From a bacterium (GTDB lineage: Bacteria; SAR324; NAC60-12): a DNA stretch of 64,000 nt. The translations under genes were made by a program, and so were the position numbers. A model generated the notes under the pieces. That model was not told where the DNA came from. It searched no databases and was given only the letters and a program-made list of their open reading frames with translations. The stretch spans positions 1,152,001-1,216,000 of the forward strand of contig CBDBHR010000030.1 of NCBI GenBank assembly GCA_965205865.1. The letters run 5' to 3'. This document shows positions 1 to 64,000 of this stretch, piece by piece (the stretch's first letter is position 1; each line of letters starts with the position of its first letter).

Positions 1-2766
1 CGGGTTGTAGCTTCCAAGAGGCGTTGGCACCCGAAACCATCCGGGAAGCTTGGCATACACCCTGACGGCATCGTTCTTTTCGAGTTGGTCCGCAAAACCG
101 GCTTCGATGCCTGATTCGTAAACGACCTGCTCGTAGACCGATTTTGTCGCGTTTCCCAACATATTCTTCAGATAGCCGGTCAATTCTTCCTTCTCGAAGA
201 GTTCCTGCGCGTAGTAGTGCTCATCTCCGATCCGCCGGTATTTGATGCCGTCTACCAAGACCTGCTGCTTGCAGCGGTTGACAACCTGCGCGGCAAACTC
301 GATGAAGTGTTGCGGATTGCGCTTGAATTCGTCGAGGCGTCCACTTTCGCAAAGAATACGCTGTATGCTGCGTCGCGTGAGTTGCGTGCGGTCCTGAAGC
401 TCAGTCAGCAGGTCCGGCAGTTCGATATCGATATCGTCCAGCACCACGGTTGCCGCTCCACTCGTCTCGGTCGCTTCCACGCCGGACTGACCGATAGCGA
501 TGTCGGCCTTACGCCATTGAAGGCGGGATTTGGGGATCACCGGCGCATTCTTTAATTCACGTGCGCACTTTGCGAGCAGGTCTTCGTTATCGAACGCCAC
601 GCGGTAGGTGGTTTTGTGCTTGATACGATCCCAGAGCGCTTTGAATTCAGCGCTGTGTAGAATCGCCTGACGCGGACGTACCGTGCGGCGCTCGTCGGCG
701 TTCCTGATTTCCAGACCTCCGGCGAGCTTACGCAGCAGTTCGGTGATAGCAGCCTGTTGCCCGCTGAATTCAGCGGGCACGTTGAAGGTCTCGTCCTTGA
801 GCGCCTTACGGAGGGAATCTTGTATCCGCCCCTGCGCATCGATATATCCTTCTGTCTTCAGGTACTTGCAAAGGAACTGTGACGCTTCGAGGCCAAGAGT
901 CGATGTTTGTCCGTCTTGCCCGACGACCGGAAAAGCCGCAAACTGATGTAACTCCACAACGCCAAAGCGAATCCCCGTTTCGTTTTCGATCTCCTGTTGC
1001 AATTTCCCGGCAAATTCCTCGTAGCTCTCGGTGGCGACCACCGTGAGCGTGTTGACGTCGAAACCACGCAGGCGTTCTCCTTCCTGGTTGACGCAAAGTC
1101 GGAGACCGCGCCCGATCGTCTGTCTGCGCTCCCGTTCGCTGCTCATGTCGCGAAGCGCGCAAATCTGGAAGACGTTGGGGTTATCCCAGCCTTCGCGCAG
1201 CGCTGAATGAGAAAAGATGAACTTGAGCGGAGTCTCCATACTCAAGAGTTTTTCCTTCTCTTTCATGATCAGGTTGTAGGCCCGTTCCGCGTTGTCTCGA
1301 TTGTTCTGGTTGTTCTCCGCGGTATCCGTCCAACCGCCCTTCTTGTCGATGGAGAAGTAACCATTGTGGACTTCCCCGGCAGCTGTGGCGATATCCACTT
1401 CCTGAAAAAGCGTGCAGTAGTCCGGAAGATTGGCGAGACGGCGGTACTCTTCCTCGAACATCCTGGCAAAAATTCCCTTGATGGCGTTTCCGTCTTCGTC
1501 ATACTGCCGGTAACGATTGACGGCATCGATGAAGAAGAGACTGAGCACCTTGATCCCCTGCGAGCGCAAGCGCTTCTCCTTGTCGAAATGTTCCCGGATG
1601 GTGCGACGAATCATTTGTCGTTGGACAGCGAGCACATCCACGTCACCCCAGGTTTCACGCAACCGCAGGAATTGCTCGCCACCGGGAACGCGGAGTTCGA
1701 TGAATTCGTTACTTTTTTCCACCCGGATTTCGCCGATGCGACAATCATGGTAGAGGGCGCGTTTCGTTATCTGAGCAAGATCGTCGCCATCCTGGACGGT
1801 CATCTCCCGGCGTCGCACTTTTCCAGCTACCTCGACGTCGAGTTCAACCCTGGCGCTGATGACGCCGCGCCGGTTGCTCGTCGCAAGCAGGCGAACGTAT
1901 GGTTTGTTATAGGCCCCTTCGACCGTAGCCGACGCCACCTCGATTTGTTTCACCAGCTTGCGTTCGTAGGCATCGACGGCGTCGAGCCGGTAGACCATGT
2001 GATGCCGGTCGGCATGCGTCGCCGAATAACGCAGCGCGCAGAGTGGATTCATTTTTTTCAGGGCCTCTCTGCCACGCCCTTGCAAACCACCGTCCACGCT
2101 TTGCGGTTCATCGACGATAAGAATGGGTCGCGTGGCCCGGATCAAGTCGATAGGCTTCTCGCCACCGGTCTTCTCGCTGTCCTTGTAGAGGTTGTTGACG
2201 TCTTTCTTGTTAATCGCGCCAACCGTTACCACCATGATCTGCACCAACTGGCTGCTGGCGAAATTCCGCACCTGCCCCAGTTTCGCGGAATCGTAGAGGA
2301 AATATTCGAAAGGCGTACCCGAGTACAGCGCCCGCAAATGATCGTCCGTGATCTGCAGCGCTTTGTAGACGCCCTCCTTGATGGCAACCGACGGCACGAC
2401 GATGACGAACTTGGTGAACCCGTAGCGTTTGTTCAGTTCGAAAATCGTGCGCAGGTAGACGTAGGTTTTACCGGTTCCGGTCTCCATCTCCACGCTGAAG
2501 TCCCCGGAATCCAGGGTACCGGAGGGGGGTAAACCGTGGCGGAGTTGAATAGCATTCAGGTTTTCCAGGATTTTCTCGTCGGGCAGAGCGAGCCGGTTAC
2601 CGATGCCAAGCTCGTATTCGGCATAAGTCGACCCCACGTGGGGTTGTGTAGGGTCAGGCGTGACAGTGAACTCGGAGCGACAAACCTCCTGACCACGGAA
2701 CAGCTCGCAGACAGCTTCAATCGCCTGAATTTGAAAATCGAGGTTCGGTTCAAAATGGAGTTTCAT
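1..2766 (-). CDS. res: Type III restriction enzyme Res subunit (runs off the window, so absent from the ORF track)
   Basis: Hand translation of the minus strand from ATG at 2766 gives MKLHFEPNLDFQ...EMETGTGKTYVY (Walker A)...IVDEPQ...FSHSALREGWDNPNVFQIC...QTIGRGLR. The ATG overlaps the dcm stop (ATGA). Confidence 0.93.
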   Translation of the reverse strand, partial: MKLHFEPNLDFQIQAIEAVCELFRGQEVCRSEFTVTPDPTQPHVGSTYAEYELGIGNRLALPDEKILENLNAIQLRHGLPPSGTLDSGDFSVEMETGTGKTYVYLRTIFELNKRYGFTKFVIVVPSVAIKEGVYKALQITDDHLRALYSGTPFEYFLYDSAKLGQVRNFASSQLVQIMVVTVGAINKKDVNNLYKDSEKTGGEKPIDLIRATRPILIVDEPQSVDGGLQGRGREALKKMNPLCALRYSATHADRHHMVYRLDAVDAYERKLVKQIEVASATVEGAYNKPYVRLLATSNRRGVISARVELDVEVAGKVRRREMTVQDGDDLAQITKRALYHDCRIGEIRVEKSNEFIELRVPGGEQFLRLRETWGDVDVLAVQRQMIRRTIREHFDKEKRLRSQGIKVLSLFFIDAVNRYRQYDEDGNAIKGIFARMFEEEYRRLANLPDYCTLFQEVDIATAAGEVHNGYFSIDKKGGWTDTAENNQNNRDNAERAYNLIMKEKEKLLSMETPLKFIFSHSALREGWDNPNVFQICALRDMSSERERRQTIGRGLRLCVNQEGERLRGFDVNTLTVVATESYEEFAGKLQQEIENETGIRFGVVELHQFAAFPVVGQDGQTSTLGLEASQFLCKYLKTEGYIDAQGRIQDSLRKALKDETFNVPAEFSGQQAAITELLRKLAGGLEIRNADERRTVRPRQAILHSAEFKALWDRIKHKTTYRVAFDNEDLLAKCARELKNAPVIPKSRLQWRKADIAIGQSGVEATETSGAATVVLDDIDIELPDLLTELQDRTQLTRRSIQRILCESGRLDEFKRNPQHFIEFAAQVVNRCKQQVLVDGIKYRRIGDEHYYAQELFEKEELTGYLKNMLGNATKSVYEQVVYESGIEAGFADQLEKNDAVRVYAKLPGWFRVPTPLGSYNP

Positions 2767-3815
2767 CGCATGCTTCTTTGGATGATTGCATTTATTAAAA
2801 TGTGTTTACCGATTTGCTCCGCAAGCCTGACGGGAATCGCATTGCCTATCTGCATTGCGATGTGTTTGTTGGACCCGAAGAATTCGTATCCGTCGGGAAA
2901 AGACTGTATGGTAGCTGCTTCTCGCAGGGATATTGCTCTGTCCTGCTCGGGGTGCCCGTATCTACCGTTGGATATGCTGTGACAACGCCCTGTGAGCGCC
3001 GGAGCGGGGTAATCCCAGCGCATTCTTCCGTAAACGTCGGTGTGGCCTTTGTAGTCCCCCGCGTGACATTCGAGTCTCAGGTTTTTCGGCCATGACTTCC
3101 GGTCTCCGCCGTCATGGGGGGTTAAACGCAGACGTTCGAGATTCAAGTCAGTGATGGATGCCGCGACATGATTCGGAATTCTCGAATGGCGCTCTCCTGC
3201 AGAAATGGAGGGAAAGTGGGAGATGGCCTGCCGCACCGTCCTGAACGGTCGAAGTTTATTTCCATATTTTGGCTCGGGCAACGATGATGGTCGATATCGC
3301 ATCGCCAACAATACAAGGCGTCGTCTATTTTGAGGTACCCCATAGTGTTTCACATCAAGAACGCGACAATCGTATTTGTATTCGTTCGCCTTCAGCATCC
3401 GGAGAAACCGACGAAAAGTACTGAATCCACGTACCCTGGAAATACCGGGAACATTTTCAATCAACACGTAACCGGGCAACATGGCTTCAACAAGACGACC
3501 GAACTCACCCAACAGTGTTGTGTCACACCGCTGTCTACTCCGCTTAAATTGAGAGCTGAAAGGTTGACACGGAGCGCATCCGGCGAAGAGAAAGTCATCA
3601 TATCGCCCGGACTGATATTTCAGAACCGGATGATCCGCTCCGACCTGCCTGATGTCTGCCTGAACGAATCGGACTCCCGGATTATTGTATTCATAGGTGA
3701 GTTGGCAGCGATCATCACAATCGAATCCGGCAATGACTTCAATACCTGCATCAAGCAAACCGCGAGTAAGCCCTCCGGCTCCACAAAAGAAATCATAGGC
3801 TTTCATGTTTCTCAC
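2763..3815 (-). CDS. dcm: DNA (cytosine-5)-methyltransferase
   Basis: FFCGAGG (motif I), APCQPFS (catalytic PC), ENV, QNRRR and QIGNA motifs. Confidence 0.95.
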   Translation of the reverse strand: MRNMKAYDFFCGAGGLTRGLLDAGIEVIAGFDCDDRCQLTYEYNNPGVRFVQADIRQVGADHPVLKYQSGRYDDFLFAGCAPCQPFSSQFKRSRQRCDTTLLGEFGRLVEAMLPGYVLIENVPGISRVRGFSTFRRFLRMLKANEYKYDCRVLDVKHYGVPQNRRRLVLLAMRYRPSSLPEPKYGNKLRPFRTVRQAISHFPSISAGERHSRIPNHVAASITDLNLERLRLTPHDGGDRKSWPKNLRLECHAGDYKGHTDVYGRMRWDYPAPALTGRCHSISNGRYGHPEQDRAISLREAATIQSFPDGYEFFGSNKHIAMQIGNAIPVRLAEQIGKHILINAIIQRSMR

Positions 3816-4984
3816 TCACTGTCTTCACTTTGCAGATTCTTGATGATTTCCTGACACCACTCAGCAAAATTCCGATCCGGCAGACCCGGCCGACAAGCGG
3901 TTTGCAAATATGCCCATGCAATCAACTCTCGAAAGGGACTGTCTACAGAGGCAACTCGTAGAAAGGGCTTGTGCGAATCTAAGTTGCCTATATCTTCGAT
4001 ACCAATAAGCTCCAAATCTCGCAGGTTGGCTGTCATTGTCGGAATTTTCCCCTTCAAGCGGGGAAAAGGAATAAGGGTCTCGAAGTAACCCTGTGTAAGC
4101 ATTACGCTACGCAGACGATCCTCCAGATTCTGAATCTTGGTTTTCCCCATATTCTGAATCTCGATTTTTCCCAGACTTGTCCGATCAAGACCGTTTTTCA
4201 TTGAGCAACATTTTGCAACCAGAACCTGTGATACCTTCGGTTTGCGACCATCGGTTCGTACAAGATCACATGAAGGAGTGAGAATCACACGAAACAAAGT
4301 GGGGTCGTCATCCTTACCTTCTGCAACTTTCAGGACATCGCCAAGCTGGGTATCATCACTTACCGGCGGGAACAGGTATTGCTCCCAACCGGCAAGCACC
4401 TTTCCATCCGGTAAAGGCTCATCCATCAGGGCAGCAAGACGGCGTCTGCCCGAACGCTTGATCGTCTCAATGCGTTGTTTATCATCAGGGAAGGCGTCGA
4501 AGGCATAAGGCGCAACTTCGCGCATGGCGCACGAAAAATGATGCTTAATGTGGTTTTCACCTTCCCTCAGCGCCTGGACTTGGGGATACAGCTCATTTAA
4601 GACCTTCATTACTTTCTGGGGACTATCCGATCCTTTCTGAATACTTTTCACGAATGGGTGCGGATCACATTTTTCATCATGAATATCGGGTCGGGCAGAG
4701 TACACTACTATCGGACAGAAATGTTGATTCCAGATGAAATTACGGGTATTCAAGCCTTCGACTTCTGGTTCTGGAGAAGCACCTCCGACCAGGAGATCGA
4801 GTATCACAATGTTGGGATGGAGCGATACGATTCGGTCCTCCGCGTCTTCGAATCCACACACTTCATACCGCATGTCCTCTTGGTCTTCGATCAGCTTCAG
4901 AATGGGCTCAATGGTGTCCTGCTCGTCCTCGATAAATAGTAGTTTCAGCATGTACTCCTCTCCTACATTCGGCGTTGTTTCCAT
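3812..4984 (-). CDS. Response-regulator receiver domain fused to an uncharacterised C-terminal domain (LTPSCDL motif)
   Basis: FIEDE...ILDL...VYSA...K receiver pattern followed by a long C-terminal region with no evident HTH. The true start may be ATG at 4951, after an AGGAG. Confidence 0.8.
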   Translation of the reverse strand: METTPNVGEEYMLKLLFIEDEQDTIEPILKLIEDQEDMRYEVCGFEDAEDRIVSLHPNIVILDLLVGGASPEPEVEGLNTRNFIWNQHFCPIVVYSARPDIHDEKCDPHPFVKSIQKGSDSPQKVMKVLNELYPQVQALREGENHIKHHFSCAMREVAPYAFDAFPDDKQRIETIKRSGRRRLAALMDEPLPDGKVLAGWEQYLFPPVSDDTQLGDVLKVAEGKDDDPTLFRVILTPSCDLVRTDGRKPKVSQVLVAKCCSMKNGLDRTSLGKIEIQNMGKTKIQNLEDRLRSVMLTQGYFETLIPFPRLKGKIPTMTANLRDLELIGIEDIGNLDSHKPFLRVASVDSPFRELIAWAYLQTACRPGLPDRNFAEWCQEIIKNLQSEDSE

Positions 4985-7125
4985 AATGGTAAATCGAAGG
5001 TGAATGATGCTCCCCCCTTCGTACCGGGATATTCGGTCGACATACGACCTCCGTATGCAGCAACCAATTCGGAAGCCACGGTGAGTCCCATTCCGATTCC
5101 TCCCGGCTTTCTGGTCACACCGGGCCAGAACACCTTCTCCTTGTCATCTTCGCCGATGCCCGGTCCCGAATCGTGAACTTCGATGCGGATGCGCTCACCA
5201 TTGTTGATGGGAGTGAGCCGGAACTCCAGTTCCCTGCTTTCTTTCGGAACATCTCCTATCCAGTAAACGGCATTCGTCACGAGGTTCAGAAGGATCGCAT
5301 CAAGTTCGCCGGGGTCCACGGCTACCGTAGTTTTAGAGTCGGGTACACGGTATCGAACGTGTTTCCTCCTGATTTCACCATGATGGAGCTTCAGACACTC
5401 TCTGATCTGCTCCTCCAACACCGAATGGTGCTTCCGACGCCGGAAATTTCGGCTGGCCAAAGGGGCAAAGGTATCTGCAAGGCGTTCCAGCGCATCTACC
5501 GCCCTACCCGCAAAACGAACCTCTCCCTCAATATCCTTGTCCCGGAAGGGACCGAACCTGTTTTTGATGAAATCCAGGAAATCACCGAATACGGTCGTTC
5601 GGTTGCGAATCTCGTGTACCAGCATTTGAGCGATCGTCCCCACGGTCGCAAGGCGGCTGTAGTACACGAACCGCTCCTGAATCGTTTTGCATGCCGAGTC
5701 CAGGGAACTGCTGAAGTCACGGAGCAGAGAAAACGCCTTCGATGTTTCGACTCCTTCCTCTGTCAGGGCAATGAAATCCTCAAGAAGTTTTTCCGCGGAC
5801 ATCATTTCGAACAGATCATTCATCGGTTTTTCAAGATGTGGCTTGACCCGATCTTCGTCCCTTTCGTTCTCCAGAAGAGCCACGAGAAACTTCAGGATTT
5901 CCTCGAACTCCGCAACTTCGATACATGAGGCAAGACGCTCGCGGTCGCTGGTGTCCTCTATCCGTGGGTTTCCTTCGGCCGTTATGGAAACGTAACCGAC
6001 CATTTGGTTCGTGCTCAGCCGTGTTCCGACCTTGCTGACACGCCGGAGGTCGAGTCCGAGCCAGTCACGGGCGCTATCGGATTTCGGCAGCACCAGAACA
6101 CCGTCCCTATACACGGAGATACCCTTATGCGCACGAATGGCTTTTCGGACCTGACTTTTCTGGAACTCGAACCGTTCTGCGATTTCTTGCGTGTCTTCGG
6201 GAGCGATGTCCCATGCCCGCAGTTCAAAGGAAAATGGTCCACAATGTGTTTTGTCGGAAGAGTACTGAAATCGTGAGCGATCTTGAATGGCATCATGAAT
6301 CCTTCCCCAAGGATGCGTCAGGTCCTTTTCTCTGGGTTCACCTTCAGCGATGGGAGAAAACCGGTATGTTCCGTTTACGTTACCACTATAGTCGACACTT
6401 CCCCGGACGCTGTACTTCGGCCTCGATAGAAAGCCTGTAGACTCTATCTCGACTCCCTCGGCTTCAGCGTCATCGAAACCGGACAGAAAGATATTGAAAT
6501 CATCAAGGGCGGAAAATGGGGAGATCAAACGCCCGAGATTTTCTTCGAGATCCGATATTCGATTCACATCCCATTGTCCTGACAGACTATCAATACGAAT
6601 GCGAGTCCCGGAGCGGAACGGGGTGTTGTCAGGATATCTTCTACATGTGACAAAACTCTCTGACAGGTCGTTTCCTCCCCCAATGTCAGACCAATCGACC
6701 CCGACTTCCCAACAGGGAGCTTCAGGTGCCTTTGTCAACATATGAAGGCGCCGCCCGAGCCGCGCGACGGAAAGACGTCCAAGTCCTTTTTCGCCGGCAA
6801 CTCGACGTTCCTTTTTACCGCTCCTCGCAACAGGATTCAGTTGCTTGTAGGGAGTCGCAACGAGGCACCAGACGTCATCAATGATCTCCCTGGTCATACC
6901 GTTGCCGTCGTCCTCGATTTCCAAATATGCACCTTCAGTCGGATCATTCCGAAATCGAAGCCAGACATTTTGTGCGAACGCATCATAGGAGTTCTTGACC
7001 AACTCTATAACGGCTACGACGTCATTGGTCACGAGATCTGCGCCCAAGGCGGCAAATACCCTGGGATGCATACGAAACGGTATCTGTTCAAGTCCATCTT
7101 TTTCTTCAGACAATCTATTCTCCAT
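4963..7125 (-). CDS. Fusion of an N-terminal MORC/MutL-like GHKL ATPase and a C-terminal histidine kinase
   Basis: N-terminus has ELVKNSYDA, DDGNGM and GEKGLGRLS. C-terminus has an H-box (HEIRN), NAV, DSGPG and GIGMGL. No transmembrane segment is evident. Confidence 0.88.
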   Translation of the reverse strand: MENRLSEEKDGLEQIPFRMHPRVFAALGADLVTNDVVAVIELVKNSYDAFAQNVWLRFRNDPTEGAYLEIEDDGNGMTREIIDDVWCLVATPYKQLNPVARSGKKERRVAGEKGLGRLSVARLGRRLHMLTKAPEAPCWEVGVDWSDIGGGNDLSESFVTCRRYPDNTPFRSGTRIRIDSLSGQWDVNRISDLEENLGRLISPFSALDDFNIFLSGFDDAEAEGVEIESTGFLSRPKYSVRGSVDYSGNVNGTYRFSPIAEGEPREKDLTHPWGRIHDAIQDRSRFQYSSDKTHCGPFSFELRAWDIAPEDTQEIAERFEFQKSQVRKAIRAHKGISVYRDGVLVLPKSDSARDWLGLDLRRVSKVGTRLSTNQMVGYVSITAEGNPRIEDTSDRERLASCIEVAEFEEILKFLVALLENERDEDRVKPHLEKPMNDLFEMMSAEKLLEDFIALTEEGVETSKAFSLLRDFSSSLDSACKTIQERFVYYSRLATVGTIAQMLVHEIRNRTTVFGDFLDFIKNRFGPFRDKDIEGEVRFAGRAVDALERLADTFAPLASRNFRRRKHHSVLEEQIRECLKLHHGEIRRKHVRYRVPDSKTTVAVDPGELDAILLNLVTNAVYWIGDVPKESRELEFRLTPINNGERIRIEVHDSGPGIGEDDKEKVFWPGVTRKPGGIGMGLTVASELVAAYGGRMSTEYPGTKGGASFTFDLPLWKQRRM

Positions 7126-7152
7126 GAAAGTTCCCCTGGTTTCTGAAGTTCT

Positions 7153-7623
7153 TCAATCATGACACGATCGAGGAATTTCCAACAGTCTTTGATTCGAGTT
7201 CAGGAAATCAGCCGCTTGCCTGGAAATGACATCCAATGCCTCCAGGCGACTCTTGCCCGGCTTTCGGAATCCGCATTCCCAGATTGTCAGGATTCTCCAG
7301 CCCAGATTCTGCAATTCGGACACGGACGCCGAATCACGTCGTGCGTTTGCCTCGAGTTTTGTTTTCCACCATGATCGACGGGTCTTTGGTATCGAGGAAA
7401 GATGACAGCCATGGTAATGCCAGAAGCACCCGTGAATAAACACTACCGATTCATATCTTGAAAAGACCATATCAGGTGTTCCGAATAGGTCCTTCCGGTG
7501 CAGGCGATAACGAAATCCCATAGCAAACAGACGACGACGTATCTCCATTTCAAGCTTGGTATTTTTGGCACGGACCGAGGACATCAATCGACTTCTGGTC
7601 TCTTTGTTTACGATGTCTGCCAT
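7153..7623 (-). CDS. vsr: Very-short-patch repair endonuclease
   Basis: MADIV...RSRLMSSVRAKNTKLE...GTPD...FIHGCFWH...WEC. Confidence 0.95.
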   Translation of the reverse strand: MADIVNKETRSRLMSSVRAKNTKLEMEIRRRLFAMGFRYRLHRKDLFGTPDMVFSRYESVVFIHGCFWHYHGCHLSSIPKTRRSWWKTKLEANARRDSASVSELQNLGWRILTIWECGFRKPGKSRLEALDVISRQAADFLNSNQRLLEIPRSCHD

Positions 7624-7693
7624 GGATATGGACTAGGTCGATTGTCAATACTTCCGTCTTCATGTAGATTGTAACTTGGAAATATGAGGTAAA

Positions 7694-9646
7694 TTATAGG
7701 CTCCGCACATTCTTCAACCCGTGCTGCTCCAGGATGGCCGCGAGGTTTGTTTTGGCAACATCGTCTTCGAAGGCGCTGTCGCGGAAGACAATGGTGGTGT
7801 CGCCCGTGGGTTCGAGTTGCTTATGCCACTCGACAATTCCCAGGGCCAGCGGCTCGACTTCCTCACAGGTGATCTTCTCGTCAAGGCAGGTGATCAATGT
7901 GCCACCTCCGATGAAGCGCACGGACTTGCCAGCGATGGTCCGGGTCTCGACGGGTACGCAGAGGTCAAGCCCCAGCTTCAGGAGCAGTTCGTAGAGGATG
8001 TCTTCCTCACTTCGGTCCGGCTTGATGTGGTCAATGCTATCGAGCAAGGTTCCTTCCAGGTCGTCGCGGTTCGGCTCCCATGCGCGAATGTTGGAGGTGT
8101 CGAGCTTGAAAACACGGAAGCCGAGGTCGCCGGCAAATAGTGGATTCTCATCCTTGATCTTGTTCGCTGCTCGTCGGAGACGTTCCTTCGTCAGCTCGGC
8201 GATGTTGCTGGGCTTACCTATTTTGTCACAGAATTTGGCACCGATTTGCTGCTCCCTGCTCTCTAGGCGGATAGGTTCCGGAAGTTGGACGAGGATGTAG
8301 CGACGATTACAAGAGTCAGCAGCATTGTACTCCATCACCGCGTGTGCAGTGGTTCCACTACCAGAAAAGAAATCAAGAATTACAGATGATTTATCATTTG
8401 CAACCATTTGCAGGATATGCCGTAGTAAACCAACGGGTTTCGGAAAACTGAAAACCTTCTCTCCATCAAACAGGGCCTTCAAATCCCTAGTCGCTTTTTT
8501 GTTTCCTTCCAATCCTTCCCAAAGGTTCGTCGGCTGCTTCAAACGTCCCTCCAAGTAGAATTTCTGGTATACTTGCCATCTCACTATTCTATTTCTTATT
8601 ACCTGTTGCCATTCAATGTGACCATCAGCCACCATTTCCTCGTACCTTTCCTTTCCGCAAATCCATCGGCTTTCGTAGCCTGCGGGAGCCATAGGATAGA
8701 CCGTCGTCCCATCGGGGGCAGAAATGCCATAGTACATGCTAGGTCGATCTTCGCGGCGATCCTCCGCACCAGTACGACGCAGCGAACGGATTAGATATTT
8801 ACCACCCTCATCCTCCTTGTCATAGATGGTGGCATCCTCCTTGGTGAATGTAACCCCCGATATCTCGACATCTGGGAGCTTCAGGTAAATCAAGACATTG
8901 TCGGTCTCATTTACTAATGAACGGAACCCGCCGCCAGTTGGAGTTCCCGTCACTCGCGCGACACATCCAGCGAAGCATTCTGCACCGAACACCTCATTGC
9001 AAATCATCTTGAGATTTGCCAACTCATTGTCATCAATTGAGATAAAAATCGCACCCAGTGTCGAGAGAAGAGTTCTTGCTATTTTCAACCTCGGATACAT
9101 CATGTTCAGCCAATAGGTGTGAAACCGACCCGAAGTTTCCGTGTTGGAAGAAAGTTTCCCGGCATCGCCATCAATCTGTCCAGTCAACACAAGGTAGTTC
9201 TTGATGTTGTCTCGGTAGTCGTCACGATAGACGAAGTCCTTCCCTGTGTTATATGGCGGGTCGATGTAAATGAGCTTCACTTTGCCGGAGTAGCTCTTCT
9301 GTAACAACTTGAGCACTTCCAGGTTGTCGCCTTCGATCATCAGGTTTTGGGTCGTTTCCCAGTCGACGCTTTCTTCCGGGCAGGGGCGCAGGGTTCCCGT
9401 GCTCGGCGTCAGCGCGAGCTGCCGGGCCTGCCGTTTGCCGTGCCAGTTGAGACCGTACTTTTCCTCATGCTCGTCCACTTCGCCACCAAGCAATTGCTTG
9501 AGCACCTCGAAGTCGATCTTCCCTTCGCTGAAAGCCTCGGGGAACAGGGATTTCAAATAATCGAGGTTTTCGGCAACAATATCTTTTGAACTTGTCTCTG
9601 GGGCATTGGCGGTGATCTTATTCATTTGATCTATTGAAAATTTCAT
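7694..9646 (-). CDS. mod: Type III RM adenine methyltransferase (Mod)
   Basis: YIDPPYNTG precedes LDFFSGSGTT (beta-class order). N-terminal LNWHGK and C-terminal GFRVFKLD are typical of Mod. The start may be ATG at 9625. Confidence 0.95.
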   Translation of the reverse strand: MKFSIDQMNKITANAPETSSKDIVAENLDYLKSLFPEAFSEGKIDFEVLKQLLGGEVDEHEEKYGLNWHGKRQARQLALTPSTGTLRPCPEESVDWETTQNLMIEGDNLEVLKLLQKSYSGKVKLIYIDPPYNTGKDFVYRDDYRDNIKNYLVLTGQIDGDAGKLSSNTETSGRFHTYWLNMMYPRLKIARTLLSTLGAIFISIDDNELANLKMICNEVFGAECFAGCVARVTGTPTGGGFRSLVNETDNVLIYLKLPDVEISGVTFTKEDATIYDKEDEGGKYLIRSLRRTGAEDRREDRPSMYYGISAPDGTTVYPMAPAGYESRWICGKERYEEMVADGHIEWQQVIRNRIVRWQVYQKFYLEGRLKQPTNLWEGLEGNKKATRDLKALFDGEKVFSFPKPVGLLRHILQMVANDKSSVILDFFSGSGTTAHAVMEYNAADSCNRRYILVQLPEPIRLESREQQIGAKFCDKIGKPSNIAELTKERLRRAANKIKDENPLFAGDLGFRVFKLDTSNIRAWEPNRDDLEGTLLDSIDHIKPDRSEEDILYELLLKLGLDLCVPVETRTIAGKSVRFIGGGTLITCLDEKITCEEVEPLALGIVEWHKQLEPTGDTTIVFRDSAFEDDVAKTNLAAILEQHGLKNVRSL

Positions 9647-9845
9647 GTCTTACTTGGTTCCAGTCGAGTACCGGATCGGTCGGGTCGCGAAGTCGTTCCC
9701 GGGTTACATTGATGTCTTCAAAATCCTCCAAATAGCGTTCCAACGCATGGCGAACGATTTCGGCACGGCTGCGATTGAGTTCCGCCGCCGCCGTATCCAA
9801 CGCTTGCAACAGCTTATCGGGAACTTGCGCAGTGATTTGACTGAT
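9618..9845 (-). pseudogene. RHH/CopG antitoxin-like gene, copy 1, with ATC in place of the start codon
   Basis: Paralogous to 11492-11713. It has the same AAGGAG RBS but ATC where the paralog has ATG; the frame is otherwise open. Confidence 0.7.
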
Positions 9846-9967
9846 GATGAACTCCTTTTGGACGGGTTCGATTCAGATTATACTTCCGATTGCCTCGTAA
9901 TTTATCACGTTTGACTGGCCCGGTGCAACTTTGTCAGGATAGTGGAAACGCTTCTTCTTTCAAGGGT

Positions 9968-10240
9968 TCATTTTGACGGAACCTGCGCATGTATCGGTCC
10001 TGGCGCCTCAGCATGTTCGCTGGTAATCAGTTACCCTTAGGAATGAAATTTAAATAAGTTAGAAGTATGGATACGCAAAATTAGGGTACACGTAACAGCA
10101 GGCATAAAACAGTAGAGTTGGGATGCGCAGCGGTGTACATGTCCCCCAATTTTGCTCACACCATTGGAAGAATTACAGGTTATTTAAGGTTTGTTCCTTA
10201 GGCTCCTTGAATGTCCTGTCCTTTTGAGGATCTCATCACC
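9968..10240 (-). pseudogene. Degenerate duplicate of the rlmN 3' end, interrupted by a MITE
   Basis: Translates as MRSSKGQDIQGA*G*LITSEHAEAPGPIHAQVPSK*, against RlmN LRISKGQDIQGACGQLITREPAEVPRPPLVQVPAK*. Confidence 0.85.
10040..10197. mobile_element. 158-bp MITE with GG...CC ends and TTA target duplication
   Basis: Imperfect TIR GGAATGAAATTTAAATAA / TTATTTAAGGTTTGTTCC with TTA on both sides. Removing it restores colinearity with rlmN. Confidence 0.7.
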
Positions 10241-10793
10241 ACTGCCAGGAGTTTGAAGTTCCGGAAACAACGTGATTGTGGGGATAGCAGGACGCTGATC
10301 AATAAAGGTTTCGATTTGGCTGGCATGGGAGTGGATATTAATGAACCACCCATAAATACCAACGATAGCTGCTTTTGCCTTCGAGGCTTTCAAAAACCAT
10401 CCAACGCGTTTCGTCAGCATGCCGGTGGGTGTCGTTTAATTGTTTTTTAACCATTACTACGCAGAGGGGTAACAGAAGAGGTAATAAACTTTTAAACCAT
10501 CGGTGAGAGTTCCTTGAGAGAGAAAAAGACTTCGAGCTTCCCATTGACGAATAAAGCGATAAGTCGGTTGGTGAGACCAATATTTGCTCAGAATCTCCTC
10601 CACCCAGACCGAGATCCCCAATTTGGCTTTGGGAAGCAGTTTAGACGCGGGTGGCGCTGTGATGATCGTTGGGGTGGAAGGACAGTGACAGGTTCTCTGG
10701 TAGCGCTTACGGCGAAATTTTTTCACATGGGCGGTCACCTTCTGCTGTCTTGGGGAGAGAAAACATACAATCGGCAATAAAAACTTCAATGGG

Positions 10794-11225
10794 TTAACCG
10801 GGCAGAATGTCTCTTTCTTCTGCCTCGGAACTATCGGAATAAACCGCTTGTTGGATGATGCGGCTGGTGATTTCATCCAGATGGGAAACCAACGCTTCGG
10901 ATAAGTCCAAAAAGGCCGGCCAGAGAGTTTGATCCACAAATGATTTCGATATTTGAGTCATCACTGTCGTGTTACGTTGCCCTCGATAACGGTAAGGACG
11001 AAACCCGTATCGTCTCAGCAGAGCAACAAACAAACGCCGCCTCCAGGAGTCGGGAAAGGTGAATTTGTATTCAACAACAGGATCCTGTTGTTGAATCTTG
11101 CGCAATCTTTCCCCGACCCGTCGCAGAGCTTCTTCGGCGGCAAGGCGTTCCCCTTTTGTGGTGGCTCCTTCATAGAGTCGCTCAATGCTTTTGAGCTTTT
11201 CAATCAGAGAAGTTTCTGAAGACAT
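10794..11225 (-). CDS. Hypothetical protein (143 aa)
   Basis: Clean ATG ORF with a protein-like helical N-terminus (IEKLKSIERLYEGATTKGERLAAEEAL). Confidence 0.7.
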   Translation of the reverse strand: MSSETSLIEKLKSIERLYEGATTKGERLAAEEALRRVGERLRKIQQQDPVVEYKFTFPDSWRRRLFVALLRRYGFRPYRYRGQRNTTVMTQISKSFVDQTLWPAFLDLSEALVSHLDEITSRIIQQAVYSDSSEAEERDILPG

Positions 11226-11419
11226 GAGGCATCTTTAAGGTAAAAAACTGACAAAAAAGAAAACACTGCAAGTACTCTAAGCAGGATGTGGAGCATTAGA
11301 AAGAAAAAAACGGGGTTAAGCGAATATTTACACGTGACACTGGTTAAAGTTAATATTTTCAAACAGTTGACAGCAAAGAAGTTTTGTGTCTCGGCGCACG
11401 GCCCAGACTTGATCTCGAC

Positions 11420-11514
11420 ATAACGATGACCTGCGCAATGCGCTTGCGATCCGGTTGTGGAATCCGCGCCAACACTCTGTCCTCGCTGCGCTTAATCCGG
11501 ATCGATTAGTTCAT
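11420..11514 (-). pseudogene. RelE/ParE-like toxin remnant
   Basis: MN*SIRIKRSEDRVLARIPQPDRKRIAQVI overlaps the antitoxin 3' end, has a stop at codon 3 and is truncated. Confidence 0.65.
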
Positions 11515-11713
11515 GTCTTACTTGGTTCCAGTCGAGTACCGGGTCGGTCGGGTCGCGAAGCCGTTCCTGGCTTACAGTAAGGTCTTCAAAATCCTCCAAG
11601 TATCGTTCCAACGCATGGCGAACGATTTCGGCACGGCTGAGCTCGAGTTCCGCCGCCGCCGTATCCAACTCTTCCAACAGCGTATCGGGGACTTGCGCAG
11701 TGATTTGGCTCAT
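11492..11713 (-). CDS. RHH/CopG-family antitoxin-like protein, copy 2
   Basis: MSQITAQVPDTLLEELD...LSRAEIVRHALERYLED fits an RHH pattern; AAGGAG RBS. Confidence 0.85.
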   Translation of the reverse strand: MSQITAQVPDTLLEELDTAAAELELSRAEIVRHALERYLEDFEDLTVSQERLRDPTDPVLDWNQVRHELIDPD

Positions 11714-11772
11714 GATGAACTCCTTTTGGACGGATTCGATCTTGATGATACCTTCGGTTGCCTCGTAATTTA

Positions 11773-11981
11773 ACCAGAGTCGAGATAAGAATTTAATAAA
11801 TTCAATATGTTATGAAATCTTCATATCTTAGAGAAAGCTTGTCATTCCTGCGAGATCCCTGCGTACGCAGGGAAGGAATCCAGAGATATGCAGCCAGACT
11901 GAAATCTGGATCCCCGCTTTCGCGAGGATGACATAGACACTAGGATACTCATATTATTGAAGATCTATGTCGAACTCAGGT
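11773..11981. mobile_element. 209-bp MITE (ACC-GAGT-CGA ends, IS982-like) containing a GTCATTCC...GGATGAC palindrome
   Basis: 7-bp TSD TAATTTA at 11766-11772 and 11982-11988. The empty site is visible in the paralogous copy near 9898, and a second copy lies at 26165. Confidence 0.88.
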
Positions 11982-12052
11982 TAATTTATCATGTTTGCCT
12001 TACCCGACGCAACTGTGCCGGAGTTTGCGGCAATGCTTCTTCTTTCAAGGGT

Positions 12053-13165
12053 TCATTTTGCCGGAACCTGAACAAGCGGCGGTCTCGGTACTTCAGCGGG
12101 TTCTCTGGTAATCAGTTGTCCACAGGCCCCTTGAATGTCCTGTCCTTTGGAAATTCTCAGGGTGGCGGTGACTCCGTGATTGTACAGGTAGCTCTGAAAA
12201 GTCCGGATACTTTCCCAAGAAGGGCGTTTGTATTTGCTGCCGGGAGATTCGTTGTAGGGGATAAGGTTGATTTTGAATTTCAAGCCATGCAGGAGTCGAA
12301 TCAGCCGTTTGGCGTCGGCAACGTCGTCAGTGAGATTTTGGATCAGAATATATTCAAATGTGATCCGTTTTCGTGATTCGAGAGGATAGGCCAGACAACC
12401 GGCCAGCAATTTTTTCAGATCGTAGGTTTTGTTGACTGGCATCAGTTGCGTGCGCAGGGTATCATTGACCCCATTGAGCGATACTGCCAGATTGGCTTTC
12501 ACCGATTCCTGACCGAAACGGATGATTTGAGGCACCAAACCCGAAGTGGACACCGTGACCCGTCTGGAAGAAAAATTGAATCCCACGTCGGCCAGCATGA
12601 TTTCCAGGGACGAGATGAGGTTCTCGTAGTTATGAAAAGGTTCTCCCATGCCCATGAAGACCACGTTGCGCACCCCTTCTCCATGCGGTAAATCTTTCCA
12701 TGATTCCAGAATCTGATCAATGATCTCTCCCGGAGTGAGATTGCGGATCCATCCCATTTTTGCAGTCATGCAGAAATCACAGCCCATCGCGCATCCCACC
12801 TGTGAAGAAACACAGACCGTATAGTGGTCCCGGTGCGGCATGAGCACCGATTCGATACATTGTCCATCCTGCAAGGCGAAGGAATATTTGATCGAGCCGT
12901 CTTCAGAGTGCGCCTGCTGCGCTCGAATGAGACGGCTGATGAAAAAATGGCGTTCCAGTCTCTCCCGTAAGTCCTTGGACATATTGGTCATTTCTCCAAA
13001 ATCTTCCACCCGTTTTTGATAAAGCCAATGGAAGATCTGTCTGGCGCGAAATGGCTTTTCGTCATGTGAGACAAACCACTCGGTCAATGCCGGCAGCGTA
13101 TAGTCTTTGATATTTTTTCGTGTGGTTTCCATAAGAGGATATTTGGTTTTTGCGATAACCGGCAA
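12053..13165 (-). CDS. rlmN: 23S rRNA/tRNA m2A methyltransferase RlmN
   Basis: CVSSQVGCAMGCDFC, FMGMGEP and GACGQL. The start is probably at METTRK. Confidence 0.96.
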   Translation of the reverse strand: MPVIAKTKYPLMETTRKNIKDYTLPALTEWFVSHDEKPFRARQIFHWLYQKRVEDFGEMTNMSKDLRERLERHFFISRLIRAQQAHSEDGSIKYSFALQDGQCIESVLMPHRDHYTVCVSSQVGCAMGCDFCMTAKMGWIRNLTPGEIIDQILESWKDLPHGEGVRNVVFMGMGEPFHNYENLISSLEIMLADVGFNFSSRRVTVSTSGLVPQIIRFGQESVKANLAVSLNGVNDTLRTQLMPVNKTYDLKKLLAGCLAYPLESRKRITFEYILIQNLTDDVADAKRLIRLLHGLKFKINLIPYNESPGSKYKRPSWESIRTFQSYLYNHGVTATLRISKGQDIQGACGQLITREPAEVPRPPLVQVPAK

Positions 13166-13180
13166 TAGGGACCGGAAAGG

Positions 13181-14356
13181 TCAGGCGGTAGAGGGGCGGG
13201 CCTCGAATCGCCGGATCACTAAAAGCAGCAGCATGATTGCCAGGACCGGCAGCGCGAGCATATTCAACCAGTTCCACCCTGCCAGATAAATAAGAGTACC
13301 GGCAGAGAGAGAGGCCAGGGCCTGAATGCCGAAAACCGTAAATTCGTTGAATGCCTGGGCTTTGAAGCGTTCAGCCGGGCGATAATTTCGAGTCAGCAAA
13401 ATGGTACCTCCCACGAATAAAAAATTCCAGCCCACTCCCAGCAAGACCAACGCCCCCCAATAGTGTAATAAGTGCGCATGCGGAAGTGCAATACCCACGC
13501 AAACGAAGAGGAGCATCACTCCGGCAATCATCACTTGAAACAGGCCGAATCGCTGTACCAGGTATCCGGTGAACAAGGAAGGGAGGTACATGGCGATCAC
13601 GTGGCTTTGAATCACCCATGCCGTCTCATCGAGTGAATAACCATCCATGATATGCATGCTGATCGGCGTCGCCGTCATGATCAGACTCATGACGGCATAT
13701 CCCACCACTCCTGCCAGAATGGCGGTGTAATAAAGAGGTTGTATCAAAATAACAGGCAGGGGTCGCTCTTCTCCTTCGGCATCACTTTCTTTGGGTTTGA
13801 TATCTCGGAGGAAGAAAAGCAGCAATGCGGTCAGGAAATAAAGGAAAGACAAACTGATAAAAGAGCCTGCATATAGTTTGAATTCCCATAGATCTTTGGC
13901 GCGTTTTGCCACTTCGGGCCCCAAATATCCTCCCAGGATGCCTCCCACCAGGACCAATGAAATAGCCCTGCCTGCCTGAGAAGAATCCACGCTTTCCGCC
14001 GCGGCAAAACGGTATTGTTGTACAAAAGCCGTATTGCCACCTATGAAAAGAATGGCGGCGCAAAACAAAACAAAACTCTCTGTTTGAATCGCATATGCCG
14101 CTCCCAGCGAAGCAATGGCGGCAATGCCGATTGCGATCATAAAACCCAAACGGCGCCCGATACGCTTCATCAACAAAGACGCCGGAATGGTGAACAACGC
14201 CACTCCGATAATCATCAGAGCAATCGGCAAAGTCGCCCAAGAAGGATAAGGGGCCAAATCCGCTCCAATGATGCCACCTAAAAAAATCACCATGGGAGCT
14301 CCGCACATTCCCAATGCCTGACTGAAACCGAGAACGATTATATTTCGATTGAGCAA
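13181..14356 (-). CDS. MFS transporter
   Basis: About 12 hydrophobic segments and a KRIGRR loop. Confidence 0.88.
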   Translation of the reverse strand: MLNRNIIVLGFSQALGMCGAPMVIFLGGIIGADLAPYPSWATLPIALMIIGVALFTIPASLLMKRIGRRLGFMIAIGIAAIASLGAAYAIQTESFVLFCAAILFIGGNTAFVQQYRFAAAESVDSSQAGRAISLVLVGGILGGYLGPEVAKRAKDLWEFKLYAGSFISLSFLYFLTALLLFFLRDIKPKESDAEGEERPLPVILIQPLYYTAILAGVVGYAVMSLIMTATPISMHIMDGYSLDETAWVIQSHVIAMYLPSLFTGYLVQRFGLFQVMIAGVMLLFVCVGIALPHAHLLHYWGALVLLGVGWNFLFVGGTILLTRNYRPAERFKAQAFNEFTVFGIQALASLSAGTLIYLAGWNWLNMLALPVLAIMLLLLVIRRFEARPSTA

Positions 14357-14374
14357 AATTTCTCTTCGAGTTTT

Positions 14375-15868
14375 CTATTGAATTGAATGGTTTTCCGGAG
14401 ATACTACGAATCCGCTCTCTTTTTTATGAATGACCCGGGGGAACCAGTGCGCAATGGAATTGGCATAGTAAGACAAGATTTCCAAGGCGTCGGGGGCCAT
14501 TTGGTAGAGATCGTCGAATTGATCGATCAAATGTCGGATATGCAGCATTTTCAATGCGTTTGCAATGGTATATTCCTCGGATTTTCTGGGAAATGAAATC
14601 TTGGCGTCCCGGACCGCCAATTCTTCGATCAATTGATAAACCAGGGCGTGGATCTCGACTATTGAGAATCGGCTGTGCGGATTCCGCACAAAGAGGGTGG
14701 AGAGCAATGAAACCGGAAGAATCGGAATGATCTGTTCGATTTCAGCAAGCAGCTGCTGCGCCAGGATTTCAACCCGGGCAAAGCGATCGGCCCGCTCGAG
14801 TCGACTGAAATCGATGCCCTGTTGCAAGCAATAGGCTTTGGCAGAAACGGGGATGCCAAAATTGACACAGGCGAATCCTAAGCGTCGCCAACGGTGTCGC
14901 GCCATCAGCATCAGGTTATGCCAAACGAAGCCCAGAATGGTTTTCATGACAAATATCTTGTTTCTCTTGACTGCATGGGAATCGAGTTGTCGCAACAGGC
15001 TGCGGTCTTCCAGGGTGCGATCATAATTGACGCCAATGGGAACAAAGACGACATCCCGATCCTGCGCAGGGTCGAATCCACGCAGCATGTAATCGAGAAA
15101 CCCCAATTTTGGTGGGCAAAGTCTGCCATCCTTGCTCAGACCGCCTTCGATAAAAACAGCCTGACACACCCCTTCCCGAGTAGCCATGTGCACGTAGCGC
15201 TCCAGCACTCGCCGGTAAAGTTTGTTTCTGGAGTTGCGGCGTACAAAAAAAGCGCCGGTGGCTTTGATGAGAGTTTGCAACGCCCAGATGCGTGCCCACT
15301 CTCCCACTGCATAAGAAAGGGCGGTGCGTTCCGCCGTCAGGAAAGAGACCAGAATATAATCCATGTTGCTGCGATGATTCATCACAAAAACCACCGTACT
15401 TTGCGGATCAATGGAGGCAATCTGTTGTTCCTCGACAAAACCGACCCGCACACGATAAAACATGCGCGCCACTTTCTTGGCAACCCAGTATCCCGTTCGA
15501 AAATATATATATGCGTTGAATGCGGGGACGATTTCGTCCGCATAATTCAAAACCTTGGCTTGGGCCATCTCCCTGGGAATTTGCTGCTCGGAGGCGTGTT
15601 CTTGAATCGCCTCGATCACTTTGCCATCATAAACCAGGCGATCGATGAGCACCTGTCGTTTTGTCAGTTGAAAGGGCTTGATTTCAATGGCAAGCAAGTT
15701 ATTGATTTCATCCAGCACCTGATTGACTCGTCTGCGCAAAAACCAGCGGACGCTGGGGAAGAGAATCCGGCTCAACAGCGCCCATCCCGTCACAGCCAGC
15801 AGGAGGACAAAGAGCCAGAGTGGCATGTTGATAGTGGCGTTCATCGTTGAAGTTCCTGCGCAACCCAT
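14375..15868 (-). CDS. Glycerol-3-phosphate/lysophospholipid acyltransferase (PlsB-like)
   Basis: NHRSNMD (HxxxxD), FVRR and FIEGGLS motifs. Confidence 0.85.
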   Translation of the reverse strand: MGCAGTSTMNATINMPLWLFVLLLAVTGWALLSRILFPSVRWFLRRRVNQVLDEINNLLAIEIKPFQLTKRQVLIDRLVYDGKVIEAIQEHASEQQIPREMAQAKVLNYADEIVPAFNAYIYFRTGYWVAKKVARMFYRVRVGFVEEQQIASIDPQSTVVFVMNHRSNMDYILVSFLTAERTALSYAVGEWARIWALQTLIKATGAFFVRRNSRNKLYRRVLERYVHMATREGVCQAVFIEGGLSKDGRLCPPKLGFLDYMLRGFDPAQDRDVVFVPIGVNYDRTLEDRSLLRQLDSHAVKRNKIFVMKTILGFVWHNLMLMARHRWRRLGFACVNFGIPVSAKAYCLQQGIDFSRLERADRFARVEILAQQLLAEIEQIIPILPVSLLSTLFVRNPHSRFSIVEIHALVYQLIEELAVRDAKISFPRKSEEYTIANALKMLHIRHLIDQFDDLYQMAPDALEILSYYANSIAHWFPRVIHKKESGFVVSPENHSIQ

Positions 15869-15932
15869 TCCCCTTTTTTTATAGGGATCCGGGGGATTAA
15901 AAAAAATAACGCGGCGCTACCTGGTAATGATG

Positions 15933-16781
15933 CTAATGCAGGGGCTCATTCAGAGAGCCTGAGCGGAATCCCCCCAAGTCCAAAGTCACATATTGATAAC
16001 CGCAGGCTTTGAAACGTTCTTGAATTTGTTGGTGGTGCCGAAGGGCTATTTCAAATTCTTCCGGTAAAATTTCAATCCGTGCAATGGTATCGTGATGACG
16101 GACCCGACATTGGGTGAATCCCAGTCTCTGCAAAATGATTTCTGCCCGTTCAATCTGATTTAAAAGTGCGCGGGAGACGGCTGTGCCATAAGGAACTCTG
16201 CTGGAAAGGCACGCTGCCTGAGGTTTCTTTGCGTTTTCCATTCCCAGATGGGAGGCTAACTTGCGGATTTCCGCCTTGCTGAATCGACAGTCGGCCAGAG
16301 GCGTTCTTACTCCATATTCACGGGCTGCCAACAGACCGGGGCGGTGATCTCCCAAATCGTCGAGGTTGGTCCCATTGACGACATGATGAAACTTTCCGGC
16401 TTTGGCGATTTTTTCCAAATCCTGGTAAAGCGTGGATTTGCAATAGTAACAGCGATTGACGGTATTTGCCGTATAATGGGAATTTTCCAATTCCTCGGTA
16501 TGGATGATTTTATGAGGAATCTGCCATACAGTCGTCAGCTGCACTGTCAATTCCAGGTCGTCGCGCTTCAAGCTGTCGGACGCGGACGTCACCGCCAATG
16601 CTTTGTCCTTCAAGACATGGCCGGCAACGCGGGCAACCAAAGAGCTGTCCACCCCTCCGGAGAACGCGACAACGACACTCTCCAAATTCCGCATGTAGGC
16701 TTGCAATGCTTCGTATTTGAGGGATAGTTCTCGGGAGAGAACCGAATTTTCCGAATGAGCTGACATAGGAGCTCCTTTCAT
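15933..16781 (-). CDS. larE: LarE-like ATP-dependent sulfur transferase (PP-loop)
   Basis: AFSGGVDS, RCYYCK, DDLGDHRPG, ACLSSR and GFRSGSLN. Confidence 0.88.
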   Translation of the reverse strand: MKGAPMSAHSENSVLSRELSLKYEALQAYMRNLESVVVAFSGGVDSSLVARVAGHVLKDKALAVTSASDSLKRDDLELTVQLTTVWQIPHKIIHTEELENSHYTANTVNRCYYCKSTLYQDLEKIAKAGKFHHVVNGTNLDDLGDHRPGLLAAREYGVRTPLADCRFSKAEIRKLASHLGMENAKKPQAACLSSRVPYGTAVSRALLNQIERAEIILQRLGFTQCRVRHHDTIARIEILPEEFEIALRHHQQIQERFKACGYQYVTLDLGGFRSGSLNEPLH

Positions 16782-18040
16782 ACGAAGGATGGTGAAGCCA
16801 TCGTTTCAGTTCGCCAAAGCGGCGTGTCCATAGAGGAGAAGTCGTAGATTTCGCATCCATTCACCGCAGCGGCTACCAAACCCCCGGCATCGTCAATATT
16901 GGCTTCGGCCTGAATCAACTGGGGAAGAAATGTCCTGGTTGCCGGATTACTTGGTTGAAAAACCGTACAGCAATCCGGAAAATCCTGGATGCTGATCGGA
17001 TATGTGCCGATCGAACGAGAGAGGTGGGTGATTTCGTTTTTGTCCATACCAATCAAAGGGCGCAATACCGGATATCCGGCATTTTCTGTCGTGCTGACCA
17101 AATTGCTCAAAGTCTGACTGGCAACCTGAGAAAGAGCATCTCCCGTTACAAGTGCCTGAGCATTCTCTTTTTTTGCAATTTCATTGGCAATCAAGTTCAT
17201 GAATCGGCGATAGAGGATCGTTCTGAATTTTTCCGGAGTTTGCTTCCTGATGTTTTTTTGAATTTCGGCAAAAGGCGCCACGTAAAGACGACTGGCAGGT
17301 TGGTATGCGCTGAGCCATTTGACCAAATCAATCACTTTTTCCTTCGTTAGATCCCCAATTAGGGGAAAGCTGTGAAAATAGAGAAAAATGACCCGGCATC
17401 CGCGTTTCATGATCATCCAGCAGGCCACCGGGCTATCGATGCCTCCACTGATCAAAGCAATGGCCCGTTCCTGGTCATTGACTGGTAAGCCACCCGTTCC
17501 TTTGATTTTTTCCGTAAAAACCACCCCTTTATTTTCCCAAATTTCTATACCCACGTCAAGCAGAGGATCTTTCAATTTCACTTTCAAGATGGAAAATGCT
17601 TTCAAGAGTGAGGCGCCCACTCGAGATTCCAATTCCATGGAGTCAATGGGAAACTCCTTATTGGCTCGTTTTGCCGACACTCTGAAGGTGACAGGCCTTT
17701 CGGTATATGCTTCTATTTTTTCAGAAACCATCTCCCGGCAGGCGGAAAGTAGCGCTTCCTGATTCAAAGGGACGAGGACCACCGGGCTGAAATTGGCAAT
17801 ACCGGGGATCTTCCGCAAGGTCTCAATCAGCTTCTCGAGGTCGCCATTGCTATGAATTTCGAGACGCCCCAATCTTTTGGTAACCGTGTTTTCCCCCAAG
17901 GATTTCAAGTGTATCCGTATGTTTTCAGCCAGCCGGTTCTCGAAGTGCCGGCGATTTTTACCCTTTATCCCGATTTCAGCATAACGCACGACAATCGAAT
18001 GCATAACAATCCGATATTGTTTAAAAATATGTGAACGCAA
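16778..18040 (-). CDS. thiI: tRNA 4-thiouridine synthase ThiI
   Basis: VRYAEIGIKGKNR, THUMP region, ISGGIDS, QVASQT and DCC. Confidence 0.95.
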   Translation of the reverse strand: MRSHIFKQYRIVMHSIVVRYAEIGIKGKNRRHFENRLAENIRIHLKSLGENTVTKRLGRLEIHSNGDLEKLIETLRKIPGIANFSPVVLVPLNQEALLSACREMVSEKIEAYTERPVTFRVSAKRANKEFPIDSMELESRVGASLLKAFSILKVKLKDPLLDVGIEIWENKGVVFTEKIKGTGGLPVNDQERAIALISGGIDSPVACWMIMKRGCRVIFLYFHSFPLIGDLTKEKVIDLVKWLSAYQPASRLYVAPFAEIQKNIRKQTPEKFRTILYRRFMNLIANEIAKKENAQALVTGDALSQVASQTLSNLVSTTENAGYPVLRPLIGMDKNEITHLSRSIGTYPISIQDFPDCCTVFQPSNPATRTFLPQLIQAEANIDDAGGLVAAAVNGCEIYDFSSMDTPLWRTETMASPSFV

Positions 18041-18143
18041 TTATTGAGAACAGACCCGTCTCCGGTGGGGAAAAGCGAAATTGGACTGACGCACCGTCTT
18101 CAAGACAACGCAAGCTTCCTGATATTGGAGGGTTTGGCTGAAT

Positions 18144-18177
18144 CCCCCTCCCCTGGCCCCTCCCTCAAGGGGAGGGG
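18144..18177 (+). repeat. C/G-rich palindromic repeat CCCCTCCCCYGGCCCCTCCCTCAAGGGGAGGGG, copy 1
   Basis: Same sequence at 18474, 23784, 62990 and 63786. Confidence 0.9.
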
Positions 18178-18211
18178 TAAAAAATGAGACGGCATGCGCA
18201 AGACACGCCTT

Positions 18212-18379
18212 TCACGATTCCTGCTCAATCGCTTTGATATGGTGGCCCTTTTCAGGAAGAAAATTCAGTAGTTGGGCTCCAAGCCCAATGAAGATATACG
18301 TCATCACTATTCCCGGAACAGTGGCGATCACAAAAATCCAGGGAAAAAGGAACAGGTAAAAAACAGCTTCCGGCATCAT
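18212..18379 (-). CDS. Small putative membrane protein (55 aa, below the ORF-track cutoff)
   Basis: MMPEAVFYLFLFPWIFVIATVPGIVMTYIFIGLGAQLLNFLPEKGHHIKAIEQES; co-oriented with its neighbours. Confidence 0.5.
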   Translation of the reverse strand: MMPEAVFYLFLFPWIFVIATVPGIVMTYIFIGLGAQLLNFLPEKGHHIKAIEQES

Positions 18380-18473
18380 AATCGATTCTCAATAAATAAT
18401 TTCATTGACATGTTGGATTGTACTTGAATAACATATCCTTTCCCTAATCTCAACCCTGATTCAAGTTGAATTA

Positions 18474-18506
18474 CCCCTCCCCTTGAGGGAGGGGCCAGGG
18501 GAGGGG
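18474..18506 (-). repeat. C/G-rich palindromic repeat, copy 2
   Basis: Reverse complement of copy 1, just after the LON-domain gene stop. Confidence 0.9.
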
Positions 18507-18510
18507 TAAT

Positions 18511-19137
18511 TCAGTTGATGGTTCCGACATCGCCTTCCATTCCAGGTGAATAAGCCATCTGCAAAAGGGCAATCAAATCCTGCCATCGGGTCGAGATATC
18601 ACGAGACTCCAGCAAGGTTTGCTTTTCCAAAAAATTGAATTCCAGGTTCATGGACAGGATGTTGACCAGGTGGTGAATGGGGATCATTTCGATCTTTTCC
18701 CAGTCAATGCGCATATTTCGTTGTTCCAAGTAATTTTGGAACGCTTCGTAAAGCGGTTTTTTGTCCAACACGGGGTCTCCTTCCTTGAAATCGTGGAGGA
18801 AACCGGAATAGACCACTTTTGCTTTGCGATAAAGGGCTTCTGTTTGAAGCTCTTCTTCGATTTGAAAACGCACTTCTCCCTGCAAACGGATCAAATAGTT
18901 GCCATTGGGGAGTTGACGGTGGTGTTCCATCTGACCCAGGCAGCCGATTTTGTAAAGTTTCTCCGTATTCATATTGACGGGTTGGATCATCCCGATATAA
19001 GGGTTTTCGTCAATACAATTTTCGACCATTTGACGGTACCTGGGCTCGAAAATGTGAAGCGGCAGGATATTACCAGGCAGTAAGATGGTGCCCATTAAGG
19101 GGAAAAGAGCAATGGTGTCAGGAAAGTCATCAGTCAT
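18511..19137 (-). CDS. Stand-alone LON substrate-binding domain protein
   Basis: LFPL...LLPG..LPLHIFEPRYRQMV. Confidence 0.9.
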   Translation of the reverse strand: MTDDFPDTIALFPLMGTILLPGNILPLHIFEPRYRQMVENCIDENPYIGMIQPVNMNTEKLYKIGCLGQMEHHRQLPNGNYLIRLQGEVRFQIEEELQTEALYRKAKVVYSGFLHDFKEGDPVLDKKPLYEAFQNYLEQRNMRIDWEKIEMIPIHHLVNILSMNLEFNFLEKQTLLESRDISTRWQDLIALLQMAYSPGMEGDVGTIN

Positions 19138-19165
19138 CAGTCACGCGTTATGGCAATAGGGTGCT

Positions 19166-20302
19166 TCAGGAAATCGTTGAACAACCGGAAGAGAATTGTC
19201 CTCGAAAACGTTGCGTCAAGAGGCGGTCCAATTCTCCGTCGGTTTGCGGATGGACCGGCATGGTTTGACGCCAGATCGGTTCTTTTTCCATGCATAAATA
19301 CGTGGTCACTTGCGGGGCCACTTGATGGATTTTTTTCCGTACGGTTTGAAACATCTGTTGGCGTATTTTTTTCAAATAACGCATTTTACCATCTTCTCCC
19401 TTGACGAATTCTCCGAGGAAAACATTACTCTTGGGAAAACGCTCTTCAACAACCATCTTCAATTTCGGGATATAGCGCAACGCCCCCATGCTGATCCAGG
19501 CGATGTTTTTTGGGGGAATGGTCGTCAGCAGTTGATCCACCAATTCCGGATAGTCTTTTTCCCATCCGGGATAATGGATCATCGGGTCAAGGTGAAAAGC
19601 GACTTTATAGCCTGCCTCTATTACTTGCGATGCCGCTTGCAAACGTTGATGGAGTTTTGCCGTCTTATGTTCTTCCCGCTCCACAATGGAAGCGGGATTG
19701 ACGGACCAGGAAATCACCGTATTTCCCTGGTGTGCCAAGTCCAGCAAATGGCTGACATGATGGGACTTTGTTTTCAATTCGAGAATCGCATTTTTCAACT
19801 GTCCGAAAAAAGGAATGACTTGTTGGTTGATTTCCAATAGGGGGTCCAGCGCCAGACTGTCCGAGTGCTCTCCCGTTCCAACGCGGAAGAGGCGCTGAGG
19901 TTGGCGAGCAATACGCAGCCCGACCTGCTCCAGAATCTCATCGATATTGGCATGAACCGTGATCACTGGTTTGTTCAAGAATGCTTGCAAGATGCAGTAG
20001 GTGCATTCAAGGGGGCAGTTTTCTATAAAATCGATCGTCAAATATTGGCAGCAAACCGCTTCAGCCGTGGTTCCCGGACAAGGTTTGATTGGCATCCCGG
20101 CAAAGTATTTCAGATGCAGTGTCTTTTTCCCTTGCGTGAGCGGATTTATTGCAGGATCCAATGGGACTTCATCTTTATGCCATGAATAGTTGTCTACGAT
20201 TGCATACGGCACCTGCGGAAATTTATTCAACGTCCTGCGGGTCAGGGATGTATTCAGAACTGCTTTGTCCACTATGATTCGTTCGGGCGCGTAGACTGTC
20301 AT
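19166..20302 (-). CDS. Spore-photoproduct-lyase-like radical SAM protein
   Basis: CPLECTYC, TGEHSDSLA, ELKTKS, GKMRY and YLCME. Confidence 0.85.
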   Translation of the reverse strand: MTVYAPERIIVDKAVLNTSLTRRTLNKFPQVPYAIVDNYSWHKDEVPLDPAINPLTQGKKTLHLKYFAGMPIKPCPGTTAEAVCCQYLTIDFIENCPLECTYCILQAFLNKPVITVHANIDEILEQVGLRIARQPQRLFRVGTGEHSDSLALDPLLEINQQVIPFFGQLKNAILELKTKSHHVSHLLDLAHQGNTVISWSVNPASIVEREEHKTAKLHQRLQAASQVIEAGYKVAFHLDPMIHYPGWEKDYPELVDQLLTTIPPKNIAWISMGALRYIPKLKMVVEERFPKSNVFLGEFVKGEDGKMRYLKKIRQQMFQTVRKKIHQVAPQVTTYLCMEKEPIWRQTMPVHPQTDGELDRLLTQRFRGQFSSGCSTIS

Positions 20303-20307
20303 TTGGG

Positions 20308-21258
20308 TTATTGCGATTGAAAATAGGAATGAGCTTCTTTAATATCCATCTCGATTTGTTGTTTCAAGGCATCGACGCCGGGAAATTTTTTTTCTTTTCG
20401 TAATTGTTTCAGGGGCCAGATTTCCAGTTTTTCTCCGTAAATCTCCCCGGAGAAATCAAAGATAAATGTCTCCATCCTTTGTTCGTCGTGCCCAAAAGTA
20501 GGACGGAATCCGATATTGGTGATGCCATGATACATTTGCTCGCGCACTTGCGCGTGCGTGACATAGACTCCGCTCTCCAAGGGAATATAGATTTGCGGAG
20601 AGAAATTGGCGGTGGGAAATCCCAGCGTCCGCCCCCGTTGCTCTCCTTTTTCCACGGAGGCATAAATACTATAAGGCCTACCCAGGAATTGTGGGATTTC
20701 ATCAAAACGATTTTCCCGAATCAGTTGCCGGATCAGCGTGCTGCTGACGGTTTGCTTACCGATCCGAATAGGAGCGATTTCTTCCAACTCGAAGCAATGC
20801 TCTTTGCTGAATCTTTCCAATAGCGCCGCGTTGCCGGTTCGCTTCTTGCCAAAATGGAAATCATGCCCGATCAGTAGCTTGACCAGATTGAAGCGATTGA
20901 TCAGGAAGTCTCTGGCGAACTCCTCACCGGAAAGCCGTGAAAACCCGGGGGTGAAATGGATGATATACACCGCGTCCAATCCCATTTCTCGTAAGAGACG
21001 ATTCCGCAACTCGGGCGTACAGATTTTGGCAATCGCCTTTTGAGGATGGAGCACTTCCTGAGGATGAGGATCGAATGTGATCAAGATACCGGCGCATCGA
21101 CGCTGCCTGGCTTCGTCCACGACCTTGCGGATAATGAACTGGTGTCCCAAATGCATGCCATCGAAATTTCCAATGGTCACGATGACCGGGCATTGAGAAG
21201 AAAAGTCTTCTCGAAAACTAACAACTTCCATGAGTAAAATCGATTTTTCATTGGTCAT
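20308..21258 (-). CDS. ribF: Riboflavin kinase/FAD synthetase
   Basis: GNFDGMHLGH, VSSTLIR, GFPTAN and G.RPTF. Confidence 0.96.
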   Translation of the reverse strand: MTNEKSILLMEVVSFREDFSSQCPVIVTIGNFDGMHLGHQFIIRKVVDEARQRRCAGILITFDPHPQEVLHPQKAIAKICTPELRNRLLREMGLDAVYIIHFTPGFSRLSGEEFARDFLINRFNLVKLLIGHDFHFGKKRTGNAALLERFSKEHCFELEEIAPIRIGKQTVSSTLIRQLIRENRFDEIPQFLGRPYSIYASVEKGEQRGRTLGFPTANFSPQIYIPLESGVYVTHAQVREQMYHGITNIGFRPTFGHDEQRMETFIFDFSGEIYGEKLEIWPLKQLRKEKKFPGVDALKQQIEMDIKEAHSYFQSQ

Positions 21259-21275
21259 CCGAGGATTGCAGGATC

Positions 21276-22585
<1,310 letters not shown>

Positions 22586-22589
<4 letters not shown>

Positions 22590-23575
22590 ACTTTTTCCCC
22601 AAATTCACGTCGCAGCAAAATTGCGGCATCTTTCGCAAAATAGGAGAGGATCATGTCGGCTCCCGCTCGTTTGATAGCCACCAGGACTTCCATCATCGCC
22701 CGTTCTCGGTCGACCCAGCCTTTTTCCGCTGCGGCTTCGATCATGGAATACTCTCCGGAAACATTGTATGCGGCAATTGGCATGTCGAAAACTGCTCGTG
22801 CCTGGGCAATCACATCCAAATAGGAAAGCGCCGGTTTGATCATAATCACATCCGCCCCTTCCTCGATATCCAGTGCCAGTTCTCGCATCGCTTCCCGCAC
22901 ATTGGCGGGGTCCATCTGGTAGGTTTTCTTGTCACCTTTCTTGGGAGCGGAATCCAACGCGCCCCGAAAGGGGCCATAAAAACAGGAAGCATATTTGGCA
23001 GAATATGCCATAATTCCCACTCGATGAAATCCGGCTTCATCCAGGGCATAGCGGATTGCTCCTACGCGCCCGTCCATCATGTCCGAGGGCGCTACCCAGT
23101 CCACTCCGGCCTCTGCGTGAGAAATTGCCATACGGCAAAGCACTTCCACGGTTTCATCATTGACTATTTCATCTCCAACAACCAAACCGTCATGACCATG
23201 ATAAGTATAGGGATCCAGAGCGATATCGGTTTGCGCGCATAATTCGGGAAGACTCTCCTTGAGGGCCCGCACAGCCCGTTGAACCAAGCCATTGGAGTCA
23301 TATGCCCTGCTCGCATGATCGTCCTTTTCAGTTGAATACCCAAACAAATTTACGGCTCCCACTCCAAGGTCAAACACTTGCTGACATTCCCGTACCAATT
23401 CATCGACGGAAAACCGGTATTGTCCGGGCATAGTCGAGATGGGATCACGCAGGTTCGTTCCTTCGGCAACAAACATGGGATAGATCAAATCTGCCGGCTG
23501 TAACTGGGTTTCTCGGACTAAGCCTCGGATGGCTGGAGTTTGCCGCATTCGGCGGGGTCGATGTATCAACTGCAT
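22586..23575 (-). CDS. hemB: Porphobilinogen synthase
   Basis: RPRRMR, APSDMMDGR, YGPFR and AYNVSGEY. Confidence 0.97.
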
Positions 23576-23632
23576 ACTGGCCTCGTTGTAAAAAAATCAA
23601 AAATATTTATGAAGAAATCGCTGCTGTTCGGC

Positions 23633-23791
23633 GTTGGCAATCCTCATCGTTGAATCCCTCTCCAGTTGTTGGGTCGTCAAAGGCGCCTTCCGTCGGGTTG
23701 GCAATCCTCATCGTTGAATCCCCCTCCAGTTGTTGGGTCGTCAAAGGCGCCTTCCGTCGGGTTGGCAATCCTCATCGTTGAATCCCCCTCC
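23633..23791. repeat. 64-bp tandem repeat, about 2.5 copies
   Basis: GTTGGCAATCCTCATCGTTGAATCC starts at 23633, 23697 and 23761. Confidence 0.95.
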
Positions 23792-23817
23792 CCTTGAGGG
23801 AGGGGCCAGGGGAGGGG
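23784..23817 (-). repeat. C/G-rich palindromic repeat, copy 3
   Basis: CCCCCTCCCCTTGAGGGAGGGGCCAGGGGAGGGG. Confidence 0.9.
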
Positions 23818-24077
23818 TGTGAATTTAAAATGTAACCAGTTGCACTGAAAGATACAAGAAAATCTCTCATTCCGAGGACGCGTCTTTCCATTCAATCTAC
23901 AGTATGTATGGCAAAGGCGCAACTTGTCAATTATCCATGAGAAGCCTTGCGGCTTTTGCGGATTTCTATAAGATCGATTGTCCGCCTGATTCCCAATGGG
24001 GACCGGTCAGATCGTAAAAAAAACACCACGCCACGGAATTTTCTGAAGGCTCGAGAAAAAGAGAAACAAGGAGGGAC

Positions 24078-24893
24078 ATGCCACCATTGATTCTTATCAG
24101 CAATGATGATGGGATCCATTCACCCGGACTGAAGGCTGCGGCAGAAGCGGTAGGCACGCTGGGAGAGGTCTTAATCGTCGCGCCCAGCAAGCAACAATCC
24201 GGTGCCGGTGGCAGCGTACGGGGAAACAGGGAGGAATTTCTAAGACCTTTCAATTTTACCGTCAATGGCAAATCCCTGCCAGCCTATCATTGTGACTGCT
24301 CTCCGGGTCTCACCTTGAAACACGGAATGACAGTATTATGCCAGCAGCGAGTACCGGATCTGGTCGTTTCAGGTTTGAATTACGGAGTCAATCTGAGCTC
24401 GAGCATCGCCGGTTCGGGTACCGTGGGCGTAGCCATTCATGCAGCTATCGGTGGCGTACCAGCCTTGGCCATTTCCCTTGAAGTAGAGCCTGAGTTACTC
24501 TTCAATTATGGAGACGTGGACTGGAGTGCGGCAATTCACTTCACCAATTATTTTGCCAAGGCTGTTCTTGCCAGGAAAATGCCTCCGGGCGTCGACATAT
24601 TAAAAATCGACGTTCCTAAAAATGCAACCGCCATGACGCCCTGGAAAGTGACGCGGCTTTCCAGAACACCCTATTTTCTCAATTCCATACCCTCGCCAAC
24701 ACCGCAAAGCCGAGTGGGAGACGCGCAGACGGCAACCATCGAAAAAGAGCAATTAGAAAAGAATTTGGATGTTTATAAGGATACGGATGTTTATGCCATT
24801 GCCGTGGAGCAAGTGGTTTCAGTGACACCACTCACCATCGATTGTACGGCAGGTACCGCCCGAGAAAGAGTCCGTGAATCGCTCGCAATATAG
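24078..24893 (+). CDS. surE: 5'/3'-nucleotidase SurE
   Basis: ISNDDGIHSPG, VVSGLNYG.N, SGTVG and VSVTPL. Confidence 0.93.
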   Translation: MPPLILISNDDGIHSPGLKAAAEAVGTLGEVLIVAPSKQQSGAGGSVRGNREEFLRPFNFTVNGKSLPAYHCDCSPGLTLKHGMTVLCQQRVPDLVVSGLNYGVNLSSSIAGSGTVGVAIHAAIGGVPALAISLEVEPELLFNYGDVDWSAAIHFTNYFAKAVLARKMPPGVDILKIDVPKNATAMTPWKVTRLSRTPYFLNSIPSPTPQSRVGDAQTATIEKEQLEKNLDVYKDTDVYAIAVEQVVSVTPLTIDCTAGTARERVRESLAI

Positions 24894-24955
24894 CTTGAAT
24901 GGATCCTCTGCCGCTATTGGTTTCCGCTGAAAAAAGCCGGATGTCCGCAGACGCT

Positions 24956-26122
24956 TCATAAATTCAAGGTCAGCAAGAGCGCTACCAGAAAGGCGAGACC
25001 CGATAGTATGAGAAACCATTGAGCGTATCGACGAAATTTTTGACGAGGGGGCAACAAGAGGGCAGGATCGATGCCTTGGGCGCTCTGCTCCCAAAGCAGA
25101 GTTTGTTCACAGAAAAGCTGGATTAAACGAGGATGCGTCTCCAAGGCAGGAAGCCGATAAGGAGTGATCTCGATGGATCGCGCCAGATCAAAGTAAGTGT
25201 GGTCAATCTCAAACAGGGTTTCTAAATGGTCATTGACAAAACTCAAAGGAATAAAAAGAATCGTCCGAACTGTTCCTGCATCAAGCTGTTTGATCAATTC
25301 ATCGGTATAGGGCTCCAGCCATCTTGCAGGTCCGACCCGGCTTTGAAAACAGAGTTCAAATTGCCACTGGCCAAAATTTTTTCGTAATGCTTCCACGGTG
25401 GCAATCACTTCCATCAAATAAGGGTCACCGCGGTCCACATAGGATTGCGGAATCCCATGGGCAGTGCACAAAATCCGTGTACTAAACGGGTCCGGTTGGT
25501 ATTGGCTCAGCGCTTTCTTCAGAAGATCCGACAATCCCGCAATATAGTCGGCATGCTGCGCATATGATCGCAATGCGCGGATTTTTCCTGAAAAACCCAA
25601 TTTTTCCAGTTCATGGCAAAACTGTTCTATTGAAGAGCCGGTAGTGGTTCGGGAATAGTGAGGGTAGAGGGGGATGAGGAAAACGTCATTGATGCGGTCC
25701 CGCGTTATTTGCTCGGCAACACGCGCCGCATTTCCTGGTATATAACGATGGACGGCATATACCTTCACCCGGGAATCTCTTTGTTGCAATGCCGCTTGCA
25801 AATGCAGCCGTTGTTGCTCCGTTGCCGCAACAATAGGCGATTTGCCACCAATAGCCGCGTATTGTTGAATAACCGCGACTGAACGCTTGTTGGCAATTCG
25901 ACGAGCAAAGTGATTTTGAAGCCACAATGGAATTGGCAACTGAATCGTGTTGGGGTCCCTTAAGATCTCATACAAAAAATCAGGAACTTCCTGTAAATTT
26001 CCAGGACCTCCAAAATTCAGCAAAACCGCTGCTTTCCGGATTGAATCGGCAGCACCGTTTGTCATGATCAAGAGATTTCTCAATAATCGAGCAAGGGATG
26101 TTGAAAGGTGATCGGATTCCAT
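24956..26122 (-). CDS. hemH: Ferrochelatase with a C-terminal hydrophobic tail
   Basis: LLNFGGP, YPHYSRTTTGS, AHGIP, QSRVGP..WLEP and DHLETLFEID. Confidence 0.93.
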   Translation of the reverse strand: MESDHLSTSLARLLRNLLIMTNGAADSIRKAAVLLNFGGPGNLQEVPDFLYEILRDPNTIQLPIPLWLQNHFARRIANKRSVAVIQQYAAIGGKSPIVAATEQQRLHLQAALQQRDSRVKVYAVHRYIPGNAARVAEQITRDRINDVFLIPLYPHYSRTTTGSSIEQFCHELEKLGFSGKIRALRSYAQHADYIAGLSDLLKKALSQYQPDPFSTRILCTAHGIPQSYVDRGDPYLMEVIATVEALRKNFGQWQFELCFQSRVGPARWLEPYTDELIKQLDAGTVRTILFIPLSFVNDHLETLFEIDHTYFDLARSIEITPYRLPALETHPRLIQLFCEQTLLWEQSAQGIDPALLLPPRQKFRRYAQWFLILSGLAFLVALLLTLNL

Positions 26123-26164
26123 TTATGAAAAATCCCCTTCACTCCTTTTCCCTTGCATCAGTTA

Positions 26165-26323
26165 ACCCGAGTTCGACATAAATCTTCAATAATATGAGTA
26201 TCCTAGCGTATATGTCATCCTCGCGAAACTTGTCCCCGCGAAAGCAGGAACGACAAGGTTTCTCTAAGATATGAAGATTCCATAACATATTGAATTTATT
26301 AAATTCTTATCTCGAACTCAGGT
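26165..26323. mobile_element. Second, inverted and shorter copy of the 11773 MITE
   Basis: TIR ACCCGAGTTCGA / TCGAACTCAGGT; flanks TCAGTTA / TCATTTA. Confidence 0.88.
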
Positions 26324-26508
26324 TCATTTATGAACAAAAGGAGTTCCCGAAATTCAAATGATTGATGCAATAAAGCCATATATGAATAAAGTTTCCATAA
26401 AATCTTGTAAAGCAATTTATCGATGGCTAGTATGTTTACCCATTAAGACTCGATTTGGTGGAATTCTTTCCATCGGTCATTCTATCAAACCAATTCAGAA
26501 TAAAGAAG

Positions 26509-26640
26509 ATGCCCATTCAACGTTACTCGGTAAATCTATATTCCGTCGAATCCTTGTTGACTTGGATCAAGACTGGTGAAATTGCCGTTCCCGAACTCCA
26601 ACGCCCTTTCGTCTGGAACGCGGTGAAAGTGAGGGATTTC
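26509..26640 (+). pseudogene. GmrSD/DUF262 N-terminal fragment
   Basis: GEIAVPELQRPFVW..KVRD motif, then truncated. Confidence 0.75.
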
Positions 26641-26682
26641 AACTTCCCGTCGCCCATTGTTCACAGGAAATATTGGACGTGA

Positions 26683-28559
26683 AACAAGCGCGTTAACCAA
26701 ACGGCAAACGGACTCTTCGCTGCCCGCATCCGTGCTGGAAACGGGTTCAACCGGCGTACCGCTTTCGACAATATTCCACACGCCATCGGCGTCTTGCGTA
26801 CTCTGTTCCGCTTCGTTTCACTCGATGATTTGCCCGACCCCCTGGCTTGGTGCGTGGACGACATCGCTGAGGGGTTGGCCGTGGCCGATGTCCCCGGAAT
26901 TCTTGATCACTACTACCGTGAAGGCAAGGGTAATGACCCGATCGTGCATTTCTACGAGACCTTCCTGGCACAGTACGATCCCGGCGAACGCGAACGCAGA
27001 AGGGTTTATTACACGCCTGAACCGGTGGTGGGGTACATTGTTCGGTCCTTGCATGGTCTCCTCAAAACGGAATTCAAGCAGCGCGATGGTCTCGCTTCCG
27101 ACGGCGTGACCCTGCTTGATCCGGCGGCAGGAACCATGACCTTTGTCGCCCGCGCCGCCCAACAGGCCGTAGCCGAGTTCGAGGCCAAATATGGTAGCGG
27201 TGGGCGGGAAGACTTTATCCGCCGACACATTCTCAGGAATTTTTACGCCCTCGAGTTGATGATGGCGCCCTATGCAGTCGGTCATCTCAAAATGAGCTTC
27301 CTTCTGGAAGAACTCGGTCACCGTCTCGCCAACGACGAGCGCGTACCGTTCTATCTCTCCAATACCCTCGACGTGGAAGAGCTGGAACAGAGCCACTTGC
27401 CCGGCCTTTCCGCCTTGGCCGAGGAATCGCGCCTGGCTGGAACGGTCAAGAAGCAGACCCCGATCCTACTCATCCTCGGCAATCCTCCCTATTCGGGTCA
27501 TTCGAGTAACAGAGGCGACTGGATACGAGGGTTGATCGAAGATTACAAACAAGTGGATGGGAGTCCCCTGGGTGAGAAAAACCCGAAGTGGCTCCAGGAT
27601 GACTACGTCAAATTCCTCCGTTTCGCCCAGTGGAAAATCGAGCAAGCCGGACAAGGTATCGTCGGCATGATCACCAATCACAGCTACCTCGACAACCCCA
27701 CTTTTCGTGGCATGCGCCGCAGTCTGATGCGTACCTTCGACGACATCCATATCGTCGACCTGCACGGCAACTCCCTCAAGAAGGAGAGGTGCCCCGATGG
27801 CAGTCCAGACCAGAACGTCTTCGACTTGTCGGTGCTGGTGAATGGAATCTGATCTACTGCTCACAAAGAATAGAGGATTTCAACCTTTTCTACCGAGGCG
27901 GAAACGTAAATTTCCCGCTTTACCTCTATCCCTCCACCGTCCCCAAAGACCTCTTCACTCAACAACAGTCAGCCAAACGAAAACCGAACCTGAACCCCGA
28001 GTTGATGACGGCACTGGCGAAGGCGCATGGCAGAAAAACCTCTCCCGAGACGATCTTCCACTACGTCTACGCCGTTTTACATGCCCCGGCTTATCGCAAT
28101 AAATATGCCCAATTCCTGCATACCGATTTCCCGCGTATCCCGTTTACTACAGACAAGGATTTGTTTGACAAGCTCGCCGATCTGGGCTCACGACTGGTCG
28201 CCTTACATCTCCTCGAGTCACCAGAACTCGATCCGCCTGCCTGCCGTTTTGATGGGGAGGGCGACGCCATGGTTGCGCGGACAAAGGCGCAGGGCTTTCG
28301 CTACGACCCCGCTGAGCAACGCTTGCATATCAACAGAACGCAATACTTCGGTCCTCTCTCTGCAGAAGTATACCAATACCGGATCGGTGGCTATCAGGTC
28401 TGTGAAAAATGGTTGAAAGATCGCAAGGATCGTCGTCTCCAACTCTACGACGTTCGCGCCTATTGCCGGATGGCGACTACTATCGAGCTCACGATCACAG
28501 TCCAGCAACAGCTTGATGACCTCTATCCCAAAAAAGGGGTCAGGCCTTTGATTAAATGA
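26683..28559 (+). pseudogene. Broken N6-MTase/TRD restriction-modification gene (Type ISP/IIG-related)
   Basis: YYTPEPVV, LDPAAGT and GNPPY in 26794-27852. The C-terminal DFPRIP / YRIGGYQVCEKWLKDRK part is in another frame after an internal deletion near 27825, and the N-terminus is missing. Confidence 0.85.
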
Positions 28560-28616
28560 AAAGGGGGCAAAAAAACTGGACTCGCTCCTAATCAAATAAT
28601 CAAAGGCCTGACCACC
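28536..28616. repeat. Inverted pair of GGGGTCAGG-family repeats
   Basis: GGTCAGGCCTTTGATTA and its perfect reverse complement lie about 40 bp apart. Confidence 0.8.
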
Positions 28617-28627
28617 TTTCAATTTGT

Positions 28628-28900
28628 CAATGGGTATGTGGATGAGAAGATTTACCAGACTGACAATTGCTTTTATTAAGAAACTTGAAAACCAACTTCA
28701 CATGCTGATTGAGTCTATACTTTGTATTTTACAACTTTGTAAAGGACGCTACGAGTTACCCTGCAATGGCTGCCGGTCTTTCTGATGAACTGAATGATGT
28801 TGAATGTATCGTAGGATTGGTTGATAACAGGCGGGAAATACCGAATCGTCCGAAGACATACGAGAAGAAAGTTGCTTAATTATCAAACTGAGACACCACC
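28628..28900 (+). mobile_element. IS1-family transposase 3' remnant with right end
   Basis: MRRFTRLT.AF.KKLEN...RVTPAMAAGLSDEL in broken frames, ending TCAAACTGAGACACCACC. Confidence 0.7.
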
Positions 28901-28983
28901 TTTTAGCCAATTTTGTTGAAATGGGGGACTACAAACGATATGGTAAATTTTATATAGCTTTTACCGTTTAAGGATAAATTTTC

Positions 28984-31900
28984 ATGCCTTTGCTCAATCT
29001 CAAACCCAGCCACAAGGTCATCAAAGATTATTATCATTCCCTGGAACAATTTGACCAATATGGCGTCACCCATGAAATGGCGGTTCGTTCCGCATTTCAA
29101 ACGTTGCTAGGGTCATGTGGAAGGCAATTTAACTGGGTACTGGTCCCTGAATATCGTTTCAATCTGAAGAGCGGCAAGCATATTGTCATCGATGGTTCAT
29201 TGCTGGATAATTTCCATCTTGCCTATGGTTATTGGGAGGCAAAGGACATCCGCGACGATTTACCTATCGAAGTTTTGCGCAAGTTCGAAGCAGGTTATCC
29301 ACAGACCAACATTCTCTTCCAAACGCCCAAACAGGCCATCCTCTGGCAAAACGAGCAGCGGGTGCTCGATAACGACCTGAGCGACCCGAAACAATTGATC
29401 GAGTCCCTGGAGGCCTTCTTCTCCTACCGTCCGCGACAATACGTTGAATGGCAGGATGCGGTTGCGCAGTTCAAGGATAAGGTCCCCGAGATTGGACGAG
29501 GATTGGCCAAGCGCATCCAACAAGAACGGAAGAATAACCAGGACTTTATACACGCCTTTGCAGTCTTTCTGGAAAAATGTCGCGCCTCGATCAACCCCAA
29601 CCTCTCTGAGGCGGCAGTTGAGGAGATGCTGATACAACACCTTCTCACGGAGCGCATCTTCCGTACCGTCTTCAAAAACCCAGATTTCACCAACCGGAAT
29701 GTCATCGCCAGAGAAATCGAAACGGTGATCCATGCTCTCACCTCGCATACCTTCAGCCGACTTGAATTTCTGGGGAGTCTGGATCGCTTCTACAAGGCGA
29801 TCGAACAGACTGCGGAATCCATCAGCGATTTCTCACAGAAACAGTATTTCCTCAACACGGTCTACGAACAATTTTTCCAGGGCTTTTCCGTCAAGGTTGC
29901 TGATACTCATGGCATCGTCTATACGCCACAACCCATTGTAGACTTCATGGTGAAAAGCGTGGAGCAGATCCTGCGGAATGAATTTGATACGTCTCTTTCT
30001 GACAACGGGGTGCACGTCATCGACCCATTCGTCGGAACCGGTAATTTCATCGTCCGCGTCATGCGGCAGATCCTCAAGACAAAGCTGCAGGAAAAATATT
30101 CTCATGAGCTCCATTGTAACGAAATATTACTACTCCCTTACTACGTCGCTTCGATGAATATCGAACATGAGTATTACGAGGCAACAGGGACTTACCAGCC
30201 TTTTGAGGGGATCTGCCTTGCGGATACCTTCGACTTGGTTGAAATGAAAAACCGGGATCAACTCTTGCTTTTTACTCCTGAAAACACAAAACGCGTAGAA
30301 AAACAAAAGGAGACGCCGATGTTTGTGATTATCGGCAATCCTCCCTACAACGTCGGTCAGGTCAACGAGAACGACAACAACAAGAATCGAAAATACGAGA
30401 CGTTAGATAAGCGGGTTGCGGAGACCTATGCCGGAGACTCCCATGCGACAAGTAAAAAACCATTGTCTGATCCATACGTTAAGGCTATTCGTTGGGCATC
30501 CGACCGGATTGGAGATCAGGGGATCATCGCATTCGTCACCAACAACAGTTTCCTTGATAGCATCGCCTTTGATGGCATGCGGAATCGTCTCACAGAAGAT
30601 TTCGACGCGATTTATATGCTCGATTTGGGAGGCAACGTACGCAAGAATCCAAAACTCTCAGGCGCAACACACAACGTCTTTGGCATTCAAGTGGGCGTCT
30701 GCATCAATTTTTTCATAAAAAAAAAGAAGTTGGCGTCAACCCGGGCCTCAATCTTCTACGCTCGTGTTGATGAATGCTGGCGTAAGGAAAACAAGTATCA
30801 TTATCTTGATGACAGGGAACAGTCCCAAAACATCGAATGGCAACCGGTAACGCCTGACAAACAATATACATGGCTCACAGAAGGCATGCGCAGCGAATTC
30901 GAGGCCTTTATCCCCATAGGGAGTAAGGCGGCAAAGGCGAGAAAAGATGAGGCGATGGATGTGATTTTCAATCACTACAGTATTGGAGTCAGTACCAACC
31001 GTGATGCTTGGGCGTACAATTTCAAGCGGAACATGCTCACTGAAAACATGCAGCAGACGATCGATTATTACAACGAACAGGTGCTCAAATGGAAACGACC
31101 TGAAAATCTGAATACCAACGTAGATGATTTCGTAGTTAATGATGACACGAAAATCAGTTGGAGTGAGTCTTTGAAATTAAATTTGAATCGCGGAAGAAAT
31201 GCTGAATATAGTGAATTCAAAATACGAGATGCGCTTTATCGCCCCTTCACCAAGTCGAACCTATTCTTTGATCGCATTCTAAACGAAAGAGTTTACGGTT
31301 TCCCAGCCATTTTCCCCACACCTGAAACGGAAACCGAGAACCGCGTGATTTGCGTCAGTGGACTGGGCAGTAACAAACCTTTTCATACCTTGATGGCAGA
31401 AATGATTCCGTGTCTGGACATGTTGGAAAAAACCCAGTGCTTTCCCTTCTACACCTATGACGAGGACGGGACAAATCGGCGGGAAAACATCACGGGTTGG
31501 GCTTTGCAAGCATTCCGTTTCCAGTACCAGGACGAGACCATCAGTAAGTGGGACGTCTTCCATTACGTTTACGCAGTCTTGCATCACCCCTTCTACCGTG
31601 AAACATATCAGGCGAACCTCAAACGGGAATTGCCCCGTGTGCCCTTCCTCCTGGATTTCTGGAGTTACGTCAAAGTTGGGTGTCGGTTGGGGGAGATCCA
31701 TATTTCCTATGAAGACCAACCCGAATACCAGCTCGACTTAATAGAAAAACCCGGTCTGTCACTCGATTGGCGCGTCGAGAAGATGAAGCTCTCCAAAGAC
31801 AAGACTCAGATCCGCTACAATGATTTCCTCACCTTGGCCGGCATCCCACCCGAGGCATTCGATTACCGTTTGGGCAATCGCTCAGCCCTGGACTGGGTAA

Positions 31901-32055
31901 TCGATCAGTACCGCGTCAAAACTGACAAACGAAGCGGCATCACCAATGACCCCAATCGCCCAGACGACCCGCAGTACATCGTCAAGCTGATTGGCAAGGT
32001 AATCACCATCAGTCTGGAAACCGTCAAGCTGGTCAAGGGGTTACCCGAATGGTAA
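28984..32055 (+). CDS. Single-chain REase-MTase-TRD enzyme (Type IIG-like; Type ISP-like C-terminus, no helicase)
   Basis: IDG...WEAK nuclease motif, VYTPQPIV, DPFVGTG, GNPPY, YRPF and ELPRVP. Confidence 0.88.
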   Translation: MPLLNLKPSHKVIKDYYHSLEQFDQYGVTHEMAVRSAFQTLLGSCGRQFNWVLVPEYRFNLKSGKHIVIDGSLLDNFHLAYGYWEAKDIRDDLPIEVLRKFEAGYPQTNILFQTPKQAILWQNEQRVLDNDLSDPKQLIESLEAFFSYRPRQYVEWQDAVAQFKDKVPEIGRGLAKRIQQERKNNQDFIHAFAVFLEKCRASINPNLSEAAVEEMLIQHLLTERIFRTVFKNPDFTNRNVIAREIETVIHALTSHTFSRLEFLGSLDRFYKAIEQTAESISDFSQKQYFLNTVYEQFFQGFSVKVADTHGIVYTPQPIVDFMVKSVEQILRNEFDTSLSDNGVHVIDPFVGTGNFIVRVMRQILKTKLQEKYSHELHCNEILLLPYYVASMNIEHEYYEATGTYQPFEGICLADTFDLVEMKNRDQLLLFTPENTKRVEKQKETPMFVIIGNPPYNVGQVNENDNNKNRKYETLDKRVAETYAGDSHATSKKPLSDPYVKAIRWASDRIGDQGIIAFVTNNSFLDSIAFDGMRNRLTEDFDAIYMLDLGGNVRKNPKLSGATHNVFGIQVGVCINFFIKKKKLASTRASIFYARVDECWRKENKYHYLDDREQSQNIEWQPVTPDKQYTWLTEGMRSEFEAFIPIGSKAAKARKDEAMDVIFNHYSIGVSTNRDAWAYNFKRNMLTENMQQTIDYYNEQVLKWKRPENLNTNVDDFVVNDDTKISWSESLKLNLNRGRNAEYSEFKIRDALYRPFTKSNLFFDRILNERVYGFPAIFPTPETETENRVICVSGLGSNKPFHTLMAEMIPCLDMLEKTQCFPFYTYDEDGTNRRENITGWALQAFRFQYQDETISKWDVFHYVYAVLHHPFYRETYQANLKRELPRVPFLLDFWSYVKVGCRLGEIHISYEDQPEYQLDLIEKPGLSLDWRVEKMKLSKDKTQIRYNDFLTLAGIPPEAFDYRLGNRSALDWVIDQYRVKTDKRSGITNDPNRPDDPQYIVKLIGKVITISLETVKLVKGLPEW

Positions 32056-32243
32056 ATTCTTGAGAAACTGGGCGATCGGCGTAGTATAAACTGTTAACTT
32101 GCTCAAATCGGTTACACGTTTTATGGATCAAATAGTTGGTTGTTATCATCGCAATATGTCGTCTATGTTGCTCTCGTTCTTTATTATCAGAAATTCTTAT
32201 CAAAAGCTGGAGTCCAGGCAAGAATGAATCTCGCATTTATAAA

Positions 32244-33152
32244 ATGAGCAATAGTAATCCCAAAAGACATCATTCTATCCCACAAATGGTGACCAATAAT
32301 TTCTGCAATGAGGATGGCAAAATCTGGGTATTTGATAAAACGACAAATAAAATCTATTTAACTAAACCAATAAATCTATTTGTTGAAAAGGATCTATACA
32401 CGTATCAAAAACTTAGTCCCCCAACTGTTGAAGAACCACATATAAAAATCACTAAAGAGTATAAATATGAAAAAGAATTGAGCAGTCTTGAAAGTAAATC
32501 AGCAAGTATTTTCAAACATATCATTTCGCAAGCCAGACTTAGGAAAACGCCAAAACTTTCACTGCCGGATCGTAGTATCGTAAAACAGTTTATTATAACT
32601 TTGGCGAGGCGGACAAAAGAATCTCAGGAACGTGTGCATCCCAAAATAAATGCTGAAGATATTTTTTATAAAATTACAACAAATGGAATAAAAGATATAT
32701 GTTTGGAATTGCCTGATAAGGAGACATTTTATAAAAATAAAGATATTAAAAAATTGAAAGATATTATTATTTCAAATACCAGTGCAAGGTTCGCTTTTGG
32801 TGACAGACAATATGATAAAAATCAAGAAGAAAAATTTATTCAAGATACAGGATTAATGATTGTCGCAATTCATAACCCACGGAGAAGTTTTGTTATTGGA
32901 AGTCATGGTATAACCAGAATAAGAGATTTAAATAATAATGAATCAACTGGGGTGCCAATATCGCATGATGTTATGATTGTTGTCACAAACAAGCCCGATG
33001 AAGAACAATTTTTAACAATTAGTGATAAAGTCATAAGAATGATTAACAATTGTACATTCATGCAAAGTAATATAGTGGCAAGTCGTTCAAAAGATCTTCT
33101 CGAGTCACTCAGACGTGCTGTACACTCACGTGTATCAAAAAAGAAACGATAA
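32244..33152 (+). CDS. DUF4238-like protein
   Basis: KRHHSIPQ N-terminal motif and EKELSSLE; strongly AT-rich. The track start of 32136 is probably too long. Confidence 0.75.
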   Translation: MSNSNPKRHHSIPQMVTNNFCNEDGKIWVFDKTTNKIYLTKPINLFVEKDLYTYQKLSPPTVEEPHIKITKEYKYEKELSSLESKSASIFKHIISQARLRKTPKLSLPDRSIVKQFIITLARRTKESQERVHPKINAEDIFYKITTNGIKDICLELPDKETFYKNKDIKKLKDIIISNTSARFAFGDRQYDKNQEEKFIQDTGLMIVAIHNPRRSFVIGSHGITRIRDLNNNESTGVPISHDVMIVVTNKPDEEQFLTISDKVIRMINNCTFMQSNIVASRSKDLLESLRRAVHSRVSKKKR

Positions 33153-33205
33153 ACAGGAAACCCTAAGGTACTCCTGTCTATTGGGGCGAAGATTGTAGCC
33201 ACAAT

Positions 33206-34405
33206 TTGTGCAGTCTTAGAGGAGATGCCGCTGTTATGACCTCGGCTGGTGAACAAACTAAAGTGGAACGGCTACTTGTTATATACCGAAGGATTGAGGA
33301 AGTGTTGTACGGGAGTGTGTACCCCTTGCGAGTAAACACCCCAGAAGCGGCGGAAAAAATTAACTTGGGGAAATGGAAGTCACCCTTTGTTGTTGCGAAG
33401 CAGTTGGGACAGCAAGAAATTGTCTTCGGCAGCGTTCTCCATCACATACATGAAGCTGTCAGACCAATTTTTAAGATGGAAGCTCTCCAAAAGAAGTTAG
33501 CGGAATCCCTTCCTTCCGAAATTCGCGCATCAATGGTCGAGTCTCGCTCCGGCAATGAGATTACTTTTTCCTCACCAGTAGGTGGGTTCCCTGCATTGTT
33601 CCTTTACCAGCAGAATGAAATAATCAAGGATGGAGTGTTGTTGTCTGCTCTTTCTGTGCGAACCCTTTTGGAAATTTTCAGTGGTAAAGGCAATCGCATC
33701 GTGCCCACCTACGATTATGAGGGCAACCCAACTAATGGGGTTTCGATGCAGCAGTTGTTCCACACGCTTTGCCACCACAGGTACTGTGTGGTTTCAGATA
33801 GGTTCATCTATGATGTTTTTTCCGGGCAGGATACGCGGGGATTGCCTGACATGTTCGGGACGAAGATAAGGGTTGAAGAGTTCTTAACAAAAGTTATTGG
33901 TTTCCTCGAAGGGATCACTGTCAATGATTTCGTGGAAATGTTATGTAGGTGTCTGAAGAAGCTGACAATCAACTCCAAAATGTTATGTAGGTGTCTGAAG
34001 AAGCTGACAATCAACTCCAAGACGAGGGACATTATTTATGCCCATCAGAACGTTTACGCGCTTACAGAGGTTATCAAGCACAGACTCGAAGATGCGGGTT
34101 TTTCACCCTTCCTGAACTACCTCTTTAGCCAATTAACGGATGATGAAAGTCGGGAAGTAAAGGCAGCGAGGGGAAAGTCCACTGTCGTGCTGAAAAAACT
34201 ATTCAATCTGCCGCACTTCAAGATAGGGTCTGATCTTGATGCAAAGGTAATTGAAATGAGCATCACGATCAATGAAAAGCAGGAGAGATTCGAGTTCAGT
34301 CAACAGGAGTTCTTCGAGAAATTAACCGCTACGTGTGGAAACGAGTCAATCATCCCCATCGAAAGGCTGCGACAGCGTGTTGAGAACCTTGTCGAACCTA
34401 GCTGA
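33206..34405 (+). CDS. Hypothetical protein with an in-frame 14-aa tandem duplication
   Basis: 399-aa ORF containing MLCRCLKKLTINSK twice. Confidence 0.7.
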   Translation: MCSLRGDAAVMTSAGEQTKVERLLVIYRRIEEVLYGSVYPLRVNTPEAAEKINLGKWKSPFVVAKQLGQQEIVFGSVLHHIHEAVRPIFKMEALQKKLAESLPSEIRASMVESRSGNEITFSSPVGGFPALFLYQQNEIIKDGVLLSALSVRTLLEIFSGKGNRIVPTYDYEGNPTNGVSMQQLFHTLCHHRYCVVSDRFIYDVFSGQDTRGLPDMFGTKIRVEEFLTKVIGFLEGITVNDFVEMLCRCLKKLTINSKMLCRCLKKLTINSKTRDIIYAHQNVYALTEVIKHRLEDAGFSPFLNYLFSQLTDDESREVKAARGKSTVVLKKLFNLPHFKIGSDLDAKVIEMSITINEKQERFEFSQQEFFEKLTATCGNESIIPIERLRQRVENLVEPS

Positions 34406-34551
34406 TGTAGCATCCAGCCCGGTGGGAGTGTTTTGCTTCCTCCATAACTTGTCGGCCCCCTTTTTCCAACCTCAAACCATAGACTGAACAGTCGAGGGTT
34501 TCGCTCAAGCCAAGATGCCTGCGGTAATAGTATGCTCCTTAAACTTGAAAC

Positions 34552-35084
34552 GGGGTCAGGCTTGCAAGTTTGCAAAAATGGGTATTCTTTAAATTTTAAC
34601 CTTTTTCAATTTGCCAAGATGTCTCGGAAAACGCGTTTGTACGACCCTGGCACGCTTTATCATGTGACACTTCGAGTCAATGGGGGGCAACGTACTTTTC
34701 GATGGCAACGACTCTCGTCGTTTTTATCAGTCTTTGATTGGAAATCTGCAACAATCCGGGAAGTGGCAAATGCTCTCAATTGAGATGATTCTACTATCAG
34801 TCGTGGCGCGCATAAGTTGAGAGAAAGATTGAAGGAATTCACAAATCTCGATAGTCGTCCGCTTGAGTGTTGTTCCTCTGAAAATCGGGAAAAATAACTG
34901 TAGACCGTGGTAACCACGCCGGAAAATGCCTTCTATTTGCTGAATCCCAACACTTCACAGGGAGAATTTTGCTGATAAGAGGCACTAACACTCAAGAGGG
35001 AGACTATCCAAATCTCCAAGAGTGGTTAAAAGAACTCAACCTAAAAATGTTTTCTTAAATTCGCAAACTTGCAAGTCTGACCCC
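34552..35084 (+). mobile_element. Decayed RAYT/Y1-transposase element bounded by 22-bp inverted repeats
   Basis: GGGGTCAGGCTTGCAAGTTTGC / GCAAACTTGCAAGTCTGACCCC (21/22). Inside is MSRKTRLYDPGTLYHVTLRVNG (from 34619) and an HTH-like tail. Confidence 0.8.
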
Positions 35085-35094
35085 TTCATTGTGA

Positions 35095-35230
35095 CTTGCA
35101 TCGGTGGATCGAGGCCTACTTGAGTTTTGGTTGTTGAGAGCCAGCCGATCCCGGAGTTGCATATTTTCTGTCTCAAGAGCTTTAATGCGCTTATTTTCTG
35201 TCTCAAGAGCTTCAATACGTTTAAGGAATC
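35095..35230 (-). pseudogene. Possible IS66-family transposase N-terminal remnant
   Basis: LKRIEALETENKRIKALETENMQLRDRLALNNQNSSRPRSTD resembles a coiled coil plus NSxNSSxPPSxD. Confidence 0.55.
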
Positions 35231-35425
35231 CTAATCGCTTTTGCTTCCATTAGTCCCATACTTTTTCAAAGAGCAGACAGGCTTCTTGAAGAGCTTCGAA
35301 GTGGGGAGTCGATGAAATGGAATCAATATATTTTTGAACTTTCGAGAGCATAAAATCCTTTCTGTATTTTTTGCAACGCAAAATCCGTGCTTAAATCGAA
35401 GGGCTCTCTGAAGATACCTGAATAA

Positions 35426-38311
35426 TTAATTGCGAGTAATCAATTCCTTGCCGTTGCGAAACGCTTTAGCGCTTTCAACGGTAGCCTTTACGCCACCTTT
35501 GGCACCCGGAGAAATCACGGAGAGCGCACGCGGTTTTTCCAGTACGATCTCGTTGTAAGCATCCTGCAAGTCCTTGATGGTAATTGCCTTCACTACTTCG
35601 ACTGCCTTCTGACGAGAATCGAAGTTGGGGTAGTCATTGCGCAGATCTTGCCAGAAGCGAGCAACTTTCTTACCCACATTCTGCGGAGGTTGGCTCAACT
35701 GAGCAATGGCCGCTTGTTTCAGCGGAGCCAGTTGTTCGTCAGTCATTGCGTCAAGAACCCCTTTGAAGACCCGCAAGAACTTGTCAGTGGCCGCTTCAAC
35801 TGCACTGGCATTTGCAGTTGGAGACTGCACAACAAAAATCAGGCCCATTGTGCGGTCGGTTAATTTGCCTGCCGCTTGCACAATGTAACCCAACTGCTGC
35901 TCGGTACGCAGGCTGCCGTAGTACGGCTGGTGCATAATCCGGCTTAGCAGATACAGTGTAAAATCCTCTTCGCGGGTGCTCTCGCGGCCCTGGTAGTAAC
36001 GGAATACTGCAGCATCGGTGTGAGCAATCTTGGAAATGTACACGTCGCGCTTGTCGTTTGACTCATTCAAACGAACAACGCGCATGCCTTTGGGAATGTC
36101 TCGGTTCGTCGCTTTCAGGCCCAGGGTTTTGCGAATACGCTGTGCGAAATCACGAGACTGTTGTTCCGTGATGTTACCGCTGGCCATCATTTGCATACGA
36201 CCCTCACCATACAGCCATCCGGGTACTTTCAACACTTTTTCCAGAGTAATGCCCTCTACCACTTTGCGAATGTCTTCAATGGCGAAACTGTCTGCATCCA
36301 GCAACTCATCCAGGTCTCTGCCAACACCCTGGGTTGGAGTCACTTTGTCGTAGTTTTTTAAATTACGCTGTAACTGTTCCATCAAACGCCGGTACTGCTG
36401 TTCCGTAAAACGAGGCTTCAATACTTCGGACAGCACCTGATCAGACAACTGCGGCAGTTTGTCCGAGTAGCCACTGAAGGAAACGCCGTCGGCACCGAAG
36501 TTATAGGCAACGCCGGCGCGATTGGCGTTGTAGCTCAAATCCTGCAGCTGCTCTCCCATCAAGCCAAAGTAAACCTGTGACAGCAGGTCCTCTTCCAGAG
36601 TCGTACGCTCCGGACGGTCAATAGCCAATTGTATAGTTGCACGGGGGATTTTGTCTTCGATATCGGGGTAGTGCCAGATCTCCATACCTTCGGTATTGGC
36701 CAGTTTGACCGGCTGCTCGACAGTAACCACGTCCACCAGGTCAAAGTTTTCCGGGATCAGCGGGTTGCGCTCGGCCAGCTTCAGGTCACTGTACTGGGAA
36801 ACGCTCCAGCTTTTGACGCGATCAGTACCGGGTTGATAAGTGCGGTAGTCAGCACCGTAGAACCTGGTTTCCAGCTCCGGTTCAACACTTGGCGCAACCA
36901 GGGTTATCACCATATTGTCCAGGCGCAGCTCCGCCAATACATTGTTGATCAGTTTGCTGTCAAATTTCTTAAAACCGGAACCCAGCAGGTCACGAGGCAG
37001 GGTTTCCTGCAATGCATTGGCAAAATCGAACGCATCCTGCTTATCGAGGGGCCTGTTCTCGGCAAAGCGGAAGCTCATCTCGGAAAGGTTTTTAATCTCG
37101 TTGTAGCGCCATTCTTTCACGCCTTCACGTTTAACCAATTCAATCTGGTCAAACAATGCGGCAATGATCTCGTCCTGATGTTCCATCCCGGTTTCAGTCA
37201 GGGTAACAGCCAGAATAAAGCTGTCGTTGGCGCCATAGCTAATGCCTCCGGAAGCCTGAAAATTCTCAATCCAGCCCTTGGCCTTCAAACGGTCGCTGAG
37301 GCTGTCATCACTCTCGGAGGTCAGCATAGCGGCAACAAAGCCAACCGGGTTTTCCTGCTTGTACTCTTTCTGAGAAGGCAGTGGGAAGGTCAACTGTAAT
37401 GCACGAAACTCTTGTACCGGTTTGATTTCGATCACTTTCGGCAGTTCACCCGCGGCAAACAGTGGCGGAAAATGGGTTTCCGGAATATCTTTCAGCGTGG
37501 GTACCGCCTCAAATTTGGCGCGGGCCAGTTTTTCCAGTTCATCCGGAGACTGGTTACTTACCAACGTCAGCGCCATAATATCGGAGCTGTAGTACGTCTT
37601 GTAAAACTCGACCAGTATATCGCGGGCCTTGGCGTCCGGCTTATCAGACAGTGTTTCCAGCGTTCCGTTATTAAATTTATACGCCGGGTGCGCTTTGTCG
37701 ATGGTGTTTTCGAACACTTCGATATAGCGAATGTCATCGTTTTCGATACGGGTGAAGTATTCGGAGTGCACCGCATTCTTCTCGCGATCAACATAATTCC
37801 CGGTGAACAACGGCGTAATAAAGAACTGGGCAAAACGATCCACTGTACCTTCGTAGCCACCGTTATCCACTGAGAAATAATAGTTGGTGAATTCATATTC
37901 GGTGTAGGCGTTATGAGAGCCGCCGTGAGAATTCAAGAACTCAGAGTATTCATTGGGTTCCGGGTACTTTTCGGTACCCAAAAAAAGCATGTGCTCAAGA
38001 AAGTGCGCCAGACCATCCCAGCCTTCCGGATCCTGGAAACTGCCGACTTTAACATTCAGGGAAGCAAGGGATTTGACCGCATTGGTGTCAGAGATCAGCA
38101 ACACCTTCATACCGTTGTCCAACTGTATGTAACGATATTCTTTGGTATCCAGCGGGAAGCTGCTTACCACATAGGCGGATGCATCTTCGATGCGACTGGT
38201 ATCAGCCTCTTTCTCGATCGCCATGGTCGAACCACTGCAAAGGACTATCAGACCAAGGGTGAGGGCCAACAAAATTGCACTGAGTTTAGAGTTGATTTTA
38301 TGACGGTTCAT
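35426..38311 (-). CDS. M16A pitrilysin/insulinase-family metallopeptidase, exported
   Basis: Signal peptide, HFLEHMLF (HxxEH) and LRTEQQLGY. Confidence 0.93.
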   Translation of the reverse strand: MNRHKINSKLSAILLALTLGLIVLCSGSTMAIEKEADTSRIEDASAYVVSSFPLDTKEYRYIQLDNGMKVLLISDTNAVKSLASLNVKVGSFQDPEGWDGLAHFLEHMLFLGTEKYPEPNEYSEFLNSHGGSHNAYTEYEFTNYYFSVDNGGYEGTVDRFAQFFITPLFTGNYVDREKNAVHSEYFTRIENDDIRYIEVFENTIDKAHPAYKFNNGTLETLSDKPDAKARDILVEFYKTYYSSDIMALTLVSNQSPDELEKLARAKFEAVPTLKDIPETHFPPLFAAGELPKVIEIKPVQEFRALQLTFPLPSQKEYKQENPVGFVAAMLTSESDDSLSDRLKAKGWIENFQASGGISYGANDSFILAVTLTETGMEHQDEIIAALFDQIELVKREGVKEWRYNEIKNLSEMSFRFAENRPLDKQDAFDFANALQETLPRDLLGSGFKKFDSKLINNVLAELRLDNMVITLVAPSVEPELETRFYGADYRTYQPGTDRVKSWSVSQYSDLKLAERNPLIPENFDLVDVVTVEQPVKLANTEGMEIWHYPDIEDKIPRATIQLAIDRPERTTLEEDLLSQVYFGLMGEQLQDLSYNANRAGVAYNFGADGVSFSGYSDKLPQLSDQVLSEVLKPRFTEQQYRRLMEQLQRNLKNYDKVTPTQGVGRDLDELLDADSFAIEDIRKVVEGITLEKVLKVPGWLYGEGRMQMMASGNITEQQSRDFAQRIRKTLGLKATNRDIPKGMRVVRLNESNDKRDVYISKIAHTDAAVFRYYQGRESTREEDFTLYLLSRIMHQPYYGSLRTEQQLGYIVQAAGKLTDRTMGLIFVVQSPTANASAVEAATDKFLRVFKGVLDAMTDEQLAPLKQAAIAQLSQPPQNVGKKVARFWQDLRNDYPNFDSRQKAVEVVKAITIKDLQDAYNEIVLEKPRALSVISPGAKGGVKATVESAKAFRNGKELITRN

Positions 38312-38486
38312 ATTTCACCTTTCGTTTGAATGATCAAAAACTTGAGTGTGGGTTGTTTTGAAAAGTTCTTTCTTTCCCAAAAGCACTACGTTATCGTCTC
38401 TAGTACATTGTATCGAAATATTTTTACAGCGATAATTTTTCTGGAATTATTCGTATAGGTGGTCACACATCCCTCGACATGATCAG

Positions 38487-38840
38487 TCACATTAAACGGA
38501 ACCGGAACTGTACAGACACCTGTTTGTCTCTAGTTTTCACGGGTGAAACTCTTATCTTCCAAGAATTCCCGCCGATCTCCCACTCACCACTAGGGGTAAA
38601 CTCCCATTGTTTGTGGCGATCTTTGAGTTTGTGGCGATCTTTGACAAAGGTCTCCAATTCGCTTAAGAATACCTGGTTGTGGATGACGTCGTCATGAATC
38701 GCCAATTTGCCTTTCGCTGTTGGCTTGATTCGGAGATAGCTGGGGTTGAACACTTCATCGGAAGGCTTATCTTGCGCAGCTAATATAGATGTCAAGCTCA
38801 AGCCCATCAAGAGGGCTACCATTCTTTTTGTTACTTTCAT
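38487..38840 (-). CDS. Hypothetical exported protein, possibly a fragment
   Basis: Signal-peptide-like N-terminus and GGAG RBS. Confidence 0.5.
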   Translation of the reverse strand: MKVTKRMVALLMGLSLTSILAAQDKPSDEVFNPSYLRIKPTAKGKLAIHDDVIHNQVFLSELETFVKDRHKLKDRHKQWEFTPSGEWEIGGNSWKIRVSPVKTRDKQVSVQFRFRLM

Positions 38841-38907
38841 ATCAATCTCCGGAATATTGAGAAAAGAAATTGTAACTATTCAGGTCTCTGAAAAACCCGT
38901 TTAGTTA

Positions 38908-40742
38908 GACCCTAGCCGAAAAGGGTTTCGAAAATAGTAAATGTAACCAATTTGATTCTATTGGATTCTCTATTTGATTCAATATGACGAGAAAACGATT
39001 TATTTTTGTTTTTTATTCGCCCACGGCACAGTTTTTATAGGGGAAAAATCTTTTTTGGACATACTTTCCTCGCCCCTGCTCATATTTCACACTCCCCCAT
39101 TGAATATTCAGGCCGCTTGTTTGAGTTGTCTTTTTTTCAACTCAATCATTTTGCAAAAATTATAGGTTAATGCTTTTTCCAGCAACTCTGCCCGAACGTT
39201 TTCAATCCCTCTGCGCATAACTTGTCCGAAATGGAAACGATGCTTAAGATGAAACATCAACGACTCTGCAGCAGATCTTCCATTTCGTGATTCCAAATAG
39301 ATTTCACTTTCCCATTCTTCAATCGGGGTCATCTTTTTTCCCTTTGCCCCACTAATACTAAAAACCTTAACGCCTTTGCCCATCCACTTTTCTCTGATCG
39401 CCTGATTGGCATATCCATCATCAAGGCTCACTTCAGAGGGAATGCTGATGGTGCATCGCAAATGTTCAACAAGGGCAGGGTCGAGTTGCCCTGAATCAGC
39501 AGCATTGCCCTCCGGAGTAATTAACACGGAAATAAAACCATTTCCGCTCCTTCCTAATTGAGGCTTATATCCGATAAGCGCTTCTCGATCTCCCTTTTGA
39601 ATATAAGCCGAGCTCTGATCGGAAAGACTCAATACTTTCTCAGTGGAAGGAACCTTCTTTTCTTCAAAAACTCTTTGATGACAGTAGATGATTACCCGTT
39701 GCAAATTAGAAATATCTTCATTCATCATTTCAATGAGGCGAATCAAACGCGTTTTCCGAGAAGGGGGGAGAAGAGCTTTTTGGGCACGGATATCCACCTT
39801 TGCCATTTCTTTTAAAAATTTCCCATGAGCGCTTTGAGCTTTCTTCAATAGGGTTTTGTAATGTTTTTTTCGCTTCGTTTTACTGTCCTTTTTACCTGTC
39901 TCAAAAGCAATCATCTTAGAGAGCTTATTCATCTCCTTGATGAGGAAATCAAAATTTCTTTCACTGATCTCAGCGATTCCAAATGTATCAAGGGAACGCC
40001 CTCGATGGTAGCTTCGCTCCACGAGACGAGTCAATATCGACGAATCAGTAGGCCAAGCTGTATTTCCTTTTACAGAGGTGCTATCCAGTTTTAAAATATC
40101 AAAATCGTCCAACTCTTCATCGAGAACCATTCGAATTTGAGCATCGAAAATAAACTGTCTGCTCTCGTTGCTGACAGCATTGACATTATCAAGGATTGTA
40201 CTCGCTCCCGGCATTTTCAATCCACGGTTGAGCAGAAGCAGATGCAGTGTGATTGACTCTGAAAGAAATATTTGGGCCGTTTGGGATTTGATACTTCCTA
40301 AATATCCCCGAATCATCATAAAAAGGTAGACTAAAAAAGCCGACATCCGAGGACACCCTATTTCCAGCCTCAGTTCTTCCGGCTTCAATTCCTCATCTTC
40401 TACGGGAAGATGAGGAAGCCATGGATTCCGGGCTTCCTGCCATCGTTTATCCTCTAAACGCTCTTTCTTTTTATTTCTTGCGTATTTCTCCAAATCCTGT
40501 TCAATTTTGTCCAATATCTCCGGCTCTCGCTCAGACAATTGATCAAGTTCTGATAAGAAATTTTCAAATTCTGTATCAGGAGCGCTTAAAAAAAGATGTT
40601 TTTCTGCTCGAATGAATGGTTTCATTTTGGGTGCCATAATTCTTAATATTGAAGTTATTCACAGTTATTTCAATGAATTATGGCACTTTTTAACCTCAAG
40701 TTTAAAGATATAATTCTAAAAAATACCTTTTCGGCTAGGATC
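38908..40742 (-). mobile_element. IS5/ISNCY-like insertion sequence
   Basis: TIR GACCCTAGCCGAAAAGG / CCTTTTCGGCTAGGATC; flanks TAGTTA / TAGCTA. Confidence 0.85.
39108..40637 (-). CDS. DDE transposase
   Basis: LDSTSVKGNTAWPTDS, LDDGYA and R...ESLMFHLK. Confidence 0.88.
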   Translation of the reverse strand: MAPKMKPFIRAEKHLFLSAPDTEFENFLSELDQLSEREPEILDKIEQDLEKYARNKKKERLEDKRWQEARNPWLPHLPVEDEELKPEELRLEIGCPRMSAFLVYLFMMIRGYLGSIKSQTAQIFLSESITLHLLLLNRGLKMPGASTILDNVNAVSNESRQFIFDAQIRMVLDEELDDFDILKLDSTSVKGNTAWPTDSSILTRLVERSYHRGRSLDTFGIAEISERNFDFLIKEMNKLSKMIAFETGKKDSKTKRKKHYKTLLKKAQSAHGKFLKEMAKVDIRAQKALLPPSRKTRLIRLIEMMNEDISNLQRVIIYCHQRVFEEKKVPSTEKVLSLSDQSSAYIQKGDREALIGYKPQLGRSGNGFISVLITPEGNAADSGQLDPALVEHLRCTISIPSEVSLDDGYANQAIREKWMGKGVKVFSISGAKGKKMTPIEEWESEIYLESRNGRSAAESLMFHLKHRFHFGQVMRRGIENVRAELLEKALTYNFCKMIELKKRQLKQAA

Positions 40743-40779
40743 TAGCTAATAACACAACAGCGAAAGCCTGACGCCATCC

Positions 40780-41962
40780 TAGTGTATTGCCTGTTTAATA
40801 CATTGTATTATTGGTCATTTGGTAGACAGGTTTGAGTTTGTTGATAATTTCTTCGGCAGTTTTAGTCCAGACATAGGGTTTTGGGTTGCGATTGTGTGTC
40901 TCGATGTAACTATGGATGGCTTCGGTCAACTCGAGCACGCTTTTGAAGGCGCCTCGTCGAATCCGTTCTGCAGTGATCTTGCCAAAAAAGCGTTCCACCA
41001 TGTTCAGCCATGAGGAGGAAGTAGGAATGAAATGCGGGTGAAATCGCGGGTGTTTTTTGAGCCATTCTTTCACCTTAAGATGTTTGTGGGTGGCGTAATT
41101 GTCCAGGATCAAGTGTACCTGCAGTTGCTTCGAGGTAGTCTTGTCAATAAGACGCAGGAAGCGCAGATACTCTTGGTGTCGGTGCCGTTTTTCACAGCGA
41201 GCGAGCACTTCCCCTGTCTGCGTATTCAAAGCAGTAAACAGACAGCAGGTGCCATGACGGATATAATCATGAGTTCTGGTGCCATTGCGCCCTGGTTTCA
41301 GTGGCAGACCTGGCTGGGTGCGATCGAGTGCCTGGATTTGTGATTTCTCATCGACGCTCAAGACCAGCGCTTTCTCAGGAGGATTCATGTACAAACCGAT
41401 GACATCTTTCAGTTTCGCAGTGAAATGCTTATCATGCGACAACTTAAATGTTTTTTCCAGATGAGGCTTGAGGCGATGGGCCTTCCATACTTTACCGACG
41501 GTTGTCTTGCCTACGCCAACTGCCTTGGCCATCGATCGCGTGCTCCAATGGGTACGGTCCTCAGGCTTCTCTTCAATGGTTTTCTTCACAATCTCCTCGA
41601 TTTTATCCGCTCCATAAATGCGTGTCCTGCCAGGCCGCGGATCATCATTGAGACCTGTTATTCCTTTTTCAACAAAGCGCCGTCGCCACTTTCCAACGGC
41701 ATTACCGCTGGTTCCAAGCGTTTTGGCAATTTCTTGATTCTTAAGGCCATCAGCAGCCAACAGGATGATGCGCGCACGACGAGTGTCTCGCATCGCTCCG
41801 GTATGACGGCGTGCGGTTTTGCCCAATTCATCCCGTTCTTCCCGGGTCAGTTTTATACTTGGTGCTTTTCTCATGCTGTCTCCATATATGCAAAAAAAAG
41901 GACAGCTCGTAGTATAGCAAACCAAGGATTTTTTTACACATTAATAAAAGAGCGACACACTA
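40780..41962 (-). mobile_element. IS630-family element
   Basis: CTAGTGT...ACACTAG ends with CTAG on both sides. Confidence 0.92.
40795..41925 (-). CDS. IS630 transposase
   Basis: VDEKSQIQALDR, LDNYATH and SSWLNMVE. The start is probably at MRKAPS. Confidence 0.95.
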   Translation of the reverse strand: MVCYTTSCPFFCIYGDSMRKAPSIKLTREERDELGKTARRHTGAMRDTRRARIILLAADGLKNQEIAKTLGTSGNAVGKWRRRFVEKGITGLNDDPRPGRTRIYGADKIEEIVKKTIEEKPEDRTHWSTRSMAKAVGVGKTTVGKVWKAHRLKPHLEKTFKLSHDKHFTAKLKDVIGLYMNPPEKALVLSVDEKSQIQALDRTQPGLPLKPGRNGTRTHDYIRHGTCCLFTALNTQTGEVLARCEKRHRHQEYLRFLRLIDKTTSKQLQVHLILDNYATHKHLKVKEWLKKHPRFHPHFIPTSSSWLNMVERFFGKITAERIRRGAFKSVLELTEAIHSYIETHNRNPKPYVWTKTAEEIINKLKPVYQMTNNTMY

Positions 41963-41987
41963 GCATAGGGTGCTGCTCACCTTGAGG

Positions 41988-43126
41988 TTATCGCCAGGTT
42001 TCAAAGGGGTCACCTTTTTCTTCCAGGGGAAACGGGACCCGAGCTCCCTTAATGTGAGACACACGGGCCGCTATGGCCATTTCGGTGCCGATGCGGGCGG
42101 CGGGACCCAGACAAAGTTCATATTCCGGGGTTTTTCCATCAATCATGTCTATCATGGCACGGGCCATGCGGTGATGGGCATTGAGCCATTTTTCCGGGCC
42201 AGAGAGGGTATTGTCTACCAGCACCTCCCAGAGATCATCTCCGGGAAGGGTCGGGTGAGGATGAGGGTGGTAATAGATGTCCGGTCCATCCCAGATCGCG
42301 CCAGGGAGAAAGAGAGTACCTTCGGTGCCATGGATTTCGATACCATACAGGGAGGCTCTTCCCCGCTCCTGACCTTGGTTGGAACCCAGGATGGAGACAA
42401 ATTCGACAATGAACCCATCAAATTGGTAGTGTGCCAAAAGTCCATTTCCTGCAGTCCTTTTTACTCCAAAGGCCCCGGTGGTGAGGTCTGCGGGAGTTGC
42501 CGGCCGGCCATCCAGGGTGATGAGTGACTGGCACCAGAGGGGGGTTCCAAAAATTTGACAGATGAAATCGTAGTGATGTGGAAAGAGATCGAACATCCAC
42601 TGGTCCCCGCTAAACACATTCCAATCTCCATATTCAGGAGCCCAAGCCGGACAGGGGCCGTGAATCCGAGCCCATTGCGGGATTCCAATTTTTCCCTTCC
42701 GGATCAGCGGAATTGCCTTTTTTTGAATCTCCGGATGCCCCCGCCAGGGAAGTGCTGTCACCAGCAGAACGCCTGCGTTCTCACACGCCTCCATCATTGC
42801 ATCCACAGCTCCCACGGTGGCGGCGAGTGGTTTTTCGACATAAACATGGGCGCCATGTTCGGCTGCCGCCAACACCATGGGCAGATGAATGTTCAATTCA
42901 TGGGAGCGATCACCACAACGTCCGGTTTTTCGGTCTTCAACATTTCATGATAATCGGCATAGCCTGTGGCGGCTCCCGTGAGTTCCATATATTTTTGGCG
43001 CCCCGCTTCATCCGGGTCGGCCAAAGCAACGATCTCGGCGCCTGCCACGCTCACAAAGGCCTGGTCGAAATGATGCCCATAGCCTCCATTGCCTGTTTCA
43101 CCAATAATTGCTACTCGTTTGCTCAT
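41988..43126 (-). pseudogene. Gfo/Idh/MocA oxidoreductase, frameshifted paralog of 48543-49679
   Basis: ORFs 42893-43126 and 41988-42896 join with a 1-nt loss near 42903 relative to the intact paralog. Confidence 0.85.
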
Positions 43127-43279
43127 GTGTCTTCTCCAGTTGAGTTTGTAAGGATTGTTTAGTCAGGAATGGGGGTGAGCAGCCAGTCCGGTTTTACTAG
43201 ATACTGGTTCCATGTCCCGGAGCGGTCTTCTGAGCCAAGGGTGCCATCCTTGATAAAATCAATGTTTTTTCTATTTCTA

Positions 43280-44218
43280 TCACCTCGCTTTCAGGGTGGT
43301 TTTTTTCACCGAGCCGTAGCCCCCGCTCTTGCCACGCAGACGTGGATCGAGCAGGTCCCTCAGGGCGTCCCCAAAGACATTGGCGCTATACACCACCGCG
43401 GTCAGGCAAAGACCGGGAAACCAGGCCAGTCTCGGGTGTCCTTCCATGAACATGCGGCCTTCCCAACTGAGCATCCGTCCCCAGGAGGGGGTTTGGGGTG
43501 GCAATCCAAAGCCGAGGAAGCTCAATGCCGCTTCTCCCAAGATCATACCTCCGATGCTGGTGGTGAAGATGATGAGGATGGGGGCGGTCACATTGGGCAG
43601 AATATAGCGCAGCAGCGTTCTCCCGGTGGAGCAACCGGCGGCCTTGGCGGATTCGACATAGGGTATCGCTTTGACCGCAATGACTGCGCTGCGCACCACC
43701 CGTGACTGGGTGATGCCGACATAGAGACCCATCAGCAGGATGATCTCCACCAACCCCCTGCCAAAAATCGAGACAAAGGTGACCAAATACAACAATCCCG
43801 GAAAGGCATACCAGGCGTCGACAAAGCGCTGGATCACCATGTCGGCTTTGCCGCCAAAATATCCGGAAAGGCCTCCAACCAGGGAGGCAATCACCACAGC
43901 GACCAGACTGCCGCCAAGGCCTACACTGAGTGAGATGCGGGCTCCGTAGATCAGACGGCTGTAGAAATCCCGGCCATAGCTGTCAGTGCCCAACAGATGT
44001 TCCACCGAGGGCCCTTTCAGTCGTTTGACCAACCGCTGTCTGTTGACATCGTGTGTGGCCAACACTGGGGCAAACAAGGCCACGATGACCATGAAAAGCA
44101 AAATCGTCAGACCGATCGTCCCCAAGAGTTTCTCCCGGAACAGCCGTCTGAAAAAATCCACAACCACCGACCGGGATTTGTGTTCAAAAGTGGCTTCAGA
44201 AGGGTTGAAATCGGTCAT
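43280..44218 (-). CDS. Peptide/nickel ABC transporter permease (DppC-like)
   Basis: LGTDSYGRD, YVESAKAAG and LSFLGFG. Confidence 0.92.
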   Translation of the reverse strand: MTDFNPSEATFEHKSRSVVVDFFRRLFREKLLGTIGLTILLFMVIVALFAPVLATHDVNRQRLVKRLKGPSVEHLLGTDSYGRDFYSRLIYGARISLSVGLGGSLVAVVIASLVGGLSGYFGGKADMVIQRFVDAWYAFPGLLYLVTFVSIFGRGLVEIILLMGLYVGITQSRVVRSAVIAVKAIPYVESAKAAGCSTGRTLLRYILPNVTAPILIIFTTSIGGMILGEAALSFLGFGLPPQTPSWGRMLSWEGRMFMEGHPRLAWFPGLCLTAVVYSANVFGDALRDLLDPRLRGKSGGYGSVKKTTLKAR

Positions 44219-44298
44219 GTTTTGCCTTCTATTGTGTTTTCATCTATCAGCGGTCAGCGATCAGTCCCCTGAAAGCTGAAAGCTGGTAACTGATACAG

Positions 44299-45249
44299 CT
44301 ACCTGTAATGTATTCGTGGATCGAGCCAGGCGTATGCGATGTCCACCAGAAAATTCACCAGCACCAGGAAGGTGCCGACTATCATGTTGATGCCGGACAC
44401 CGCGGGATAATCCCGTGAAAAGATGGAGTCGATCATCAACGTGCCCAGCCCAGGAAGGGCGAAAACGGTCTCGATGATCACCGCCCCTCCTACCATCCAG
44501 GGTATTTGGGTGCCCACGACGGTGATGACCGGGATTAAGGCGTTTTTGAGGGCATGGCGCACGACCACCACCCGCTCCCGCAAACCTTTGGCCCAGGCGG
44601 TGCGGATGTAGTCCTGCCGGAGCACCTCCAGCATCATGGTGCGCATCATCCGCATCGTCATGCCGCTGATCAGCAACCCCAACACCGTGCCGGGTACCAG
44701 GATCATCACCAGATGCCCCAGCGGATCCTCGGACCAGCGGATCATGGTCACCGAGGGAGCCCAGCCAAACCACAGGACAGGGTAGATCATCACGAGGATG
44801 GCGATAAAGAACTCGGGTGTGGAAATGAAAAGGATGGAGATGCTGCGGGTAATATAATCGCCGGCGGTGTCCTGCCGCAAGGCGGAATAGATTCCGATGG
44901 GCAACCCAAAGAGGAGGGAAACCAGCAAGGCGACAAAACCGAGTTCCAGGGTCGGGATGCTGCGCGGGAAGATTTTTTCAGTCACCGGCCTCTGGTTATC
45001 CAGGGAGCGCCCAAAATCGGCATGAAGCAAAATGCCGCGTATCCAGCGGATATATTGTACATGGATCGGCACATCCACCCCCAGCTGACGCGCAATCTGC
45101 TCCCGATCAAACCCCGCGGTGCGATACTTGCTCAACATGATGGAAACGATATCCCCTGGGAGAAAACGCACGGCAATAAAGACGATGGTGCTGAAAAAGA
45201 AGAGGGTGGGGATGAGGAGCAGCAATCGCCTGATGATATATCCACGCAT
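44299..45249 (-). CDS. Peptide/nickel ABC transporter permease (DppB-like)
   Basis: YIIRRLL, DYIRTAWAKGL, HALKNA and LDPRI. Confidence 0.92.
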   Translation of the reverse strand: MRGYIIRRLLLLIPTLFFFSTIVFIAVRFLPGDIVSIMLSKYRTAGFDREQIARQLGVDVPIHVQYIRWIRGILLHADFGRSLDNQRPVTEKIFPRSIPTLELGFVALLVSLLFGLPIGIYSALRQDTAGDYITRSISILFISTPEFFIAILVMIYPVLWFGWAPSVTMIRWSEDPLGHLVMILVPGTVLGLLISGMTMRMMRTMMLEVLRQDYIRTAWAKGLRERVVVVRHALKNALIPVITVVGTQIPWMVGGAVIIETVFALPGLGTLMIDSIFSRDYPAVSGINMIVGTFLVLVNFLVDIAYAWLDPRIHYR

Positions 45250-45388
45250 TGGGTTCCTCTTACTTGAAATGGGCGTAGGCGCCTACGTTGAGATTAAGCC
45301 GCGACATCTTTTCTTTCCGCTTTAAAAATTCCCACGCTCCATCCGCATACGGGTAGAGCGTGGGAACGAGGTCAAATGAAACAAAGAG

Positions 45389-47119
45389 CTAGAAGCCCAT
45401 TTCCTTTTTGAGGTCTTGATCAATCCAGATGCGGGCATACACGGGGCCTTCTCGCATCAATCCCAGGAGGATTTCACCATCAAAACCGCCAATGTAAGGA
45501 TGCCAGACTTGAAAATTCGCATGGGGCAGCAGCGACACTTGATAATGCTGTTCGGTCCAACGCCGGGTGACCGCCTTCATGGCTTTGACAAAGTCCTCAT
45601 GAGTCTTGGCGTTGATTGCGGCGTCCATCAAAATTTCCATGGTGGGATCTTTCAATAAGTTATAGATGCAACAGGAGGTGGTTCTGGGATCGAATTGCAG
45701 CGTTGCCCACAAGAGCGGGTCAATATTCACTGCGGCCCAACCGTAGTGGAGTTCATAACCTGCACGGGTTTCGGAGATCATCGTCCAAAAATCCCCCCAC
45801 TCCATCTCGATGATCTCGGCCTCAATGCCAATCTCGCGAAGATAGCCCGTAGCGATCTGGACGATGTTCCAATCCTGTTCCTGCCGCGCGGCATGGATGG
45901 TGGTCTTGAATCCGTTGGGGTAGCCCGCATCGGCCAGGAGCCGCTTGGCTCCTTCCGGGTTGTACTCATAAGCTTCCCGGATATGCTTCGGCATCTCACT
46001 CAAGGGAGTAAAAAATTCCGCAGCTGATTCTCCCAGGGCCGGATAGATGATAGGAGGCACATGCCCCTGGTAATATTCCGAGGACATCTCCTCGTAATTC
46101 ATGGCCATCTGCATCGCTTTACGGACCCTTTGGTCGGCCCAGGGATGGTTCGGATCGTCAAACAAATACCCGATTGCCCAGGATTCCAAAACCCAGCTCT
46201 TCACCTGAATGTCCGGGTGGGTCTTTTTGAGCAGATTAAATTCCTCAATGTTGAGCGCAGCGATGTTGCCTTTGCCAATATGGTCGACCTGACCGGTGCG
46301 AATCGCAGCCATGCGGGTGGCTGTCTCTTTGATGATCAGCCAGCGGACTTGATCCAAAAAGGGCAGCTTGTACTGTGGATCCAATTCATAGCTTCCCCAG
46401 TAGTCCGGATTTTTCTCCCAGGTGACCGAACTGCCTTCTTGATAATCTTTGAGCATCCAGGCCCCTGTGCCGACTTGTTCTTTCCAATCGGTCAAGTCAC
46501 CATGTTCTTTCGGGAAGATTTTGTCCGCATTAGACTGCGTGAGAAAAGTATTTTCGAGATGGATGCTGGGCTTATGCTTGATGACCACCGTATACTCATC
46601 TCTGGCCTCAACAGATTTGATACCATAGGGATCCCACGTTTGTCCTCCCTTGGAAGCTTCCGTAAAACCCGACCCTAGCCCCAGGAGCCGGTGAAAGGAG
46701 TAGACGACGTCCTTCGCCGTCATTTCTCTTCCATTGGTCGGGGGTCTGTTATGAAAGTGAATCCCTTTGCGCAGGTAAAACACCATGGTTTCAGGATCTT
46801 CTATTTCATAACGTTCGGCCACCCAAGTGGTACCGCACGCCTTGACCGAATAGTCTATCGTCCAGGGACACTGATCGCGGGGTTTGCTCCAGTCGCCAAA
46901 ACCGAGTTGCTCATAGACATAGCTGGGTTGCGGGTTTAAATCAATGTGCGGATCCCAACTGGTGATGGTATGGCCCACCGTGGTGAACGTCCCTCCATAT
47001 TGAGGAGTCTTTGTGGCCATCTTCTGGCCCAAAGTGAAAGTGGGGAAGATCAACAGGATCACCCCCAATGCAATGAAACCATAAATTCGTTTGAACATGA
47101 AATTTTTCAGTACAGACAT
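45389..47119 (-). CDS. Family 5 ABC substrate-binding protein
   Basis: LRKGIHFH...TAKDVVYS, GTGAW, NPDYW and AKRLLADAGYPNGF. Confidence 0.92.
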   Translation of the reverse strand: MSVLKNFMFKRIYGFIALGVILLIFPTFTLGQKMATKTPQYGGTFTTVGHTITSWDPHIDLNPQPSYVYEQLGFGDWSKPRDQCPWTIDYSVKACGTTWVAERYEIEDPETMVFYLRKGIHFHNRPPTNGREMTAKDVVYSFHRLLGLGSGFTEASKGGQTWDPYGIKSVEARDEYTVVIKHKPSIHLENTFLTQSNADKIFPKEHGDLTDWKEQVGTGAWMLKDYQEGSSVTWEKNPDYWGSYELDPQYKLPFLDQVRWLIIKETATRMAAIRTGQVDHIGKGNIAALNIEEFNLLKKTHPDIQVKSWVLESWAIGYLFDDPNHPWADQRVRKAMQMAMNYEEMSSEYYQGHVPPIIYPALGESAAEFFTPLSEMPKHIREAYEYNPEGAKRLLADAGYPNGFKTTIHAARQEQDWNIVQIATGYLREIGIEAEIIEMEWGDFWTMISETRAGYELHYGWAAVNIDPLLWATLQFDPRTTSCCIYNLLKDPTMEILMDAAINAKTHEDFVKAMKAVTRRWTEQHYQVSLLPHANFQVWHPYIGGFDGEILLGLMREGPVYARIWIDQDLKKEMGF

Positions 47120-47173
47120 AGCTTACTCCTTAATGTAATAAATTATTAGATACTCCTCGTCCTTCAGCAATGA

Positions 47174-47376
47174 AGAATTCGGCAAAATCAAGAATTAAAA
47201 ATTCCCAAAAACCTTCCCCTTTTCTCTGGGGAACGGAGATAAATTACCTCAACTAAAAGGTGGGCTTCAAGAAAAAAAGAAGAATTCGGCAAAATCAAGA
47301 ATTAAAAATTCCCAAAAACCTTCCCCCTTTTCTCTGGGGAACGGGGATAAAGTACCCCAACTAAAGAGAGATGTCA
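47174..47376 (-). promoter_or_regulatory. Tandemly duplicated promoter/leader unit (about 107-bp period) upstream of the ABC operon
   Basis: GAATTCGGCAAAATCAAGAATT...CAACTAAA occurs twice. The distal copy reads TTGACA-N17-TACTTT on the minus strand. Confidence 0.65.
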
Positions 47377-47543
47377 AAAAAAAAAAGAGGGAATTGGGAT
47401 TGACTATTTTCTTTGATGATTTTATAAAAAAAATTGAATGGGACACCGCCCATCCCCCTTGAAGGAGTTGGGGGCCGTCTCACTCAAAGATTTCAACATA
47501 TTCTAGTAAAAGTCAGCAGATACAACCATACAAGGAGAAAACA

Positions 47544-48395
47544 ATGACAGAAAACACAGGGAGACTGGCCGGAAAAGTCGCAATTGTCACAGGTGGTAAT
47601 AGTGGCATGGGGGCTGGTACCGTAGAATTATTTGTGAAAGAAGGCGCCCGTGTGGCAATTGCGGCCCGGGGAGAGGAAGCCGGACTATCCCTGGCGCATC
47701 GGCTTGGGGATAATGCGATATTTCATCGCACCGATGTCTCTGATGAAACGAGTGTGAAATCGCTGGTCGAAGTAACCATGGCCAAGTGGGGAAGGGTGGA
47801 TGCGCTGTTCAACAATGCTGGGATTGGGCAGAAACACGTCCCGGTGGAAGAATTCACGATGGAGGATTTCGAGACGCTCTTTAAAATCAATCTAGCCTCT
47901 TGTTACCTCGGCATCAAATACGCTGCACCAATTATGAAACAGCAAGGCAGGGGCAGCATTATCAACAACGGCAGCACCGCCGGGGTTACCACCGATGGTT
48001 CGGGCCCCCTCTATAGCGGTACCAAAGCCGCAGTGATCCATATGACAAAGGTCTGGGCGGTCGAATTAGCCGAACATGGTATCCGGGTCAATTGCATTTC
48101 TCCGGGGGCGGTCGTCACCCCGATCTTTTGGGGCGGGCATCATACTCAATCTGATGAAGAAAACGCCACTCGGGCGCAACGGCTTACCAAATTTTTTGAT
48201 GAGAATGTAGGGCTCAAACGAGCAGGCACCCCGGAAGACATTGCCTACGCCGCCTTGTATTTAGCCAGTGATGAGAGCCTTCACACCACAGGTCTCAATT
48301 TGCGTGTGGATTCCGGATTGACGTGCCACAATCGCCCCTGGCAAGACCTTATGGAACGTAGGCGAAGGATTGCTCAACAAATCGAAGAGGAGTAA
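47544..48395 (+). CDS. Short-chain dehydrogenase/reductase
   Basis: TGGNSGMG, NNAG and YSGTK. Confidence 0.93.
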   Translation: MTENTGRLAGKVAIVTGGNSGMGAGTVELFVKEGARVAIAARGEEAGLSLAHRLGDNAIFHRTDVSDETSVKSLVEVTMAKWGRVDALFNNAGIGQKHVPVEEFTMEDFETLFKINLASCYLGIKYAAPIMKQQGRGSIINNGSTAGVTTDGSGPLYSGTKAAVIHMTKVWAVELAEHGIRVNCISPGAVVTPIFWGGHHTQSDEENATRAQRLTKFFDENVGLKRAGTPEDIAYAALYLASDESLHTTGLNLRVDSGLTCHNRPWQDLMERRRRIAQQIEEE

Positions 48396-48542
48396 TCAGA
48401 GAAAATCTAAATGTCCCTCTTTAGCAAACTTGACAATGGACACATCTCATATTCTCTTGAATTGACAGAGATCTTTCTTCTTTGTCAAACGGGGGAGTAT
48501 TTCCTTCAGACAACTTAAAAAATCATTAAAAAAGGAGAATAA

Positions 48543-49679
48543 ATGACTAAGCGTATTGCTATTATCGGAGATACCCACAATGGAGGCTATGGTCATAATA
48601 ATGATCTGGCCTTTGTCGGCGTGGAGGGCTCGGAAATCGTCGCCTTGGCCGATCCGGATGAGTCGGGGCGAAAAAAATACATGGAACGTACAGGAGCAGC
48701 TAAAGGATATGCCGATTACGCGGAGATGTTGAAGATCGAGAAACCGGATATTGCGGTGATCACACCGCATGAATTGAACAACCACCTGCCGATGGTATTG
48801 GCTGCTACGGAGAATGGGGCCCATTCCTATGTGGAAAAACCTCTCGCTGCCACCGTAGATGCGGTGGATGAGATGATCGAGGCGTGTGAAAAAGCCGGGG
48901 TTTTGCTGGTGACCGCTCTTCCCTGGCGGGGACATCCGGAGATTCAAAAAAAGGCCATTCCGCTAATCAAGGAAGGAAAAATCGGAGACCCACAATGGGC
49001 ACGGATTCACGGCAACTGTCCAAGCTGGGCTCCTGAGTATGGACATTGGGATGCGTATGGCGGGGATCAGTGGATGATCGATCTCTATCCCCATCACTTC
49101 AATTTCATCTGTCAAATTTTTGGCAAACCCCTCTGGTGTCAGTCATTCCTCACCCAGGGGGGCCGGCCGGCCACTCCCACTGACCTCACTACGGGTGCAT
49201 TTGGAGTCAAAAAAACTGCGGGAGATGGGATTTTAGCCCACTACCAATTTGAAAGCGCCATTGTTGAATTTATCGCTATCCTGGGCAGCAACCGTGGTCT
49301 GGAGCGAGGAAATTCTACCCTGTATGGTGTCGAAATCCACGGCACCGAAGGCACCTTCTTTCTTCCAGGCGCGATTGTTGATGGCCCCGATGTATTTTAT
49401 CATCCCCATCCCCACCCCACTCTGCCTGGTGATGATCTCTGGGAAGTGTTGGTGAACAATTCCATGTCGGGTACGGAAAAATGGATCAATTCCCATCACA
49501 ACATGGCCCGTGCGATGATTGACCTGATTGATGGAAAAACCCCAGAATACGAACTCTGTTTTGGGCCTTCCGCCCGCGTTGACACCGAAATGGCCATGGC
49601 CGCCCGTTTGTTTCACATCAAAGGCGCCCGAATACACTTTCCCCTGAAGGAAACTGGTGATCCTTTTGATAGTTGGTAA
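48543..49679 (+). CDS. Gfo/Idh/MocA oxidoreductase
   Basis: Rossmann N-terminus and VEKPLA. Confidence 0.9.
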   Translation: MTKRIAIIGDTHNGGYGHNNDLAFVGVEGSEIVALADPDESGRKKYMERTGAAKGYADYAEMLKIEKPDIAVITPHELNNHLPMVLAATENGAHSYVEKPLAATVDAVDEMIEACEKAGVLLVTALPWRGHPEIQKKAIPLIKEGKIGDPQWARIHGNCPSWAPEYGHWDAYGGDQWMIDLYPHHFNFICQIFGKPLWCQSFLTQGGRPATPTDLTTGAFGVKKTAGDGILAHYQFESAIVEFIAILGSNRGLERGNSTLYGVEIHGTEGTFFLPGAIVDGPDVFYHPHPHPTLPGDDLWEVLVNNSMSGTEKWINSHHNMARAMIDLIDGKTPEYELCFGPSARVDTEMAMAARLFHIKGARIHFPLKETGDPFDSW

Positions 49680-49848
49680 CAGATAAGGGGTTAAGTCTTG
49701 ACCCCTTCAGACCCCGTCATGATATGAAAAAAAGTGGTCTTTCTGGAAAAAGAGAATTTTACCCTGAAAGCCACTGATTCATCCTGTGCTTAATTCCAGG
49801 CGTCAATTTTTTGGATAAACAAATAATGAACCATTAAAAGGAATATAT

Positions 49849-50799
49849 ATGAAAATCGTGATTGATATAGCGTTGGAAGCAGATCTTCGTGAACTGATTC
49901 AAGAAGCCGCCGCTGACAATGACGTTCTCTTTTTAAAGGATAAGAAGGAACTGATCCCGGAAAGCAAAGCAGTAGAAATTTATTATGGATTCTGTCACGA
50001 AGAAATCTTTCCACATCTTGTCGACTTGAAGTGGATTCAGTCCCACGGCGCAGGCGTGGAGCAACAACTGTTTCCGGCATTGCGGGAGAGCCATGTCGTC
50101 ATCACCAATGCGGCTGGTATGTACGGGACCCAGGTTGCGGATCAGGGATTTGCGCTTTTACTCGCTTTGACACGTAAACTTCACTATTCCACCCGATTCC
50201 AGGACAAACGCCAATGGCAGTTGAACCTCCTCAGCAAATCGGTGATCGAAATCGGCGGGATGACCATCGGCATTATAGGCATGGGGGGTATCGGACGGCA
50301 CATGGCCAGGCGAGCCAGGGGCTTCGAAATGATTGTCATCGCCGTAGACCCTTACCTTAGAGAGAAGCCGGAACATTGCGATGAATTAGTTGGAATGGAT
50401 CAATTGCCTGAAATCATCAGTCGAGTTGACGTGATCATGATCGCCTGTCCGCTGACCGATGAAACGCGTGGATTGATCAATGCGGAAATGTTGGCGTTGA
50501 TGAAACCAACGGCCTATCTCATCAATGTCGCGCGCGGACCGATTCATGACGAGTCCGCCTTGATCGAAGTCCTCAATCAGCATAAAATCACGGGTGCGGG
50601 TTTGGATGTGACAGCCGTCGAACCGCTCCCGCAAGATAGTCCGTTGTGGGACATGGACAATGTCATCATCAGCCCTCACGTGGGAGGATATTCCCAACAC
50701 CGTCCTCGCCGCACCGTCGAGTTATTCTGCGAAAATTTGAACCGGTATCTGAAAGGGGACTCTTTAAAAAACGTCGTGAACAAAGAGTTGGGGTTTTAG
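49849..50799 (+). CDS. D-2-hydroxyacid dehydrogenase
   Basis: GMGGIG, INVARG, LDV...EP and SPHVGG. Confidence 0.93.
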   Translation: MKIVIDIALEADLRELIQEAAADNDVLFLKDKKELIPESKAVEIYYGFCHEEIFPHLVDLKWIQSHGAGVEQQLFPALRESHVVITNAAGMYGTQVADQGFALLLALTRKLHYSTRFQDKRQWQLNLLSKSVIEIGGMTIGIIGMGGIGRHMARRARGFEMIVIAVDPYLREKPEHCDELVGMDQLPEIISRVDVIMIACPLTDETRGLINAEMLALMKPTAYLINVARGPIHDESALIEVLNQHKITGAGLDVTAVEPLPQDSPLWDMDNVIISPHVGGYSQHRPRRTVELFCENLNRYLKGDSLKNVVNKELGF

Positions 50800-50898
50800 A
50801 GGGGTGAAGGAGATATCCCGGGTGAAAGGGGTCCAAGTTCCCTCGGGCTGTTCAGGAGGAAGGTTGGGGGTCCAGCCCTGAGGAGATAAAAAATTTCC

Positions 50899-52368
50899 AT
50901 GATGCGAACAATCGCAATCCATAGAAAAGGTAGATTGGGAGTTCGGCCCCGAAGAAACAATCGGTTCGTAGGTTTTTTCGGAGTGGCTCTTGTACTGGCA
51001 GGGTGCGTTAATGTACAGCCTGAAGGTTCCCACAGGCCGCAGAGGGAGTGGGAAATGCCGCAAGTTCCCATCACGGTGGAGTCGAAACCTCTCAGGGTGG
51101 ATACTCGTCCCTGCACCGGTTCATTTATTCCTCGTTATTTGTCTCATGACACCCTCGCAACTTCCGGCCTGTATGGCTATGTAAAAAGCATCACCCGTGG
51201 AATGTCCGGTCGCATTGGATTTTATCTGAGCAATGGGGCAGGTGTGGCATTGGCAGACCTGGACAACGATGGTTTCATCGATATAGTCTTACCGGGGTTG
51301 CATGCGCCGACCAGCATTTACTGGAACCTGGGGGGGATGAAATTTCGATACGAGCAGCTGGACGCAAAATTCGCACGGGCGGTCAACGTGGTCGATGTGG
51401 ATGGCGATGGTTTGCCAGACTTGGTATTCACTCATGTGGCAGGCCCGCCCTCGTTGTGGCGTGCTGGTGCCGGAGCATCAGGACCGGCATATACGCGTCT
51501 TTCAGATGATGAATTCCGCGGCGCCTTCAATCTCTATGCGATCGCTTGGGCGGATTTGGATGAGGATGGAGATCTCGATATGGTAGGGGCTTCCTATGAT
51601 TCGGAACTCAATCAACAAGGTCGCGGTTCAGGTGGGGTGTTCCTCTACATGAATGACGGTGGTGTTCTCACGCCTTTCCGTCTTTCCACCAATGCCACTG
51701 CCCTTGCTCTGATCCTCACTGATCTCAATGGGGATAGACGTCGCGACATCCTGGTAGGCAACGACTTCCATCCGGCTGATGAAGTGCTTTTCAACACGCC
51801 CGAAGGCTGGATCAATGCGACTCCCTTCACCAGCACCACCACCAATACGATGAGCTTTGCGGAAGGAGACATCGATAACGATGGGATCCCGGAACTGCTG
51901 GCTACCGATATGAAGCCCTACCGTCAGGATGAAGCCATTGCGCATGCTTGGGCTCCGATGCTGGAAAACGAGCAAGGTTTGGAACCGGGGGACGGGGTGC
52001 AAATCGTGGCCAATGTTCTACAATCTCGTGAGCAGGGAGGCTTGGAATTTGTGGATCGTGCTGAAGAAGTCGGCGTGGACGCCACCGGTTGGAGTTGGTC
52101 GGCCCAATTTGGAGATCTGGACAACGATGGATTCCTCGACCTCTATGTCGTCAATGGCATGATTGCCATCCAACTTTTTGAGCATTTACCCGGTGACGAG
52201 TTGGTAGAAGAGAACCAAGCCCTGCGCAACGACGGAACCGGTCATTTCGTACCAGCTCTAGTTAAATATCATTTAAAAAAGATTCCCGGAGAGGATCGAT
52301 CGTTTTCAAGTCCTCCCACGATATTGTTCAATCGATCGGGAACCCTCTCGTTCATTAAAACAACTTAG
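50899..52368 (+). pseudogene. FG-GAP/CRTAC1 (ASPIC-UnbV)-like lipoprotein, C-terminally truncated near 52260
   Basis: LAGC lipobox and repeated DLDNDG.xD motifs. The sequence switches abruptly to AT-rich repeats after NDGTGHFVPA. Confidence 0.75.
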
Positions 52369-52730
52369 CAAAGGCATCATTCTATTACACAAAAACCCAA
52401 TGTCAACCCCCCAAGGCAAAATAAATGCGGGATTCGCAAAAAAAATAAAAAATCAATAAATCTGCTCAAATCCGGGGACAGTCAGAAGCCGTTCAGTTCA
52501 ATAACGTTGAAAAAAGATTCCCGAGGAGTATCCATCACTTCACTTCCTCCCGCACTTATTTTGAATCGAACGGGCGGGAACCCTCCCAAGATTTTGTTCA
52601 ATCGATCAAGCGGGAACCCTTTTCTTCCCTAAAACAACAAGGCATGATTTTAGTACAACAACTAACAACGCAGCTTCAAGCCCCCAAAAAAAAAATAAGC
52701 GGAGTCCGCGAAAAAAATAAAAAAACCATG
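52275..52730 (-). repeat. Two diverged ~235-bp units, each a promoter-like sequence + hairpin array + T6 (candidate sRNA genes)
   Basis: AAAAAAGATTCCCG at 52275 and 52510; CGGGAACCCT three times; TTGACA-N16-TAGAAT at 52406-52379 on the minus strand. Confidence 0.6.
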
Positions 52731-52992
52731 AAGGGATCGATTGTTTTTTTAAGTTAGTTGGTCAAGGTTTGGAAGACAACTATGAAGAGAGCGGGGGTAC
52801 GTTGACCTGAGGAATGAACAGTTGCTTTCATTGGAATTGAAGAGGTGATTCGAGAGGGAGTCTATGAGATTCAGATCAAGTTCTCAAATGGATTTCTCTT
52901 GAAGAGATTCAGAGATATCTTGAAAACAAAAAAAGACTGAAACGAACCATTTTGAAGTTTCCGGAGACACTCAGAAAGGATTGGAGCGAGAA

Positions 52993-53888
52993 ACTAGGTA
53001 AGCTCATAATTTTCCCTTCCGTTCAAAACTTATCCTTCGCAATAAGCTTACCGGCGAGAACTGTTCCCATGCGCCACGCAGATAAGGCTTCGAGTCCTCC
53101 GGCAATGACTTGCCAGGCTTCTACGCTCTTTGCACTTCGATGGCGCATGCTTCTCCGTTGATATCCCATTCGGCTCCACGTCGACCGGACATCAGGTGAC
53201 CACTGGGAATAGCTTCCAGGTGATTGGCAAGAGTTTCCGTCTTGATAAACTGATCAAATCGCGTGACTGCTGTTTGCACGAATTGTGAAGTTTGATAACG
53301 AACATGAATACGCGCCATCACGTCGAACGCCTGCTCTTTTCTCATATTCTGTACTTTATTGACGAATTCCCGGGCAAATCCTTCCTGTTGCAAGTCAATT
53401 GTCAGTTCCGTATTCAGGGCAACGGTCACATTGTTTTCCGTCTGCGCCAGTAAGCCTTCTTTTTCATGACGTTGCAAAAGCACGTCTTCGGGTGCTAAGA
53501 TAATAGTTTCTCCATCCAACTCCAATGTCGTCCGTTTGCCATCCCGCAGCCGAAAAATAGCGGAGGAATCGAGCTCCACAATGGTTCGGGCGACTTGTTT
53601 CATGCGAACTCCGAGCTTCGGTCCGAGCACACTGTAATTGGCCTTGGCGCTGTAAGTCACTAAATCTTCTTCATTATCAGCCACGACGACTTTCTTGATA
53701 TTCAACTCTTCCGTGATCAATTCTTCCATGTCGTTCAAAATCGCTACGGCTTCCGGGTCACGGGTCACCAGAAAAATGCTGGCAAGGGGTTGTCGTATTT
53801 TCAATTGATGCTTGTTACGCAAGGCGCGTCCCATGCTGACTGCCGAGAGCACCAATTCCATTTTCTTTTCGATTGCAGGGTCCCGATA
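52993..53888 (-). repeat. Near-identical duplicate of 57519-58414 (ileS 3' end and downstream DNA)
   Basis: The offset is 4526 bp at both ends, with only scattered substitutions. Confidence 0.97.
53121..53888 (-). pseudogene. ileS: ileS 3' fragment
   Basis: The 246-aa ORF is nearly identical to the IleRS C-terminus. Confidence 0.93.
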
Positions 53889-53901
53889 TTGGGGTCAGGC
53901 T

Positions 53902-55500
53902 GTGCGCCAGGAAAGCTGGCAAGAAATAGAGAGTGAAAGTCTCTTACTCGGTAAGGCAGTAACGACCCGCCGAGTCCCCGAGTCATGAGTGGTTATTCGC
54001 AAGGATAGGCGCTAAGCGTTGACAGGGGAGAACATAGGCTCGGTATTGAGCTCCGAAATCATAGTCTCAGGCGCTGACCTTGTGGTCTGGTGGGGAAGGC
54101 AATATCAACCGAAGGCGTTAGCGTGAGTCTCGGCTGAGCCTGGCGGAGTCAAAGACCCGGTGCATGTGTGGAAGTTTCTTGATCGGAACCTGGGAGATCC
54201 TGAAGACGACTGTCAACATTCTATTGGTAGTCGGATCGGGAAAATTAATAAATAACCCCGATATCTACGTCTTCAGGAAGTCGGACAAGTTCGTAGTAGC
54301 GTGAGCAGCCGACAAGGCTGTGGATTTTGGAGAGTGAAAGTCTCTCTGTCGTCAGTTTCCCATTCGGGCGACTAGCATATCCGGTGCGCTTAGCAGGTAA
54401 CTGCTTTGCGTTCTGCCCGGAAGTAAAAGTCACCGTCTGCTTTGGACGAGAGTCCATAGTGGGAGCCAACAGGGTGGCGAGCAAACCTGGAGGCCTGAAC
54501 ATTAGTGAATGATTGCAGCTCCGAAAGAGACTTCCGTCGTGAATTGGCTTGACGGTGTGTTGCCCAACCGCCGACCCGCTCGCTACTCGGGGAAGGCCGA
54601 AGTTCCAAGGGAAGTAATGGGAACAGGCACCTTGGAGGGAGCCGGAGTATGGATCCAAGCATCCAGGGAAAGATCCACAGAGATAACGTCGGGAAGGGCC
54701 AACTTCCAGCAGGGACTCGCAATAACCTGCAAGGACCTACCGTATAGGGTAACACCGAAATCGGCAGGAGGATTTTGGTCTGGCGCATGAGTCCGTATGA
54801 GCGATGAAGACCGGGTAACGCTGGTCGAGGGGATGCTTGGACATCTCCCTTTTGGAGGTAACACCTCTAAAAGGCAAAGGGGCTCTCGGTAAATGGCGGG
54901 CATTTCATGAACCACTGCCGAACTTGTGTCGGTCAAGAGTGTCACCACAAAGAATGTCGAGCTGGAGATCAAATCACTCACTCCAGGGGTGAATGCAGGC
55001 GAGTGCTTAAGCTTCGGATTGGGTGGGAAGGGTTTCTGGGGAAACGCTGTTGCTGCCAACCGGACTCGGGAAATCCGACCGTCCGGGATGAGAGGGGGGC
55101 TTGCGGAAACGTGATGCAGGGTCTGACGCCCTTTTGCCACGAAACCGGAAACGGGGGATACATTGGAAGTCGTTGACCTAAACATGCGCGCGCCGTATTT
55201 CTACCCGGCATGAAGCGGCGAACAATGAGATCATTTGCAGAGAGTAACAATGCAAAGGAAATCAACGGAGCCTGTGGAGCAAAGGGACTTGGCTGAGAGG
55301 AATTCTGCTTGCCCTCCTGTGTTCGGAACTCAGAGGCCGTAAAATCAGAGAGCGGTTTAAGCAGGGTGCGCCAAACGGCAACGTTTGAGCGTCTGACTCG
55401 AAGCAGGAGCCGGATGCGTTAGCAGCGCACGTCCGGATCTGTACCGGAGGAATGACGAAAGGTGGCTGGAAACCACTATAAGTCAGTTCTTTACGGTGAC
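53902..55500 (+). ncRNA. Outer ORF-less group II intron (53902-54300 + 55210-55500, 690 nt; class E-like by recollection)
   Basis: GTGCG 5' end, DI motifs, DIII split by the inner intron, DV GAGCCGGATGCG...CGCACGTCCGGATC at 55407-55439, and a 3' end ...ACGGTGAC. Confidence 0.9.
54301..55209 (+). ncRNA. Inner ORF-less group II intron (909 nt)
   Basis: GTGAG 5' end, EBS1 GCTACT (54582-54587) complementary to upstream AGTAGC, DV at 55057-55090, and a 3' end CTACCCGGC. Confidence 0.87.
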
Positions 55501-55691
55501 TGCATACTTGTATTTAAATCGTGAAATGCCACTCAGACAAAGGACTGAGACTTTGTTCCTTTCTGAGACCTTCCTTGCTGAACAGACAACGCATTGCTTT
55601 TCAAACCTAGATGAGAGTCAATCTTCAGATAGATGAAAAACTCATGCACTTTAGACAATTTCTTAATACAAATACCCCAGCCTGCCCCCAT

Positions 55692-56864
55692 TTATGTGTT
55701 CGTCCTTTTTTTCGCATAGGACTTGAGTTTAGATTGATATTCGCTGATTCGGTGGTCCTTTCCAGCAATAGATGGGCCATTGGCAATCATCCTCCTGGCC
55801 AACCGAAAGACGCGAAATGGCATACCGAGGTTTGGAATGACTTTGAGCTTGGAGACATTCATCTCACAAGCCGTCAGGTAGCGCATATCACCTTGATGCA
55901 TGTAACCGCAGAAATTCCGTTCCAAACAATCCGCCAGTTCGCGATTTATAAAGGAAACAAGGAAGACAATACAATGAGTCACCCAAGAGGGCGGTACGCG
56001 GGGAACACCATCTGCTGCGTTGACGATACGGTATATTGGCGCGCGAATCTCTTCACCGAATTCCTCATTGCCCACACGCGGACTGCCATACGTGTAGCAG
56101 GCGGCTAGCGAATCACGTTCCAATTCCTCGCATGCGACAACTGCAAGAGCGCCACCCAGGGAATGACCGGTAATATAGAGGGAAAAACCTTCCGGTAAAT
56201 TATCGACTGCGGATTTGACTTGATCACTTACCTGATTGTACGCGGCTCGGAAACCGCTATGAATTTTAACGCCCGCTTCGCCCTTGTAAAATCGGGTATT
56301 CAAATCTGTCTTGACGTCATTCCAACTATTCGCTTCAGTACCGCGAAACGCGAGAACGGCGATTTTATCTTTTTCGCGTCCAGCAAGAAATGCCTGCGTA
56401 TCGTTTATGTTGAAGGTACAAATAAGATTGAAACAGGCATCAGCAAGAGCGTCTTTTAGTTTCTGAAGACCGGGAGGCGTCTTAGCGTCGCCATCGAGTT
56501 TTTGGGCGATATAATTCTTCAGATTTTCTTCCAGTTCCGTAATTCGTCCGGCCGTTCCCTCTCCTCTATCTTTTTTCCATGCAATTTTTGCAAGCTTGGC
56601 TATTGCATCGAGTACTTCCTTGAACTGGTATTCGCCCTCGAATTGCAAATATGCAAGCGCACTCATCTCGCTCATCATCCAAGCCGTGCGATCACTGTAT
56701 GCAGCCCGGTTTGTCGGCAAGACTTTCAAATTTTCCGGTACATTAAAGTAATCACTCATTTTGTGCGCTATCGTATTACAGTGTTTATCGAAGGGATGTT
56801 TGCTTAGATTGCAAGCCCAGTCTCGAAATGGTCTCCCGATGTGGTTTTCCCGGACGTCAAGCAT
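55692..56864 (-). CDS. Lipase class 3 family protein
   Basis: AFRGT, TGHSLGG, YGSPRVGN, DGVPRVP and a terminal DH. Confidence 0.9.
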   Translation of the reverse strand: MLDVRENHIGRPFRDWACNLSKHPFDKHCNTIAHKMSDYFNVPENLKVLPTNRAAYSDRTAWMMSEMSALAYLQFEGEYQFKEVLDAIAKLAKIAWKKDRGEGTAGRITELEENLKNYIAQKLDGDAKTPPGLQKLKDALADACFNLICTFNINDTQAFLAGREKDKIAVLAFRGTEANSWNDVKTDLNTRFYKGEAGVKIHSGFRAAYNQVSDQVKSAVDNLPEGFSLYITGHSLGGALAVVACEELERDSLAACYTYGSPRVGNEEFGEEIRAPIYRIVNAADGVPRVPPSWVTHCIVFLVSFINRELADCLERNFCGYMHQGDMRYLTACEMNVSKLKVIPNLGMPFRVFRLARRMIANGPSIAGKDHRISEYQSKLKSYAKKRTNT

Positions 56865-57062
56865 CCCGCAAGAACATGGATTTTAAAAAAAAACATTTTC
56901 ATGTTCCTCTTTTTATTCAGAATTGCTCAACTCGAGTAAGAGTTAAAGCAGGGATGACAGGCTCGGTAATTTTCGAGCAATATTCACTGCTGTTTTTCCC
57001 AGAGCTTTCACTTGTTTCACCAAGGCGGCCTGATTGAGATTTTGTTGCGTCGCTTCCTGCAC

Positions 57063-57522
57063 TAGTGTATTGCCTGTTTAATACATTTGTATTATTGGTC
57101 ATTTGGTAGACAGGTTTGAGTTTGTTGATAATTTCTTCGGCAGTTTTAGTCCAAACATATGGTTTTGGGTTGCGATTGTGCGCTTCGATGTAACTATGGA
57201 TGGCTTCGGTCAACTCGAGCACGCTTTTGAAGGCGCCTCGCCGTCGCCACTTTCCAACGGAATTGCCGCTGGTTCCAAGCGTTTTGGCAATCTCTTGATT
57301 CTTAAGGCCATCAGCAGCCAACAGGATGATGCGCGCACGAAGAGCGTCTCGCATCGCTCCGGTCTGACGGCGTGCGGTTTTGCTCAATTCATCCCGTTCT
57401 TCCCGGGTCAGTTTTATACTTGGCGCTTTCCTAATGCTGTCTCCATATATGCAAATAAAAAGACAGCTCTAGTATAGCAAACCAAGGAATTATTTACACA
57501 TTAATAAAAGAGCGACACACTA
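57063..57522 (-). mobile_element. Internally deleted (non-autonomous) copy of the IS630 at 40780
   Basis: Both ends are retained with CTAG flanks; about 720 bp of transposase is missing at the junction near 57240. Confidence 0.93.
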
Positions 57523-57646
57523 GGTAAGCTCATAATTATCCCTTCCGTTCAATACTTATCCTTCGCAACAAGCTTACCTGCGAGAACTGTTCCCATGCGC
57601 CACGCAGATGAGGCTTCGAGTCCTCCGGCAATGACTTGCCAGGCTT

Positions 57647-60600
57647 CTACGCTCTTTGCACTTCGATGGCGCATGCTTCTCCGTTGATATCCCATTCGGT
57701 TCCACGTCGACCGGACATCAGGTGACCACTGGGAATAGCTTCCAGGTGATTGGCAAGAGTTTCCGTCTTGATAAACTGATCAAATCGCGTGACTGCTGTT
57801 TGCACGGATTGTGAAGTTTGATAACGAACATGAATACGCGCCATCACGTCGAACGCCTGCTCTTTTCTCATATTCTGTACTTTATTGACGAATTCCCGGG
57901 CAAATCCTTCTTGTTGCAAGTCAATTGTCAGTTCCGTATTCAGGGCAACGGTCACATTGTTTTCCGTCTGCGCCAGTAAGCCTTCTTTTTCATGACGTTG
58001 CAAAAGCACGTCTTCGGGTGCTAAGATAATAGTTTCTCCATCCAACTCCAATGTCGTCCGTTTGCCATCCCGCAGCCGAAAAATAGCGGAGGAATCGAGC
58101 TCCGCAATGGTTCGGGCGACTTGTTTCATGCGAACTCCGAGCTTCGGTCCGAGCACCCTGTAATTGGCCTTGGCGCTGTAAGTCACTAAATCTTCTTCAT
58201 TGTCAGCCACGACGACTTTCTTGATATTCAACTCTTCCGTGATCAATTCTTCCATGTCGTTCAAAATCGCTACGGCTTCCGGGTCACGGGTCACCAGAAA
58301 AATGCTGGCAAGGGGTTGTCGTATTTTCAATTGATGCTTGTTACGCAAGGCGCGTCCCATGCTGACTGCCGAGAGCACCAATTCCATTTTCTTTTCGATT
58401 GCAGGGTCCCGATAGCGTCTCCGGACTTGGGGAAAGTTCGCCAGGTGCACGCTCTCTTCATCTCGTTCGTTTCGCAGATTGCGGTAAATTCCTTCGGCAA
58501 TAAAGGGCACAAAGGGTGCGATCACTTTGGAGAGCTCCACTAAGACCTGATAAAGTACCGCATAGGCTTCCTGCTTGTCTTTTCCCTGTCCCGCCTTCCA
58601 AAATCGGCGGCGGCTGCGTCTAATATACCAATTGGTCAACAAGTCGATGAAGCCCACGAAAGGAGCAACGGATTTATTCAAATCGTAGGCGTCCATGCTG
58701 GCTCTCACTGTTTCGATCAGTCCCTGCAATTTGGACAATATCCAGCGATCCAGGGGATTGGAGGGCATGCTCAGTATTTCCCCGGAGGGCTGCCAGCGGT
58801 CGATAGCGGCATAGGTGGTCAGAAAGGCCAGAGCATTCCAAAGGGGCAGCAAAATAGAACGGGTGGTGTCCACCAGTCCTTTTTCCGAAAACCTGAGATC
58901 GTCTCCGCGTACTGCCGGGGAATTGAGCATGTAGAGACGAATGGCATCCGCTCCATATTGGTCCAACATGTTGATAGGATCCGGATAGTTTTTCAGTCGT
59001 TTGCTCATTTTTTTACCATCTTCAGCCAGGACGAGTCCGTTGACGATGACATTGTGAAAGGCCGGTTTGTTGTACAATGCCGTCCCGACGACGACCAGAG
59101 AATAGAACCAGCCTCTTGTTTGATCCAACCCCTCACAAATAAAATCCGCAGGGAAATTGGCGTCAAATCTTTCTTTGTTTTCAAAAGGGTAATGTTCCTG
59201 ACCATAGGGCATAGAGCCGGATTCGAACCAACAATCGAGCACTTCGGGAATCCGCTTATATATTTTGTCATTTTGAACTATCACCAGATCGTCCACCAAG
59301 TGTTTGTGCAAATCTTCCACTTTTTGTCCGCTCGCTTCTTCCAGTTCTGCCACGCTACCGAAACAGAGACAATCTCCATCCTCACTCTTCCAAATCGGCA
59401 ATGGGGTTCCCCAGAAACGATTTCGACTGATGGCCCAGTCTCTCGCATTTTCCAACCATTTGCCAAAACGTCCATCCCGGATGTGCCCCGGTACCCAATG
59501 AATGGTCTGATTATTTTGCACCATCTGGTCTTTGATTGCTTCCACCTTGACGAACCAGGTCGAGATGGCTTTATAGATGAGGGGGGTGTCCGTTCGCCAG
59601 CAGAAGGGATAACTGTGTTCGATGGTTTCGTGTCTGAGAATTTTGTTCTTGTCTTTCAAATAGCGGATGATCGTTTTGTCGGCCGCCTTGATATTCAACC
59701 CTGCCAGGAATCCCATGTAGGATTGAAAATTTCCGTCATCGTCCACCGGGTCGAACAGGGGTAAACCTTCCCGCAGGCCAATCCGCAAGTCATCTTCACC
59801 AAAGGCTGGCGCTTGGTGGACAATGCCGGTTCCACTTTCATCACTGATATAATCGTCGACCAGCACCCGCCATACCCGGCTGCTGTCCACTCGTCCAATG
59901 GCAAAGTCAAACGGTGGATGATAAGTTTTGTTCCGCAAATCGCTGCCTTTCAAGGCGTCAAGCACTTCATATTCACCGGCTTGCCAATAAGCAGGTATGC
60001 GGTTGGTTGCCAGGTAATAGTTTTCTCCACTGGCCTTTTCCCTGATTTTGACGTAATCTATTTCCGCTCCGACACAGCATGCCAGATTTGCGGGGATGGT
60101 CCAGGGAGTGGTGGTCCATCCTAAATAATAAGTGTTTTCCTCATCAGTCGCCTGGCATTTGAAAGTAATCGAAGGATCCTGCGTCTCCTGATAGTTGAGG
60201 TTGGCTTCGAAATTGGAAAGAGGAGTTGAAAGCCGCCAGGAATAAGGCACCACTTTTCTGCCTTCGTAGATGAGATTCTTCTGCCATAATTGTTTCATCA
60301 CCCACCAAACAGATTCCATGTAGGAGCGATCCATGGTTTTGTAATCGTTGTCAAAATCTACCCAACGGGCCATACGATCCACGGTTTCCCGCCATTCCCT
60401 GGTGTATCGTAATACGATTTTGCGACATGCTTCATTGTAATTCCCTATACCAAATTCGATGATATCCGGACGCCCTTCTAATTGGAGCGCTTGTTCCACC
60501 TCAAACTCGACCGGCAGTCCGTGGCAATCCCAACCAAAACGCCGTTCCACTCGATGGCCTCGCATGGTTTTGTAACGAGGAATGACGTCTTTGATGGTAC

Positions 60601-60781
60601 CGGCAAGCAAATGACCATAGTGAGGCAATCCTGTCGCAAAAGGAGGTCCATCATAAAATACGAATTCACGATCTTTGGGACGTTGTTCGATCGATTTTTC
60701 AAAGATTTGTTGATGCTTCCAAAACGCCAGAATCTCGCTTTCAAGATCGGGGAAATTTATTTTATTGGAAATTTCTTTCAT
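57647..60781 (-). CDS. ileS: Isoleucine-tRNA ligase (type 2-like)
   Basis: DGPPFATGLPHYGH, GWDCHG, WTTTPWT and KMSKR; no C-terminal zinc finger. Confidence 0.97.
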   Translation of the reverse strand: MKEISNKINFPDLESEILAFWKHQQIFEKSIEQRPKDREFVFYDGPPFATGLPHYGHLLAGTIKDVIPRYKTMRGHRVERRFGWDCHGLPVEFEVEQALQLEGRPDIIEFGIGNYNEACRKIVLRYTREWRETVDRMARWVDFDNDYKTMDRSYMESVWWVMKQLWQKNLIYEGRKVVPYSWRLSTPLSNFEANLNYQETQDPSITFKCQATDEENTYYLGWTTTPWTIPANLACCVGAEIDYVKIREKASGENYYLATNRIPAYWQAGEYEVLDALKGSDLRNKTYHPPFDFAIGRVDSSRVWRVLVDDYISDESGTGIVHQAPAFGEDDLRIGLREGLPLFDPVDDDGNFQSYMGFLAGLNIKAADKTIIRYLKDKNKILRHETIEHSYPFCWRTDTPLIYKAISTWFVKVEAIKDQMVQNNQTIHWVPGHIRDGRFGKWLENARDWAISRNRFWGTPLPIWKSEDGDCLCFGSVAELEEASGQKVEDLHKHLVDDLVIVQNDKIYKRIPEVLDCWFESGSMPYGQEHYPFENKERFDANFPADFICEGLDQTRGWFYSLVVVGTALYNKPAFHNVIVNGLVLAEDGKKMSKRLKNYPDPINMLDQYGADAIRLYMLNSPAVRGDDLRFSEKGLVDTTRSILLPLWNALAFLTTYAAIDRWQPSGEILSMPSNPLDRWILSKLQGLIETVRASMDAYDLNKSVAPFVGFIDLLTNWYIRRSRRRFWKAGQGKDKQEAYAVLYQVLVELSKVIAPFVPFIAEGIYRNLRNERDEESVHLANFPQVRRRYRDPAIEKKMELVLSAVSMGRALRNKHQLKIRQPLASIFLVTRDPEAVAILNDMEELITEELNIKKVVVADNEEDLVTYSAKANYRVLGPKLGVRMKQVARTIAELDSSAIFRLRDGKRTTLELDGETIILAPEDVLLQRHEKEGLLAQTENNVTVALNTELTIDLQQEGFAREFVNKVQNMRKEQAFDVMARIHVRYQTSQSVQTAVTRFDQFIKTETLANHLEAIPSGHLMSGRRGTEWDINGEACAIEVQRA

Positions 60782-61276
60782 TCGTACTCCTGATTTCGCT
60801 GCCGAATTTTGTCATTGCGTTTCAATCTCATGCGGATGAGAGCAAGGATCAATGATGGCTGAAGCCCTACAACATTCAAGCGCAATGTCCGCTGACCGTG
60901 CTTTACAGAGCTTCCGATCCCGGAGTGTAGCTTCCAACAATCGTTTGTCATTCTTGCCTGTTCAACTATGATCACGTCGACCAGGAAGCTTGCATACGCA
61001 AATGAGAATAGGAAGCAAAAGATCGATCCGACGTCGATTTTGGATTTCTTTATTGTCTCGAGCATGGCATCCATTCCAAAGATCCGAAAAGATGGCGTGA
61101 CGAAAAAAAGCCTTTCTTTCAGATGACCACTGGATTTTGAAGAATACATGCGCTAAGATCAAGCAATCACATTCAAAGTCAGGAAGAGAATTCCTCATTT
61201 TGATTTCTGACTGCCAGCATATCAGATTAGTCTTCCGCCAACCAAACCTTGACTTGGAAATTCAGAAAGGACTGTC

Positions 61277-63784
61277 ATGTCGCAAGAAGATCGATATTCC
61301 GAGGTAAACACCCCCATCCAAATTCCCATGCTGCCCATGAGAGACATTGTGGTTTTCCCCCGCATGACCGCGCCTTTTTTCATCGGGAGAGCCCCCTCCA
61401 TGGCTGCCTTGGAAAAAGCTCTGGCAACCGATCGCCGGGTTTTTGTAGTAGCGCAGCAGGATCCCATGATTGAATCACCCTCTGCGAAAGATTTGTTCCG
61501 GATGGGGACCATAGGCCAGATCCTCCAGATCATGCGTCTACACAATGGCACCATCAAAGCCCTGTTCGAGGCCAAAACTCGCGGCATGCTGATTGAAGCC
61601 AGTCTGACAGGTTCTTTTTATTCGGCACTTGTCGAACCCCTCCCGGAAGCCGTGTTTCATACTCCGGAATTGGTTGCATTGAGCAAAAATGTCCGGCATG
61701 AGTTGAAACGCTATCTCAAAGAAGTCAAAAAGCACACTGAACGTATTGAAAAGCTGGCCCTGGATAAGGAAGAACCCTGCCACCTGGCCGACCGCATTGC
61801 GCCGCTATTGAACATGGATCTGAAGAAAAAACAGGAACTCCTGGAAATTTCAGATGCTCAAAGACGACTGGAAATCGTTTACGAGCGGATGCTGGAAGAA
61901 AATGAATTGAAAAAAGTGGAGCGCAAACTCAAAGAACGCGTCCAAGGGCAAATAGGCAGAACTCAAAAGGAATACTATCTCAACGAACAAATCAAAGCTA
62001 TCCAAAAAGAGCTGGGACAAGGAGAAGACGGAAAAGCGGAAATTGAAGAATACACCAAAAAAGTCGCAGACACCCCGCTTTCCAAGGAAGCCGGAGAGGT
62101 GGCTGTAAAGGAAGTAAAAAAACTGAAAATGATGCAACCGATGTCGGCAGAGGCCAATGTGGTGAGGAATTATCTGGATTGGTTGCTGGGCATGCCCTGG
62201 GGTGAAAAAACCGAAGATCATTTTGAATTAGGAGATGCCGAGAAAGTTCTCGACGTCGAGCATTATGGTTTGAGAAAAATAAAAGAGCGGATTATTGAAT
62301 ATTTAGCGGTTGCGCAGAAAGTAGGACAGATGAATGGTCCGATCATTTGTCTGGTGGGGCCTCCGGGTGTGGGGAAGACCTCTCTTGCCCGCTCAGTCGC
62401 CAAAGCGCTTGGCAGAAAATTCGTACGCATGAGTCTGGGAGGGGTGCGGGACGAAGCAGAAATCAGGGGGCACCGTCGTACTTACATTGGCGCTCTTCCC
62501 GGAAAAATCATTCAGTCGGTCCGTAAGGCGAAAAGCACCAACCCTCTGATGCTGCTCGACGAGTTGGACAAGATGACCTATGGAGTTATGGGCGACCCTG
62601 CTGCCGCCTTGTTGGAAGTGTTGGACCGGGAACAAAACCACTCTTTCATGGATCACTATCTGGAGATTGAATTCGATTTATCCGATGTCCTTTTCTTTTG
62701 TACCGCCAACGTCGACCAAAATATCCCTCTCACTTTGAAAGATCGGATGGAAGTCATCACTTTATCCGGATACACCGAATTGGAAAAAGAGCACATCGCC
62801 GCACGGCATTTGATTCCCAAACAGATTGAAGAAAACGGATTGAAAAAGGAGCAGATCAGGTTCCAGCGTAAAGGATTGACAGAAATCATCCAGCGCTACA
62901 CGCGAGAAGCCGGGGTGCGGGATCTCGAACGCTCCATTTCCAAGGTCTGCCGCAAAGTAGCCCGCCAGATTGTACAAAAGCATGGGGCTAAAAACCCCTC
63001 CCCCGGCCCCTCCCTCAAGGGGAGGGGAGAACTGATCGATAAAACAATTGTGGTGACGGAGAAACGAATTCACGATTATCTGGGAGTTCCATGTTATAAA
63101 CACAAGGAAATCGCAGAGAAAAATGAAATTGGAACCGCGTGCGGACTGGCCTGGACATCGGTAGGTGGTAAATTGCTCACCAATGAAGTGTGCCTGATGA
63201 AGGGAAAAGGCAATCTGAAATTAACGGGGCAATTGGGCGAAGTGATGAAAGAATCCGCAAAGGCCGCTTTGAGCTATGTGCGCAGCAATGCGAATATGCT
63301 CGGAATTTATTCATCGGTCTTTCAAGAAACCGACATCCATATCCATGTTCCGGAAGGTTCCGTTCCCAAAGATGGTCCATCGGCTGGAATTACCATGACC
63401 ACCTCCTTGATAAGCGCCTTCACCAGCATTCCTGTGAGAAAGGAGGTTGCCATGACCGGAGAAATCACCTTACGGGGAAGAATTTTGCCCATTGGTGGAC
63501 TGAAAGAGAAATTGTTGGCTGCCAAACGGGGAGGAGTTCAAACCGTCTTGATTCCTGATAAAAATGAAAAAGACTTGGTAGAGATTCCGGTTGAGATCAA
63601 AAAAGAGTTGACGATTGTCCCTGTCACTTTTGCGGAGGATGCCTTGAAAGTGGCGTTGGAACGTCTACCAGTTGCCGTGGAAGATCCTCCGAAGGAAGAA
63701 GAAAACGCCCGTGAAACTGCAACCAACGTGATTGCGGAGGAATCTTTCACTGAGCATGAAGTCCCCAGTTTTCCTCACAATTAA
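61277..63784 (+). CDS. lon: Lon (LonA) ATP-dependent protease
   Basis: GPPGVGKTS, LLDELDK, PKDGPSAG and GLKEK. Confidence 0.97.
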   Translation: MSQEDRYSEVNTPIQIPMLPMRDIVVFPRMTAPFFIGRAPSMAALEKALATDRRVFVVAQQDPMIESPSAKDLFRMGTIGQILQIMRLHNGTIKALFEAKTRGMLIEASLTGSFYSALVEPLPEAVFHTPELVALSKNVRHELKRYLKEVKKHTERIEKLALDKEEPCHLADRIAPLLNMDLKKKQELLEISDAQRRLEIVYERMLEENELKKVERKLKERVQGQIGRTQKEYYLNEQIKAIQKELGQGEDGKAEIEEYTKKVADTPLSKEAGEVAVKEVKKLKMMQPMSAEANVVRNYLDWLLGMPWGEKTEDHFELGDAEKVLDVEHYGLRKIKERIIEYLAVAQKVGQMNGPIICLVGPPGVGKTSLARSVAKALGRKFVRMSLGGVRDEAEIRGHRRTYIGALPGKIIQSVRKAKSTNPLMLLDELDKMTYGVMGDPAAALLEVLDREQNHSFMDHYLEIEFDLSDVLFFCTANVDQNIPLTLKDRMEVITLSGYTELEKEHIAARHLIPKQIEENGLKKEQIRFQRKGLTEIIQRYTREAGVRDLERSISKVCRKVARQIVQKHGAKNPSPGPSLKGRGELIDKTIVVTEKRIHDYLGVPCYKHKEIAEKNEIGTACGLAWTSVGGKLLTNEVCLMKGKGNLKLTGQLGEVMKESAKAALSYVRSNANMLGIYSSVFQETDIHIHVPEGSVPKDGPSAGITMTTSLISAFTSIPVRKEVAMTGEITLRGRILPIGGLKEKLLAAKRGGVQTVLIPDKNEKDLVEIPVEIKKELTIVPVTFAEDALKVALERLPVAVEDPPKEEENARETATNVIAEESFTEHEVPSFPHN
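62990..63034 (+). repeat. C/G-rich palindromic repeat inside lon (in frame)
   Basis: 45 bp identical to 63786-63831 except for one missing C. Confidence 0.92.
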
Positions 63785-63785
63785 G

Positions 63786-63831
63786 AAAAACCCCCTCCCC
63801 CGGCCCCTCCCTCAAGGGGAGGGGAGAACTG
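63786..63831 (+). repeat. C/G-rich palindromic repeat between convergent lon and hemL (may act as a terminator)
   Basis: CCCCTCCC-TCAA-GGGGAGGGG hairpin. Confidence 0.9.
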
Positions 63832-63840
63832 GGGGATTGG

Positions 63841-64000
63841 TCAAAGTTCTTGTAGGGCCAGTTTAACGGCATGCGCAGTTTTCTCCAAATCCGCTTCCGA
63901 GTGTACCGTGGATATAAAGAGGGATTCGAAAGCGGAGGGGGCGAGATAGATTCCTGCCGCCAACATTTCTTTGAAAAACTTCTTAAATCCCGCTACGTCC
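63841..64000 (-). CDS. hemL: Glutamate-1-semialdehyde aminomutase, 3' end only
   Basis: Hand translation FKKFFKEMLAAGIYLAPSAFESLFISTVHSEADLEKT...* resembles the HemL C-terminus. Confidence 0.75.
   Translation of the reverse strand, partial: DVAGFKKFFKEMLAAGIYLAPSAFESLFISTVHSEADLEKTAHAVKLALQEL

Follow-up and report, generated by a model that had tools for sequence, protein, structure and literature searches.

The window (the whole 64,000-nt stretch of SAR324 DNA that was analysed) contains a mini-element bounded by inverted terminal repeats, which is split next to its left end by an intron-like sequence that itself carries a further insert. This arrangement raises the question of whether the multicopy repeat in which the intron lies is its regular homing site, as an earlier note on this DNA had proposed. 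The results of the present study indicate that the group II intron at this locus very probably belongs to a proliferating family, which retrohomes to one defined point at the end of a multicopy DNA transposon.

Structure of the outer intron and its host element

At the 5′ border, GGGGTCAGGCT (53891–53901) is followed by GTGCGCC from position 53902; at the 3′ border, the intron ends with ...CGGTGAC at 55500 and TGCATACTTG begins at 55501 (Table 1). The termini, GTGCG at 53902 and GAC at 55500, agree with the group II end consensus GUGYG/AY, and the same 5′ and 3′ termini recur in 41 and 38 sister copies, respectively. The Rfam model search revealed a match to RF02005 (group-II-D1D4-6) at 53936–54158 with 168.1 bits, against a gathering threshold of 49, and this match, together with the covariation of the EBS1 loop described below, indicates a domain I architecture with an exon-binding loop. 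The RF00029 (D5/D6) match at 55405–55500 (31 bits) is under the gathering threshold of 40, with an E-value of 0.002 in a 3.5-kb search; the AGC triad, GAGCCGGAUGCG...CGCACGUCCGGAUC and a bulged D6 are visible in the alignment. The location of the outer intron in the terminal repeat of a mini-element, as read in the earlier note, is thus borne out by the junctions and by the RF02005 match.

Table 1. Features of the nested locus and of related uninterrupted elements in the window (window coordinates).
Feature	Position	Strand	Remarks
Uninterrupted ~80-bp hairpin element, TTTGATTA family	28536..28615		Empty target at left head (28536-28546); genome row C30:1180537
Uninterrupted 533-bp relative, TGCAAGTTTGC family	34552..35084		24-nt inverted repeats, start of decayed Y1 transposase ORF, two empty targets
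Left terminal head GGGGTCAGGCT of mini-element (5′ exon)	53891..53901	+	Same 11-mer before 23/41 intron 5′ ends
IBS1 CAGGCT	53896-53901	+	Last 6 nt of left head
Outer group II intron, ORF-less, twintron-like	53902..55500	+	5′ GTGCG, 3′ ...GAC; RF02005 168 bits, RF00029 31 bits
EBS1 loop GGTCTG	54084..54089	+	Unpaired loop in RF02005 alignment; covaries with exon −6 to −1
Inner insert, 908 nt, probably degenerate ORF-less group II intron	54302..55209	+	RF02003 33.2 bits, below 49
IEP gene start remnant (MQRKSTEPVEQ...)	55250..55379	+	Same N-terminus in 470-aa ORF of L001
Domains V and VI, outer intron	55405..55500	+	RF00029 alignment, 31 bits, E 0.002
3′ exon (mini-element interior and right inverted repeat)	55501..55689	+	+1 = T (55501)
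Right head GGGGGCAGGCT	55679-55689	minus	Right end of mini-element

The window copy does not encode a reverse transcriptase (RT)/maturase in domain IV. A deletion of ~1265 nt cutting the gene of the intron-encoded protein (IEP) gave rise to the ORF-less form (1957-nt versus 692-nt copies), ~30 N-terminal codons remain, and one G is missing after position 55338, where it is present in four of four public runs. Sister copies do contain the RT/maturase in domain IV; its ORF of 470–475 aa is open in at least three of them (L001, L015 and L032) and broken in L005. The IEP of the sister copies matches TIGR04416 with 343 bits (cut-off 300), and a Pfam search found RVT_1 as the sole domain of this protein, with no HNH/En domain. 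On sequence grounds, the outer element is a member of a group II intron family, ORF-less at the window locus and putatively catalytic.

The mini-element, composed of 53891–53901 and 55501–55689, is related to a decayed Y1 element (C29:383280–384195) but has suffered an internal deletion; over its final ~150 nt it can be aligned with the right end of that element. The first subterminal repeat in the 3′ exon is TGCATACTTGTATT. The earlier note had equated the ligated exons with the uninterrupted repeat at 34552; the two are indeed identical over their first 15 bases, but the overall agreement is 18/21, and uninterrupted GGGGTCAGGCTTGCATACTTGTATTT at C30:921035, 64039, 62598 and 67662 is closer to the ligated exons.

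The inner insert

The genome contains four copies of the inner insert, which are 100% identical and all reside within outer introns at position 400; searches of G001, a genome of the same genus, and of genome G008 did not find it. Thirteen outer-intron copies of 689–692 nt lack the insert, the 692-nt sisters corresponding to positions 1–400 and 1309–1600 of the window copy. The insert has a D1-like 5′ part at 54328–54504. Near 55059–55092, a D5-like hairpin bulged by 2 nt is predicted, but the single-sequence fold of the 3′ part of the insert is not better than those of shuffled sequences (fold z-score 0.89), and the insert gave no RF00029 match at E-values up to 10. The insert is probably a degenerate ORF-less group II intron. 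A different intron of ~907 nt with a clear D5 (RF00029 44 bits) is located at position ~396 of the copy C28:326218.

The locus has the arrangement of a twintron, an intron within an intron with uninterrupted outer copies known, where the window insert is tentatively read as an intron from a sub-threshold match. Of the three-level nest described in the earlier note, the mini-element, the outer intron and the insert are real, as the 692-nt sisters and the four insert copies attest, and the same sub-threshold match stands behind the naming of the innermost level. The statement that none of the three is autonomous applies to the window locus only, since open IEP and transposase genes occur elsewhere.

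The intron is covered by contigs of public runs, which come from three RNA libraries and one further run. The only clean joint in the RNA-library contigs is that from 54301 to 55210; as a splicing signal it was rejected, because it is also present in run X1 (kind not on record, taken as DNA) and so reflects the 692-nt DNA copies. The joint from 53901 to 55501 is not among the joints listed for the public-run contigs, which cannot show absence.

Target elements, intron copies and their flanks

The 11-mer that precedes the intron forms the outer extremity, or head, of the terminal inverted repeats in several families of elements encoding a Y1 (IS200-like) transposase with a DnaA-type HTH. The head is common to at least five Y1-transposase element families and to hairpin derivatives of 52–81 bp. 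In the former, the heads bracket ORFs of 328–330 aa with PF01797 and PF08299; the Y1_Tnp assignment is clear, with PF01797 scores of 46.8 and 52.5 bits (cut-off 23) in L002 and L003, and intact, open transposase genes are present elsewhere in the genome. These transposases fall short of the RAYT model NF047646 (65.6 and 71.6 bits, cut-off 80), and their genes are multicopy in several families. Since inverted flanking repeats and hairpin doublets are nevertheless present, the target system works like RAYT/REP without being a member of it. Insertion takes place at either element end and always at the same point, where the head gives way to the subterminal repeats particular to each family, as is characteristic of homing into the terminal repeats of insertion sequences (ISs).

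Within the window, the head motif with no more than one mismatch has 6 matches against 1.86 expected, a number reached in 2 of 100 shuffles, and this excess alone is weak. In the genome, GGGGTCAGGCY occurs 138 times, compared with 7 occurrences of the reversed control pattern. The same-genus genome G001 contains 36 heads against 3 control matches, and in the other 39 relatives the motif is at the control level.

The genome contains 41 intron 5′ ends. The earlier note had staked its proposal on the flanks of these homologues, and the tabulation supports it: the exact GGGGTCAGGCY precedes 23 of the 41 ends and GGGTCAGRCY precedes 28, with near-matches before 11 of the remaining 13. True 3′ ends number 38; the first exon base is T at 32 of them, and 29 run on into recognisable element interiors. 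The types of 3′ flank are TTGATTA (16), GCA/GCG/GAAAG (10), CGTTA (2), GTGAC (1) and unique sequences (9). Seen from the target, 29 of the 174 genomic GGGTCAGRCY sequences are followed by an intron start, and ~145 uninterrupted heads represent empty sites, although repeat copy numbers are approximate because the assembly is in 30 contigs and incomplete (completeness 91.9%, contamination 3.7%). The uninterrupted heads are followed by TTTGAT (38), TGCAAG (32), TGCATA (16), TGAAAG (7) and other sequences. A head-to-tail double insertion is found at C26:239009/239712. The heads flanking most intron copies, taken together with the empty heads, indicate that a multicopy repeat is the homing site. 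In this respect the original proposal stands, but the repeat does not belong to one element, as had been supposed.

Exon pairing and target recognition

The EBS1 loop pairs with CAGGCT through four Watson–Crick and two G-U pairs, exactly as anticipated from the window sequence, and the pairing with the CAGACT variant (35074–35084, minus strand), also anticipated, would comprise five Watson–Crick pairs and one G-U pair. Fourteen different EBS1 sequences are found among the relatives, and the loop changes together with exon positions −6 to −1; the loop/exon pairs are GGTCTG/CAGGCY in the genome studied (G000), AGCCTG/CAGGCT in G001 and TGGCTG/CAGCCA in G008. Read by eye, the alignment of the 26 relatives for which upstream sequence is available shows 6/6 pairing in 19, with Watson–Crick pairs throughout in 14 of these, and 5/6 pairing in four, the other three giving no clear reading. 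Sequence and covariation identify EBS1 (GGUCUG or AGUCUG) as the pairing partner of exon positions −6 to −1 (CAGGCY). Opposite −3, a U of the loop meets G in a wobble, and a full pair is expected with the rare CAGACY heads. The G-run at −11 to −8 and the T at +1 are kept at off-target sites as well and, judging from conservation only, may be part of the recognition.

No clear association was found in G000 between the variable EBS1 base and exon position −1 (GGTCTG with T in 13 cases and with C in 9; AGTCTG with T in 7 and with C in 3), and single-sequence folds of the EBS1 region were no better than shuffles. EBS2 was not found in the outer intron, where two candidate loops were examined. GACCC (53965–53969) looked compensatory in comparison with G008, where an A-to-U change faces a T-to-A change at −7, but a broader alignment places it in one strand of a 2–3-bp stem that covaries, and it was ruled out. 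ACCCC (54257) was also ruled out, being invariant in G008 despite the different target and lying within a stem in Psychrobium.

Related introns in other lineages

In Psychrobium, AAGGGACAGGCA has 14 occurrences against 0 for the control, and one site is empty; an intron lies at a similar head, with a Y1-like ORF beginning ~110 nt downstream. In Thiodiazotropha, too, an intron lies at a similar head, and the Y1-like ORF begins 70 nt downstream. A planctomycete MAG carries an intron at the same point of an ~80-bp inverted-repeat element. The inverted head was not found within the fetched loci of Psychrobium and Thiodiazotropha (L058 and L065), and the flank motif AGGACARCCA of G008 is not enriched in its occurrence (38 versus 37 for the control). 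A relative from S. meliloti with 52% IEP identity sits in the IEP gene of another intron, so the habit of entering heads does not hold for the whole clade.

It may tentatively be suggested that an RF02005-type, endonuclease-less sub-clade is co-specialised on the conserved heads (A-rich, GGGG, A/T, CAGGC-like) of one Y1/HUH transposon superfamily, including its hairpin derivatives, across phyla (the lineage of the window, Gammaproteobacteria and Planctomycetota), always inserting between the head and the subterminal repeats, as a dedicated parasite and likely inactivator of transposons whose transposase keeps the head constant. If so, a target kept constant by the transposase could not easily escape the intron. 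The flanks of such introns could then be used to locate the ends of poorly described Y1 + DnaA-HTH transposons, and the association would offer a tractable system for studying how a retroelement and a DNA transposon come into conflict.

Origin of the intron–head association

The association of introns with heads could also have arisen if the intron had entered one element end a single time and the composite had then been multiplied by the Y1 transposase. Flanks that are shared, and may be duplications, occur at C28:358767 and C29:409363 and in three G001 copies (same upstream 18 nt), and four ~112-bp units in Psychrobium, in which 78 nt from the 5′ end of the intron stand between the head and an inverted head, look like copies of a small element enclosing an intron fragment. 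Such passive spread is nonetheless unlikely, as intron copies occupy no fewer than five element families whose interiors are unrelated, as well as ~9 unique sites, and each of the two intron sub-lineages, AGTCTG with its linked change and GGTCTG with its own, is found in several element families. Moreover, ORF-containing and ORF-less introns are found in sister elements of one family (C29:726248, 729456 and 734414), and EBS1 follows the flank across genomes.

It is more improbable still that the head is not a transposon end at all, but a host repeat chosen independently by the Y1 elements and by the intron. The sharing of heads by families with differing subterminal sequences would agree with this, and the landing of IS elements inside REP palindromes is documented (PMC1525189). 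An empty palindrome, however, does not occur in the genome, where no heads are ≤30 nt apart and nine elements have perfect heads 31–61 nt apart; in the heads that precede unique sequence the fourth G is mostly missing, and such heads are no more numerous than chance would produce for a 10-mer with two degenerate positions (~36 by our estimate). The control-level counts in the 39 related genomes also argue against a host repeat. Chance recurrence or an artefact of metagenome assembly (collapsed repeats), which the weak excess in the window and the incomplete assembly might suggest, can practically be dismissed in view of the genomic count of 138 against 7, the unique upstream flanks of the intron copies and the finding of the same junction sequences as contigs in public runs of several studies.

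For an intron family retrohoming to transposon ends, the following course may be proposed. The target is very probably the junction of the invariant 11-nt head (GGGGTCAGGCY) and the T-starting subterminal repeats of Y1 (HUH, IS200-like) + DnaA-HTH elements and of MITE/REPIN-like hairpins. The window copy, having lost the RT, would be served in trans by the 470-aa, apparently endonuclease-less RT/maturase of its sisters. Insertion may be primed at the replication fork, a mode to which elements with oppositely oriented targets at their two ends would lend themselves, and, by parting the head from the subterminal repeats, it would probably disable the transposon end. One intron would be able to invade all the families that share the head. 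As the targets are non-coding selfish DNA, splicing and the ORF would be without host selection, and the copies would decay; the loss of the ORF, the 1-nt deletion and the second insert at the window locus may be regarded as signs of such decay.

Comparison with known systems

The closest parallel is RmInt2, which homes into the inverted repeats of ISRm17. In both cases, copies lie at one point of the inverted repeats, with two opposed targets per element; the IEP of RmInt2 has no endonuclease and that of the present family no recognisable one, ORF-deleted donors can be used with a separately supplied IEP (as would be the case in the present family), and head-to-tail double insertions are found. 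The differences concern the target, which is one IS family for RmInt2 and the 11-nt head of at least five Y1/HUH families plus 52–81-bp hairpins for the present introns, and the copies, which are seven identical ORF-bearing ones for RmInt2 and 41 ends, mostly ORF-less, in the present family. RmInt2 belongs to class D, and the nearest S. meliloti IEP found (52% identity) belongs to a different intron. Homing into IS end repeats is thus a known habit; what is new here is the target, which is unusually broad.

In RAYT/REPIN systems, a Y1 transposase gene is flanked by inverted repeats, and hairpin doublets are scattered over the genome. The present system resembles REP/RAYT in both respects, and the heads, like the REP repeats described in PMC1525189, are landing sites for other mobile elements. 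In contrast to RAYTs, the present transposases are multicopy, carry a DnaA-type HTH and score 66–72 bits against the RAYT equivalog cut-off of 80. A group II intron of P. putida has two of its nine copies at REPs (PMC1525189), whereas the association of the present intron with the head is near-exclusive. The literature on group II introns in connection with RAYT, Y1 transposase, REP or terminal inverted repeats yielded no prior description of an intron aimed at the ends of Y1 elements, most subscription journals being outside its coverage.

The use of a high-copy IS as a natural homing site is known from RmInt1 in ISRm2011-2; the insertion is believed to block the IS, and ectopic sites have a similar IBS (PMC5894124). 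RmInt1 inserts within the transposase gene of an IS630 element (PMC5894124), whereas the present target is in the terminal repeat. A further parallel is TeI3/TeI4 of Thermosynechococcus elongatus, with related copies numbering in the dozens within a single genome, ORF-less forms arising by ORF deletion and IEPs acting in trans, a preference for insertion into other introns and insertion elements, and nested introns (Mohr, Ghanem, Lambowitz 2010; PMC2882425). There, TeI3/TeI4 are stated to have diverged into six target specificities (PMC2882425), while the present family has one EBS1 (with a G/A variant) and one conserved head.

The family described here provides a natural example of a retroelement reaching a high copy number without harming the bacterium, by using a short target that a second selfish element cannot afford to change and continues to multiply. 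With the head present in several transposon families, saturation of target sites is avoided without a change in specificity, a route that differs from the target divergence described for T. elongatus.

Insertion Sites of the Outer Intron

BLAST searches with the ends of the outer intron, an ORF-less group II intron, against the window's own genome (4.74 Mb, 30 contigs, 48% G+C; completeness 91.9%, contamination 3.7%) found 41 5′ ends and 39 3′ matches; as one 3′ match stops short of the end, 38 true 3′ ends remain. The 11-mer GGGGTCAGGCY (the head) precedes 23 of the 41 5′ ends exactly, and 28 flanks fit GGGTCAGRCY; the remaining 13 include 11 near-matches (e.g., GGGGACAGGCC, GGGAGTCAGGCC, GGGGATAGGACC), and one of the 41 ends adjoins another intron head-to-tail. 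The sequence 5′ of the head differs from copy to copy and is mostly A-rich. Base +1 is T at 32, C at 5 and G at 1 of the true 3′ ends, and the 3′ flanks begin with TTGATTA (n = 16), GCAAG, GCATA, GCGAG or GAAAG (n = 10), CGTTA (n = 2) or GTGAC (n = 1), or are unique (n = 9). Genome-wide there are 174 sites for GGGTCAGRCY and 138 for GGGGTCAGGCY, the latter versus 7 for the reversed control pattern; the intron starts directly after 29 of the 174 sites, and uninterrupted sites continue with TTTGAT (38), TGCAAG (32), TGCATA (16), TGAAAG (7) and smaller classes. At C26:239009-240179, two outer-intron copies stand head-to-tail, the second inserted with no base between it and the first.

These flanks support, with refinements, the proposal of the earlier note that the intron homes into a multicopy repeat. 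It is very improbable that the copies share their flank mainly through hitch-hiking: a few flanks common to several copies do indicate later duplication, but both intron sub-lineages are found in several element families, sister elements within a family differ in the intron form they carry, and near-match heads at unique sites have been entered too. The ligated exons, as had been claimed, match the repeat at 34552 (first 15 bases identical, 18/21 overall); the CAGACT variant was found at 35074-35084 on the minus strand. Within the window by itself, the head motif is only weakly above chance (6 versus 1.86 expected; 6 reached by 2/100 shuffles).

The sole above-threshold Rfam match in the whole window is RF02005 (group-II-D1D4-6, 168.1 bits, 53936-54158). 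A permissive Rfam search added domain V/VI (RF00029, 55405-55500, 31 bits, under the gathering score of 40, E 0.002) and a weak second domain-I-like region (RF02003, 54328-54504, 33 bits, below 49), and nothing else of note.

Features of the intron locus and of related element members in the window
Feature	Position	Strand	Basis
Left head GGGGTCAGGCT of the mini-element	53891-53901	+	direct reading of 53500-56200
Outer intron start, GTGCGCC	from 53902	+	direct reading
Outer intron end, ...CGGTGAC	ends 55500	+	direct reading
3′ exon TGCATACTTG	from 55501	+	direct reading
Mini-element, +1 T	55501		
Mini-element, interior	to 55689		
Mini-element right head GGGGGCAGGCT	55679-55689	minus	
Decayed 533-bp element member	34552-35084		
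~80-bp element member	28536-28615		

Elements Bearing the Head

A listing of the genomic sites shows that terminal inverted repeats have the head as their outermost part. Next to it on the inner side stands a family-specific word in two copies, 8 nt apart (for example TTGCAAGT/TTGCAAAA, TTGATTAT/TTGATTAG, TCGTTATT/TCGTTAAT, TGAAAGTT/TGAAACTT and TGCATACT/TGTATTTC). The long, multicopy elements encode 328–330-aa ORFs (e.g., positions 246-1232 of locus L002 and 212-1204 of L003) matching PF01797 Y1_Tnp (46.8 and 52.5 bits, cut-off 23) and also PF08299, a DnaA C-terminal helix-turn-helix fused to the IS200-like Y1 transposase; against the NCBIfam REP-associated tyrosine transposase they score 66–72 bits and so miss the cut-off of 80. 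The DnaA-type domain presumably binds the paired subterminal words. Short members are 52–81-bp hairpins, each end of which is a perfect head; nine have 31–61 nt between the heads, and none in this genome has heads ≤30 nt apart, which speaks against an independent host palindrome as the landing site for the elements. Heads or half heads also occur in short tandem at many places (e.g., C16:13796, C28:52762, C29:81866, C30:568346), for example as GGGGTCAG + 5 nt + GGGGTCAGGCY or as two full heads 5–12 nt apart, and may be footprints of element turnover.

The last ~150 nt of the mini-element can be aligned to a decayed Y1 element (C29:383280-384195) at its right end; the other end of that element carries an intron copy. 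The mini-element is thus a TGCATAYTKGTATT-family member of roughly 200 bp that has lost internal sequence. Nearby, ~905 bp stand twice, at 52984-53888 and 57510-58414, and comprise the isoleucyl-tRNA synthetase gene's 3′ end with ~140 bp downstream of it; the copies are 4526 bp apart, and the spare one stops 2 nt short of the mini-element head. Between them lie the mini-element with its twintron, an ORF that we take, from its look, to be class-3-lipase-like (55692-56864, minus strand) and, also on the minus strand (56917-57387), what looks like a fragment of an IS630-like transposase.

Target Recognition

The loop GGTCTG (54084-54089), named as EBS1 in the earlier note, lies within a loop unpaired in the RF02005 alignment. 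Copies in this genome have GGTCTG or AGTCTG, and the association of the first loop base with exon −1 is not clear among them (G with T 13, with C 9; A with T 7, with C 3). The intron is present in 3 of 41 related genomes, the window's own included; here GGTCTG accompanies CAGGCY flanks, in G001, of the same genus, AGCCTG accompanies GGGGGTCTGGCT (three copies, upstream in common), GGGGGGCAGGCT, GGGGGTCAGTCC and AAAGGATGGGCT, and in G008, of another genus, TGGCTG accompanies AGGACAGCCA (2) and AGGACAACCA (1). A search of named genomes with the intron-encoded RT/maturase (IEP) gave 37 loci with 27 RF02005 matches, 26 of which were aligned with one copy each from G001 and G008; upstream sequence was present in 26/28. 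Read by eye, pairing with exon −6 to −1 is 6-of-6 Watson–Crick in 14 of the 26 and 6-of-6 with one wobble in 5, reaches 5 of 6 in 4 and is not resolved in 3. Since 19/26 relatives thus pair at all six positions with 14 different loop sequences among those aligned, this cross-genome comparison argues strongly that EBS1 had been assigned correctly. Given the U opposite −3, the best target would be CAGACY, with CAGGCY pairing through a wobble. No EBS2 was found in the outer intron or the alignment of relatives. The G-run of the target is kept at most off-target sites too, which indicates that something reads it.

Intron Forms and Inserts

Pairing of 5′ and 3′ ends gave 32 complete copies in the genome: the basic ORF-less form (689–692 nt, n = 13), long forms (1957 nt, n = 4; 2039 nt, n = 1), a form with a ~908-nt insert (1599–1606 nt, n = 3) and copies of assorted other lengths. 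The 470-aa ORF of the 1957-nt form scores 343 bits with TIGR04416 (cut-off 300); as Pfam finds no domain but RVT_1 in it, it is an IEP without endonuclease. This ORF is open in loci L001, L015 and L032 and broken in the 2039-nt copy (four of the five long copies were looked at); the claim that none of the nested elements is autonomous therefore holds for this locus and fails for the genome, where three sister copies keep the ORF open. The ORF-less form retains the first ~43 IEP codons and so derives from a ~1265-nt deletion; a further 1 nt, after 55338, is missing from the window copy.

Besides a 196-nt fragment, the genome has four copies of the inner insert (54302-55209), 100% identical and each interrupting an outer intron at position 400; neither G001 nor G008 has it. 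A D5-like hairpin with a bulge and a match to RF02003 under the threshold suggest that it is an intron. At C28:326218-327824 (L028 1501-3107), position ~396 of an outer-intron copy is occupied by a distinct ORF-less intron of ~907 nt, whose domain V is clear (44 bits with RF00029, over the threshold). The site of this second kind of twintron is 4 nt from that of the inner insert in the window copy, so other introns have landed more than once at this point of the outer intron.

Related Introns in Other Lineages

In Psychrobium sp., the intron follows AAAAAAAAGGGACAGGCA, and ~110 nt behind it begins a Y1-like ORF, which has an HUH-type motif and matches PF01797 below threshold (E 9e-4). The 12-mer AAGGGACAGGCA occurs 14 times there, versus 0 for the control; one site is empty, with a continuation equal to the 3′ exon, and four form inverted pairs around a 78-nt intron fragment. 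In the ~112-bp units at C1:1250445-1250556 of this genome (G041) and three like places (L076), the head is followed by 78 nt from the intron's 5′ end, AAATTTT and an inverted head; a small inverted-repeat element appears to have multiplied with the intron fragment inside. In a Candidatus Thiodiazotropha MAG, a 343-aa ORF starting 70 nt behind the intron (NF047646, 37 bits) resembles the element ORF of the window's genome over the HUH and tyrosine motifs (BLASTP E 2e-7), and three loci of a Planctomycetaceae MAG have the intron between GGAAGGGGGACAGGCG and the remainder of a ~80-bp inverted-repeat element. Against a clade-wide rule, a S. meliloti relative (52% IEP identity) sits in another intron's IEP gene, the G008 flank motif is not enriched, and two gammaproteobacterial loci yielded no inverted head. 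In Endozoicomonas ascidiicola (L036 4234-6363), a context scan found an ORF with PF07906 (ShET2 enterotoxin N-terminal region, E 2.6e-13) downstream of a related intron.

Comparison with Known Systems

Systems of this kind are already known. All seven RmInt2 copies lie in ISRm17 inverted repeats, which, its authors argued, double the targets and guarantee one on the lagging-strand template (PMC4615759; PMC5894124); a tandem product like the pair on contig C26 is likewise reported for RmInt2 (PMC4615759). RmInt1 targets ISRm2011-2 (PMC5894124), and the 28 related introns of T. elongatus include ORF-less copies served in trans and have invaded other mobile elements (PMC2882425). Bacterial ORF-less introns and twintrons are described as rare (PMC4424553). 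A literature search, mostly outside subscription journals, found no description of an intron aimed at Y1-element ends. New here are the kind of target (Y1/HUH elements and the hairpins derived from them), the service of several element families by one head, and a possible link across phyla.

Follow-up and report, generated by a model that had tools for sequence, protein, structure and literature searches.

The window, by which we mean the whole 64,000-nucleotide stretch of DNA analysed here, contains on its plus strand an outer group II intron (O, positions 53902-55500) and, inside it, an inner intron (A). The 5' portion of O is recognized by the model RF02005 (group-II-D1D4-6) with 168.1 bits at 53936-54158, against a gathering score of 49. 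Its DV/DVI region gives an RF00029 match of 31 bits at 55405-55500 (model positions 1-77), which falls below the gathering score of 40 because domain VI is long; the same match is seen again in other O copies. The termini, 5' GUGCG and 3' ...GAC, agree with the GUGYG...AY ends of group II introns. These matches confirm the outer boundaries of the original prediction, which had placed a GTGCG 5' end at 53902 and the 3' end at 55500. It had also reported that neither intron carries an RT ORF, and indeed no plus-strand ORF longer than 93 aa is found within 53902-55500. Domain IV of this O copy retains only stubs of an RT ORF, and no intron-encoded RT/maturase is present. No host gene is evident around the nested pair. 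The individual features are collected in Table 1.

Table 1. Features of the outer intron O and the inner intron A (window coordinates).
Feature	Positions	Strand	Remarks
5' exon of O, TTGGGGTCAGGCT	53889..53901	+	fits the family 5' flank consensus GGGGTCAGGCY (flanks of ~40 copies)
O 5' segment: GUGCG end, domain I, domain II, domain III 5' strand to the insertion point	53902..54301	+	
Probable domain II of O, closing stem CCUGAAGACG ... CGUCUUCAGG	54199..54277	+	read directly from the sequence
Domain III basal stem of O, 5' strand CAAGUUC	54286..54292	+	pairs with 55285-55291
IBS1 for A, AGUAGCG	54295..54301	+	within the conserved O domain III internal-loop motif CGUAGUAGCG/AUGAAG (slash, insertion point)
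Inner intron A, 908 nt, ORF-less, 5'-UGAGC...CCCGGC-3'	54302..55209	+	excision gives back the empty-copy sequence
Weak EBS2 candidate of A, GACUU	54529..54533	+	lineage EBS2 position, directly after conserved CGAAA
EBS1 of A, CGCUACU	54581..54587	+	domain I hairpin loop
Domain III motif of A itself, AGUCCGUAUGAGCGAUGAAG	54790..54809	+	homologous to the O target motif
Domain V of A	55057..55090	+	AAC replacing the AGC triad, 2-nt CC bulge, GAAAU loop
Extended domain VI of A	55095..55206	+	RNAalifold helices with compensatory changes; single-sequence fold
O 3' segment: remaining part of domain III, RT-ORF stubs in what is left of domain IV, DV, DVI	55210..55500	+	end ...GGUGAC

A BLAST search of the 4.7-Mb genome shows that O belongs to a family of ~40 copies. 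Among them, ~16 are complete but ORF-less (689-703 nt), four are intact (1957 nt) and one, of 2039 nt, has a broken ORF. The four full-length siblings encode an intact group II RT/maturase (TIGR04416, 342.7 bits with a cut-off of 300; also PF00078), and since these sibling copies carry an intact RT, O is an ORF-less derivative of an RT-encoding family. RT genes elsewhere in the genome had been proposed as a source of maturase, and the genome does contain them: the four intact O-family RTs and two further families, P and Q. Copies 96-100% identical to the O 5' segment occur elsewhere in the genome, and the O 3' segment, which lacks one G that most other copies have, is 100% identical to an empty copy at C29:725850-725560.

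Forty genomic copies of O reach the site at which A lies. Thirty-three of them are uninterrupted, four carry A and three carry a different intron. Uninterrupted and interrupted O alleles (33 versus 4) thus meet at the same nucleotide, and the locus is a twintron formed by insertion, as originally proposed. The position of the insert in ribozyme domain III is established by covariation in 10 related introns (RNAalifold): the basal stem of O domain III comprises 7 pairs, 6 of them with compensatory double changes, and the inner G-C pair adjoining the insertion site covaries (GC in 7, CG in 3). The target of A is therefore a conserved motif of O domain III.

The empty copies also fix the inner boundaries to the nucleotide. 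Their sequence at the site is AGTAGC-G-ATGAAG, with G at the junction in 32/33 and T in 1/33. Only excision of 54302-55209 (908 nt) reproduces this empty site. Excision of 54301-55209, which had been thought to restore a continuous domain III, does not, for the empty copies hold a G at the junction. The predicted inner 5' end, GTGAG at 54301, was hence off by one base: because only the 908-nt removal returns the empty sequence, this GTGAG consists of an exon G followed by intron UGAG. G54301 belongs to the exon, and its GUGAG context is a coincidence. An alternative reading would retain the canonical GUGAG as the start of an intron spanning 54301-55209, with one 3'-exon G lost at insertion, so that the spliced O domain III would be one base short. 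GUGAG does resemble the group II 5' consensus, and an A-like fragment at C29:45404 likewise reads ...CAT/GTGAGC. However, the same 1-nt loss would be demanded in every independent copy, the introns of the A lineage start one base past the position aligned with G54301 (GGAGC or GUAGC in 28/29 rows), and the EBS1 register described below sets exon -1 at G54301, whereas the 908-nt reading requires nothing but a precise insertion. We consider the earlier start very unlikely. The only joint seen across the insert, 54301->55210 with the 908 nt skipped, is found in three metatranscriptome runs and in one run of unrecorded kind taken as a DNA control, and in such contig-level data it equals the empty-allele sequence, so that a spliced product and an empty copy look alike.

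The ribozyme core of A is recognized poorly by existing models. Domain I gives a weak match to RF02003 (54328-54504, 33.2 bits, E 4.4e-5) below the gathering score of 49, and three relatives of A score 50-54 bits and reach it. For the DV/DVI region RF00029 returns no match at E<=10. Nevertheless these domains are probably real: a 27-nt core of the A domain V is found identically in >112 loci of many phyla, and the fold is backed by an alignment of 26 sequences. In this alignment (RNAalifold) the DV hairpin, its 2-nt bulge and its place before domain VI are invariant in 26/26 sequences, and the closing pair covaries (GC 16, CG 9). A typical group II domain V is a 34-nt hairpin with a 2-nt bulge and an AGC (or CGC) triad; the triad of A reads AAC. 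The claim that the inner intron ends with DV/DVI at 55209 is supported by the fold and by the identical cores, and it receives nothing from RF00029. The A domain V also resembles that of intron B. In domain VI the unpaired A55203, 7 nt from the 3' end, is a candidate branch point, and the GGG/CCC helix beside it covaries (GC 21, AU 5). Folding A as a single sequence gives z-scores short of significance (+0.89 for the 3'-terminal 170 nt and -1.27 for the complete intron), and these folds served as a guide only.

The ends of A, UGAGC...GGC, deviate from the conserved 5'-GUGYG / AY-3' pattern, and they deviate from those of its own lineage too. The lineage consensus is GGAGC or GUAGC ... (G/A)AC; since the search pattern that placed the relatives' 3' ends itself required ...AC, the 25/25 ending in AC is partly circular, and an unfiltered listing of the relatives shows the motif ...CCCGAC again. 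A differs from this consensus at its first nucleotide (U for G) and its penultimate nucleotide (G for A), two positions that touch in the second splicing step of group II introns (PMC3669008). Because of the AAC triad, U1 and the penultimate G, A may now splice poorly or not at all.

How A recognizes its site is indicated by its guide sequences. Seven pairs are formed between EBS1 and IBS1, ending at G54301; a 7-mer complement is expected by chance ~0.06 times within 908 nt. The pairing noted earlier, between GCTACT and AGTAGC, is correct in that this string lies in a hairpin loop at 54582-54587, and too short, as the full pairing is 7 nt and includes G54301. The same relation holds throughout the lineage, where in 26/27 unique members the EBS1 loop can pair with its own 5' exon over 7 or more contiguous positions up to exon -1, as compared with 55/692 non-self pairings in the same test. 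The EBS2 position is clear in 17/28 lineage members. The candidate in A is a poor match: it pairs over 5 bp with AAGUU (54287-54291) and leaves an unusual 3-nt spacer to IBS1. A contains in its own domain III a motif that is 17/20 identical to positions 387-406 of O.

A belongs to an unusual and widespread lineage, whose members often reside inside other introns. It is marked by the catalytic triad AAC, 5' ends of the GGAGC type and an extended domain VI. At least 27/75 members lie within other group II introns, and for many relatives of A the host domain occupied is V or I. None of the unique elements (0/107) showed an RT ORF 5' of DV; among them, 48 have their 5' end <1 kb upstream, 48 have too little flank, 5 have unrelated ORFs and 6 are unresolved. 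In the present genome the DV core occurs only in the four A copies. It is absent from all 87 other genomes of the phylum (0/87), and DNA relatives of A are absent from 40 related genomes (0/40), which together point to a horizontal origin of A. A metagenome scan returned 0 matches to the A EBS1 hairpin, and a degenerate pattern for the junction between O domain III and an A-lineage 5' end found no second example there. Its 28 matches were rejected as chance hits; 0/28 have the lineage DV within 1100 nt, and the six inspected were all ordinary GC-rich coding DNA.

On a limited literature search, the A lineage appears to be undescribed. Since it has its own version of DV and a non-GUGYG 5' end, surveys that rely on the Rfam domain V model may overlook it. 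A wider proposal can be offered tentatively and is, in our judgement, somewhat more doubtful than probable: A would represent a globally spread, never-protein-coding lineage with an AAC hairpin and a non-GUGYG start, largely parasitic on group II introns, which was horizontally acquired here, was retargeted to domain III of a high-copy intron and underwent the double change of first and penultimate nucleotide. Insertion of such introns into conserved ribozyme motifs (domain V loop, domain I, domain III) would keep a supply of RT adjacent.

All four full copies of A lie at the same O domain III nucleotide and show no substitutions; three are 909/909 identical, and the fourth differs by one single-base indel. 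Each has a genomic site of its own, flanked as is typical of O. The idea of an intron-targeting element that recognizes a conserved ribozyme motif is supported by four copies at one nucleotide in differing O backbones. The expectation that other inner copies would follow AGTAGC in domain III holds for all full copies, with empty alleles existing, but not for the fragment at C29:45404, a 197-nt 5' piece 96% identical to A at an unrelated site. Between the O backbones of the A hosts there are 3-10 differences over 396 nt and 0-4 over 172 nt. For every A host, some A-free copy is as close as or closer than any other A host, with two hosts tying at distance 0 in the 3' part. Differences among the hosts appear already 28 nt downstream of the junction and within ~100 nt upstream. 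Identical A in differing O backbones points to repeated site-specific insertion.

This argument is weakened by homologous recombination among ~40 near-identical O copies. A single insertion of A could have been followed by its spread among the O repeats through gene conversion or homologous recombination, with no RNA mobility at all. Such a history would fit the mosaic SNP patterns that the O copies carry, which are typical of recombination, the identity of all A copies, including the odd U1 and penultimate G, and the want of a cognate RT. On the other hand, the differences so close to the junction would require very short conversion tracts, each carrying a 908-nt heterology, and retrohoming predicts both such an EBS1/IBS1 match and so precise a junction. 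We therefore regard spread by recombination as unlikely, if worth keeping in mind. Mobility of the composite is a further route: with A unspliced, the nested pair would have retrohomed as a unit to new GGGGTCAGGCY sites, all copies descending from one composite ancestor. The four copies at four sites with typical O flanks would suit this, and it is one of two routes discussed for T. elongatus (PMC2882425). Yet in their O parts the four copies are not most closely related to one another, and the 3' part in the window is identical to an empty copy and 3-4 positions away from other A hosts. One A host is 9-10/396 positions from the others, yet A shows no substitutions in 908 nt, and an O ribozyme whose domain III is interrupted by 908 nt should be crippled. 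We find unit mobility hardly credible.

The best explanation, which we hold to be probable, is thus a genuine group II twintron that arose in two steps, in which O multiplied as a deletion derivative and A then inserted into its domain III. The first step is displayed by the copies in the genome: O is a ~690-nt ORF-less deletion derivative of the 1957-nt RT-encoding family of D1D4-6 type, and the family has spread to ~40 copies at sites ending in GGGGTCAGGCY. In the second step A, from an unrelated and horizontally acquired lineage, entered after G54301 in the internal loop of O domain III. The pairing of EBS1 CGCUACU with AGUAGCG would have guided the insertion, most likely by reverse splicing into DNA and subsequent reverse transcription. 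A would have been inserted at least three times, into O copies that had already diverged. With its domain III internal loop interrupted by A, O is probably unable to fold or move before A is removed, and splicing would, by analogy with known twintrons, be ordered, with the inner intron first.

A itself is non-coding, and none of the examined members of its lineage was found to carry an RT ORF, so help in splicing and cDNA synthesis would come from an RT made elsewhere. We infer that A uses a borrowed RT/maturase in trans, and the candidates would be the O-family RT with its four intact genes or the two other resident intron RT families. Among families P and Q and all PF00078 matches, no RT is evidently related as a cognate of A or B, and this assembly (92% complete) contains none related to the A lineage. 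No binding site for a resident RT was identified in A. Domain IV of A shows no similarity to domain IV of O, as a possible shared RT-binding site, in sensitive blastn. One odd chimeric copy alone links A and O domain IV.

Nesting itself is already known in bacteria, and the closest precedent is provided by the Thermosynechococcus twintrons. In T. elongatus, TeI4 'F1' introns harbour ORF-less TeI3 'F3' introns (Mohr, Ghanem and Lambowitz 2010, PMC2882425). The likeness to the present case is close: there too a single intron family has expanded in the genome, most of its members being deletion derivatives that have lost the ORF and are driven by the RTs of sibling copies; inner introns devoid of an ORF are found at a single conserved site within other intron copies and are identical to one another, their hosts having diverged, a pattern which the paper reads as recent independent insertions; there is one case of an ORF-less intron in another (TeI3i in TeI3h); and one natural intron has a 5' T. 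The present inner intron differs in that its lineage is unrelated, seems never to carry an ORF and has a DV and a 5' end that are non-canonical; in addition, A lies in the ribozyme core, within domain III, and the assembly contains no RT akin to the A lineage. Methanosarcina acetivorans (Dai and Zimmerly 2003, as summarized in the review PMC4424553) is alike in its repeated site-specific homing into group II introns, including ORF-less ones, so that the host introns offer a perpetual homing site outside housekeeping genes. Judging by its title, that paper concerns homing into related intron ORFs and nesting as many as five levels deep, whereas the present nest has a single level and A, which targets a ribozyme domain, is unrelated to its host.

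A third system, the T.e.I7/T.e.I8 introns of Trichodesmium erythraeum (Pfreundt and Hess 2015, PMC4649490), is similar in that ribozyme domain I is interrupted by a distantly related group II intron. An atypical domain V is noted there for the inner intron, and sequential splicing was demonstrated. Both of those introns have RT ORFs and lie at a single locus in a conserved protein-coding gene, whereas O and A are ORF-less and multi-copy. The earlier view that prokaryotic nesting occurs mostly within the intron ORF is in this light incomplete, with the Trichodesmium inner intron in domain I and relatives of A in domain V or I. HYERs (Liu et al. 2024, as outlined in PMC12990946) are like A bacterial group II RNAs that have no protein-coding regions. 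They are described as group IIC and as hydrolytic endonucleases, HYER1 being 637 nt, in contrast to A, which measures ~900 nt, has a D1D4-4-like domain I and, in its long domain VI, a candidate branch A, and shows clean intron-type insertions. HYERs, circularly permuted RNAs and protein-free reverse-splicing RNAs were rejected as the identity of A, since the literature describes other kinds of RNA under these names.

For this genome alone, the O and A pair is a tidy example and not unprecedented. The lineage reaches further: the domain V of A is missed here by the Rfam model, yet its exact core is widely distributed among phyla. If this lineage depends on the RTs of other introns, and often on their ribozymes as landing sites, it would constitute a second tier of parasitism among retroelements. 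It would then offer a natural system for the evolution of a shared splicing and mobility apparatus, for the limits within which the catalytic triad and the termini may drift in a still-mobile element, and for the constraints that nesting places on the order of splicing.

The outer group II intron (O) proposed originally, and the empty allele called for as a check, are established. D1D4-6 (group-II-D1D4-6) in O is the sole above-threshold Rfam family in the window, and a permissive Rfam scan of 53500-56000 adds RF00029 (domain V/VI) at 31 bits against a gathering score of 40. No ORF longer than 93 aa is found on the + strand of 53902-55500. The O 5' part (53902-54300) occurs about 40 times, with 96-100% identity, in the 4.74-Mb assembly; matching up the 5' ends with the 3' ends of the copies gave the inventory in the table. 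The copies lie directly after GGGGTCAGGCY. In 33 of the 40 copies reaching it, the inner insertion site is uninterrupted (32 read AGTAGC-G-ATGAAG, one has T for G), while four carry the insert A and three a different intron, B. The long ORF of the family encodes a group II RT/maturase (TIGR04416, 342.7 bits, cut-off 300; PF00078 also matches). Since its annotated ATG falls within domain III, the RT probably starts at a point further downstream.

Besides the 5' flank (for example 53889-53901), many O copies share a 3' flank (TTTGATTAAATGAAAAGGG or TGCATATTGGTATT..., for example 55501-55520), thus O seems to be located in a short dispersed repeat. A tandem O-O pair is also observed. The window contains a direct duplication of the 3' end of the isoleucyl-tRNA synthetase gene with downstream sequence, which may reflect either rearrangement or an artefact of assembly. 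The incomplete synthetase copy adjoins the 13-nt 5' exon of O, and between the repeats lie the twintron, a lipase-like gene (named from its product as read by eye) and a transposase-like fragment.

Features of the twintron and of related elements (coordinates without contig name, C26 to C30, are those of the window)
Feature	Position or number	Length	Remark
Outer intron O	53902-55500
D1D4-6 match in O	53936-54158		168.1 bits
RF00029 match in O	55405-55500		below gathering score
Inner intron A	54302-55209	908 nt
D1D4-4 (RF02003) match in A	54328-54504		33.2 bits, E 4.4e-5, permissive scan
EBS1 of A and its exon partner	54581-54587; 54295-54301		CGCUACU; AGUAGCG
Inner domain III, conserved stretch	54777-54821
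Inner domain V, conserved stretch	55055-55114
Direct duplication	52984-53888; 57510-58414	905 bp	98.6% identical
Lipase-like gene	55692-56864		minus strand
Transposase-like fragment	56917-57387		minus strand
O copies, complete, ORF-less	about 16	689-703 nt
O copies, ORF intact	four	1957 nt	ORF about 440 aa
O copy, broken ORF	one	2039 nt
O copies, incomplete or rearranged	several
O-O tandem pair	C26:239009-240140
O copies bearing intron B	C28:326218-327823; C29:729456-728186; C30:653968-655382
A 5' fragment	C29:45404-45599	197 nt	96% identical to A
Rearranged O copy	C28:30020-30990	971 nt	internal duplications
A relatives in host-intron domain V loop	9/14
A relatives at or just past 3' end of host domain V	2/14
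A relatives in host-intron domain I	3/14

The assignment of the target to domain III proved correct. D1D4-6-type introns were gathered from 88 genomes of the phylum, 16 with matches, and ten homologous regions were folded. A 7-bp basal stem encloses the target motif, with compensatory double changes in 6 pairs, and an extra G-C pair beside the insertion point covaries as well (GC 7, CG 3). Insertion took place in the 5' internal loop of domain III, between CGUAGUAGCG and AUGAAG. A holds its own copy of this motif (AGUCCGUAUGAGCGAUGAAG, 17/20 identical), which identifies the motif as a conserved ribozyme element.

The inner intron had been placed at 54301-55209 with a canonical-looking GUGAG start. 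Removing that span leaves the site one G short, whereas removing 54302-55209 restores the empty-copy sequence exactly. Among the matches listed, the 5' ends of 48 relatives were placed through their resemblance to the opening 20 nt of A; 28 of the 29 elements with both ends placed start with G (GGAGC, GUAGC), one base past the position aligned to G54301, and the preceding position is variable. In the A lineage a domain I hairpin loop covaries with the final 5'-exon bases, identifying EBS1: at least seven contiguous pairs ending at the last exon base are found in 26/27 unique members versus 55/692 non-self combinations, and A pairs in the same register. Together with the empty copies, the lineage 5' ends and EBS1 register place the inner intron at 54302-55209, one base shorter at its 5' end, with GUGAG read as an exon G followed by intron UGAG. 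At the EBS2 position, right after a conserved CGAAA, 17/28 members match the exon; the match of A itself is weak (5 bp with a 3-nt spacer).

The permissive scan did not find a domain V in the proposed inner intron. Its 3' part resembles domains V and VI of intron B (40/58 identical), and RNAalifold of 26 A-lineage sequences gives a 34-nt hairpin with a 2-nt bulge and a covarying closing pair (GC 16, CG 9), a long domain VI with many compensatory changes in its helices, and an unpaired A 7-8 nt from the end. The lineage hairpin has AAC in place of the canonical AGC, which fits with the failure of RF00029 to match. Three relatives reach the RF02003 gathering score for domain I. On this comparative evidence A is taken as a genuine, if unusual, group II ribozyme. 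It is unlike all aligned relatives at two places. Its first nucleotide is U where 28/29 aligned rows have G, and it ends in GGC where the other aligned members end in (G/A)AC, a consensus whose sole independent basis is the unfiltered listing of loci since the 3'-end pattern demanded AC. The first and penultimate intron nucleotides are described as interacting in the second splicing step (passage in PMC3669008), and one natural T. elongatus intron has T as its first nucleotide (passage in PMC2882425).

Four full copies of A are present, three identical across 909 nt and one with a one-base indel in a G run, all at the same nucleotide of O. No substitutions occur among them in 908 nt. Their hosts occupy four different genomic sites; differences between hosts number 3-10 over 396 positions of the 5' part and 0-4 over 172 of the 3' part. 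They are not one another's closest relatives: for every host some insert-free copy (distance 0-8) is as near as, or nearer than, the nearest other host, with two hosts tying at distance 0 in the 3' part. The 3' part of the O in the window is identical to an empty copy. Identical inserts in differing hosts favour recent insertion at one nucleotide on at least three independent occasions, an argument that Mohr et al. applied to T. elongatus (as worded in part of PMC2882425). Insertion would proceed by EBS1-guided retrohoming, which predicts repeated use of one nucleotide. The main rival, gene conversion, could draw on the many O copies to spread A, but it would have to carry a heterology of 908 nt in tracts that on one side extend for less than 28 nt. 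Of the original hyperparasite reading, intron targeting is supported (one domain III nucleotide, four copies, EBS1/IBS1 match); its splicing order and enzyme borrowing are putative. Separately, a 5' fragment of A follows ...CCCCTGCATG in a transposase-like ORF (GFHPLH motif); its site is unrelated to domain III and it breaks off before its EBS1.

Intron B is ORF-less, about 905-912 nt long and unrelated to A. It interrupts three other O copies within the domain III motif that A also occupies, at a position following ...GUAGU that is four bases upstream of where A sits. Its domain V is canonical (RF00029, 44.2 bits) and an RT N-terminal stub is retained. In two copies the 5' end is altered (GCGCAC for GTGCGC), and one copy is missing domain VI.

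The exact 27 nt of the A domain V occur at at least 112 loci in one-genome-per-species contigs; the matches listed include Bacillota, Desulfobacterota, Actinomycetota, Planctomycetota, Acidobacteriota, Gammaproteobacteria, Chlamydiae and archaea. Past this core they share a conserved continuation, a variable insert and the end ...UUUCUAYCC(C)GAC. Among the 107 unique elements in this set, none carries an RT ORF ahead of domain V (in 48 the 5' end lies under 1 kb upstream of it, 48 have too little flank, 5 have unrelated ORFs and 6 are unresolved). Of the 29 listed relatives with both ends placed, 14 lie inside another group II intron, and at least 27 of 75 unique 3' exons contain group II sequence by a crude pattern and reading; both counts are lower bounds, partly from flanks read by eye. 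Host-intron Rfam matches reach the gathering score at 6/20 loci. The lineage often resides in other introns, and some members are found in ordinary DNA. Its domain V core does not occur in any of the 87 other genomes of the phylum, nor A DNA in 40 related genomes, so A was probably acquired horizontally. The closest relative among the matches listed is from a gammaproteobacterial MAG (L101; domain VI compared by eye).

In a Neobacillus pocheonensis record (L110) two lineage members stand head to tail, a ...CCCGAC end running directly into a GGAGCAGCC start, so this cultured Bacillota genome holds a tandem or nested array. In contigs of metatranscriptomes and metagenomes from sponge-associated communities, summed depth is far higher at the short conserved stretches of inner domains III and V than elsewhere, and these contigs continue into unlike sequence, which suggests relatives of the inner lineage in other members of the community.

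The genome has ten PF00078 matches (six in the O family, three and one in two further RT families), none attached to an A-type ribozyme. Because A has no ORF, we infer that it depends on an RT encoded elsewhere. Several relatives are located inside D1D4-6-type introns, and in a rearranged O copy domain IV contains, at a CGGTAAA microhomology, 45 nt with 91% identity to A positions 558-600, which could make this copy a template-switch chimera of O and A RNAs. Both hint at O-type hosts as the RT source.

The literature searched does not describe the A lineage, though this search was weak and key earlier papers were outside its reach. A passage of a 2015 review deems ORF-less bacterial introns rare, unless they have a domain V that differs from those known (PMC4424553), and a 2022 survey, in the part seen, located introns with RF00029 (PMC8919778). 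Judged from the sequence, the stretch is a true twintron, and its difference from known nested introns is a combination of features: the inner intron, ORF-less and of a different family from its host, interrupts the domain III core of an outer intron that is ORF-less too, the genome shows no RT akin to the inner lineage, and that lineage has unusual features of its own.
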